Below, one piece after another: positions 1-32,000 of a stretch of DNA of 32,000 nt (positions are counted from its first letter, which is position 1; each line of letters opens with the position of its first letter). The notes beneath the pieces were generated by a model. The model ran no database searches and had not been told where the DNA came from. It saw nothing but the letters and a program-made list of their open reading frames with translations. The stretch comes from Parasynechococcus marenigrum WH 8102 (lineage in GTDB: Bacteria > Cyanobacteriota > Cyanobacteriia > PCC-6307 > Cyanobiaceae). The DNA lies in NCBI RefSeq assembly GCF_000195975.1, contig NC_005070.1, forward strand, positions 2,160,001-2,192,000, in the 5' to 3' direction. The position numbers and the translations under genes are program-made.

Positions 1-1340
1 GGGCCGCACTCCTGCTCTGCCTGCTGGTGTTCCTGGGACCGATGGCCAAGTCGGCGCAGTTCCCACTGCATGTGTGGCTTCCAGATGCGATGGAGGGCCC
101 CACCCCGATTTCCGCCCTGATTCATGCCGCAACGATGGTCGCCGCGGGAGTCTTCCTGGTGGCTCGCCTAGATCCGCTCTACAGCCAGTTCCCGATTGTC
201 CAGACCGTGATCGCCGTGGTGGGCACGATCACCTGCTTTCTGGGGGCATCGATCGCCCTCACCCAGATGGACCTGAAGAAGGGGCTGGCGTACAGCACCG
301 TCTCGCAGCTCGGATACATCATGCTGGCCATGGGCTGCGGAGCCCCTGTCGCAGGACTGTTCCACCTGGTCACCCACGCCTTTTTCAAGGCGATGCTGTT
401 CCTGGGATCGGGCTCAGTCATCCACGCCATGGAAGAGGTGGTCGGCCACGAACCGGTCCTTGCCCAGGACATGCGGCTCATGGGTGGTCTGCGCCAGAAG
501 ATGCCGGTGACGGCCATCACCTTCTTCATTGGCTGTATCGCGATCAGCGGCATCCCCCCCCTGGCAGGGTTCTGGAGCAAGGACGAAATTCTCGGCCAGG
601 CCTTCAACAGCTTCCCCGTCCTCTGGCTGGTGGGCTTCCTCACCGCCGGGATGACCGCCTTCTACATGTTCCGACTGTATTTCCTCACCTTTGAAGGTGA
701 GTTCCGCGGCAACGACACGGCCATGCAGGCCCAGCTGCTGACGGCATCAGGCAAGGACCCTGGCGACCATCACGCCCTTGGCGGCAGCGTTCATGAATCC
801 ACCTGGCCCATGGCAGCCCCTCTGGCGGTGCTGGCAGTGCCTTCGGTCCTGGTGGGCCTGCTGGGCACTCCTTGGAACAGCCGCTTCGCCGGCCTTCTGA
901 ATCCAGAGGAAGCCATGGAGATGGCCGAGCATTTCAGCTGGAACGAGTTCCTGCCCCTGGCCGGCGCTTCCGTGGCCATCTCTGTTGTGGGCATCACCCT
1001 GGCCGTGCTGGCCTACGCCCTGCACCGCATTGACCTGGGTGTGTTGGTGGCAGGTCGTTTCCCCAGCATCAACGCCTTCCTGACCAACAAGTGGTACCTC
1101 GATGCCATCAACGAGAAGTTGTTCGTGCGTGGCAGCCGCAAGCTGGCCCGGGAAGTGCTGGAGGTCGACGCCAAAGTTGTGGATGGCGTGGTGAATCTCA
1201 CTGGCCTACTCACCCTTGGCAGTGGAGAGGGTCTGAAATATCTGGAAACGGGTCGAGCCCAGTTCTATGCCCTGATCGTTTTCGCTGGAGTGATCGGTCT
1301 GGTGGTGTTGTTTGGCGTCATCGGCGGACCAACCGCCTGA
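1..1340 (+). CDS. ndhF: NDH-1 (NAD(P)H-quinone oxidoreductase) subunit 5, NdhF. This is the C-terminal part; the 5' end lies outside the window and the in-frame codons start at nt 3.
   Basis: The frame is open from the window edge. The motif 'AKSAQFPLHVWLPDAMEGPTPISALIHAATMV' is the NuoL/NdhF antiporter-like signature. The protein is a multi-TM hydrophobic one and is followed by ndhD. Confidence 0.92.
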   Translation, partial: AALLLCLLVFLGPMAKSAQFPLHVWLPDAMEGPTPISALIHAATMVAAGVFLVARLDPLYSQFPIVQTVIAVVGTITCFLGASIALTQMDLKKGLAYSTVSQLGYIMLAMGCGAPVAGLFHLVTHAFFKAMLFLGSGSVIHAMEEVVGHEPVLAQDMRLMGGLRQKMPVTAITFFIGCIAISGIPPLAGFWSKDEILGQAFNSFPVLWLVGFLTAGMTAFYMFRLYFLTFEGEFRGNDTAMQAQLLTASGKDPGDHHALGGSVHESTWPMAAPLAVLAVPSVLVGLLGTPWNSRFAGLLNPEEAMEMAEHFSWNEFLPLAGASVAISVVGITLAVLAYALHRIDLGVLVAGRFPSINAFLTNKWYLDAINEKLFVRGSRKLAREVLEVDAKVVDGVVNLTGLLTLGSGEGLKYLETGRAQFYALIVFAGVIGLVVLFGVIGGPTA

Positions 1341-1360
1341 CCATTCACCAGCTCATGTGT

Positions 1361-1384
1361 GTCATCGCCTATCGAGGTGATGAC
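1361..1384 (+). promoter_or_regulatory. RNA hairpin in the ndhF-ndhD spacer: 9-bp stem with one G-U pair and a 6-nt loop.
   Basis: gtcatcgcc (1361-1369), tatcga, ggtgatgac (1376-1384), read directly from the sequence. No U-tract follows. It could be a processing or stability element. Confidence 0.25.
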
Positions 1385-1433
1385 AGTTGGGCTGTGATTT
1401 CTACGATCCAGCCAGTGGTGATCGGGACAGATC

Positions 1434-3074
1434 GTGATCGAATTTGCAGTCGCTGGGGCGAATGACCCCATTGCGGCGACCGTGCCCTGGCTGAGCCTCT
1501 CCATTCTTGTTCCGATCGTGGGCGCCCTGCTGGTGCCGTTCATTCCGGACTCCGGTGATGGCAAGCAGATTCGCTGGTACGCCCTCGGCGTCACCCTGAT
1601 CACCTTCCTGATCACGGTGAGCGCTTACCTCAATGGTTATGACCCGAGCCTCAGCGGTCTGCAGCTGAGCGAACGGGTGAGTTGGCTACCGGACCTTGGT
1701 CTCACCTGGGCCGTTGGAGCCGATGGGTTGTCGATGCCGCTGATCTTGCTGACCAGTTTCATCACAAGCCTGGCCTGCCTGGCGGCCTGGCCGGTGAGCT
1801 TCAAGCCACGCCTGTTCTATTTCCTGCTCCTGGCGATGGATGGCGGCCAGATCGCCGTGTTCGCCGTGCAGGACATGCTGCTGTTCTTCCTGGCCTGGGA
1901 ACTGGAGCTGATCCCGGTGTATCTGCTCCTGGCGATCTGGGGTGGCAAGAAGCGCCAGTACGCCGCCACCAAATTCATCCTGTACACCGCCGGAAGTTCC
2001 CTGTTCATCCTGCTGGCGGCCCTGGCCATGGGCTTCTTTGGCGGAGGAACCCCCAGCTTTGAGTACACCGCCCTGGCGGCGAAGGACTTCGGCAGTGGCT
2101 TCCAATTGCTCTGCTACGCAGGCCTGTTGATCGCTTTCGGGGTGAAGCTGCCGATTGTGCCGCTGCACACCTGGCTTCCCGATGCTCACGGTGAGGCCAC
2201 GGCCCCGGTGCACATGCTCCTGGCGGGCATCCTGCTGAAGATGGGCGGCTACGCCCTGCTGCGGTTCAACTGCGAGCTGCTGCCTGCTGCCCACGCCCAG
2301 TTCGCACCGCTTCTGATCGTGCTCGGGGTGGTGAACATCATCTACGCCGCGCTCACCTCCTTCGCCCAGCGCAACCTCAAGCGCAAGATCGCCTACAGCT
2401 CCATCAGCCACATGGGCTTTGTGCTGATTGGTGTGGGCAGCTTCAGTGCCCTCGGCACCAGCGGCGCCATGCTGCAGATGATCAGCCACGGGCTGATCGG
2501 AGCGAGCCTGTTCTTCCTCGTGGGTGCCACCTACGACCGCACCCACACTCTTCAACTGGACGAAATGGGTGGTGTGGGTCAGAAGATGCGAACGATGTTC
2601 GCGCTCTGGACCGTCTGCGCCCTGGCTTCCTTGGCGCTGCCGGGCATGAGCGGCTTCGTCAGCGAGCTGATGGTGTTCGCAGGCTTTGCCACCGATGAGG
2701 CCTATACCCTGCCGTTCCGGGTGGTGATCTGTTGCCTGGCCGCCGTCGGTGTGATCCTCACACCGATTTATCTGCTCTCCATGCTGCGGGAGATCTTCTT
2801 CGGCAAGGAGAAGCAGGAGCTGGTCTCCCACACCAACCTCGTGGACGCAGAGCCGCGTGAGGTGTACATCATCGGCTGTCTGTTGGTGCCGATCATTGGC
2901 ATCGGCCTCTACCCACGGCTGATGACCGACAGCTACAGCCGATCGATCGAAGCCCTGGTGGGACGTGACCTCGGTGCCATGGAACGGATCACCCAACCCA
3001 CCGCACCATTAATCCGTGGCCAGGCTCCAGCGGTGCCGGCAGTCCTGAGCGCGCCATCGGTTCCAGCCTCGTAA
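1434..3074 (+). CDS. ndhD: NDH-1 subunit 4, NdhD (NuoM family). The start is a GTG at 1434 and there is no in-frame ATG near the N-terminus.
   Basis: 546-aa ORF with '[34 protein letters not shown]' (NuoM/NdhD signature). It lies immediately downstream of ndhF. The exact start is uncertain; an alternative GTG sits just before 'PWLSLSIL'. Confidence 0.9.
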
Positions 3075-3141
3075 ACAAGTGTCGAGGTCTGCCCCAGAGC
3101 GCGTTGAAGTCCGTAAGTTCTGATCGCATTCGGCCCTTTCC

Positions 3142-3519
3142 ATGCGCCAGATCAACTTCGGCCTGATCTTCGGCTTCGGACTGCTCACGGTGTTCTTCAC
3201 CCTCGAGAACACCGCCCCCACCACCGTTCATGTTCTGCCCGGGATGAACTACACCCTGCCGCTGGCTGGCCTGTTGCTGCTGGTGGCGGGTGTTGGTGCT
3301 GTGTCCGCCTGGTTCTTCGCCGCCTGGACAGGGATGCTGAACAATGTGGAACGCATCACGCAGGCCAGCGAGTTTGAAGCTCAGCAGGTGCGCATCCAGG
3401 AACTCGAAACAGACCTGAACCGCTATCGCTCCACGGTGCAGACCCAGCTCGGCCTGCTGCCGGCCACCACAGTCAGCAGCAGCAGCCAGGGGGATGACAA
3501 CAGCAGCGACGCCGCCTGA
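3142..3519 (+). CDS. Small membrane protein, LapA-domain (DUF1049)-like, with a C-terminal coiled-coil.
   Basis: ATG start. There are two TM helices, 'INFGLIFGFGLLTVFFTLENT' and 'LPLAGLLLLVAGVGAVSAWFF', then the polar stretch 'EFEAQQVRIQELETDLNRYR'. Confidence 0.7.
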   Translation: MRQINFGLIFGFGLLTVFFTLENTAPTTVHVLPGMNYTLPLAGLLLLVAGVGAVSAWFFAAWTGMLNNVERITQASEFEAQQVRIQELETDLNRYRSTVQTQLGLLPATTVSSSSQGDDNSSDAA

Positions 3520-3541
3520 TCCCAGGCTGCCACTGGCATCT

Positions 3542-3568
3542 GAGCTGAAGGACCGATACCTTCAGCTC
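3542..3568 (+). terminator. Perfect 10-bp stem / 7-nt loop hairpin 23 nt after the stop of the LapA-like gene and 15 nt before the scpA start.
   Basis: gagctgaagg (3542-3551), accgata, ccttcagctc (3559-3568); the arms are exact reverse complements. No T-tract follows, so it may be a terminator, an attenuator or an RNA-stability element. Confidence 0.35.
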
Positions 3569-3582
3569 AATCGGGATCGCAC

Positions 3583-4485
3583 GTGCCCCAGGCGGCCAGC
3601 CATGAGAGTGCTGATGCAGGCGCCCGCCTGGCCATCCGCCTGCTGCAGGACGCAGCTGAACGGGGGGAGCTCGACCCCTGGGATGTGGATGTGATCGCCG
3701 TCGTGGACGGCTTTCTGGATCAGCTCCGCCAACGCATCGAGGTGCCACGGCAGGTGGCGGCAGTCCTCGATGGCCGAGGCGGCAGCTACGAACGTGACCT
3801 GGCGGACAGCAGTGAGGCCTTCCTGGCCGCCTCAGTGCTGGTGGGGTTGAAAGCCGAGGTGCTTGAAGCCAGCATCTTGCCGCCTCCTGTTGAGGTGGAG
3901 GAGTACATCGATGCCGAGTTCGACGCCCAGGGATGGCTGGACCAGAGCTTCGATCTGCCGCATCGACCAGAACGTCATCTTCAACGCCGGCCTGTGGCCC
4001 CGCCGCCGTTGCGGCGGCCGGTCACCCTCGGCGAGCTGATCGAACAACTGGAATCCATCGCCGAGCACCTTGAAGCCGACGAGCTCGAAGCCCGCCGCCG
4101 CCAACGCAAGCGGCGCTTCAGCAACCGCGAAGCGATCGCTCAGGTAGCGGGCCTGGCCCACCGAGAAAAACTGCCAGAAACCACAGCAGCCCTGGGGGTT
4201 TATCTCAACGGCTGGGAGGACGCCCTGGACTGGATCGACTTTGAACGCTTGGTTCAGCGCTGGACCAGCGTGGCTCCAGGCGATCTGGACACCGATCGGG
4301 TGGGAGTCTTCTGGGCTCTGCTGTTTCTGTCCTCCCAGGGGGCGGTGGAACTGGAGCAGGAGGGCTGGTTACATGCTCCCCTCCGGCTGAAACGGATCCC
4401 AGCCAGCGGCAGCTTCACCCAGCTCCCGATCACCCGGTTGGAGGTGCCAGATCCAGTGCCGACCCGAACGACGCAGGCGGCTTGA
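3583..4485 (+). CDS. scpA: Segregation and condensation protein A (kleisin ScpA).
   Basis: GTG start. The N-terminal 'LAIRLLQDAAERGELDPWDVDVIAVVDGFL' matches the conserved ScpA N-terminus, and the length of 300 aa fits. Confidence 0.8.
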   Translation: MPQAASHESADAGARLAIRLLQDAAERGELDPWDVDVIAVVDGFLDQLRQRIEVPRQVAAVLDGRGGSYERDLADSSEAFLAASVLVGLKAEVLEASILPPPVEVEEYIDAEFDAQGWLDQSFDLPHRPERHLQRRPVAPPPLRRPVTLGELIEQLESIAEHLEADELEARRRQRKRRFSNREAIAQVAGLAHREKLPETTAALGVYLNGWEDALDWIDFERLVQRWTSVAPGDLDTDRVGVFWALLFLSSQGAVELEQEGWLHAPLRLKRIPASGSFTQLPITRLEVPDPVPTRTTQAA

Positions 4486-4531
4486 GGAGCGGTTTAGTCT
4501 TCACCATCCTGTGATGTCAGAAACGCCGATG

Positions 4532-5707
4532 AAGGCGATGATCCTGGCGGCCGGAAAGGGAACAAGGGTCCAGCCGATCACCCATGTGATCCCCAAACCG
4601 ATGATCCCGATCCTGCAGAAACCCGTGATGGAGTTTCTGCTTGAACTGCTCAAGGAGCATGGCTTCAACGAGGTGATGGTGAACGTCTCCCACCTGGCTG
4701 AGGAGATCGAAAATTATTTCCGCGATGGGCAGCGCTTCGGCGTGGAGATCGCTTACAGCTTCGAAGGGCGGATTGAAGATGGCGAACTGATCGGCAGCGC
4801 CCTGGGTTCAGCTGGCGGACTGAAGAAAATTCAGGATTTCCAGAACTTCTTCGACGACACCTTCGTGGTGCTCTGCGGTGACGCTCTGATCGATCTCGAC
4901 CTCACCGAAGCGGTTCGTCGCCACCGAGAGAAAGGTGCCCTTGCCAGCCTTGTCACCAAGCGCGTCCCCAAGGAACAGGTAAGCAGCTACGGCGTCGTGG
5001 TCACAGACGCTGAAGACCGGATCTCCCACTTCCAGGAAAAACCCAAGGTGGAAGAAGCCTTGAGTGACACGATCAACACCGGCATTTACATCTTCGAACC
5101 TGGGATTTTTGATCACATCCCGTCGGGCGTATCCTTTGACATCGGCTCCGACCTGTTCCCGAAACTGGCGGAGCTCGGGGCACCGTTTTATGCCATTCCG
5201 ATGGATTTCGAGTGGGTGGATATCGGCAAGGTGCCTGATTACTGGCAGGCCATCCGCAGCGTTCTTCTCGGGGATGTGCGTCAGGTGGGCATTCCCGGCA
5301 AAGAAATTCAGCCGGGTGTTTACACCGGCCTCAACGTTGCCGCCAACTGGGACAAGATCAACGTGAGCGGTCCGGTCTACGTGGGAGGCATGACCAAGAT
5401 CGAAGACGGTGCAACGATTGTTGGCCCAGCGATGATTGGCCCCAGCTGCCACATCTGTGAAGGAGCCGTGATCGACAATTCGATCATCTTTGACTATTCC
5501 CGGATTGGAGCCGGTGTGCAGTTGGTGGAGAAATTGGTGTTCGGCCGCTACTGCGTGGGCAAGGATGGCGACCACTTCGACCTTCAGGAAGCAGCGCTGG
5601 ACTGGTTGATCACCGATGCGCGTAGACAGGACCTCGTGGAGCCTTCACCGCAGCAGAAAGCCATGGCCGAACTGCTGGGAACCGAGCTCACTCAGGCAGC
5701 CAGCTGA
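4532..5707 (+). CDS. Sugar-1-phosphate nucleotidylyltransferase (mannose-1-P guanylyltransferase-like) with a C-terminal left-handed beta-helix.
   Basis: 'MKAMILAAGKGTRVQPIT..PKPMIPI' is the NTP-transferase signature G-x-G-T-R loop. The C-terminus has hexapeptide-like repeats. Alternative upstream starts exist at GTG 4511 and ATG 4514. Confidence 0.85.
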   Translation, partial: KAMILAAGKGTRVQPITHVIPKPMIPILQKPVMEFLLELLKEHGFNEVMVNVSHLAEEIENYFRDGQRFGVEIAYSFEGRIEDGELIGSALGSAGGLKKIQDFQNFFDDTFVVLCGDALIDLDLTEAVRRHREKGALASLVTKRVPKEQVSSYGVVVTDAEDRISHFQEKPKVEEALSDTINTGIYIFEPGIFDHIPSGVSFDIGSDLFPKLAELGAPFYAIPMDFEWVDIGKVPDYWQAIRSVLLGDVRQVGIPGKEIQPGVYTGLNVAANWDKINVSGPVYVGGMTKIEDGATIVGPAMIGPSCHICEGAVIDNSIIFDYSRIGAGVQLVEKLVFGRYCVGKDGDHFDLQEAALDWLITDARRQDLVEPSPQQKAMAELLGTELTQAAS

Positions 5708-6585
5708 TTAACTCCAGCTTGATCAAGCACCAAGGGGATCCGTTCCTCAGCTTTGATCGCCATCAGGTGAACCCCCTGGACAATTCCGAGGTAACGCTTC
5801 ACCTGCTCCGCCGCGATTGCCACCCCCTCCATGGCGGGATTATCTGCTGATTCCAACCGCAGAATCAGGTCTTCAGGGATGCAGGCACCCGGCACCACAC
5901 GGTTGATGAAGCGGGCATTCTTAGCCGACTTGAGCAGAAATACACCCGCCAAAACCGGCAGGTTCAGCGGTTCCGCCAACTCAACCTGAAACCGCTCCAG
6001 TGCTGAAGGGTCCATCACCATCTGGGTCTGCACAAAGCGAGCACCGGCTTCGTGTTTGCGATGCAAGCGCCGTTGCAGCCCACTCCAGCTGCGCGATTGG
6101 GGATCAGCGGCACAGCCGGCGAACAGTTGCGTCGCACCATCCGGCAAATCAGCCTTCACGGGATCCTTCCCTTGATTGAAGGCCGTCACCTGACGCAGCA
6201 GCTTCACCGATTCGAACTCATTCACCGGTCGGGCATCGGCCTGATCACCCGCCCGCACGGGATCACCCGTGAGACAGAGCAGGTTGTGGATGCCTAGGGC
6301 ATGGGCTCCCAGCAGATCCGCCTGCAGCGCCAGACGGTTGCGATCCCGACACGCCAACTGCAACACAGGCTCCAGGCCTCGATCCAGCAGCAGACGGCAG
6401 ACCGCCAGGCTGCTCATCCGCATCACCGCACGACTGCCGTCGGTGACATTGACGGCATGCACCCGTCCCTTGAGATGGTCCGCCATGGCCAGCGTGTGGG
6501 AGGGATCTCCTCCCCGGGGGGGCATCACCTCCGCCGTCATCGCCTGCTGACCGGACTCAATCGCGCGTTGGAGCGCCGTCGTCAA
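5692..6585 (-). CDS. metF: 5,10-methylenetetrahydrofolate reductase.
   Basis: 297 aa with 'AVNVTDGSRAVMRMSSLA', 'LQLACRDRNRLALQADLLGA' and 'NLLCLTGDP', which are typical MTHFR motifs. Its 3' end overlaps the convergent nucleotidyltransferase gene by 16 nt. Confidence 0.88.
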   Translation of the reverse strand: MTTALQRAIESGQQAMTAEVMPPRGGDPSHTLAMADHLKGRVHAVNVTDGSRAVMRMSSLAVCRLLLDRGLEPVLQLACRDRNRLALQADLLGAHALGIHNLLCLTGDPVRAGDQADARPVNEFESVKLLRQVTAFNQGKDPVKADLPDGATQLFAGCAADPQSRSWSGLQRRLHRKHEAGARFVQTQMVMDPSALERFQVELAEPLNLPVLAGVFLLKSAKNARFINRVVPGACIPEDLILRLESADNPAMEGVAIAAEQVKRYLGIVQGVHLMAIKAEERIPLVLDQAGVNQLAA

Positions 6586-6668
6586 ACCCTGAACTGCCGA
6601 TGGAGCCCACTATGCAGGATCAGATCATCCGACGGGACTACCATTAGTTGAAAGGGTGGTTGAGGCCC

Positions 6669-6944
6669 ATGTCCAGCAGCGATCCAAGCGATCCCCTCAA
6701 CATTTCTCTCTCAGCACGGGAGATTGAGATCATTGAATTGGTGGCGGAGGGCCTCACCAATCAAGAAATCGCTGACCGGCTCACCATCAGCAAACGCACG
6801 GTGGATAACCACGTCAGCAACGTGTTCACCAAAACGGGCTCAAAAAACCGTGTGGCACTGCTGAACTGGGCGATGGACAACGGCAAGATCTGCCGGGATG
6901 GCTTCAACTGCTGTGCCCTTCCAGATGCCGATGGCCCCGAATGA
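6669..6944 (+). CDS. Small stand-alone LuxR/FixJ-type HTH transcription regulator with no receiver or ligand domain.
   Basis: 'LSAREIEIIELVAEGLTNQEIADRLTISKRTVDNHVSNVFTKTGSKNRVALLNWA' is a complete GerE/LuxR HTH. ATG 6669 is preferred over the TTG at 6648. Confidence 0.85.
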   Translation: MSSSDPSDPLNISLSAREIEIIELVAEGLTNQEIADRLTISKRTVDNHVSNVFTKTGSKNRVALLNWAMDNGKICRDGFNCCALPDADGPE

Positions 6945-7089
6945 TCATCCCGGGCTGAGCGGGCTCGGGGAGCTCCTGTAGGGAACTGGACGACAGTTGG
7001 ATCTTGAACAAGGCGGCGTACTCGACGCAGGCCTCCAAGCTTCTGCCAACAAAACGAAGCATTCCTTCCCGGTCGTAGAGGCCCACCAT
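6904..7089 (-). CDS. Candidate 61-aa small protein downstream of the CYTH gene; function unknown.
   Basis: ATG at 7089 (the complement of 7087-7089 is 'cat'). I counted G/C at about 43 of 59 third codon positions, which resembles the coding genes here. The ORF is co-directional with nadK-CYTH. Its 3' end overlaps the LuxR gene by 41 nt. I recognise no homology. Confidence 0.35.
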   Translation of the reverse strand: MVGLYDREGMLRFVGRSLEACVEYAALFKIQLSSSSLQELPEPAQPGMIIRGHRHLEGHSS

Positions 7090-7148
7090 CGCCCGAAAGC
7101 GGCTGCTGTTCAAACCTAAAGGAAATCGAAAGAGTCTTCCAGGTCTGC

Positions 7149-7655
7149 TCAGGCGTAACCGAAGGCCTGCCGTTCTGTCAGAGGCCAATCCTGCAGCGGC
7201 CGCCTGGCCAATGCTGCATTGGACCAGCGCCCATCGCCGGTGATTTCCTGCCCGCACCACGACGGAATCTCCAGGGGTGTTTGCGCGGCTGGCAGCTCCA
7301 CCTCCGCCAGCAGCAAGGGACCATTGCGTCCGGCGAAGTGGTCAACGACCCAGTCCCCGCCAGCCAAGGAGAGTTGGTAGCGGGTCTTCTCCAGACGATG
7401 GGGGGCCAGGGTCCACAGCGACTCGGCATCCGCAACCGGAATGGCGTATTCGAACTCATGGCGCACCAGCCCAATGGCATCGGCGGCTGCCTTGAGAGTG
7501 AGCCAGGCGGCTTCAGCCCCACGCAGACGAATCCGCACCGTGATGCCTTCGGCGCTGGCGGCCAGGTAGCCCTGGCGCAGTGGCTGGGGTTCTCCCGCCA
7601 GAGATCGCCAGTCCTCACCGTTCAACAAGAAGCGTCGTTCGATTTCGACGGCCAT
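7149..7655 (-). CDS. CYTH-domain protein (CyaB/ThTPase-like triphosphate tunnel metalloenzyme).
   Basis: The N-terminal 'EIERRFLL' (the ExExK/R-type CYTH signature) and the 168-aa length fit. The start lies 7 nt after the nadK stop. Confidence 0.8.
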   Translation of the reverse strand: MAVEIERRFLLNGEDWRSLAGEPQPLRQGYLAASAEGITVRIRLRGAEAAWLTLKAAADAIGLVRHEFEYAIPVADAESLWTLAPHRLEKTRYQLSLAGGDWVVDHFAGRNGPLLLAEVELPAAQTPLEIPSWCGQEITGDGRWSNAALARRPLQDWPLTERQAFGYA

Positions 7656-7662
7656 GGTTCGC

Positions 7663-8613
7663 TCAGTTGTGGGAGGGCTGGGCTGCCGTCAGGCTTCCGG
7701 CCCAGTGCAGCTTGGAGGCCACGGTGCGGTAATAGGAAGGGCTCTGGTTCAGTTGCACCATCTGGGCATGGTGGCGGGCTTGCTGCACCACGCAGCATTC
7801 GCCTGGTTCCAGCACCGTGCAGCCAACACCGTCCTTCCATAGTTTGATCCGATGGTCACCGGCCCCTAAGGGCCAGATCACCAGTCGGGCCCGCGGCGGG
7901 ACCACCACCGTGCGGCTGGAGAGGCTCATCGGGCAGATCGGTGCCACCACAATGGCGTCGATGCCCGGATGCAAAATCGGACCCCCAGCTGCAAGGGCAT
8001 AGCCCGTGGAACCGGTGGGAGTTGAAAGGATCAGTCCATCGCCGCGGATCTGGTCCACCACTTCCCCATCGATTTCCAATTCGAGGGTGCAGGTGGGTGA
8101 AATCTCATCGCGGTAAGCGCGCAGATAAAAGTCATTGAGCGCCCAGTGGTGCTCGTCATCGTCCTCGACATCAGGCTGCTGCAGCGGCGTCGGTGCGTCC
8201 GCCCGCTCCTCAGCGCTGCGGCGATCCACCATCGCCTGAAGCATCATCCGCCGCTCCATGGCGTACTGATCATTGAGAAGACGCTGCCAGATCTCATCCC
8301 CCCGCAGCACACGGCGGTCATGGGTGAGGAAGCCGAGATGCCCCCCCACATTGATGCTGAGAATGGGGATGTCGTGGACGGCCAGGTGGCGGGCAGCCCC
8401 CAGAACAGTGCCATCTCCCCCGAGCACCACCGCCAGATCAGGAAGTTGCTCCTGCGTCGCCAACAGGCCTGGGAATGGGTTGACCCGGGCCCCAGACATG
8501 GCAGTGGTCACCTCACTACCAAGAGCCTTGAGCTCCTTGGCGCACTGACGGGCTTCACGTTGAGCAGGCTGGCTGTCAGCCCGATAGATCACCCAGACCC
8601 GATCGAGACGCAT
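7663..8613 (-). CDS. nadK: NAD+ kinase.
   Basis: The motifs '[16 protein letters not shown]' (GGDG), '[10 protein letters not shown]' and '[21 protein letters not shown]' are canonical NAD kinase motifs. The start is an ATG. Confidence 0.92.
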
Positions 8614-8628
8614 GGCCCCTGTGGATGG

Positions 8629-8958
8629 TTACCAGCGGAGCAGGTTGAACTGTTCCATATCGACGGTAACCCTGTTGCGATAGAGCGACAGCAGGATGGC
8701 AAGACCCACGGCTGCTTCTGCAGCAGCCACTGTGATCACGAACACAGCGAATACCTGACCGCGAATCAGGTCACCATCGACATAGGACGAAAATGCCATC
8801 AGGTTGATGTTCACTGCATTGAGCATCAGCTCGATGCTCATCAGCACCCGCACAGCGTTGCGGCTGTTGATCAATCCCCAGACGCCGATGCAGAACAGCA
8901 TCGCTGCCAGCAGCAGGTAGGCCTGAAGCGAAGGAAGTTGAGAAAGAAGCTCGGTCAT
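8629..8958 (-). CDS. ndhE: NDH-1 subunit 4L, NdhE (NuoK).
   Basis: 109 aa with three TM helices, '[20 protein letters not shown]' and '[18 protein letters not shown]'. Confidence 0.92.
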
Positions 8959-8967
8959 CGTTCAGGG

Positions 8968-9570
8968 TCAGGAGGAAGGCCGCTCAACCAGCAGCGGGGT
9001 GCGGGATTTTTCGATCAGGCCCTGATCAGCGACCTCACCGGTCACAACATCCGTCGCCAGCACATCTCGGCGAGCCAGAACGATGGCTCCGATCATCGCC
9101 ATCAGCAGCAATACGGACGCCACCTCAAAGGGCAACAGGTAGTCGGTGAACAGGTGCTCGCCGATGCGAGCGGTTGCCTCTTCACCCACAGCAGCAGGGC
9201 CAGGTAAGGACCAGGGAGTGGTGAGCACAACGCGGACCAGCAGCGCCAGCAGCCCCAGACAAACCCCGCCCGAAACAGCCCGTCGAACGTTCAATCCAGC
9301 GATGGCCTTGAGGTCCTCGCGCTTGTTCACGAGCATGATCGCGAACAGGATCAACACATTGATCGCCCCCACGTACACGAGGACCTGGGCCGCGGCGACA
9401 AAACTGGCATTCAGCAGCAGGTAGAGACCGGCCACGGCCATGAAGACACCTCCCAGAAGGAAGGCGGAATAGACGATGTTGCTGAGCAGTACGACCCCCA
9501 GGGCACCGGTCACCACGACCGCGGACAACACCAGGAAACAGATCAGTTCGGTGGTTGTGGCAATGCTCAT
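8968..9570 (-). CDS. ndhG: NDH-1 subunit 6, NdhG (NuoJ).
   Basis: 200 aa and hydrophobic, with '[23 protein letters not shown]'. The ATG overlaps the ndhI TGA as ATGA at 9567-9570. Confidence 0.9.
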
Positions 9571-10214
9571 GCCTCGCCCTCCTGGGTTGTACCGGTGGAT
9601 TGTCCCTCATTCTTGGCACCAACCTTTGCAGGGGGTGCCAGGGTTTCAAGCACCTGTGAGGGAAGCTGTCCCGCACGGGGACGATCGTTCGGCACGCCAT
9701 GGGGGTCCATCTCACCGGCGGGGAGATAGGCGAGCTCACGCAGTGGCTGCACCGAAGGGTCGGTGGTCACGCTCGTTGGCAAGCGACCCAAAGCAACGTT
9801 GTCGTAGTTGAGGCTGTGGCGATCAAAGGCTGCCAATTCGTACTCCTCCGTCATCGACAGGCAGTTGGTGGGGCAGTACTCCACGCAGTTACCGCAGAAG
9901 ATGCAGACTCCGAAGTCGATGGAGTAATTGCGCAGCTCCTTCTTCTTCGTCGCCTTGTTCATCACCCAATCGACCACCGGCAGGTTGATCGGGCAGACCC
10001 GAACACACACCTCACAGGCGATGCACTTGTCGAATTCGTAGTGGATCCGGCCGCGGTACCGCTCGGAAGGAATCAGCTTTTCGTAGGGGTACTGCACCGT
10101 CACCGGACGGCGCTTCATGTGGTCGAAGGTGACCGAAAAGCCTTGCGCCAGGTTGCGGGCGGCATCCACGGCATCCCGCGTGTAGTCACCGACCTGTTTG
10201 AGAAATCCGAACAT
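9567..10214 (-). CDS. ndhI: NDH-1 subunit I, NdhI (2x[4Fe-4S] ferredoxin-type), with a C-terminal extension.
   Basis: Two CxxCxxCxxxCP motifs are present: '[12 protein letters not shown]' and '[12 protein letters not shown]'. Confidence 0.93.
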
Positions 10215-10288
10215 GGCGAGAAGCCTGGAAGAGAGCGAGAGTCAGATCACCGAATCCATGATGGCCGGTGCAGAACGATCCAGAGGGA

Positions 10289-11410
10289 TCAACCGCCGAA
10301 AGCCACGGGGAACGCCAGTTTCAGAGCGGCGGTCACCAGGAGATTGACCAGAGACAAAGGAAGCAGGAATTTCCAGCCCAGATCCAACAGCTGGTCGATA
10401 CGAACCCGGGGGGTGGTCCAGCGCAGCAGGATGGCCACAAACACCAGCAAGTAGGCCTTCAGCACTGTCATCACGATGCCAACGGATCCCGTGATCACCT
10501 GAATCACCGGTGCATCGATCGGCTGGTTCAACCAGCCCGCCAGCCATTCCACGGGGATCGGAAAACCCCAGCCCCCGAGATAGAGAACGGAAACCAGAAC
10601 AGCCGAGAGCACCAGGTTGATGTAACCAGCCAGGTAGAAGAGGGCGAATTTCATGCCGGCGTACTCGGTCTGGTAGCCAGCCACTAGCTCCTCTTCAGCT
10701 TCAGGAAGATCGAAGGGAAGGCGTTCGCACTCGGCCAGGGCACAGATCCAGAAGATCAGGAAGCCCACGGGTTGGCGCCAGATGTTCCAACTCAGGATGC
10801 CGGCGCCAGTTTGCTGACCGACGATGTCAACCGTGCTGAGCGAATTGCTCATCATCACGATGGCCAGCACAGCAAGCGCCAGGGGGATTTCGTAGCTGAT
10901 CGACTGAGCCGCAGCCCGAAGACCACCGAGCAACGAGTACTTGTTGTTGGAGGCATAACCACTCATCAACAGGCCAATCGGCTGAATGCTGCTGAACGCG
11001 ATCCACAGAAAAATGCCGACCCCGACGTTGCTGATCAGCAGGTTCTGACCGAAGGGGATGATCAGCCAGGAGATGATCACAGGGATCACCACCAACACAG
11101 GGCCGAGGGTGAACAGGAGGCTGTCGGCTCGAGCCGGAATGATGTCCTCCTTCACCAGCAGTTTGAGGCCATCGGCGAGGGGCTGAAGCACACCAAGGGC
11201 ACCGGCGTATTCGGGTCCGATCCGCTGTTGCACCGCCGCAGAAATCTTGCGCTCGAGCCAAACCGACACCAGCACGCCAACGACTGCAGCCACCAGCACC
11301 AGCAGCATCGGGAGAGGCAGCCAGAGCAGCCTTGCGGCCTGCTCCGACAGGCCAAATCCCTGAAGCGCCTGGCTGAAACTCAGTTCAAGGTCCAGTCCCG
11401 GACTCACCAT
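10289..11410 (-). CDS. ndhA: NDH-1 subunit 1, NdhA (NuoH).
   Basis: 373 aa with '[18 protein letters not shown]', '[31 protein letters not shown]' (NuoH signature). Confidence 0.93.
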
Positions 11411-11434
11411 GGTGTCGACTGAAGTCCTTGCAAC

Positions 11435-12625
11435 TTAAGCGGCCGGAGCGGTGACACGCTCATCTATGGGCATCCACGCGCGTAGCTGGGAGCCCGAATA
11501 AATCTGAGAGGGCCGGAAAATGCGATTGGCCCCGAGCTGCTCCCGCCAATGGGCCAGCCAGCCAGCCACGCGTGCGATGGCGAACACCGGCGTGAACAAA
11601 TCCCTCGGGATGCCGAGCTTCCGGTACACCAGGCCTGAATAGAAATCGACGTTGGGGTAGATGCCTTTGGGCCCGAGGCGGGACTCCGCCTCCCGCTCGA
11701 TGGCCACCGCTACGTCGTAGAGCTCATCGTGGCCAAAGCGGGCGAACATCTCCTCCACCAAGGCCTGAAGAATCACCGCACGGGGATCCTTCACCTTGTA
11801 TTCACGGTGGCCGAAACCCATGATCTTGCGCTTGGCGGCCATGGCTTCATCGAGATAGGCGCCGGCGTTCTCGGCTGTTCCCACCTCTTCCAGCATCGCC
11901 AGCACATCTTCATTAGCTCCCCCATGCAGAGGTCCGGCAAGGGTGCCCACCGCCGAGGCCACCACGGCGTAGGGATCGGTGAGTGTGCTGGCGGTGACGC
12001 GGGCGCTGAAGGTGCTGGCGTTGAGGCTGTGCTCGGCGTGAAGCATCAGGCAACGGTCGAAGATGCGTGCCGCCAGAGGATCCGGCTCACGCTCGGTGAG
12101 CATGTAGAGGAAATTGGCGGAGTAGGCCAGGTCGTCGCGGGGCTGAATCGGATCCTGGCCCTTCCGAATCAGCTGGAAGGCCGCAACCATCGTGGGGATC
12201 TTGGCGATCAGCCGCACCACCGCGTCATACACGTACTGCGGATCGTCGATGGCCCGACGGGAATAGAACAGCCCCAGGGATGCTGCGCTGGATTGCAGCG
12301 CATCCATCGGATGCCCACTTGCGGGGAAACACTTCATCATGTCTCGCACCCGGAAGCTCACCCGCCGGTGCATCTGTACGGCGTGCTCGAACTCCGCCAG
12401 CTGATCGCGGCTGGGTAGCTCCCCCCAGATCAGCAAAAAGGCTGTCTCCAGGAAGCTGCTGTTGGCCGCCAGGTCCTGCATTGGATAGCCGCGGTAGGTC
12501 AACAGCCCCTGCTCGCCATCGATGTCACAGATGGCGGACTGGGTGGCCGGTACACCATCCAGACCGGGTCGAAGTTCGATGCCTGTCCGCGCATGGCGCA
12601 GGTCCCCTGACTGCTTCTGAGCCAC
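11435..12625 (-). CDS. gltA: Citrate synthase.
   Basis: 396 aa with 'LMLHAEHSLNASTF', 'GPLHGGANE' and 'MGFGHREYK..DPR', which are catalytic His/Asp-containing citrate synthase motifs. Confidence 0.92.
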   Translation of the reverse strand: MAQKQSGDLRHARTGIELRPGLDGVPATQSAICDIDGEQGLLTYRGYPMQDLAANSSFLETAFLLIWGELPSRDQLAEFEHAVQMHRRVSFRVRDMMKCFPASGHPMDALQSSAASLGLFYSRRAIDDPQYVYDAVVRLIAKIPTMVAAFQLIRKGQDPIQPRDDLAYSANFLYMLTEREPDPLAARIFDRCLMLHAEHSLNASTFSARVTASTLTDPYAVVASAVGTLAGPLHGGANEDVLAMLEEVGTAENAGAYLDEAMAAKRKIMGFGHREYKVKDPRAVILQALVEEMFARFGHDELYDVAVAIEREAESRLGPKGIYPNVDFYSGLVYRKLGIPRDLFTPVFAIARVAGWLAHWREQLGANRIFRPSQIYSGSQLRAWMPIDERVTAPAA

Positions 12626-12664
12626 CGCCGCGTCGTCGCTGTTGGCAAACCTAAGCCGGCCGGC

Positions 12665-13150
12665 TCAGATTCCCAGGCTGCCCAGCAGCAGTTTCGGCCG
12701 CAGCAGGCCCTCGAGCGTCCAGCCCCCAGGCCCGAACCGAAGCTGCACCACTCCGGCCTTTCGGATCCGCAGGGATCCAGGCGGCAGCCCCAGCAGGTCA
12801 CAGGCCAACAAGCCAAGGTCCGGTTCATGGCCCACCAGGGCAACGCAACCGCTGTGGTCGTTGAGCACCTCAGCGACAGGTCCGCCGGGGCAGAGCCGCT
12901 CGTCACTGTCCAGCACAGGGGCCAGGCCAGCCTGCAGTGCGATCTGTGCTGTCTCCAGCGACCGGTCATAAGGACTGGTGACCAACCGATCCAGCCGCAG
13001 ACCACCCGCCACCAATGCCTCCATCACCGCCTGGGTGCGGCGGCGTCCCCTCGGCGTCAGCGGCCGATCGGAGGCATCTCGCCCCTCAACCCGTTCGACG
13101 GCGATGCCGTGGCGCAGCAGCACCAGCTCAACCAAGCTCGAGTCGGGCAT
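12665..13150 (-). CDS. sixA: Phosphohistidine phosphatase SixA-like (histidine phosphatase superfamily).
   Basis: 'VELVLLRHGIA' is the RHG catalytic motif, and 'VALVGHEPDL' is a second His motif. ATG 13150 is preferred over the upstream start at 13177. The 5' end overlaps the upstream gene's 3' end by 23 nt. Confidence 0.75.
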   Translation of the reverse strand: MPDSSLVELVLLRHGIAVERVEGRDASDRPLTPRGRRRTQAVMEALVAGGLRLDRLVTSPYDRSLETAQIALQAGLAPVLDSDERLCPGGPVAEVLNDHSGCVALVGHEPDLGLLACDLLGLPPGSLRIRKAGVVQLRFGPGGWTLEGLLRPKLLLGSLGI

Positions 13151-14702
13151 GCAGAGGAAGAACAGACCGGCCTTCATCCTGACGATCGGCCTCCAGGCTG
13201 AGGCTGAGCCCCTGGATCCGTGGCTGAAGGGTCTGTCCAGCCATGGCCTGCAGCAAGGTCCAGGGCTGCCAGTCCGCTAGCACGGTTCGGGCCGGTTTGG
13301 AAGCCAGCATCAATGACTGGGCCGGGTTGGACTGGTGGTTGCTGAGGTTGCGCCATTGCTGCACGCGTGGTTCCAAAGCCCGACTGTCCTGCCGCTGCAC
13401 AAGTGATGGCAGGGTTTCACCCCACCAATCGCGATCGCTGTCAGCGGATCGCGCCACCGCCAGGCTGGCCTCCACACCAGCGCTGCGGCCCCGTTGCCGC
13501 TTCAGACGGGTCCACACCTGAATCGATTCACCATCACCGCTCAGATCGGACTGGGCCAGACCCTGGGCCTTGAGCTGGTCGTCCACCGCTGACAGCTCAG
13601 GCTGGCTATGGCTTGTGGCCAGCAGCCAGCCCTCGGGCTGTTGCTGCAGCAGCAATGGCCCTTCATCCAGCTCCAGCAGAGCCAGGGCCGCCGGCTGTTG
13701 AGCAAGGTGCCGCTTGAGAACGGGACCCAGCCACTGCGCCAGGGGGTGAAGCTCATCCGGATCGAGCAGACGGCTTGGGTCCTGCAGCTGAGCCATCAGG
13801 CTGGCGCGACCGCCTGAACCCCCTACGAGATCCTGCTGGACAGTCCAGGGTGCAGCGTCAATCCGCTCCTGCCAGCGCAGCCGGCCCTCCACCAGCAGAT
13901 CAGCGTTGTCCGCCTGCAGGGCAGCCACCATCCCCTCCAGCCCGCTCAGGGCCGATGGCAGCTCAAACCACCGCCTCAATGCATCAGGGGATGCCGTGAT
14001 CAATGCCATCCCATGGTCCAGCTCAGCAATGTCCCGCCCCAGCTGCGCATCCCCGAGCTGATGCTGCTCCTGCAGCTGAGACACATCCAGGGCTCGCTCC
14101 AGCACCCCCCGCCCCGAGGCCAACAGGACCAGGTCATCGTCAATCAGGGCCGTCGCCAGAGGCTGCGGGTCCCGTCCCACCAGGGCACCACGGCCACTGA
14201 TCAGTCCCATGCCGCGGTAACTGCTGATCTGCAGATCGGTTCCCGCCAGGCTGCGGGTCTGCCAGAAGCGCTGCAGAAAGCGGCGGGCCCCATCGCTGTC
14301 CGTGCTCGTCAACGCCAGCACCCAACCCGGCGTATCACTGGCATCCAGCAGGGTGAGGCTGAGGTCCGGACCAACCCAGCTGGCGAGTTCGGCGTCGAAG
14401 TCGAGCCCTGCCAACGCGAAGGCACCATCACGCCACTGACGCATCCCGTCCCGGGCCGCCCGCCGCTGCCGCGGCGGCGCCACAGCCTGGGCATAGGCCG
14501 GAAGACGCGCACTGTCGGCCAGCCAATGCACGGACAGGGCGGCATCACGGGGAACAAAACGGGCCGCTCGCGGCAGTTGCAGCGGTTGATCCACCAGGTG
14601 CAGCGGACTGCGCCGTTCCAGCCCCCAAAGCAAGCCGGTGGTCACCAGCACCAGGGAGAGCAGGGCAGCGGCCAGGGCCGTCAGAAAGGAGCGGGCCTGC
14701 AT
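13128..14702 (-). CDS. Conserved cyanobacterial membrane-anchored hypothetical protein, possibly DUF3352 family.
   Basis: Long ORF with an N-terminal TM anchor, 'RSFLTALAAALLSLVLVTTGLLWGL'. ATG 14702 is preferred over 14741. The family assignment is from memory and unverified. Confidence 0.6.
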   Translation of the reverse strand: MQARSFLTALAAALLSLVLVTTGLLWGLERRSPLHLVDQPLQLPRAARFVPRDAALSVHWLADSARLPAYAQAVAPPRQRRAARDGMRQWRDGAFALAGLDFDAELASWVGPDLSLTLLDASDTPGWVLALTSTDSDGARRFLQRFWQTRSLAGTDLQISSYRGMGLISGRGALVGRDPQPLATALIDDDLVLLASGRGVLERALDVSQLQEQHQLGDAQLGRDIAELDHGMALITASPDALRRWFELPSALSGLEGMVAALQADNADLLVEGRLRWQERIDAAPWTVQQDLVGGSGGRASLMAQLQDPSRLLDPDELHPLAQWLGPVLKRHLAQQPAALALLELDEGPLLLQQQPEGWLLATSHSQPELSAVDDQLKAQGLAQSDLSGDGESIQVWTRLKRQRGRSAGVEASLAVARSADSDRDWWGETLPSLVQRQDSRALEPRVQQWRNLSNHQSNPAQSLMLASKPARTVLADWQPWTLLQAMAGQTLQPRIQGLSLSLEADRQDEGRSVLPLHARLELG

Positions 14703-14755
14703 GGGCCTGCAGTGTCGGATGACGTCATCTTTGTCCATCACCGCAGAATGGCGCC

Positions 14756-15109
14756 ATGGAAGCGCTCACCCCACGACCGATTCAGGCCCGGGATCTGCAG
14801 TCCTGGCTGCAGGACGACCGTCCCGATCCCCTGCTGGTGGACGTACGGGAGGACGCGGAACTGGATCTGGCCCGCTTCCCTGCGGACGTGTTGCATTGGC
14901 CTCTGAGCCGTTCCGACGCCTGGCTGGAGTCCGTACCGCAACAGATGGCGGATGGCCGACCGGTGGTGGTGATCTGCCATGCGGGCGTGCGCAGCCTCCA
15001 TCTCGGACTGTGGCTGCTGCAACAGATGCCGGAGCTGGAGGTGTGGAACCTTGAGGGGGGAATTGATGCCTGGAGCGTGCACGTGGATTCGTCGGTTCCC
15101 CGTTACTGA
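14756..15109 (+). CDS. Single-domain rhodanese (sulfurtransferase).
   Basis: 117 aa. The active-site loop is 'CHAGVRS' (Cys-X4-Arg), with a 'GGIDAW' tail. Its TGA shares one nt with the hrcA ATG (TGATG at 15107-15111). Confidence 0.85.
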   Translation: MEALTPRPIQARDLQSWLQDDRPDPLLVDVREDAELDLARFPADVLHWPLSRSDAWLESVPQQMADGRPVVVICHAGVRSLHLGLWLLQQMPELEVWNLEGGIDAWSVHVDSSVPRY

Positions 15110-16083
15110 TGAAACCGCTGTCCGCCCGGCAACAACAGGTGCTGCAGGCCACGGTGCACCACTACGTGGACACGATGGAACCGGTGGGCAGCCGCACGCT
15201 GGTGCAGCGATTCGGTATTCCCGCCAGCTCCGCTACGGTCCGCTCGGCCATGGGTGCCCTGGAGAAACGGGGTCTGCTGACCCAGCCCCACACATCAGCG
15301 GGCCGCATTCCCAGCGCCCTGGGCTACCGCTGTTATGTGGACGACCTGCTGCCGGAACCGGGGGTGGCTGTGCAGCACCTGGAGCGGGAACTCACAGGCC
15401 TGAGCCTGCGCTGGGCAGCACTGGACGACCTGCTGCAGCAACTGGCCCGGCGCCTGACCGACTTCACCGGGCTGATGAGCCTGATCACCCGCCCGCAGCA
15501 ACCCCGCGCACAGCTGGAGGCCATCCGCCTGGTGCAGAGCGGTGATCGGCTGCTGGTGATGCTGGTGGAGGACAGCGGCCGCGCCAGCCACCTCAACCTG
15601 CGCCTACCGCCCGGTGCCAGCGACGAACTGACGGCCATAGAGCGCTGGACCGATCAGCAACTGGAGGACGGCAGCATCAACTGGCGGTCTTTGCCACCCC
15701 AGCTGCAACGCAGTGGCGACGTGCTGCGCAGCGCACTGGACCATCCATCGATGTCACCCGAGACGCCCCTCGTGGTGCATGGCCTCTCCAGGCTGGTTGC
15801 CGAGCCGGAATTCCACAGCACGGCAGAGCTGCGGCCACTGCTGGAGCTGATTGATGACCAGCCCTGTGCCGTGGTGAGCGCCACCGATCAACCGGGCGTC
15901 TGGATCGGTGAGGAGCATCCCCAGAAGGCCCTGCAAGCCTGTTCGGTGGTCCAGGCCCCATATCGCTGCGGTCAGGAAGGGGTGGGTCAGGTGGCGTTGG
16001 TGGGTCCGATGCGGATGGCTTACGCCACCGCTCACGCCGCCGTGCAGCGGGTAGCCCGCCACCTCGACCTGCTGCTCAACTGA
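15109..16083 (+). CDS. hrcA: Heat-inducible transcription repressor HrcA.
   Basis: 'LSARQQQVLQATVHHYVDTMEPVGSRTL' is the conserved winged-helix N-terminus of HrcA, and 'GPMRM.Y' lies near the C-terminus. Confidence 0.9.
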   Translation: MKPLSARQQQVLQATVHHYVDTMEPVGSRTLVQRFGIPASSATVRSAMGALEKRGLLTQPHTSAGRIPSALGYRCYVDDLLPEPGVAVQHLERELTGLSLRWAALDDLLQQLARRLTDFTGLMSLITRPQQPRAQLEAIRLVQSGDRLLVMLVEDSGRASHLNLRLPPGASDELTAIERWTDQQLEDGSINWRSLPPQLQRSGDVLRSALDHPSMSPETPLVVHGLSRLVAEPEFHSTAELRPLLELIDDQPCAVVSATDQPGVWIGEEHPQKALQACSVVQAPYRCGQEGVGQVALVGPMRMAYATAHAAVQRVARHLDLLLN

Positions 16084-16089
16084 GCCGAA

Positions 16090-17346
16090 TTAGAGCTGAT
16101 CCCCCAGCTTTTCGGCCACGGTGTTGACGTCCTTGTCGCCACGACCGGAGCAGTTGATCACCACCTCGCTGCCGTCGGGCAAGGTGGGGCAGAGCTGCTC
16201 CAGCCAGGCGAAGGCGTGGGCAGTCTCCAGGGCGGGAATGATGCCCTCCAGCTCGCTGACCAGACGCAGGGCACCCAGGGCCTGCTGATCGGTGACAGCG
16301 CCGTACTCGGCCCGTCCGATCTCACGCAGATAGCTGTGCTCTGGACCCACGCCGGGATAATCGAGTCCAGCACTGATGGAATGGGCTTCCTGCACCTGGC
16401 CGTCGGAGTCCTGGAGCAGCAGGCTCATGGCGCCATGGAGCACCCCGGCGCGGCCTTCGGTGATCGTGGCGGCATGGCGACCGGTGGCCACGCCATCACC
16501 GGCGGCCTCGACACCGATCAAACGAACATTGGTGCATTCCACGAAGGGGTGGAACAGCCCCATGGCATTGGAGCCACCGCCCACGCAGGCCATCAGCACA
16601 TCCGGCAGGCGCCCGAAGGCCTCGCGGCACTGCTGACGGGCTTCCTGGCCGATCACGGCATGGAAATCCCGCACAAGCATGGGGTAGGGATGCGGGCCAG
16701 CAACGGAACCGAGAATGTAGTGGGTGGATTCCACGTTGGTGACCCAGTCGCGGATCGCTTCGCTGGTGGCGTCCTTGAGGGTGGCGGTGCCGGCCGTGAC
16801 CGGTTGAACCGTGGCCCCCAGCAGGCGCATTCGGAACACATTGAGGGCCTGACGGCGCATGTCCTCAGCGCCCATATAAATCACGCACTCGAGGCCGAAA
16901 CGGGCGCAGACGGTGGCGGTGGCCACCCCGTGCTGGCCGGCACCGGTTTCCGCAATGATCCGCTTCTTGCCCATGCGCAGGGCTAGCAACGCCTGACCAA
17001 GGGCATTGTTGATCTTGTGGGCTCCGGTGTGATTCAGGTCCTCACGCTTCAGCCAGATGCGGGGGCCGCCGTCGGCGCGGCGGTAATGGGCCGTGAGGCG
17101 TTCAGCTTCATAGAGAGGTGTGGCCCGACCGACATAGTTCTTGAGCAGCTGGTTGAGTTCTGCGGTGAAGGCTGGGTCGTTCCAGGCCTGGGCCGCCGCC
17201 TGTTCCAGCTCCGCCAGGGCCGGCATCAGGGTCTCCGGAACGTACTGCCCACCGAAGCGACCGAAGCGTCCGTGGGCTCCAGGACGCACGGAAGGTTGCA
17301 GACTGGCGGGATCCGGAGTGCTGGCGTTCGGCAGGGTGCTGGTCAC
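16090..17346 (-). CDS. trpB: Tryptophan synthase beta chain.
   Basis: '[15 protein letters not shown]', '[11 protein letters not shown]' (PLP lysine) and 'GGGSNAMG' are present. GTG 17346 gives 418 aa. The 40-codon upstream extension to 17466 looks non-native. Confidence 0.92.
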
Positions 17347-17371
17347 AGGGGATCCACAGCAAAACGATGTG

Positions 17372-18331
17372 TCAGCGTAGGCACGCGATGACACGATGCA
17401 GTGGGTCGCAGGCGCTGATGCTGAAATCGTGAAATCCAGCTTGAGCCAATGCAGCAGCCATATCAAGGCTGAAGTAACCCTCGATGTAAGGCTCAGTGCT
17501 TTTGAGCAGTGTTGCCACTGGAGCGGGTAGGCGCTGGAGCACAGAAGACGACGGATCTTGATCCACCATCACCAGAACACCGCCAGGACGAAGTAACCGC
17601 GCCGCCTCCCTAAGCACCGCGCGGGTGGCCGACTGAGGCAATTCATGGCAAACGAACTGAAGACTGATCAAATCGATGGATCCCTCCTCAAGCCCAGTCG
17701 CTTCTGCTGCTGCGTGACGCCATTCCGACACAAAACCCTCGCTGTCACGCACCCGGGCCACAGCCAACATTTGAGGTGATAAATCCAGTCCAATCACGAC
17801 TGGCCTTGACTCAGACTGTTTTTCGGCCCGACTGAACAACCAACGCGCAAGCGCCTGGGTGCTGACACCCACGGAACAGCCGAGGTCCAGCACCTGGTGT
17901 AGCCGTGCATTCAGAAGCGGCTCCACAGCAACATGGATGGCGTCACGCAGTTTTTGTTGTGCATCGTCTGGCGTGAGCTGCTGCTCCGGCCAGACCCTCA
18001 GCGCCATTGCATCGGTGGCCTGCTCGGCTTCAGCAGCGGCCTGCAAGCAGAGATTGCCCTGCTCGTAAGCATGGAAGCGAGCGCAGTAGTAGGCCGGTGG
18101 TTTCAGGCCCAGGGTGGTGCTAATGGCTACAAGCGGTTGCGCCACCCTCCGCAGATGCTCCCGGCGTTGACGCCAAAGAATCCCGTTGCGTTCGGCCGTT
18201 CGAATGATCAGTTGCCGGGCCTGAAAGAACAGGGGGCACCTGAACAAGCTGATGCGGATCAGAGCCTCGATCAAACGGCCAAGGCCACGACTGGAGTCGG
18301 CCCAGCGAGGCGATTCTGCGGTGTTAGTCAT
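17372..18331 (-). CDS. SAM-dependent methyltransferase (class I, UbiE/COQ5-like).
   Basis: '[12 protein letters not shown]' is SAM motif I and '[11 protein letters not shown]' is the post-II motif. ATG 18331 ([10 protein letters not shown]...) is preferred over 18451. Confidence 0.75.
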
Positions 18332-18361
18332 TGAGAATGGGCCAATGTTGAGACAGGGCAG

Positions 18362-18685
18362 ATGCCAAAGGGCGGCTGGCAGGAATTCAGCACCAGTGAA
18401 AGTCTGCAGCGAACGACCCCGGCGACCGAGCTGACGCCGAAAACACAGCAAATGGTGCGCGTGCAGCCCACCCGTGGCGGCAAGGGCGGCAAGACCGTCA
18501 CGATGATTCGCGGTTTGGAGCTGGACGCAGCTGGGTTCAAGGCCCTGCTCAAGAAACTGAAAACCAGGATCGGCAGCGGCGGCACCGCCAAGGACGGCGT
18601 AATCGAACTGCAGGGGGATCAGGTGGAGCTGGCCCTGGACCTGCTGACCAAGGAGGGCTACCGCCCAAAGCGCGCTGGTGGTTAA
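18362..18685 (+). CDS. SUI1/YciH-family translation initiation factor.
   Basis: 107 aa with '[20 protein letters not shown]' and '[17 protein letters not shown]', typical of the bacterial SUI1 (eIF1-like) domain. Confidence 0.85.
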
Positions 18686-18716
18686 GGGAGAATGGCGCCC
18701 ACTTCAGCCCGTCCCC

Positions 18717-19361
18717 ATGTCCGCCAGCCCCACCTACGGAGAGCTCACCAACCAGGGGGCGTCCACCAACATCGCCTGGCACCAGGCTTCGGTGGATCGG
18801 GCTGCACGGGCTGAGCAGCGCGGTCATCGCAGCGCCATCCTCTGGTTCACCGGGCTCTCCGGGTCCGGCAAAAGCACCCTGGCCAATGCCGTCAACGCCG
18901 CTCTGTTCCAACGGGGCCTGGCGACCTACGTGCTGGATGGTGACAACGTCCGCCACGGCCTCTGCAAGGACCTGGGCTTTTCCGATGCCGATCGCGAAGA
19001 GAACATCCGTCGCATCGGCGAGGTGGCCAAGTTGTTCCTGGACTCGGGCGTCATCGTGCTGACGGCCTTCGTGTCCCCCTTCCGCGCCGACCGGGACAAG
19101 GCCCGCGCCTTGGTGGACGACGGTGATTTTATCGAAATCCACTGCGCCGCGGATCTGGAGGTCTGCGAATCCCGCGATCCCAAGGGTCTCTACGCCAAGG
19201 CTCGTGCCGGCCAGATCAAGGAATTCACCGGCATCTCCAGCCCCTACGAAGCGCCACAGGCCGCAGAACTGAAGATCGACACCGGCAGCCAGGAGCTGGC
19301 TGAATCGGTTGACCTGGTGATCAAGGCCCTGCAGGAACGGGGGGTGATTCCGGCGGCTTGA
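18717..19361 (+). CDS. cysC: Adenylylsulfate (APS) kinase, which produces PAPS.
   Basis: '[16 protein letters not shown]' is the P-loop; '[10 protein letters not shown]' and 'FVSPF..DR' are APS kinase motifs. ATG 18717 is preferred over GTG 18678. Confidence 0.92.
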
Positions 19362-20397
19362 CGCCGGTCCGGGCTGCGTCAGCCAGGCTTTTGACGCAAC
19401 TGGCCACCGGCACCGCCAGCAGCAGACCCAACAGATCGCCCACACCGAGGATGGCCCCAAGCCGGGAGCCGATCGGCAGGGCGATCAATAACCAGGCGGG
19501 CTGCAGCCCCACGATGCTGCCCATCAGTCGCGGTTGGATCACCTGATCCACGATCTGGCCGACGACGATGGCCGCCACCAGCAGCTCGATCCCGGTGCGG
19601 GGGTCCTGAACGCCCAGCACAGCGCTGACGAACACGATGGTCAGGGCACTGGCATAGGGAATCAACGTGGTGAAGCCAATCAGCACGGCGAAGAGCACGC
19701 CGTAGGGGATCTCCAGCACGGTGAACACCACCAGTTGTCCAGCGCTGAGGATCAGGGCCAGCACCACCTGACCGGCGAAGTAGCCGCGGAAGGTGCGCTC
19801 CAGCGTTGAGCCCACCAATCCACGCCAAGGGAGCGGCAGCCACTCGAGCAGGCCCGCGGCGATCGAGTCGGCGCCAAGCAGCAGAAACACTGCCAGCACC
19901 AGGATGATCAGCACATTGATCGTGGTGCCCACCGTGGCCCCGAGAATCCCGAGGAGGCGTTGGCTGAACTGGGTGGCCACCCGACTGATCTGGGAGATCA
20001 GATCACTGCTGAGGTCGGCAAAGTCCGCGGGTAAACCATGGTTGATGGCCCAGGACTGCCCCTGGTTGATCCAGGCCTCAGCCGCTGCCAGCAATGCCGG
20101 CGAGGCGCTGATCAGCTGACTGAGCTGCGCGATCAACAGCGGCACCAGCTCCACGGCCGCCAGCACCAGCAGGCCCACGGTGAGCAGCATCACCATGGTG
20201 ATGGAACCGATGCGCGAGAGGCCTCGCCCCATCAGCCAGCGGCAGGGCAGGTCGAGCAGAAACGCGATCAAGGCCGCCGTCAGGAACAAACCGGGGAACG
20301 GTGCGAACTGCACCAGCACCCGTTTGAGCACAAAGGCGTTCACCCCAAGCAGCGGCAGCACCAATCCGAGACGCAGCCAGGCCGGCCAGGAGGTCAT
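19321..20397 (-). CDS. AI-2E family transporter / PerM-like permease.
   Basis: Multi-TM protein with '[18 protein letters not shown]' and '[26 protein letters not shown]', typical of the UPF0118/AI-2E family. The start is ATG 20397, or TTG 20412 overlapping the purE stop as TTGA. The 3' end overlaps cysC by 41 nt. Confidence 0.8.
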
Positions 20398-20408
20398 CGC
20401 GTTGAGGT

Positions 20409-20966
20409 TCAAGGGGTCGACATGCCGTCGAGATAGGCCGTACTGCCGAGATCGAGCAGACGGGCATCCTTGGCTGCCACTGCATCGTGCAACCTGCGGC
20501 GGTAGTCCGCCAGTCGGGCCGCCAGTGCCTCGTCTGCCACCGACAGGATCTGAGCAGCCAGCAATCCGGCATTGAGGCCACCGCCGATGGCCACCGTGGC
20601 AACGGGAATACCACCGGGCATCTGCACGATCGAGTGCAGCGAATCCACCCCGGACAGAGAACGGCTTCGGACGGGAACACCGATCACCGGCAGGGTGGTG
20701 AGGGCCGCCACCATCCCCGGCAGATGGGCGGCACCACCGGCACCGGCCACAATCACACCGAATCCCTCAGTGCGGGCCGCCTGGGCAAAGGCCACCATTT
20801 CCAGCGGTGTGCGGTGGGCTGACAACACCCGCACCTCCACCTCAACCCCCAGTTCCCGCAGGATCGCCGCGGCCGGTTCCATGGTCGGCAGATCGGAATC
20901 ACTGCCCATCACCACGGCCACGCGGGGAAAAACTGTCGTCACGAGAAAGACCGGCAAGACTGTCAT
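20409..20966 (-). CDS. purE: N5-carboxyaminoimidazole ribonucleotide mutase (PurE).
   Basis: '[15 protein letters not shown]', 'VLSAHRTP' and '[17 protein letters not shown]' are canonical PurE motifs. ATG 20966 gives 185 aa. The rest of the listed 638-aa ORF is an antisense artefact over nagA. Confidence 0.9.
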
Positions 20967-20999
20967 CGTCTCCCGCAGCGGCCCAGGCGGCCAGACCTG

Positions 21000-22148
21000 A
21001 TGCGACGGATCACCGATGTGCGCCTGCCCGCACCCCTCGGCAGCGAGACGGAGCGACCCCATTGGATCGGCCTCAACGACGAGGGCCGAATCGTCGAAAT
21101 CCAGCCCCAGATTGACGATGAAACCTGCCCTGGCTCGAGTTGGCACGGAGATTGGCTGAGCCCCCGCGGCATGGACCTGCAGATCAACGGTGGGCTCGGC
21201 CTGGCCTTCCCGGAACTGAGCGCGACGGATCTGCCGCGGCTGATCGGGCTGCTGGAGCTGCTCTGGGCCGATGGAGTCGAGGCCATCGCTCCAACCCTGG
21301 TGACCTGCGGCATCGCCCCACTTCGCCAGGCCCTGGCGGTGTTGCACCAGGCGCGACTGCAGCACCAACCGGGCCGCTGCCGATTGCTGGGAGCCCATCT
21401 GGAGGGCCCCTTTCTGGCGGAGGCCCGCCGCGGGGCCCATCCGATCGAGCATCTGGCAGCGCCCAGCCTGGAGGCCCTGGACCACCGCATCAGGGGATTT
21501 GAATCCGACATCGCCCTGGTGACCCTGGCGCCGGAACTTGCGGGGGCCAACACTGTGATCAGCGCGCTGCGTCAACGCAACATCACCGTGGCCCTGGGCC
21601 ACAGTGCCGCCAAAGCAGAACAGGCGGGGCAGGCTTTTGAGCAGGGCGTGGGGATGCTCACCCATGCCTTCAATGCCATGCCAGGCCTGCACCACCGGGC
21701 TCCGGGACCTGTGGGGGAAGCCTGCCGCCGCGGCGACATCGCCCTGGGCCTGATCGCCGACGGGGTGCACGTCGATCCGACGATGGCGGTGCTGCTGCAA
21801 CGGCTGGCGCCGGAACAGCTGGTGCTGGTGAGCGATGCCCTGGCCCCCTACGGCCTGGCGGATGGCGAGCATCGCTGGGACGAAAGGGTGCTGTTGGTGC
21901 AGAACGGCACCTGCCGGCTGGAGGACGGCACCCTGGCTGGCGTGACCCTGCCGCAGCTGGAGGGGGTGAAACGGCTGGCGACCTGGAGCGGCGCAGCAGG
22001 CGCAGCAATCTGGGGAGCCACGGTCGCACCACGACGGGTGATCGGCACCGCTGGGACCTTGAACGACGCGCTGGTGGGCCAGCGGCTGACCAACCTGCTG
22101 CGCTGGAGCCAACGCGAGGGGGAGCTCCACTGGGCCTGCGCTGCTTAA
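21000..22148 (+). CDS. nagA: N-acetylglucosamine-6-phosphate deacetylase.
   Basis: '[11 protein letters not shown]', 'HLEGPFL', 'ALGHSAA' and 'THAFNAMP' are amidohydrolase NagA motifs. Confidence 0.85.
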
Positions 22149-22175
22149 GATCCCGCCGAACACGACCCACCTTCG

Positions 22176-22889
22176 ATGGCCCCCGATCAACTGCTGGAGC
22201 AGAAACAGGCCGAAAAGCAGGAGGTGAAGGGCTACTTCGAGACCACGGGCTTCGATCGCTGGAATCGCATCTACAGCGAAAGCGATGACGTGAACAAGGT
22301 GCAGCGCAACATCCGCATCGGCCACCAGAAAACCGTGGATGAAGTGCTGGCCTGGATCAAGGACAGCGGCGAGCTCAACGAGGTGAGCTTCTGCGATGCC
22401 GGCTGCGGGGTCGGCAGCCTCAGCCTGCCGTTGGCCGAAATGGGGGCCGGTTCAATCAGCGCCAGCGACATCTCCGAAGCCATGGCGCAGGAGGCGGACC
22501 GCCGCGCCCGCGCGGCTGGTCTGGACATGGGCAAGCTGAACTTCTTTGCCAGTGATTTGGAGAGCCTCAGCGGCTCCTTCCACACGGTGTGCTGCCTGGA
22601 TGTATTCATTCACTACCCCCAGCAACCGGCCGAGGAAATGGTGAAACACCTCTGCAGCCTCACCGAAGAGCGCCTGATCGTGAGCTTTGCGCCCTACACC
22701 CTGCTGCTGGCACTGCTGAAGGGCATTGGCCAGCTGTTCCCCGGCCCCAGCAAAACCACCCGGGCCTACACCTTGAAAGAAGAGGGCATCGTCAAATCGG
22801 CGGAAGCCTGTGGCTTCAAGCTGGTGCGCCGCAGCCTGAACAAAGCACCCTTCTACTTCTCGCGGTTGATCGAATTCCGCAAGGCCTGA
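22176..22889 (+). CDS. chlM: Mg-protoporphyrin IX methyltransferase.
   Basis: '[18 protein letters not shown]', '[20 protein letters not shown]' and '[14 protein letters not shown]' closely resemble ChlM. Confidence 0.92.
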
Positions 22890-23800
22890 TCTCCCTCAAC
22901 TGAGGGATCCACCTGGAGTGTTGTCTCCCCCAAGTGAGGGAGACCCGAAAGCTGCCAGGCATGCAGCCGATAGCCCCCATCGCCAGGGGTTGCCGTCGCC
23001 GAAATCTCCCGGTTGAGCAAATAGAGCGGATCCCCCAGCAGCGGGCTGCCCAGCTGTGCCAGATGAATGCGGATCTGATGCGGTCGGCCTGTGGTGATCG
23101 TCACCTGCAAGCGATCGCCCTCAGCCGTTCGCTCCAAAAGCTCCAGCTCGGAACGAGCTGTGAGGCGTTTGCGGATCGGCTCCTGCTTGAGCGGTTCCGG
23201 CCCCCAGACCCAACCCAGCAGAGGATGCTGCCGCTCCACCACATCATTGGTGACCGTCAGGGTCTGCCCCTGCTCCAAACCCGGCACCCGCTGGGCCCAG
23301 GCCTGATACACCTTGCGGCAGCTGCCCTCTGGCCTGAACTGTTTGGACAGCGCCGCGCGGGTCATCGGATCCCGAGCACACACCTGCAAGCCGGAGGTGA
23401 ACCGCCCCAACCGATGCACCGGCCGCGCACCGGTGGGCTCCAACAGTGCCGTAAGCGTGTGGAGCAGAAAACCACCGCCAGGCATCACCGGCAGACCCGA
23501 AGGCTTGTTGATCACCAGCAGATCGCCGTCGTCATGGATCGTCTCCCATTGATCGGGGATCGCCTCCTCCAGCCAGGGAGGACGACGCCAGAGGACTGCT
23601 TCACCGCCAGCCAGCCGCCGATCCGCCGTCAAGCGTTGCCCATTGCAATCCAGTTCGCCGGAATGGATTCTTTGCCGCCAGACCTCTCCAGCGGAATGCT
23701 GATAGCGCTCCGCCAGCCAACAACTCAACCAAGTACCAGCTGCCCCTACCGGCACTCGGTCGCGATACGTCCAGCCGTCGTTGAACGCCGCTGGCTTCAA
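22853..23800 (-). CDS. RluA-family pseudouridine synthase.
   Basis: 'LLVINKPSGLPVMP', 'HRLGRFTSGLQV' (catalytic-Asp-type motif context) and 'GRPHQIRIHLA' are present. The TTG start overlaps the upstream response-regulator TGA as TTGA at 23797-23800. Confidence 0.82.
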   Translation of the reverse strand: MKPAAFNDGWTYRDRVPVGAAGTWLSCWLAERYQHSAGEVWRQRIHSGELDCNGQRLTADRRLAGGEAVLWRRPPWLEEAIPDQWETIHDDGDLLVINKPSGLPVMPGGGFLLHTLTALLEPTGARPVHRLGRFTSGLQVCARDPMTRAALSKQFRPEGSCRKVYQAWAQRVPGLEQGQTLTVTNDVVERQHPLLGWVWGPEPLKQEPIRKRLTARSELELLERTAEGDRLQVTITTGRPHQIRIHLAQLGSPLLGDPLYLLNREISATATPGDGGYRLHAWQLSGLPHLGETTLQVDPSVEGDQALRNSINREK

Positions 23801-24534
23801 GTCACCAGACGGTGCTCCAGCGCATAGCGCACCAGCTCCGTGCGACTGGAGGTGCCGGTCTTGTTGAACAGGCGACTCACGTACTTCTCCACATTGCGGA
23901 TCGACGTCTCCAGCTGACGGGCGATCTCTTTGTTCATCAATCCTTCCGCCACCAGCTGCAGCACACTCGCCTCCCGTGGGGTGAAGCTATGCACCACCGG
24001 CTCCTTCGAGGGCAGGGCCTCGGCCTGAGCAAGCAAGGAGCGGATCTCGGTGATCTGCTTCGCCATCTGGCCCATATCCGTATCCGCAAAGCGGGCCGCC
24101 TCCTGCAACAACCGCTGCTGTCGCTGGGCCACGTTGCGCACCCGCGCCACTAGCTCGTCCGGATCAAACGGCTTGGGGATGTAGTCATCCACGCCGGCCA
24201 GGTAACCCTGGGTGCGGTCCGCCGTCATGCCCTTGGCGGTGAGGAAGATCACCGGCGTGCCGCCGAGGCGTTCATCGGCCCGGAGCTTTTTCAGCAGACC
24301 GTAGCCATCCAACCGCGGCATCATCACGTCGGTGATCACCACATCCGGCAGCATCTGCTGCGCCTTGCTGAAACCTTCCTCTCCATCCACCGCCGTGGTC
24401 ACCTCAAACCCCTCGTCCTCGAGGTAGGCCTGCACCGCCGTACGCAGCCCAGGCTCGTCATCCACCAGCAGCAGCCGCGGTACCGGAGGAGGAGCCTCCT
24501 GCTCGTCGGTGCTGGGAAGGGGCGTATCGGTCAT
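23797..24534 (-). CDS. NarL/FixJ-type two-component response regulator (REC plus LuxR HTH). It is an orphan, with no kinase adjacent.
   Basis: The REC domain has 'RLLLVDDEP' and 'DVVITDVMMPRLDG'. The HTH is 'LTPREASVLQLVAEGLMNKEIARQLETSIRNVEKYVSRLFNKTG'. It is possibly a Ycf29/Rre1-type regulator, unverified. Confidence 0.88.
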   Translation of the reverse strand: MTDTPLPSTDEQEAPPPVPRLLLVDDEPGLRTAVQAYLEDEGFEVTTAVDGEEGFSKAQQMLPDVVITDVMMPRLDGYGLLKKLRADERLGGTPVIFLTAKGMTADRTQGYLAGVDDYIPKPFDPDELVARVRNVAQRQQRLLQEAARFADTDMGQMAKQITEIRSLLAQAEALPSKEPVVHSFTPREASVLQLVAEGLMNKEIARQLETSIRNVEKYVSRLFNKTGTSSRTELVRYALEHRLVT

Positions 24535-24558
24535 GGCCGGAATCGCTCTTCTGAAAGC

Positions 24559-25086
24559 CTATGGACGGGGAGACTTCGGAGCCAGTGCGGGTAACTGCTG
24601 CTGACGTTCGGGAATCAGGGTCGAATAGCCCAGATCCAGGGCCTTCTGGCGCAGGCTGGCAGGCTCGGTTCCCGCCACTTCGGGAACACAGGCTGCCCAC
24701 CACACCAGGTGATCCTCACGGTTGGTGTCGCTCACGGGACCACCCGGATTGAGATTGCGCACGTAAACCGCCGTGGACGTCCGTTTGACGCGCAGGGGAT
24801 TGGTGGCACTGCAGTTCACAGACTCGAAGTAGATGTTCAGATCATTCGGCAGTTCCTCCCAGATCTTGTACTGCCGCACTTTCGGATCAGCGGCGCTGGG
24901 TTTGATTGCATAGATGCCGATGGTGCGGAGACCTCCGGCATCAGGCTTTTGGATCAGGACGGTGAGATCTGCGGGGCGGGAGTTCTTCATCTGCTCCAAC
25001 ACCTCCTTGCGATCAATGGCAGCCGCCCCCATCGGGACCAGCAACAGCGCCAGGCCGGTCCAAGCCGTCGGGAATCGCAGACCCAT
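24559..25086 (-). CDS. Secreted or periplasmic hypothetical protein.
   Basis: ATG 25086 gives 'MGLRFPTAWTGLALLLVPMGAAAIDRK', a signal-peptide-like N-terminus. The gene is co-directional with the response regulator and 24 nt upstream of it. I recognise no family. Confidence 0.6.
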   Translation of the reverse strand: MGLRFPTAWTGLALLLVPMGAAAIDRKEVLEQMKNSRPADLTVLIQKPDAGGLRTIGIYAIKPSAADPKVRQYKIWEELPNDLNIYFESVNCSATNPLRVKRTSTAVYVRNLNPGGPVSDTNREDHLVWWAACVPEVAGTEPASLRQKALDLGYSTLIPERQQQLPALAPKSPRP

Positions 25087-25195
25087 GCAGTGATCAACAA
25101 CGTGGCCCAGCATGATCGCAACAGCGTGAATCAACCAGCTGCCGCGCCGTCCTCTCGACTTTGACTACCAAGCCACCACGCCCTGCGCCGCGGAG

Positions 25196-26272
25196 GTGGT
25201 GGAGGCGATGGCGCCCTACTGGAGCGAGGATTGGGGCAATCCCTCCAGCCGTCAGCACCGGCTGGGCCTGACCGCTTCAGCGGCGGTGAACCTGGCGCGG
25301 CGGCACATCGCGGATGCGCTGGCGGTGACGCCACAGCAACTGGTGTTCACCAGTGGTGCCACCGAAGCCAACAACCTGGCCTTGCTGGGCCATGCCCGGG
25401 CCAGGGGCAGCGGCCATCTGATCAGCGTGGCCACCGAACATCACGCCGTGCTCGATCCGCTCCAACAACTGCAGCGGGAAGGTTTCAGCGTCACCCTGCT
25501 GACCCCGGGCCCCGAGGGGCTGATCACCCCTGAGCAGCTAAGGCAGGCGATCACCCCCGAGACGCAGCTGGTGAGCGTGATGGCGGCCAACAACGAAATC
25601 GGGGTGCTCCAACCCCTGACGGCCCTGGCCGCGGTGTGCCGCGACCACGGAGTCACCCTTCACAGCGACGCCGCCCAGGCCTTCGGTCATATCCCTCTGG
25701 AACCAGATGCCATGGGGGTTGACCTGATGAGCCTCAGCGCCCACAAGCTCTATGGCCCCAAAGGCGTTGGCGCCCTGGTGATCCGAGACGGAATTGCCCT
25801 GCAACCCCTTCAATGGGGTGGTGGCCAGGAAGCGGGACTCAGGGCGGGCACCTTGCCCACGGCCCTGATTGTAGGCTTCGCCGCCGCCGTGCGACTGGCC
25901 ATGCAAGACCGAGAACAACGCCAGCAGGAGCTCTCGGCGCTGCGGGATCAGCTCTGGGCTGACGTGCAGCACAAGATCCCTGGCGTGCGCTTGAACGGAG
26001 CCCTGGCCCCGAGGCTTGCCCACAACCTCAACATCACCCTGCCCGGGGTGAGCGGCAGCCGCCTGCAGCGCGCCCTCAAGCCCCAGCTCAACTGCAGCAG
26101 CGGCTCCGCCTGCAGCAACGGCGCACCCTCCCACGTGCTGCAAGCACTGGGTCGCACGCGCGCCGAAGCCGAAGCATCCCTGCGACTGAGTCTGGGCCGC
26201 GACACCACAAGCGACGACATTCATCAGGCTGTGATCGCCATTGGTGATGCCGTTGCTGCAGTTCAGAGCTGA
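25196..26272 (+). CDS. Class V aminotransferase, cysteine desulfurase (NifS/IscS-like). The true start is probably upstream, at about 25130-25139 (see findings).
   Basis: 'SAHKLYGPKGVGAL' holds the PLP lysine and 'SSGSACS' is the catalytic Cys loop. The conserved 'LDFDYQATTP' is encoded in frame upstream of the first canonical start. Confidence 0.88.
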   Translation: MVEAMAPYWSEDWGNPSSRQHRLGLTASAAVNLARRHIADALAVTPQQLVFTSGATEANNLALLGHARARGSGHLISVATEHHAVLDPLQQLQREGFSVTLLTPGPEGLITPEQLRQAITPETQLVSVMAANNEIGVLQPLTALAAVCRDHGVTLHSDAAQAFGHIPLEPDAMGVDLMSLSAHKLYGPKGVGALVIRDGIALQPLQWGGGQEAGLRAGTLPTALIVGFAAAVRLAMQDREQRQQELSALRDQLWADVQHKIPGVRLNGALAPRLAHNLNITLPGVSGSRLQRALKPQLNCSSGSACSNGAPSHVLQALGRTRAEAEASLRLSLGRDTTSDDIHQAVIAIGDAVAAVQS

Positions 26273-26305
26273 ACTACCTACTGTCCGGACGATTGACCCG
26301 GATCG

Positions 26306-27103
26306 ATGACCAGCAGGGCCGAGCTTTCCGTTGGCACCGCAATCCAAGAGGGTTGGCGCGCCTTTCGCCTGGCTCCCTGGGCTTTCGTTGGCTTTGTGCT
26401 GCTCAGCACGCTGCTGGCCCAGTTGGCCAATGTTATTCCCCTGCTGGGTGCTCTGGTGGCGACGTTGGTGAACCTTTGGGGTGGTGTTGGCCTGATCCGC
26501 GGCTCATGGATTGCCCTGGGGGGCACTGCCCCTCGCTTTGAAGACTTCACCCGCTGGAACGGGGCTGCCGTCTGGCGACTATTCAGCCGACAGCTGGTGC
26601 TTGGCCTGCTGCTGCTGCCCATCGCCCTGCTGGTGATCGTCGTGGCCCTCAATGCCGCCGATGCCTGGACGGTGTTCGCTCCGCTGATGAATCTGGCTCT
26701 GACGGTGGACCCAAGCGATCCGCAGCTGGCCGACGCCGGCAGTGCTGCCGCCCTGGAGCTGGCCCTGAATTTCAGCCACAGCCCCCTGGCATTGCTGACG
26801 GTGGCGATGGGCTGGCTGTTCGCCACCTACATCCAGGTGAACCAAAGCTTCCTCGGATTCATTGCCCTGCTGGAAGGCCGTAACCCAATCGCCACGATTC
26901 GACGCGGGATCACCGTGGTGCAAGGTCAGTGGTGGCAGGTGTTCGGCCTGTTGATCCTGCAGGTATTGATCCTGATGCTGGGAGTGTTGGCCTGTGTGGT
27001 GGGTCTGGTGGCCGCTGCTCCGGTGTGTCTTTGCATCACAGGGGCCGCTTACCGACAACTGTTCGGCCAGGACGACGCAGCTGGCCTGCTCAAGAATCAG
27101 TGA
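26306..27103 (+). CDS. Integral membrane protein of unknown function; the last high-GC gene before the island.
   Basis: 265 aa with an ATG start and about six hydrophobic segments, for example 'WAFVGFVLLSTLLAQLANVIPLLGALVATLV' and 'VFGLLILQVLILMLGVLACVVGLVAAAPVCLCI'. Confidence 0.65.
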   Translation: MTSRAELSVGTAIQEGWRAFRLAPWAFVGFVLLSTLLAQLANVIPLLGALVATLVNLWGGVGLIRGSWIALGGTAPRFEDFTRWNGAAVWRLFSRQLVLGLLLLPIALLVIVVALNAADAWTVFAPLMNLALTVDPSDPQLADAGSAAALELALNFSHSPLALLTVAMGWLFATYIQVNQSFLGFIALLEGRNPIATIRRGITVVQGQWWQVFGLLILQVLILMLGVLACVVGLVAAAPVCLCITGAAYRQLFGQDDAAGLLKNQ

Positions 27104-27338
27104 TCGACTTGCGGACCTTCAACAAGATCCGGTGAGAGATCAGTCCAATCAACCCGCATTTGCGTCAGCGCAAGAACACGACCAAACAACGTTGGCGCAG
27201 TTTTGGCACGCTTTGAATCATCGATGAAGCGGTGCAGCCAGTTAACCGGCCTTAGACTGAGTAAGAGATGCAATGACTTTGCCAACCAAAACGCCAGAAA
27301 ATTACACCAATCGAAAAGTATAGACATTATTTGAGAAG

Positions 27339-29294
27339 CTAGATATTATCAATTAAATCAACAGCCGAGACTTCAGATACCTCGAGATCTACTCCCTCGA
27401 GAAGCAACCTCCGGGAACCATCAATCACAAGAAGCCCATCTCCAATCTTTCTGAATTGAGTTTCGTCAATGCTATCGACATGGACACGGTCAATCCCGAC
27501 TTGAAAGTCGAGAACCCGATCTAGCCCCCTCGAAGGCCGGAAAACGTCAGAACCTTTGCCCCCAGTTAGCAGGTCAACCCCTTTGCCTCCGTTGAGATGA
27601 TCGTCTCCACGTCTTCCGTTGAGAACATCATCACCATTTTTACCTAGAAGTCGGTTATTGCCATCATTACCAGTCAAAGCATTATTGCGCCGATCGCCAA
27701 ATGCGTCTGGATTTCCATAACCAAAAAGCCACACATTCTTAGCAGCGGAATTAACTAGATTGAGACGCACGTCAATGAGCGATACAATCTTGTTGCCCAA
27801 GTTTGCTTGTGTTTTATCGTCGAAAAATGGGGTAGAAACGGAAACAATTCCAGACTCCAACTGAGAGGCATCATGCGATACGAATCGATCTGCATTTTCC
27901 CCCCAACTAACGATTGAGCCATTGTCCTTCAAAGCTGCAAACGAAGTCCCGGAGCTGAAGACATGCACGACATTCGATTGCAAGCTTGTTTCTACAGAAC
28001 TGCTGTCACCACCTTTAGCTGGCGCGCCCCAGGCAACAACTGATCCATCATCCTTTAAAGCAGCAAATGCTGAATTATTAGAAAAAATCTCAACAACCCC
28101 CGAAGATAACTGACTGGAGACATTGGAGCTGTCTCCACCGGTTATTTCTTTTCCCCAAGTCACAACAGAGCCATCACTTTTTAGAGCGGCCATGGATTGA
28201 CCGGTCGAGTAGATCGACACGACGCCTGAACTGAGCTCTGACGTGACCTCAGCAGGCAAAATGTCTGGATCCTCTCGCCAACCACCCCAACTCACAACAG
28301 ATCCATCACGCTTTAAGGCAGCAAATCCAGTCCAGCATGAAAAAAGATCAACGACATCACCACTGATTTGATCGCGAACCGCCCGACTATCGCCGCCCTG
28401 ATAATAACGACCCCATGTCACAACGGATCCATTCTTTTTCAATGCCGCAAATGCCTTATAGGAGGGAACAACTTTTTCAATACCCTTCTTCAAGCGTTTT
28501 GAATCATTGTATAACTCCTGACCGGGCTCAAGACTGATATCACCATTGGGGAATACTCGATCAAATGTCACTTTTGTGTCATCCTCAACTTCATCCGAAT
28601 AACTCACTCGCCCCAACTCACCGCCGGACGTCTTGTTACCAATAACTTTTACTCTTCCGTCACCAAGCAGGAAGGCAAAAGCTTGATGATTCGCGATAAT
28701 TTGCGAGACGTTATTCAAACGCTCAACCAATTCCAGATCACTATCATCGCGCACGCTTCGATTACCCCAAGTAATTACACTCCCGTCGCCGCGAAGAGCC
28801 GCAAAAGTTTCACTCATATTGTCAATCTCGGTAAATGTTGACACAACTGATTCAACATTATTGATATTTTCTTGTGAGACTTCCCCAAAGGTTCCTCCTC
28901 TTTCAGGATCACCCCAAACAACCAAAGTCTTGTCGTCCTTTAAAGCGGCAAAGGCAGTGCCCGTAGAGAAGATATTCACCACTCCTCCTTTCAGGAGAGG
29001 TTTGACGTTTTCACTATTTCCGCCTTGCCTCCTATCACCCCATGTAATAACTGAACCATCTGTCTTCAACGCAGCAAATGCTTTACGAGTCGCAAAAATT
29101 TGTGCAACATCAGCATCAAGCTGATCAATGACCTTACTGGAATCACCACCAGTCTTTGGATCACCCCATGTCACGACCGATCCATCGTCGCGGATCGCTG
29201 CAAAAGCCGCCTTATTTCGTATCTCATACGCCGTTCGTCCTGATTCAGAAACGGGCGTTTTGGTGAACAGAATTAGAGGTTGAAGACCGTTCAA
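27339..29294 (-). CDS. RCC1/BLIP-II-like beta-propeller repeat protein with C-terminal RTX (hemolysin-type Ca2+-binding) repeats; probable type I secretion substrate.
   Basis: 651-aa ORF. Ten 'FAALKxDGSVvtWG' repeats are followed by GGxGxD nonapeptides. There is no N-terminal signal peptide. The start is TTG 29294, and there is no in-frame ATG in the first ~150 codons. Confidence 0.8.
   Translation of the reverse strand: MNGLQPLILFTKTPVSESGRTAYEIRNKAAFAAIRDDGSVVTWGDPKTGGDSSKVIDQLDADVAQIFATRKAFAALKTDGSVITWGDRRQGGNSENVKPLLKGGVVNIFSTGTAFAALKDDKTLVVWGDPERGGTFGEVSQENINNVESVVSTFTEIDNMSETFAALRGDGSVITWGNRSVRDDSDLELVERLNNVSQIIANHQAFAFLLGDGRVKVIGNKTSGGELGRVSYSDEVEDDTKVTFDRVFPNGDISLEPGQELYNDSKRLKKGIEKVVPSYKAFAALKKNGSVVTWGRYYQGGDSRAVRDQISGDVVDLFSCWTGFAALKRDGSVVSWGGWREDPDILPAEVTSELSSGVVSIYSTGQSMAALKSDGSVVTWGKEITGGDSSNVSSQLSSGVVEIFSNNSAFAALKDDGSVVAWGAPAKGGDSSSVETSLQSNVVHVFSSGTSFAALKDNGSIVSWGENADRFVSHDASQLESGIVSVSTPFFDDKTQANLGNKIVSLIDVRLNLVNSAAKNVWLFGYGNPDAFGDRRNNALTGNDGNNRLLGKNGDDVLNGRRGDDHLNGGKGVDLLTGGKGSDVFRPSRGLDRVLDFQVGIDRVHVDSIDETQFRKIGDGLLVIDGSRRLLLEGVDLEVSEVSAVDLIDNI
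27540..27680 (-). repeat. RTX nonapeptide (GGxGxDxUx) calcium-binding repeats, about 5 units.
   Basis: The stretch 'LTGNDGNNRLLGKNGDDVLNGRRGDDHLNGGKGVDLLTGGKGSDVF' (aa 539-585) is followed by 'VLDFQVGIDRVHV', a typical RTX C-terminal secretion-region context. Confidence 0.85.
27885..29210 (-). repeat. Ten tandem ~42-aa coding repeats (propeller blades).
   Basis: The FAAL cores sit at aa 31, 73, 115, 164, 206, 282, 324, 368, 410 and 452. Their spacings are 42, 42, 49, 42, 76, 42, 44, 42 and 42 aa. The consensus is aFAALKxDGSVvtWG-x6-GGDSs-V-x3-L-x2-gVv-iFSt. Confidence 0.85.
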
Positions 29295-29603
29295 AAGGCT
29301 TTTTTACAAGATCTAACTGATCCACTTTACACGAATCATCCATATGCCTTGGAGAAAGCGTCTGAAAGAGGAGTTAACCCTATGTTGTACAGCTAGTACC
29401 GCATAAACACGAACATCACCGAAGCGGGAACATGCTCATACTCGGGACGTGGTAATCAATCAAAAGATCGTCTCGGCGAGAATTCCTTTAGGGGAAATGA
29501 AGCACAATTGAGGGTGTATTCTGATGGCGACAACAAGACTCACCTGGGCAAAATAGGACTCATTTAACAATCATAGAAAATCGCATGAACTGAACAATGA
29601 ATA

Positions 29604-31331
29604 TTATTTCATGCCATAATTCTGGTCGCAACGGTCCTGTAATAGCTCCAGATAGGGGGTGCCTGAAAAGCCCTTTTCCCAAACCGACCGGCATCGTAAA
29701 AGGGTACTTTGGTCAAGTTCTGAGATTCGTCTCTTGATTTCCTGATCAGAAATTTGCAATCGAGATTTTTCTATCTCATGGGCAGCTCCTGAACCTTGTA
29801 TAAAATTATCTAGTGATTGATGATAATCAGACTTCATATCAACTGGTAAAATAGTATCGATAAAATCAGGCGATATGCTAATGCCAGTTATCCTGTTACA
29901 GCCTGGTCTGTTCTCCTTAAATGGAATTGGATCCGACTTTCCTCCAATATATTTGACTTGGTTAGCATGGGGCTTGAACATACGATATGAGTATTCGAGT
30001 ACAGAGCGATTATGACGATGCAGTACAACAGAAGTATGGGATTTAGAATAAAATTGTTTTTCGGAAGGCACGATAGCACCTGGTGCCTCAAATCCAATTT
30101 CTGTCAAATTTAAGTCTTGAGGATTACCTACAGCATCAATTACTCGGGCAGAAGATTGTCGAAACACAGGCGCATGACAACGCAGCTCAACAAGGTCAGA
30201 TCGGTAGGCAACAAAGCTTTTTACACTGCTTTTCAAGCGAAAATCAAGACCCCTGGATAATGGGGCTGAGAATTGATCCTCATGAAAACAGTTAACCCAG
30301 TTACAGGATAAACAATCAAAACCCTTGCAACTCTCTAAATACGATTCAACCTTCATGGGAAAGGGCTGAGCCACCCAGAACTCGTCAACATCTACAAACA
30401 AGCAATATGATGAATGTGTCACCGAAGCGGCATAATGATAAAGCTTTGAATACGAACTTCTCTGTGTCAACTCAACATGAACATCATCAGTGCTGATAAC
30501 ATGAATCCGGGGATCAGCAGCTGCAAGCTGCAGGGCAAAGTCGTAGGTCTTGTCGCTTGAGTTGTTAATACCAATGAATATATTAGAAAAACCAAGAAAG
30601 AGATAGTGGTGAACGAATTCGTGAAGATAAGGCGCTTCATCTGAAGCAATGCAAATAACATCGCAGCGGTAAGATTTAGGTATAGACCGATCACGCCAGA
30701 GCGAACGCGCTTCCAGAATTCGATGAGCGCTTAAATGTTGAAACTTAAGCTTCTGGATACCGCGCTTTGCCGTGAGAAGCTTTGACTCTAAATTAGATTT
30801 CCTCTTCGTTGACGATATCTTATTGGTTACTTGAGATTCAACCATCCGAAAGGCCCTTAAGAAAATATCGTCAGAATCCTCGAACACCCCGCATGCTAAT
30901 TGAGTTTCCAAGACCGCAGTGCAAACCTTGGAGTTAGCCTTCTTCTTGCTCATACATTTTCTCGCATACTGCAGCGCTAATTCATAGCGACCCATCATCT
31001 GCAATCCTCTCGCACCAATCCAAAGCAAGCTGTAACTATCCGGCTTGAATCTCAAAGCACGCCTCAACAATGATTCAAATTCCGAAAGATTCGCTTTGGA
31101 GCGCAAGGCTTTCAATCGACAAATATATAATTGAATATTATCCGAATTTGATAGCAGAAGTATTTCTGCAATCTTATCGGCATCACCATATAACTTATTG
31201 CGCATTAAAAGAGAAAAAGCCTGCCAGGCAAGAGAATGTCTTTTTGAAAGACGTAGAAGGTTAGAGTCTTTATGCAGCAAGTTTTGCAGGCTCTCAACAT
31301 CTTGAAGAGCAACGGCTTGACGGATATTCAT
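29604..31331 (-). CDS. Two-domain protein: an N-terminal TPR-like helical repeat region and a GT92 / Glyco_tranf_2_4-like glycosyltransferase domain.
   Basis: ATG start, 575 aa. Aa ~222-320, 'CDVICIASDEAPYLHEFVHHYLFLGFSNIFIGINNSSDKT...LFVDVDEFWV', has the NE-x-YL-EW-type N-terminal motif and a DxD (DVDEF, nt 30378-30392). Aa ~30-165 are amphipathic helix pairs. Confidence 0.7.
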   Translation of the reverse strand: MNIRQAVALQDVESLQNLLHKDSNLLRLSKRHSLAWQAFSLLMRNKLYGDADKIAEILLLSNSDNIQLYICRLKALRSKANLSEFESLLRRALRFKPDSYSLLWIGARGLQMMGRYELALQYARKCMSKKKANSKVCTAVLETQLACGVFEDSDDIFLRAFRMVESQVTNKISSTKRKSNLESKLLTAKRGIQKLKFQHLSAHRILEARSLWRDRSIPKSYRCDVICIASDEAPYLHEFVHHYLFLGFSNIFIGINNSSDKTYDFALQLAAADPRIHVISTDDVHVELTQRSSYSKLYHYAASVTHSSYCLFVDVDEFWVAQPFPMKVESYLESCKGFDCLSCNWVNCFHEDQFSAPLSRGLDFRLKSSVKSFVAYRSDLVELRCHAPVFRQSSARVIDAVGNPQDLNLTEIGFEAPGAIVPSEKQFYSKSHTSVVLHRHNRSVLEYSYRMFKPHANQVKYIGGKSDPIPFKENRPGCNRITGISISPDFIDTILPVDMKSDYHQSLDNFIQGSGAAHEIEKSRLQISDQEIKRRISELDQSTLLRCRSVWEKGFSGTPYLELLQDRCDQNYGMK

Positions 31332-31443
31332 GTCTTAATTACGGTACTTTCTATATTAGCTCAAATGATTTGATTCAATGCCAATATAGGACGCTGCATG
31401 CCAAGCAAACTGCCTTGACGCCACGCATCAGCAGTTAGCATGC

Positions 31444-31472
31444 TTGACAACGCTAGCTAGGACAATTAATGT
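31444..31472 (+). promoter_or_regulatory. Candidate sigma70-type promoter for the sulfotransferase gene.
   Basis: TTGACA (31444-31449), a 17-nt spacer, then TAATGT (31467-31472), which ends 19 nt upstream of the GTG at 31492. It lies in a 160-bp AT-rich divergent intergenic region. Confidence 0.35.
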
Positions 31473-31491
31473 ATAGTTAATTTTTTTATAA

Positions 31492-32000
31492 GTGCTTCAA
31501 ACAAAGGCTTGGATTTATCTTACAGTACAAAAGACAGGATCGACATTCCTTTCAAAAAAACTAATTGAGATTTACGGGCAAGCAGCATTTTCTAAAGACC
31601 GGAAACACGGCATACAAAAGAAATCAACATCTAAATCTAAAATCATCACAATCAGAGATCCATTCGATTACTACTTTTCATTATGGTCATATGGCCTTGA
31701 TGGAAAAGGGGGATTCAGCAATAAGTTAAGGATCTCAAATCCGAGTCTTGCCGAGAAAATATATGGAAAAAAAACCAAATCATGCTTCTCTCATTTTTTA
31801 GACCTAGCCCTCTCATTCCCAGGCAGAAACTCTCAAAGTGAGGTTAGCTGGCTACCTCGAAGTACTGATTTATACACTGCTCGAATTCTGACAATGCTTG
31901 TGCCTCAAGATAAAATTGAACGGTTTAGCAGTGAATTAGATTGCGACTTTTCTGGAAAGTCTATTGCAAAGTCACTCAATGAACTCTTGCCAGAAGTGAT
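31492..32000 (+). CDS. Sulfotransferase (PAPS-dependent, Sulfotransfer_2/3-like). It is 3'-truncated by the window end and is not in the supplied ORF track.
   Basis: My own translation of frame 1 gives (GTG)LQTKAWIYLTVQKTGSTFLSKKLIEIYG...KSKIITIRDPFDYYFSLWSYGLDG...LLPEV, open to nt 32000 and preceded by TAA at 31489-31491. 'QKTGST' matches the 5'-PSB loop and 'IRDPFDYYFSLWSY' the 3'-PB motif of sulfotransferases. Confidence 0.7.
   Translation, partial: MLQTKAWIYLTVQKTGSTFLSKKLIEIYGQAAFSKDRKHGIQKKSTSKSKIITIRDPFDYYFSLWSYGLDGKGGFSNKLRISNPSLAEKIYGKKTKSCFSHFLDLALSFPGRNSQSEVSWLPRSTDLYTARILTMLVPQDKIERFSSELDCDFSGKSIAKSLNELLPEV

Follow-up and report, generated by a model that had tools for sequence, protein, structure and literature searches.

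The question raised by this locus is whether the abrupt change in composition near the right-hand end of the 32,000-nt stretch of DNA analysed here (the window) marks an acquired set of genes and, if so, what those genes might do together. The window genes there are SYNW2292-2295 of Synechococcus sp. WH8102, a long-sequenced model strain in which the island genes are already annotated and export of the RTX protein is already published. The left 27 kb is made up of core housekeeping genes (ndh genes, citrate synthase, hrcA, cysC, chlM, and others), with a GC content of 0.63-0.67 in 1-kb windows up to 27,000; beyond that point, the values to the window end were 0.48, 0.475, 0.47, 0.45, 0.43, 0.41, and 0.39. 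On the basis of 200-nt windows, the drop was placed between 27001-27200 (0.58) and 27201-27400 (0.415). The tetranucleotide correlation with the first 27 kb fell from 0.81-0.96 (~0.93) in the core to 0.12, -0.04, -0.16, and -0.25 in the island, and GC3 was 0.75-0.78 in four core genes (0.75 for the membrane-protein gene) versus 0.39-0.40 in all three island genes of the window. All three measures break at 27103, the stop codon of the membrane-protein gene, and the break is far beyond chance. They agree with the first-pass annotation, which had described high-GC housekeeping genes followed by a sharp GC collapse near this position; its value of 33-40% GC thereafter holds for the right-hand end only, where the minimum (0.345) lies, and underestimates the RTX gene, whose 200-nt windows give 0.41-0.54. 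The trio of RTX, glycosyltransferase, and sulfotransferase genes that it listed was recovered, but a fourth gene, encoding a second sulfotransferase-like protein (SulfB), lies past 32000, as the island extends to ~33,826 (window-equivalent coordinates) for a total of 6.7 kb.

Table 1. Features of the island and its left flank, in window coordinates.
Feature	Coordinates	Strand	Remarks
Membrane protein, 265 aa, conserved, left flank	26306..27103	+	CAE08807.1; SYNW2292 by numbering; last core gene before the island
Doubtful 76-aa ORF	27097..27327	-	Overlaps stop codon of flanking membrane-protein gene
Left insertion junction	27101..27117	.	TGATCGACTTGCGGACC, imperfect direct repeat of right junction TAATCGCTTGCGTGCC
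RCC1-like propeller/RTX protein, 651 aa	27339..29294	-	SYNW2293; NP_898382.1; Pfam and NCBIfam matches
Acidic C-terminal tail, 65 aa	27342-27536	-	After the RTX nonapeptides; translation
Five consecutive RTX nonapeptides	27537..27671	-	Residues 542-586; PF00353
Propeller region, ten FAALKxDGSVVTWG blade repeats	27900..29204	-	Residues 31-465; PF13540, PF25390
Spacer, 309 bp	29295..29603	.	Between glycosyltransferase gene (upstream) and co-directional RTX gene (downstream); ORF coordinates
TPR-like + GT-A glycosyltransferase, 575 aa	29604..31331	-	CAE08809.1 / WP_011129147.1, "glycosyltransferase family 2 protein"; SYNW2294 by numbering
GT-A catalytic domain	29982..30665	-	Residues 223-450
DxD motif D314-V-D316	30384-30392	-	Translation DVD; invariant columns across 42 homologues
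TPR-like helical-hairpin array, N-terminal	30822..31331	-	Residues 1-170; model secondary structure
Divergent intergenic region, 160 bp	31332..31491	.	Between glycosyltransferase and SulfA genes; sequence
SulfA (sulfotransferase-like protein A), first 169 of 261 codons	31492..32000	+	GTG start; SYNW2295 by numbering
A7 homopolymer inside SulfA gene	31554..31560	+	Compared with metagenome contig

The insertion lies exactly between two convergent core genes, those for the membrane protein and rsmH. The membrane protein is matched exactly in WH8102 and WH8103, and its orthologues adjoin rsmH across picocyanobacteria. In the clade-mate A15-28 the site is cleanly empty: nucleotide identity is 86-88% on both sides, the alignment stops exactly at the left junction and restarts 6.7 kb further on, and 3 bp replace the 6,726-bp insert. 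The right junction is situated beyond the window at ~33,823-33,838 (window-equivalent coordinates), and A15-28 has a single copy of CTTGCGGGCC; because the junction repeat is short and imperfect, its meaning is uncertain. The distance from the desulfurase gene to ndhH is 8.5 kb in WH8102 versus 1.0-3.2 kb in ~20 syntenic loci (those with both genes on the contig), the cassette is absent from ~20 other syntenic picocyanobacteria, and it was present in 0 of the 80 genome loci examined. The alignment to relatives thus upheld the proposal that the locus is accessory, and we conclude that the 6.7-kb AT-rich island is almost certainly a horizontally acquired, strain-specific insertion. The short ORF at its left edge is annotated as 58 aa in WH8103, has just 29 weakly conserved residues in the lineage with ~88% identical proteins, and gave no family match in Pfam, PADLOC, or PHROGs. 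About 3 kb past the right edge lies another low-GC island, which encodes the giant protein SYNW2303 and is also missing in A15-28.

The order SulfB, SulfA, glycosyltransferase, RTX and the gene orientations are the same in WH8102/WH8103, in locus L145, and in loci L005/L146/L147. Protein identity in L145 is 87-92% (~88%), and the cassette there occupies the same site, beside a flanking protein of 92% identity; in L005/L146/L147 all four proteins are 68-74% identical (~70%) and the cassette is located 5' of rsmH, not 3' as in WH8102. The presence of the same cassette on the other side of rsmH in one lineage indicates that it moves as a unit, and the uniform GC3 of the three island genes in the window fits acquisition en bloc. 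We conclude that the four-gene cassette has been inherited and relocated as one unit, and its genes probably constitute one functional unit as well. The first-pass annotation had allowed that these genes might never co-occur outside this genome; the recurrence of the cassette in two diverged lineages shows that they do. An operon is not evident since the gap between the glycosyltransferase and RTX genes is 309 bp here and ~800 bp in L005. A consensus scan of the 309-bp spacer yielded chance-level promoter and terminator matches only, with no Rfam match, and the 160-bp divergent region contained no RNA family and no tRNA.

The 651-aa protein matched RCC1_2 (PF13540, E 1.5e-26), the RCC1-like domain PF25390, and HemolysinCabind (PF00353, E 1.5e-10) in Pfam, along with the C-terminal parts of serralysin, ZapA, and RTX toxins in NCBIfam. 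The blade repeats are mostly 42 aa apart (regex count), mirrored by a repeat family with a 126-nt period in the DNA, and the nonapeptides read GNDGNNRLL GKNGDDVLN GRRGDDHLN GGKGVDLLT GGKGSDVFR in the translation. The sequence is identical to entry NP_898382.1 of the published WH8102 exoproteome, and the protein is found in the culture medium, where it was detected by peptides 520-536 and 616-628, was 3.3-fold up in co-culture with the heterotroph Ruegeria pomeroyi, and was down in the dark (PMC4949707). The neighbouring island enzymes were not found in the supplementary tables of that study. RTX exoproteins with a serralysin-type C-terminal beta-roll are secreted by type I systems (PMC3034196), and the island protein resembles them in its GGxGxD nonapeptides near the C-terminus, acidic character, lack of a signal peptide, and extracellular location; it differs in having an RCC1-like propeller as passenger, with no toxin or protease domain, and no adjacent ABC, MFP, or outer-membrane genes. 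Of the earlier suggestion that a signal-peptide-less RTX protein is exported by a type I system, the first part stands, because conservation of the N-terminus starts at residue 1, neither a signal peptide nor a membrane segment was found, and the protein is extracellular, whereas the window holds no type I secretion genes.

Another exported RTX-type system is found in the same strain. The SwmA and SwmB proteins of WH8102, reportedly described by Brahamsha and by McCarren and Brahamsha together with clusters of glycosyltransferase and ABC-transporter genes, are RTX-type surface proteins that bind calcium and are exported, and they depend on nearby glycosyltransferases for their production or localisation; SwmA is reportedly a glycoprotein. 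Both occur in the WH8102 exoproteome (PMC4949707). The island likewise pairs an exported calcium-binding RTX-type protein with a nearby glycosyltransferase, but its 70-kDa RCC1-like propeller protein is unrelated in sequence to either Swm protein, its set includes sulfotransferases, it has no linked transporter gene, and no motility role is known for it.

The 575-aa protein, an exact match to the WH8102 protein, scored 48.5 bits against Glyco_tranf_2_4 (PF13704; cut-off 27.5), and its AF2 model (pLDDT 90.5) places a long helix (residues 177-214) after the TPR-like array, with a helical C-terminal domain also present. The top Foldseek matches were OGT/SPY, via the TPR-like region only (TM ~0.23, rmsd ~17 A); the GT-A domain matched GalS1 (GT92), SpsA, and the peptide glycosyltransferase SunS, and TPR_14, TPR_16, and TPR_19 were matched in homologues. 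The assignment as a TPR-like/GT-A glycosyltransferase is well supported, and the fusion to a TPR-like domain proposed from the sequence is borne out by the confident model, Foldseek, and the Pfam TPR matches of homologues. OGT/SPY (GT41) and Caulobacter FlmG, whose TPR domain binds a protein substrate that is later exported (PMC7591256), are likewise cytoplasmic and carry a TPR array at the N-terminus and a catalytic domain at the C-terminus. Their catalytic domain is GT-B, however, whereas that of the island enzyme is GT-A with a DxD motif, so given the TPR-only match it is an analogue at most and not a family member. GalS1 (poplar, GT92, 8d3z), SpsA (B. subtilis, 1h7l), and SunS (sublancin S-glycosyltransferase, 7msp) share the GT-A fold, DxD, and PF13704, but the island enzyme has an extra TPR-like N-terminus and helical C-terminal domain and only 11-14% identity to them, from which donor sugar and acceptor are not inferable. 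The GT92 family (PF01697) is above cut-off in homologues and reaches 18.7 bits versus a cut-off of 23 in the window protein.

The SulfA gene ends at ~32,277, outside the window, and the full-length protein is 261 aa in WH8103 and homologues. Its Pfam match is weak (PF03567, 17.6 bits versus a cut-off of 22), its invariant residues are K14/G16 (KTG loop), H39, R55, and S63, and its top Foldseek matches are nearly all PAPS sulfotransferases, the nearest solved folds being heparan sulfate 6-O and 2-O sulfotransferases (weak; best E 0.056, TM 0.48). The only PDB matches of the SulfB profile were protein-tyrosine sulfotransferases, also weak (E 0.03). SulfA and SulfB are unrelated to each other and both fall below Pfam curated cut-offs; they are probable sulfotransferases, SulfA being supported by its conserved motifs and fold, as the first-pass annotation had suggested for SulfA. 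Like the glycosyltransferase, they have no signal peptide and no membrane segment. PAPS is supplied by the core genome via an APS kinase at 18678-19361, 8 kb upstream of the island. In a metagenome contig that is otherwise identical, the A7 homopolymer is A6, which frameshifts SulfA with loss of its KTGST loop.

How the four products might act together can be read in more than one way. The mechanism that we prefer, with a probability of about 0.38, is that the cassette encodes a surface protein together with the enzymes that decorate it. The glycosyltransferase would use its TPR-like arm to bind, in the cytoplasm, the new, still calcium-free propeller/RTX protein, and its GT-A domain to transfer a sugar onto that protein from a nucleotide sugar; the sulfotransferases would next sulfate the added sugar, with SulfB possibly modifying a tyrosine instead. 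The decorated protein would then be exported via a type I secretion system not linked to the island and fold upon binding calcium outside the cell, and the decoration may alter the surface met by phages, grazers, and neighbouring bacteria. The TPR-like domain, more typical of protein recognition, the SunS fold match, and the weak tyrosine-sulfotransferase matches of SulfB point in this direction. Arguing against it are the lack of an evident operon, the window without type I secretion genes, the sub-cut-off sulfotransferases, and the weak but nearest resemblance of SulfA to carbohydrate O-sulfotransferases. Almost as likely, the enzymes put a sulfated sugar on a surface glycan that is lipid-linked (LPS O-chain or exopolysaccharide) and made by other loci, the RTX protein being an unrelated passenger or anchored to the glycan. 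Cyanobacterial sulfotransferases are mostly found in exopolysaccharide clusters, as in the synechan xss cluster of Synechocystis 6803 with its eight glycosyltransferases, two sulfotransferases of different subfamilies, Wzx/Wzy genes, and regulators (PMC8205485); the island similarly has a glycosyltransferase and two different kinds of sulfotransferase, but only one glycosyltransferase, an exported protein, and no polymerisation or export genes. The GT-A domain resembles the GT92 galactan synthase GalS1. SulfB and the glycosyltransferase are the best-conserved pair of the cassette, and in L097 they occur at 41-43% identity beside an IS5-type transposase with no RTX gene, L094 lacking SulfA; both arrangements argue against the RTX protein as acceptor. 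So do more distant homologues in polysaccharide or sugar-nucleotide clusters or alone: the glycosyltransferase homologues (30-45% identity) include some that stand alone as low-GC insertions, tandem paralogues (L006), and one beside WbsX/RgpF, methyltransferase, and dTDP-rhamnose genes in an rfb/WbsX/RgpF cluster (L121), and a SulfA homologue clusters with GDP-mannose genes, an epimerase, a CysQ-like gene, and a GT2 gene (L088). The glycan explanation is also consistent with L092, an island in which NeuB, an ABC-2 exporter, and two sulfotransferases accompany an RCC1-RTX homologue of 34% identity, and anchoring would account for the joint travel of the RTX protein and the enzymes. The island itself lacks a priming transferase, flippase, polymerase, and ABC exporter and is thus not a self-contained polysaccharide pathway, and a mere passenger would be unlikely to stay linked while the proteins diverged by ~30% and the insertion site changed. 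We keep decoration of the RTX protein as the preferred mechanism, its role as acceptor being a tentative assignment only slightly ahead of the surface glycan.

Chance co-location, with unrelated surface genes piling up in an insertion hot spot at rsmH, appears unlikely. Two different insertion points flank rsmH, the SYNW2303 island lies ~3 kb away and is likewise missing in A15-28, and glycosyltransferases and giant proteins abound in marine Synechococcus islands (PMC2441476); random accretion, however, would not rebuild the gene set at a second site, and the four genes keep order and orientation in three lineages at similar divergence (68-74% in L005) with GC3 uniform across the island genes. 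A prophage remnant, phage-derived moron, or anti-phage defence system is highly improbable: the low GC (~40%) is like that of cyanophage genomes and the genes sit in a hypervariable island, but there is no integrase, tRNA, or RNA element, no island protein matched PHROGs or PADLOC, and a search of 2.9 million viral contigs found nothing related to the glycosyltransferase or SulfA.

Hypervariable genomic islands of marine Synechococcus were reportedly described by Palenik and colleagues in 2003. Those of marine Synechococcus and Prochlorococcus have been proposed to help cells escape phages and grazers (Dufresne et al. 2008, PMC2441476), and the WH8102 island is a member of this known class of variable cell-surface islands, with its atypical composition, strain-specific occurrence, glycosyltransferase, carbohydrate-modifying enzymes, and large or odd exoprotein. 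We found no publication in which SYNW2293-2296 are named as an island or system. Unlike other members, the island is small (6.7 kb), lacks integrase, transposase, and tRNA, and consists of a compact set of four genes, found complete in other lineages and also at another insertion site. WH8102 is among the genomes in which hypervariable islands were first described.

The island that begins next to 27103 was found to be a foreign, mobile, and strain-specific unit of four genes (the cassette), which encode an RCC1-like propeller/RTX protein (SYNW2293, the RTX protein), a predicted TPR-like/GT-A glycosyltransferase (SYNW2294), and two sulfotransferase-like proteins (SulfA, SYNW2295, and SulfB). 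In 1-kb windows, the first 27 kb had a GC content of 0.56-0.69 (0.63-0.67 directly before the break), and the successive 1-kb windows of the island up to the window end gave 0.48, 0.475, 0.47, 0.45, 0.43, 0.41, and 0.39. When 200-nt windows were used, the drop was located between 27001-27200 (0.58) and 27201-27400 (0.415), at most ~200 nt from the membrane-protein stop codon (27101-27103). Tetranucleotide correlation with the first 27 kb stayed at 0.81-0.96 in all 2-kb windows up to 26001, and the last four 2-kb windows yielded 0.12, -0.04, -0.16, and -0.25; the GC3 values were 0.75-0.78 for four core genes and 0.39-0.40 for each of the three island genes in the window. Sliding-window GC, GC3, and tetranucleotide counts thus bear out the abrupt change of composition after 27103 described in the first-pass annotation. 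Its figure of 33-40% GC holds for the far (right) end of the island and is too low for the RTX gene. The left 27 kb had been read as housekeeping DNA, and core gene families were indeed identified there: ndhD/F-type, ndhA/I/G, scpA, MTHFR, NAD kinase, citrate synthase, hrcA, APS kinase, purE, chlM, pseudouridine synthase, response regulator, and cysteine desulfurase genes. The APS kinase gene is also present in A15-28, a clade-mate that lacks the island, so that the PAPS supply for arriving sulfotransferase genes belongs to the core genome.

Coding features of the island and of the core sequence to its left (A15-28 and WH8103 are related strains)
Feature	Position	Strand	Length	Remarks
APS kinase (cysC)	18678-19361	+		PF01583, E 2.5e-70; 8 kb left of island
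Mechanical ORF over purE	20409-22325	-	638 aa	purE (AIRC) domain at residues 468-613 only; real purE ~170-185 aa
ORF on the strand opposite the purE ORF	21000-22148	+	382 aa	No Pfam match; gene-called in WH8103 and A15-28, conserved
RTX/propeller protein	27339-29294	-	651 aa	RCC1_2, RCC1-like domain, HemolysinCabind
Glycosyltransferase	29604-31331	-	575 aa	CAE08809.1 / WP_011129147.1, exact sequence match
SulfA	31492 (GTG) onward, off window end; finishes ~32,277	+		Sulfotransferase-like ORF
SulfB	Past window end	Convergent to SulfA	269 aa	Sulfotransfer_3, E 1.6e-5, 25.7 bits (cut-off 27)

The flanking membrane protein matched exactly CAE08807.1 of Synechococcus sp. WH8102 ("Parasynechococcus marenigrum"), strain WH8103 (LN847356.1) carried the same region at 99.6% identity, and a 71-kb metagenome contig (L001) aligned with window positions 19604-32000 with zero substitutions and one homopolymer base difference. 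Reading off the NP numbering (SYNW2303 = NP_898392.1) would give the locus tags SYNW2292-2296. Beyond the window the order is SulfA, SulfB, a 94-aa ORF, rsmH, ndhH, a DUF2752 gene, a thioesterase gene, and a second low-GC region; the island had been credited with three genes, and the fourth, SulfB, lies past the window end. The order response regulator, orf184, desulfurase, membrane protein, rsmH, ndhH, and thioesterase is kept in Prochlorococcus, marine Synechococcus, and Cyanobium, and the desulfurase-to-ndhH distance was 1.0-3.2 kb in the ~20 loci with both genes on the contig, among the matches listed, compared to 8.5 kb in WH8102. A desulfurase scan of genome contigs found the cassette in none of the 80 genome loci fetched, among the matches listed; these matches (desulfurase identity 75-82% at best) came from outside WH8102 and its clade, and A15-28 was added via the membrane protein. 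The site in A15-28 is empty, with the membrane-protein gene and rsmH overlapping at their 3' ends. On the basis of the alignment between WH8103 and A15-28 (86% identity to the left, 88% to the right, and 6,726 bp against 3 bp at the site), the insert extends from window position 27102/27104 to ~33,826. The junctions form an imperfect direct repeat of 12-17 nt (left, TGATCGACTTGCGGACC; right, TAATCGCTTGCGTGCC) that is single in the empty site (CTTGCGGGCC); an ungapped repeat search of the island yielded no flanking repeats, the junction repeat being visible only by the empty-site alignment. Neither an integrase nor an IS element was found in the WH8102 island, tRNA and Rfam scans were likewise without a match, and scans for promoter and terminator consensus sequences gave chance-level matches only. 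The island has the atypical composition of a hypervariable island and is missing in relatives that keep the flanks; this comparison between the flanks, with the empty site of A15-28 and ~20 loci without the cassette, establishes the accessory status that had been proposed. An assembly artefact was ruled out, as two complete genomes and several independent metagenome contigs share these junctions.

The cassette is also present at other loci. At L145 (87-92% amino acid identity to WH8102), orf94, SulfB, SulfA, the glycosyltransferase, the RTX gene, and the membrane-protein gene (92%) occupy the same site. At L005, L146, and L147 (68-74% for all four proteins), order and orientations are those of WH8102 and the 5' end of rsmH comes next after the RTX gene, which places the cassette on the other side of rsmH. 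The position 5' of rsmH in this ~70% lineage (L146 7165-8998, L005, and L147), against 3' of it in WH8102, suggests that a hot spot for repeated insertion lies within a few kilobases of rsmH. The first-pass annotation had staked its proposal on the genes occurring together elsewhere, and in these closer lineages they do. Among the remaining loci, L096 (glycosyltransferase 59%) carries SulfB, SulfA, and the glycosyltransferase before the contig ends, L094 (73%) has SulfB adjoining the glycosyltransferase without SulfA, and the freshwater locus L097 (41-43%) has only SulfB and the glycosyltransferase, a pair of 0.40 GC within a 0.7-GC genome and beside an IS5-type transposase. The tightest pair is SulfB and the glycosyltransferase, and the RTX gene is linked only among the closer cassettes. 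Distant glycosyltransferase homologues were present as solitary low-GC inserts (L002, L110, L117, and L126) or, at L121, beside WbsX/RgpF, methyltransferase, and dTDP-rhamnose genes. The inserts of L097 (4533-8274) and L110 (593-5355) are of low GC (0.39-0.44) in high-GC (0.6-0.7) Cyanobium-like genomes and are flanked by IS5-type (DUF772 / DDE_Tnp_1) transposase fragments, L110 also having a methyltransferase gene. One SulfA homologue (L088) has GDP-mannose genes, an epimerase gene, a CysQ-like gene, and a GT2 gene as its cluster neighbours, and another (L090) stands alone. A 34%-identical RCC1-RTX homologue (L092) shares its island with two sulfotransferases, NeuB, and an ABC-2 exporter; a further one (L093) had no such neighbours on the side covered by its contig.

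The RTX protein matched PF13540 (RCC1_2; E 1.5e-26, 91.9 bits, cut-off 22) and PF00353 (HemolysinCabind; E 1.5e-10, 41.2 bits, cut-off 23), its score against the whole-domain PF25390 was 110 bits (under the cut-off of 150), and the NCBIfam matches were to C-terminal beta-roll parts of serralysins and RTX toxins only. Ten "FAALKxDGSVVTWG" blade motifs, spaced mostly by 42 aa, point to an RCC1-like beta-propeller, and five consecutive calcium-binding RTX nonapeptides (GGxGxDxUx type, residues 542-586) have the tandem arrangement expected of an RTX protein and type I secretion substrate. A 65-aa acidic tail follows these repeats, and the protein has a pI of 4.8. Its N-terminus, MNGLQPLILFTKTPVSESGR, lacks a hydrophobic core (19-residue hydropathy at most 1.29), is conserved among homologues from residue 1, and is not a signal peptide; no hydrophobic segment is found along the whole length. 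Export of the protein has been shown by experiment, as exoproteome entry NP_898382.1, which starts MNGLQPLILFTKTPVSESGRTAYEIRNK, is identical in sequence to the RTX protein of the window (PMC4949707, Christie-Oleza et al.). Its N-terminus and this identity uphold the first reading of a signal-peptide-less RTX protein outside the cell. Co-culture with Ruegeria pomeroyi raised the level of the protein 3.3-fold, darkness lowered it, and the "alpha-tubulin suppressor-like" (RCC1) domain of the protein was remarked on by the authors; the accessions of the neighbouring enzymes and the membrane protein are absent from the WH8102 exoproteome tables (PMC4949707). The peptides listed include two from the RTX protein, both C-terminal (residues 520-536 and 616-628; PMC4949707 supplementary file 5), and none of four predicted propeller tryptic peptides, a count too thin to indicate modification. 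The repeats suggest type I secretion as the export route. ABC transporter, membrane-fusion, and outer-membrane genes were not found in the 32-kb window or the next 9 kb, which weakens the case for this route only slightly because unlinked transporters are common.

The glycosyltransferase scored 48.5 bits against PF13704 (Glyco_tranf_2_4; cut-off 27.5) and 18.7 bits against PF01697 (GT92), below the cut-off of 23, compared to 31.8 for the L097 homologue. Its AF2 model, built on 42 homologues, had a pLDDT of 90.5 and consisted of helical hairpins (residues 1-170), a long helix (177-214), a GT-A domain (223-450), and a helical C-terminal domain. Residues D314 and D316 of D314-V-D316, the DxD metal/nucleotide-sugar motif, are invariant in the 42 homologues, and Foldseek GT-A matches included GalS1 (GT92), SpsA, and SunS (E 1e-5 to 1e-4). 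The HMM match, DxD motif, and modelled fold are together consistent with a GT-A glycosyltransferase (GT2 / GT92-like). The best Foldseek matches were OGT and SPY (TM ~0.23, rmsd ~17 A), and these cover the TPR part only. TPR Pfam domains are present in homologues, and the window protein itself had no TPR Pfam match at E < 0.01. The modelled hairpins, the OGT/SPY matches, and the TPR domains of homologues vindicate the TPR-like domain first proposed for this enzyme and indicate a probable N-terminal TPR superhelix like that of OGT and SPY. Those enzymes (GT41) have a GT-B catalytic domain, whereas that of the window glycosyltransferase is GT-A with a DxD motif; it is not a GT41 member, and the resemblance is one of architecture only. 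The freshwater "Cyanobacteria bacterium K_Offshore_surface_m2_239" (locus L006, 4914-9752) has two tandem TPR + GT-A (PF13704 / GT92) paralogues (930 and 583 aa), which adjoin dnaK and shikimate dehydrogenase genes.

SulfA scored 17.6 bits against Pfam Sulfotransfer_2, below the cut-off of 22, and none of its 29 homologues is named or has a Pfam match. Residues K14, G16, H39, R55, and S63 are invariant in these homologues, T15 is nearly so (>90%), and R55 and S63 are eight residues apart; in our reading, the KTG loop would be the canonical 5'-phosphosulfate loop (K-T/S-G-x-T) and R55...S63 the 3'-phosphate Arg...Ser pair. The SulfA model had a pLDDT of 88 and its top 50 Foldseek matches were almost only PAPS sulfotransferases, the best being heparan-sulfate 6-O and 2-O sulfotransferases at only E 0.056 and TM 0.48; a PDB sequence search with the SulfA profile gave no match. 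On the basis of the conserved residues and fold neighbours, and with the Pfam score sub-threshold, SulfA is probably a PAPS-dependent sulfotransferase. The PAPS-type sulfotransferase first named here therefore stands as to motifs and fold and falls short in its Pfam score. The core APS kinase gene and the CysQ-like gene beside a SulfA homologue make a favourable context for the predicted activity. With SulfB, a PDB search using the single sequence returned noise only, and the profile matched protein-tyrosine sulfotransferases only, weakly (E 0.03). No relationship between SulfA and SulfB was detected (hhalign probability 0.1), and SulfA, SulfB, and the glycosyltransferase are without export signals. 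An A7 run at 31554-31560 inside SulfA is A6 in L001 (ERZ922651), a frameshift by which the KTGST loop is lost, and L001 also has G8 where WH8103 has G7 in rsmH, which splits that gene; these homopolymer differences may reflect errors of sequencing or a genuine on/off variation.

The enzymes of the cassette may add a sulfated sugar to something that reaches the cell surface. The island holds only the four genes and two small ORFs, with no Wzx/Wzy or ABC export/polymerisation genes and no priming transferase, so it can only decorate something made elsewhere. We give a probability of roughly 0.35-0.4 to the RTX protein itself being the acceptor. The persistence of the RTX gene in the cassette through ~30% divergence and a change of site suggests such a link, as may the TPR-like arm of the glycosyltransferase, by analogy with the FlmG arm that binds its substrate protein (PMC7591256), and the presence of SunS among the modelled fold matches; the protein-tyrosine sulfotransferase matches of the SulfB profile (E 0.03) are a weak pointer the same way. 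About equally plausible is a surface glycan as the acceptor, possibly the one on which the RTX protein docks. The contexts of the more distant glycosyltransferase and SulfA homologues, the carbohydrate sulfotransferases that are the fold neighbours of SulfA, the GT92 resemblance of the glycosyltransferase, and the location of cyanobacterial sulfotransferases mostly in exopolysaccharide clusters (PMC8205485) argue for this glycan. That the genes merely came to lie at one site by chance is improbable, given that the same ordered set is repeated and the GC3 is uniform. An origin of the island in a phage or a defence system is very remote, since no PADLOC or PHROGs match was obtained and no relatives of the glycosyltransferase or SulfA profiles were found in viral contigs.

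If the RTX protein is the acceptor, the cassette might encode, in mobile and self-contained form, a pathway to a sulfated bacterial glycoprotein, a fuller scheme that we regard as rather unlikely. In this scheme, the RCC1-like propeller/RTX protein would be O-glycosylated in the cytoplasm by a GT-A enzyme whose TPR arm is OGT-like, two sulfotransferases would act next (one of them on the sugar, the other, TPST-like, possibly on tyrosine), and the decorated RTX protein would exit via type I secretion. Such a pathway would be a convergent GT-A-based counterpart of OGT/FlmG with protein-linked sulfation, which is rare in bacteria, and strains could exchange the cassette and so alter their surface identity.

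SYNW2293-2296 have been annotated in the model genome since 2003; this gene annotation and the published RTX-protein export are already known. The exact insertion with its empty site, the fourth gene, and the recurrence as a unit at two sites are new here, as is the structural support from models for the TPR-like/GT-A and sulfotransferase assignments. The class of islands was described by Dufresne et al. 2008 (PMC2441476), who name glycosyltransferases as its chief known function and propose that it serves to avoid grazers and phages, and the WH8102 cassette would work like these other picocyanobacterial surface islands. It may also work like FlmG/OGT protein glycosylation, and it is not a member of the xss-type exopolysaccharide clusters, being without polymerisation/export genes. 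Locus-tag searches of the literature and the Dufresne 2008 supplement yielded no mention of SYNW2292-2296 or 2303, two papers about cyanophage infection and WH8102 name neither these genes nor any glycosyltransferase or sulfotransferase, and no paper was found on SYNW2293-2296 as a named system. Marine Synechococcus is a major primary producer whose strain-variable surface islands are thought to decide phage and grazer attack, and few island genes have a defined role. The cassette is small, lies in a genetically tractable model strain in which pMUT100 insertional mutagenesis is in use (PMC5490813), and recurs intact in wild populations, and with a protein that is exported and responsive to a heterotroph it provides a practical test case for surface change by island genes. 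It bears on whether bacteria make sulfated glycoproteins or the sulfotransferases, which are very common in marine cyanobacteria, serve polysaccharides only. Action of the enzymes on LPS or exopolysaccharide would be an ordinary result by which four genes without an assigned role would still gain a function.

Sequences identical to the glycosyltransferase and the membrane protein of WH8102 turned up in public assemblies, in 67 and 98 sample blocks, respectively, among them the 71-kb "estuary metagenome" contig with its 12.4-kb window overlap without substitutions; either the genotype is widespread or the laboratory strain was contaminating, or spiked into, data sets. The second low-GC region (0.45-0.52), at L001 1-3898 (equivalent to ~37,400-41,300, outside the window), is also missing in A15-28, where men genes come after the thioesterase gene. 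The region encodes a giant surface protein (>1,900 aa) that contains ALTTAQ repeats and linkers rich in Thr, Pro, and Ser and by position is most likely SYNW2303 (NP_898392.1), a protein 5.2-fold up in the co-culture exoproteome (PMC4949707).

Follow-up and report, generated by a model that had tools for sequence, protein, structure and literature searches.

The propeller-RTX gene and its cassette

A complete open reading frame (ORF) lies on the minus strand at 27339..29294 of the window, the 32,000-nucleotide stretch of Parasynechococcus marenigrum WH 8102 DNA that was analyzed, and is given in the ORF list as 651 aa plus stop. It starts with TTG, an in-frame TAA is found three codons upstream, and the start site of its orthologs is at the same position. 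The first 399 aa are a 100% match to a sequence given in the supplementary material of an exoproteome study (Christie-Oleza et al. 2015, PMC4949707). Based on this match, the product is NP_898382.1 of Synechococcus sp. WH8102, which had been annotated previously. The protein is acidic (pI 4.8) and contains a single Cys, and inspection of its N-terminus revealed no Sec-type signal peptide. It was found on 19 contigs of the contig index. SYNW2289, a locus tag guessed from the accession numbering, was rejected because it belongs to a response regulator, which is probably the gene at 23797-24534 of the window. The tag of the propeller-RTX gene is probably among SYNW2292-2295, and a literature search with these four tags gave no matches. 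Promoter and terminator scans performed no better than chance level.

The gene is located in a low-GC islet (27104..32000, no strand assigned), which was delimited with a composition profile and has a GC content of 0.435 compared to 0.631 in the remaining window. The islet runs past the window end and was seen in full in L002. Upstream, in the same cassette, is a minus-strand gene at 29604..31331 that encodes 575 aa with a Glyco_tranf_2_4 domain (Pfam, 48.5 bits against a cut-off of 27.5) and whose product is named a TPR repeat protein in one source. This gene is syntenic in the orthologs, with identities of 87% and 68%. Together with a gene for a 269-aa sulfotransferase-like protein, the propeller-RTX gene and this TPR-glycosyltransferase gene make up a low-GC cassette that is conserved and co-diverging in the orthologs.

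Repeats, caps, and RTX tail

Ten BLIP-II/RCC1_2-type repeats occupy aa 23-465 (27900..29228, minus strand), as defined by motif positions, Pfam, AlphaFold2, and Foldseek. The sequence-only reading of this DNA had placed ten 'FAALKxDGSVVTWG' cores at aa 31 to 452, and the cores were found at exactly these positions (aa 31, 73, 115, 164, 206, 282, 324, 368, 410, and 452). It had also described the repeats as very regular with a period of 42 aa. This held for six of the nine core-to-core spacings (42, 42, 49, 42, 76, 42, 44, 42, and 42), but not for the spacings of 49, 76, and 44, nor for repeat 5, which is degenerate (FAFLLGDGRVKVIG) and has no Trp. TRF detected no tandem repeat at the DNA level in the array, indicating that the blades are old and diverged. 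Pfam RCC1_2 (PF13540) scored 91.9 bits against a cut-off of 22 (E 1.5e-26), and both this score and that of HemolysinCabind, given below, are far above chance expectation. The domain-level Pfam model WD40_RLD (PF25390) scored 110.3 bits, under its cut-off of 150.

The spacing of 76 instead of 42 marks a clade-specific insertion between repeats 5 and 6, at aa 220-270 (28485..28637, minus strand). It adds 34 aa to the normal 42-aa repeat, is restricted to the closest orthologs, and has a pLDDT below 50 at aa 235-251. The array is flanked on both sides by caps. The N-terminal cap, TPVSESGRTAYEIRNKA, covers aa 13-29 (29208..29258, minus strand) and was recognized by a conserved motif and the structural model. 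Its motif, 'PGRTxxExRN', is kept ahead of repeat 1 in relatives of unrelated architecture, and its pLDDT of 84-94 in the propeller-only model shows that it is structured. The C-terminal cap, SGIVSVSTPFFDD, covers aa 466-495 (27810..27899, minus strand), contributes an eleventh A-strand only, and was assigned from conservation and the model. Its motif, 'SGVVxFAxPFxDD', is kept behind the tenth WG across the relatives, and a strand is predicted at residues 483-486 with a block-mean pLDDT of about 90 in the propeller-only model.

Behind the propeller, aa 496-532 (27699..27809, minus strand) form a linker with pre-RTX strands, modeled by AlphaFold2 as short strands with pLDDT 64-86. This is followed by an RTX calcium-binding block at aa 533-586 (27537..27698, minus strand), which was identified with a regular expression, Pfam HemolysinCabind (PF00353, 41.2 bits against a cut-off of 23), and PDB matches. 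In keeping with the count of about five GGxGxD nonapeptides read from the sequence, the block consists of six in register, the four at aa 551-586 being canonical and the two before them (aa 533-550) degenerate. The PDB matches were to CyaA (6.5e-21 with the single sequence, 2e-43 with a profile), serralysins, lipases, and AlgE R-modules, so the tail is a genuine RTX tail. In the AlphaFold2 model, the block is composed of short strands spaced nine residues apart. The C-terminal domain that comes after it (aa 587-651, 65 aa; 27342..27536, minus strand) was delimited by family conservation and the model. A 'DxxxDFxxGxDxI' motif and an acidic, hydrophobic end are kept in the family, and the sister-clade proteins terminate in D plus three hydrophobic residues. 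Block-mean pLDDT in this domain is about 60-93 and is lowest in the last 20 or so residues. From its conserved sequence, the domain is presumed to be a capping structure plus an uncleaved type I secretion signal.

Two candidate identities for the whole protein were rejected. For serralysin, NF035945 scored 45 bits against a cut-off of 500 and aligned only at profile positions 321-402, which correspond to the C-terminal domain. The other candidate was a pore-forming RTX cytolysin. The database name 'hemolysin-type' might hint at this, and the RTX repeats do share homology with the repeats of CyaA and of HlyA-type toxins. However, NCBIfam RTX_toxin scored 35.2 bits against a cut-off of 1000 and matched only the repeat region, the N-terminal 500 residues are a propeller and not a hydrophobic pore-forming domain, and an acyltransferase gene is absent nearby. 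We consider a cytolysin extremely improbable.

Predicted closure of the ten-repeat array

AlphaFold2 modeled each 42-aa repeat as a short helix and three beta-strands. The blades are shorter than those of classical RCC1, as had been remarked from the sequence, although a three-stranded blade of about 42 aa is the known BLIP-II type and not a novel one. The full-length model had a pLDDT of 82 and a pTM of 0.77. When the propeller was modeled alone, these values were 87 and 0.88, the five models were concordant, and the propeller behaved as a single rigid body.

The Foldseek top match was BLIP-II, with a probability of 1.0 and E values from 1e-13 to 1e-15, and the probability was also 1.0 for UVR8, RCC1, and HERC. 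Identity to BLIP-II was 22-24%, with a TMt of 0.52-0.60 and an rmsd of 7.3-8.6 A. Over all seven-bladed structures TMt was 0.32-0.60, and because it was at most 0.60 at this rmsd, a closed seven-bladed ring is absent. The Foldseek fits of the models also led us to reject a 7+3 arrangement of blades. Searching the PDB with the single sequence recovered the RTX tail only, and RCC1 and HERC2 were reached only with the family profile (E 5e-15 for the RCC1-like domains of HERC2 and 1.6e-6 for RCC1). The kinship with RCC1 and BLIP-II read from the sequence is thus borne out by PF13540, by the family profile, and by the Foldseek ranking.

Among 120 relatives, exactly ten repeats were found in 75 arrays and five repeats in none, counts that carry a bias against short arrays since the relatives were picked by similarity to a ten-repeat query. 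In many relatives all nine spacings are 42 aa, and each array has one N-cap and one C-cap. Ten, the repeat number first read from the sequence, is both the motif count here and a conserved property of the relatives. Since the propeller models as a rigid body, does not fit a seven-bladed ring, has relatives with ten-repeat arrays, and is bounded by conserved caps, the array likely closes as a single ten-bladed ring. This conclusion draws on pTM, repeat statistics, and the caps.

Structure prediction had been proposed as a way to distinguish one ring from two packed five-bladed propellers (5+5). AlphaFold2 gave propeller blades, and its model scores are in keeping with one ring. A pTM of 0.88 is also compatible with two tightly packed rings, and the only large insertion in this clade sits exactly between repeats 5 and 6. 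However, in the sister clades the insertions are found at other junctions (4/5 and 6/7), the relatives with uniform spacing have no special middle linker, and a five-repeat array occurs in none of the relatives, whose arrays have a single pair of caps. A 5+5 arrangement is, in our judgment, unlikely. To our knowledge, there is no experimental structure with ten blades in the BLIP-II/RCC1 lineage, and in 2013 sortilin was reportedly the only known ten-bladed propeller. If the single ring is correct, the module has a blade number for which this lineage offers no solved structure, and a stable ten-bladed closure would be of interest to structural biologists.

Extracellular detection, proposed role, and known systems

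Exoproteome mass spectrometry of WH8102 culture medium detected two peptides of NP_898382.1 (Christie-Oleza et al. 2015, PMC4949707), which match aa 520-536 and 616-628 of the protein, the flanking residues included. The sequence-only reading relied on the protein being present in extracellular or surface fractions, and these peptides place it in the exoproteome. The protein was of low abundance and seen in four of 15 samples; it was 3.3x up in co-culture with the heterotroph Ruegeria pomeroyi and down or absent in the dark (PMC4949707). The low abundance would fit an intracellular protein that reached the medium through cell lysis, as half of the axenic exoproteome at 4 days consisted of cytoplasmic proteins (PMC4949707). 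However, it was detected in three of three co-culture replicates, where leakage was lower, and in the dark, with leakage rising, it was down or absent. An RTX block and a C-terminal domain of this kind are also typical of exported proteins. Lysis is therefore a very unlikely source.

Several traits of type I substrates are present: there is no cleavable N-terminal signal, the RTX block is at aa 533-586 of 651, and the protein was detected outside the cell. When 28 ORFs, which cover the large ORFs of the window, were scanned with Pfam, none matched an ABC exporter, membrane-fusion protein, or TolC, in agreement with the sequence-only reading, and no T1SS genes were next to family members at any neighborhood examined. 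A type I exporter is therefore assumed. In WH8102, the RTX motility proteins reportedly depend on ABC-type export genes.

The account that we favor, and consider probable as a whole, is that of an RTX exoprotein with type I export, Ca2+-driven folding, and a ten-repeat binding platform of the BLIP-II branch. The unfolded protein would be exported C-terminus first through a T1SS whose genes lie in another part of the genome. Once outside, the RTX block would bind Ca2+ and thereby fold into a six-turn beta-roll, which would then nucleate folding of the passenger. The passenger would be a discrete ten-repeat BLIP-II-branch module with three strands per 42-aa blade and N- and C-caps, most likely one ten-bladed ring acting as a protein- or glycan-binding platform. 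We infer a role as an interaction protein that is set free or held at the cell surface by Ca2+ bridges, which fits the induction in co-culture with a heterotroph and the decrease or absence in the dark. Going by synteny, the protein may be functionally tied to the neighboring transferases, and the co-inherited sulfotransferase-like and glycosyltransferase genes may cooperate with it or modify it.

The cassette could also point to a structural glycoprotein, attached to the surface through Ca2+ bridges to the outer membrane as proposed for SwmA, modified by the neighboring transferases, and altering the surface toward grazers or phages. The conserved sulfotransferase-like and glycosyltransferase genes are in keeping with this, as is the neighborhood of a distant relative, which contains sulfotransferase, NeuB, and BNR genes. 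EDTA releases SwmA, a glycosylated RTX protein of the S-layer in this strain (PMC3034196), avoidance of grazers and phages has been put forward as the function of island glycosyltransferases (PMC2441476), and the exoproteome authors proposed envelope restructuring (PMC4949707). However, the protein came from the medium, where its abundance was low, and other family members have unrelated neighborhoods. A structural surface glycoprotein is thus possible but rather doubtful. BLIP-II being the nearest solved structure, we also considered an inhibitor that would bind, and thereby block, a secreted enzyme of competing bacteria. The protein was induced in co-culture with a hydrolase-secreting heterotroph, and one ortholog adjoins a class A beta-lactamase-like gene. 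Nevertheless, the only contig with this neighbor is 4 kb long, the neighbor has the look of a flanking core gene, and BLIP-II has a low identity, differs in blade number, and fits poorly overall. An inhibitor is decidedly unlikely.

An interaction protein with a ten-repeat binding platform thus remains our preferred reading. More tentatively, and with somewhat less than even confidence, we propose that the module stands by itself as a capped propeller with ten blades, within the BLIP-II/RCC1 lineage, and is an extracellular binding module widely reused by bacteria and apparently by some dinoflagellate proteins. In marine Synechococcus, it would be carried by a cassette gained through horizontal transfer, whose sulfotransferase-like enzyme and glycosyltransferase would work at the cell surface, either on the propeller or together with it.

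The sequence-only reading was correct but not new. The gene is a real, correctly read RTX-propeller exoprotein in a model genome from 2003, the protein is annotated, and both domains and export have been in print since 2015. Christie-Oleza et al. had noted the haemolysin-like part, an 'alpha-tubulin suppressor-like' (RCC1) domain, and export (PMC4949707). Their NP_898382.1 is the same protein with no sequence difference, but that study gives neither the number of repeats nor the type of blade, and it does not describe the caps, the fold prediction, or the conserved gene cassette. The ligand of the propeller when Synechococcus meets heterotrophs and its possible modification by transferases bear on the surface and interactions of abundant marine phototrophs. 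Resolving blade closure, ligand, or transferase role would overturn no current view.

The ten-repeat module was also found in Nostoc, Microcystis, Cylindrospermopsis, Shewanella, and Vibrio, and in the WH8102 paralogs SYNW1564 and SYNW1565, which are likewise exoproteins (PMC4949707). Carriers are named 'DUF4347 domain-containing', 'bluetail domain-containing putative surface protein', 'Calx-beta domain-containing', and 'Ig-like domain-containing'. Over 70-75% of the query, their propeller module shows 37-50% identity, and it has the same N-cap, ten 42-aa repeats, and the same C-cap, whereas the appended domains differ (cadherin, Calx-beta, Big, flagellin-like, and others) and most carriers have no RTX tail. 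A scan of genome contigs with the protein gave one weak match, to the RTX part only, in an Oscillatoriales MAG.

BLIP-II resembles the protein described here in its three-stranded blades of about 40 aa, but it is secreted via a Sec signal and has no RTX tail. It is the closest structural match (Streptomyces exfoliatus; PDB 1jtd, 3qhy, 3qi0) and has Pfam RCC1_2 in common, with seven blades compared to ten repeats here and a poor global fit. The RCC1-like domains of eukaryotes (RCC1, HERC1/2, UVR8, and RPGR) have homologous repeats, but these domains are intracellular, are built from seven four-stranded blades of 50-60 aa, and reach a TMt of only 0.32-0.49 to the protein. At the other end of the protein, serralysin proteases, Pseudomonas lipases, AlgE R-modules, and SwmA, an RTX protein from the same organism, share a nonapeptide beta-roll near the C-terminus with a C-terminal domain behind it. 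Like other RTX type I substrates with a non-toxin passenger, the protein is acidic and has no N-terminal signal. In contrast to the named substrates, its exporter genes are not adjacent, and its passenger is a propeller instead of an enzyme or S-layer domain.

The repeat gene and its extracellular product

The ORF at 27339-29294 on the minus strand encodes 651 aa and begins with TTG, with an in-frame TAA three codons upstream. Since orthologs and more distant family members of the product, NP_898382.1, start at the equivalent position, the TTG start is credible and a longer N-terminus is ruled out. The identical protein occurs on 19 contigs of the contig index, while the exact-sequence cluster collection gave no match, possibly because the start is translated as Leu in one case and Met in the other.

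A motif scan placed ten FAALKxDGSVVTWG cores at aa 31, 73, 115, 164, 206, 282, 324, 368, 410 and 452, exactly as the sequence-only reading had them. That reading also called the array very regular, which is true of the dominant 42-aa period but not of the whole: spacings are 42, 42, 49, 42, 76, 42, 44, 42 and 42, repeat 5 lacks its tryptophan, and a 34-aa insertion follows it. Tandem Repeats Finder detected no DNA-level tandem repeat in the gene and, therefore, the blades are ancient and diverged, not freshly amplified. Downstream of repeat 10 lie a short conserved segment, a linker, six in-register RTX nonapeptides (aa 533-586; four with canonical GGxGxD) and a 65-aa C-terminal domain. The protein has a pI of 4.8, one cysteine and no Sec-type signal peptide at its N-terminus.

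Pfam assigned RCC1_2 (PF13540; 91.9 bits, cut-off 22) and HemolysinCabind (PF00353; 41.2 bits, cut-off 23), and the domain-level model of seven-bladed RCC1-like proteins, PF25390, was not passed (110 against 150). Searched as a single sequence against PDB sequences, the protein matched only RTX blocks (CyaA, serralysins, lipases and AlgE R-modules); its tail is homologous to substrates of type I secretion systems (T1SS). A family profile built from 24 full-length members reached the RCC1-like domains of HERC2 (E 5e-15) and RCC1 (E 1.6e-6). NCBIfam models for serralysin, RTX toxin, ZapA and others matched the RTX region only, with scores far under their cut-offs; the annotated name, "hemolysin-type calcium-binding protein", therefore reflects the calcium-binding repeats, not a cytolysin. 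Given that the RTX toxin model is confined in this way, a cytolysin is extremely improbable.

Marine Synechococcus exoproteomes were studied by Christie-Oleza et al. (2015; PMC4949707), who list NP_898382.1 in their supplementary tables together with its sequence and two peptides that were identified. The 399 printed residues are 100% identical to the window ORF, and the peptides NVWLFGYGNPDAFGDRR and KIGDGLLVIDGSR map to aa 520-536 and 616-628 with agreeing flanking residues; the window protein is therefore NP_898382.1. Presence in the extracellular fraction, a test set by the sequence-only reading, is documented by these two peptides in the WH8102 exoproteome, where the protein was found outside the cell at low abundance in 4 of 15 samples (PMC4949707). 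Leakage of an intracellular protein through lysis is a very unlikely source. NP_898382.1 rose 3.3-fold when Ruegeria pomeroyi DSS-3 was grown alongside and, like the other interaction proteins, was down-regulated in the dark (PMC4949707).

SYNW1564 and SYNW1565, two paralogs in WH8102 that share these repeats, are likewise exported (PMC4949707). The C-terminal peptides detected for them end at aa 1154 and aa 714, respectively (PMC4949707), and both proteins terminate in a common peptide, GKP[DE]LTAED[LV]TLLA. The printed part of either sequence shows no RTX repeats, and their export signal may differ from the RTX type. The RCC1-RTX gene probably carries a locus tag within SYNW2292-2295, because SYNW2289 belongs to a response regulator and a response-regulator gene lies at 23797-24534 of the window; our literature search found no paper naming the tags SYNW2292-2295.

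Predicted fold and blade closure

AlphaFold2 was run on the full-length protein with a family alignment (mean pLDDT 82.3, pTM 0.77) and on aa 1-500 with 77 diverse relatives (pLDDT 86.9, pTM 0.88; five models spanning 84.5-86.9). The only uncertain parts of the shorter model were its termini and the insertion at aa 235-251. Each repeat was predicted as a short helix and three strands, and the RTX block had short strands at nine-residue intervals, the pattern expected of a beta-roll. BLIP-II was the top Foldseek match of both models (E 1e-13 to 1e-15, identity 22-24%), followed by UVR8, RCC1, HERC and RPGR domains, all at probability 1.0. In BLIP-II, a known propeller, the blades are three-stranded and about 40 aa long. 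Thus, the blades are indeed shorter than those of classical RCC1, as had been noticed, and at about 42 aa and three strands they belong to this established type.

Target-normalised TM-scores were 0.52-0.60 for BLIP-II and 0.32-0.49 for other seven-bladed structures (rmsd about 7-15 Å), and the best query-normalised score against solved structures was 0.37. A 7+3 arrangement, with a closed seven-blade sub-ring, was excluded by the poor global fit to every seven-bladed structure. Among the structures solved up to April 2026, Foldseek found none that matches the overall geometry.

We consider it likely that the array closes as a single ten-bladed ring, as suggested by four indirect lines from the models and the sequences. 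First, a pTM of 0.88 across 500 residues indicates one rigid body. Second, arrays of exactly ten repeats number 75 among the best 120 relatives, against 24 of nine repeats (frequently ten in which one core has degenerated, as in NP_898382.1), eight of eleven and none of five; because the ranking used similarity to a ten-repeat query, this sample is biased against short arrays. Third, all nine spacings are exactly 42 aa in many relatives, leaving no special middle linker, and insertions in the sister clade fall at junctions 4/5 and 6/7, not 5/6. Fourth, a single conserved N-cap (PGRTxxExRN) precedes every array and a single conserved C-cap (SGVVxFAxPFxDD) follows it, the latter being only the first strand of an eleventh repeat, which is the pattern expected if the ends meet to close one ring. 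Two packed five-bladed rings are an unlikely alternative, opposed by the lack of five-repeat arrays in that sample, by the position of the insertions and the even spacing, and by the single pair of caps.

By sequence, the capped ten-repeat module is a unit that recurs in many architectures. The N-cap, ten 42-aa repeats and C-cap are shared by highly dissimilar proteins from Nostoc, Microcystis, Cylindrospermopsis, Shewanella, Vibrio and Methylobacter (P0006-P0120), and by Symbiodinium gene models labelled HERC2-like. In a few arrays the count rises to 13-17 repeats, perhaps as 7+7 or 7+10 combinations.

The low-GC islet

GC content falls from 0.63 to about 0.44 at about 27,100, and the RCC1-RTX gene itself has a GC of 0.466. 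The composition profile and longer assemblies delimit a low-GC islet (27104-32000 of the window; 4800-11300 of contig L002) in the order 76-aa ORF, RCC1-RTX gene, three more genes and 94-aa ORF, with core genes beyond. The three genes encode 575 aa with a Glyco_tranf_2_4 domain (a TPR repeat protein in one source), 255 aa with no family match, and 269 aa resembling sulfotransferases, slightly under the Pfam cut-off. The 76-aa ORF (27097-27327, minus strand), called in all assemblies and also without family match, directly adjoins the downstream end of the RCC1-RTX gene, where the GC content changes, and overlaps the end of a 265-aa membrane-protein gene on the opposite strand.

The order of the four larger genes is conserved in orthologous contigs (GC 0.43-0.45) and their divergence runs in parallel: L013 and L011 show identities of 89% and 69% for the RCC1-RTX gene, 87% and 68% for the 575-aa gene, 92% and 75% for the 255-aa gene, and 88% and 71% for the 269-aa gene. 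Judged from these sequences, they are a co-inherited cassette, probably acquired horizontally. In contig L012 (2478-5155), no 574-aa glycosyltransferase gene was called between the 261-aa and RCC1-RTX genes, only an 87-aa ORF on the opposite strand, which may mean that this population has a broken transferase. On L014, a 4-kb metagenome contig, a 313-aa class A beta-lactamase-like gene (PF13354; 2773-3714) adjoins a 67%-identical ortholog. It is probably a flanking core gene, and curious since BLIP-II inhibits class A beta-lactamases.

Among distant proteins of the same architecture, two adjoin a peptidase S9 gene and def. Another, P0091 (L008 1-9600), has two sulfotransferases, a NeuB-type sialic-acid synthase fusion, an ABC-2 permease and a BNR/sialidase-like protein nearby, making this another surface-glycan neighbourhood. 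No ABC exporter, membrane-fusion protein or TolC gene occurs in the window or beside the relatives examined, in agreement with the earlier conclusion that the exporter must be encoded elsewhere. Also in the window, a 638-aa ORF (20409-22325, minus strand) has an AIR carboxylase (PurE-type) domain at aa 468-613 only; the long stretch before it may result from a GTG start called too far upstream in this high-GC DNA, or from a fusion.

Proposed export, role and relation to known systems

Sister-clade C-termini end in an acidic residue and three hydrophobic residues (e.g., GYDIFV, ENLVV), resembling the extreme C-terminal motif of protease/lipase type I substrates, whereas the VDLIDNI end of NP_898382.1 is looser. 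If the scheme reviewed for RTX proteins applies (PMC3034196), the protein would be exported unfolded through an ABC, membrane-fusion protein and TolC channel, steered by its uncleaved C-terminal region, and outside the cell Ca2+ would drive beta-roll folding, followed by folding of the propeller. The exoprotein would then either be released or stay attached to the envelope through Ca2+ bridges, as proposed for SwmA, the glycosylated RTX S-layer protein of WH8102.

By analogy with BLIP-II and RCC1, the propeller most plausibly serves as a platform for binding; an enzyme inhibitor like BLIP-II is improbable. Both the induction by a heterotroph and the surface-modifying enzymes of the cassette suggest that the protein takes part in cell-cell or cell-surface interactions. 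A mainly structural function as a surface glycoprotein, which is compatible with an interaction role, is possible but doubtful.

The gene was already annotated in a model genome, and both its domains and its export were reported in 2015. The sequence-only observation is confirmed and its interpretation supported; the details added here are the BLIP-II-type blades, the capped ten-repeat module across many architectures, the conserved low-GC cassette with two putative transferases and, probably, the ten-bladed ring. Sortilin has been called the only known ten-bladed propeller (Kopec and Lupas 2013; PMC3797127) and, thus, such closure in an RCC1/BLIP-II protein would lack an experimental example; if true, it would be a structural variant for the RCC1/BLIP-II lineage.
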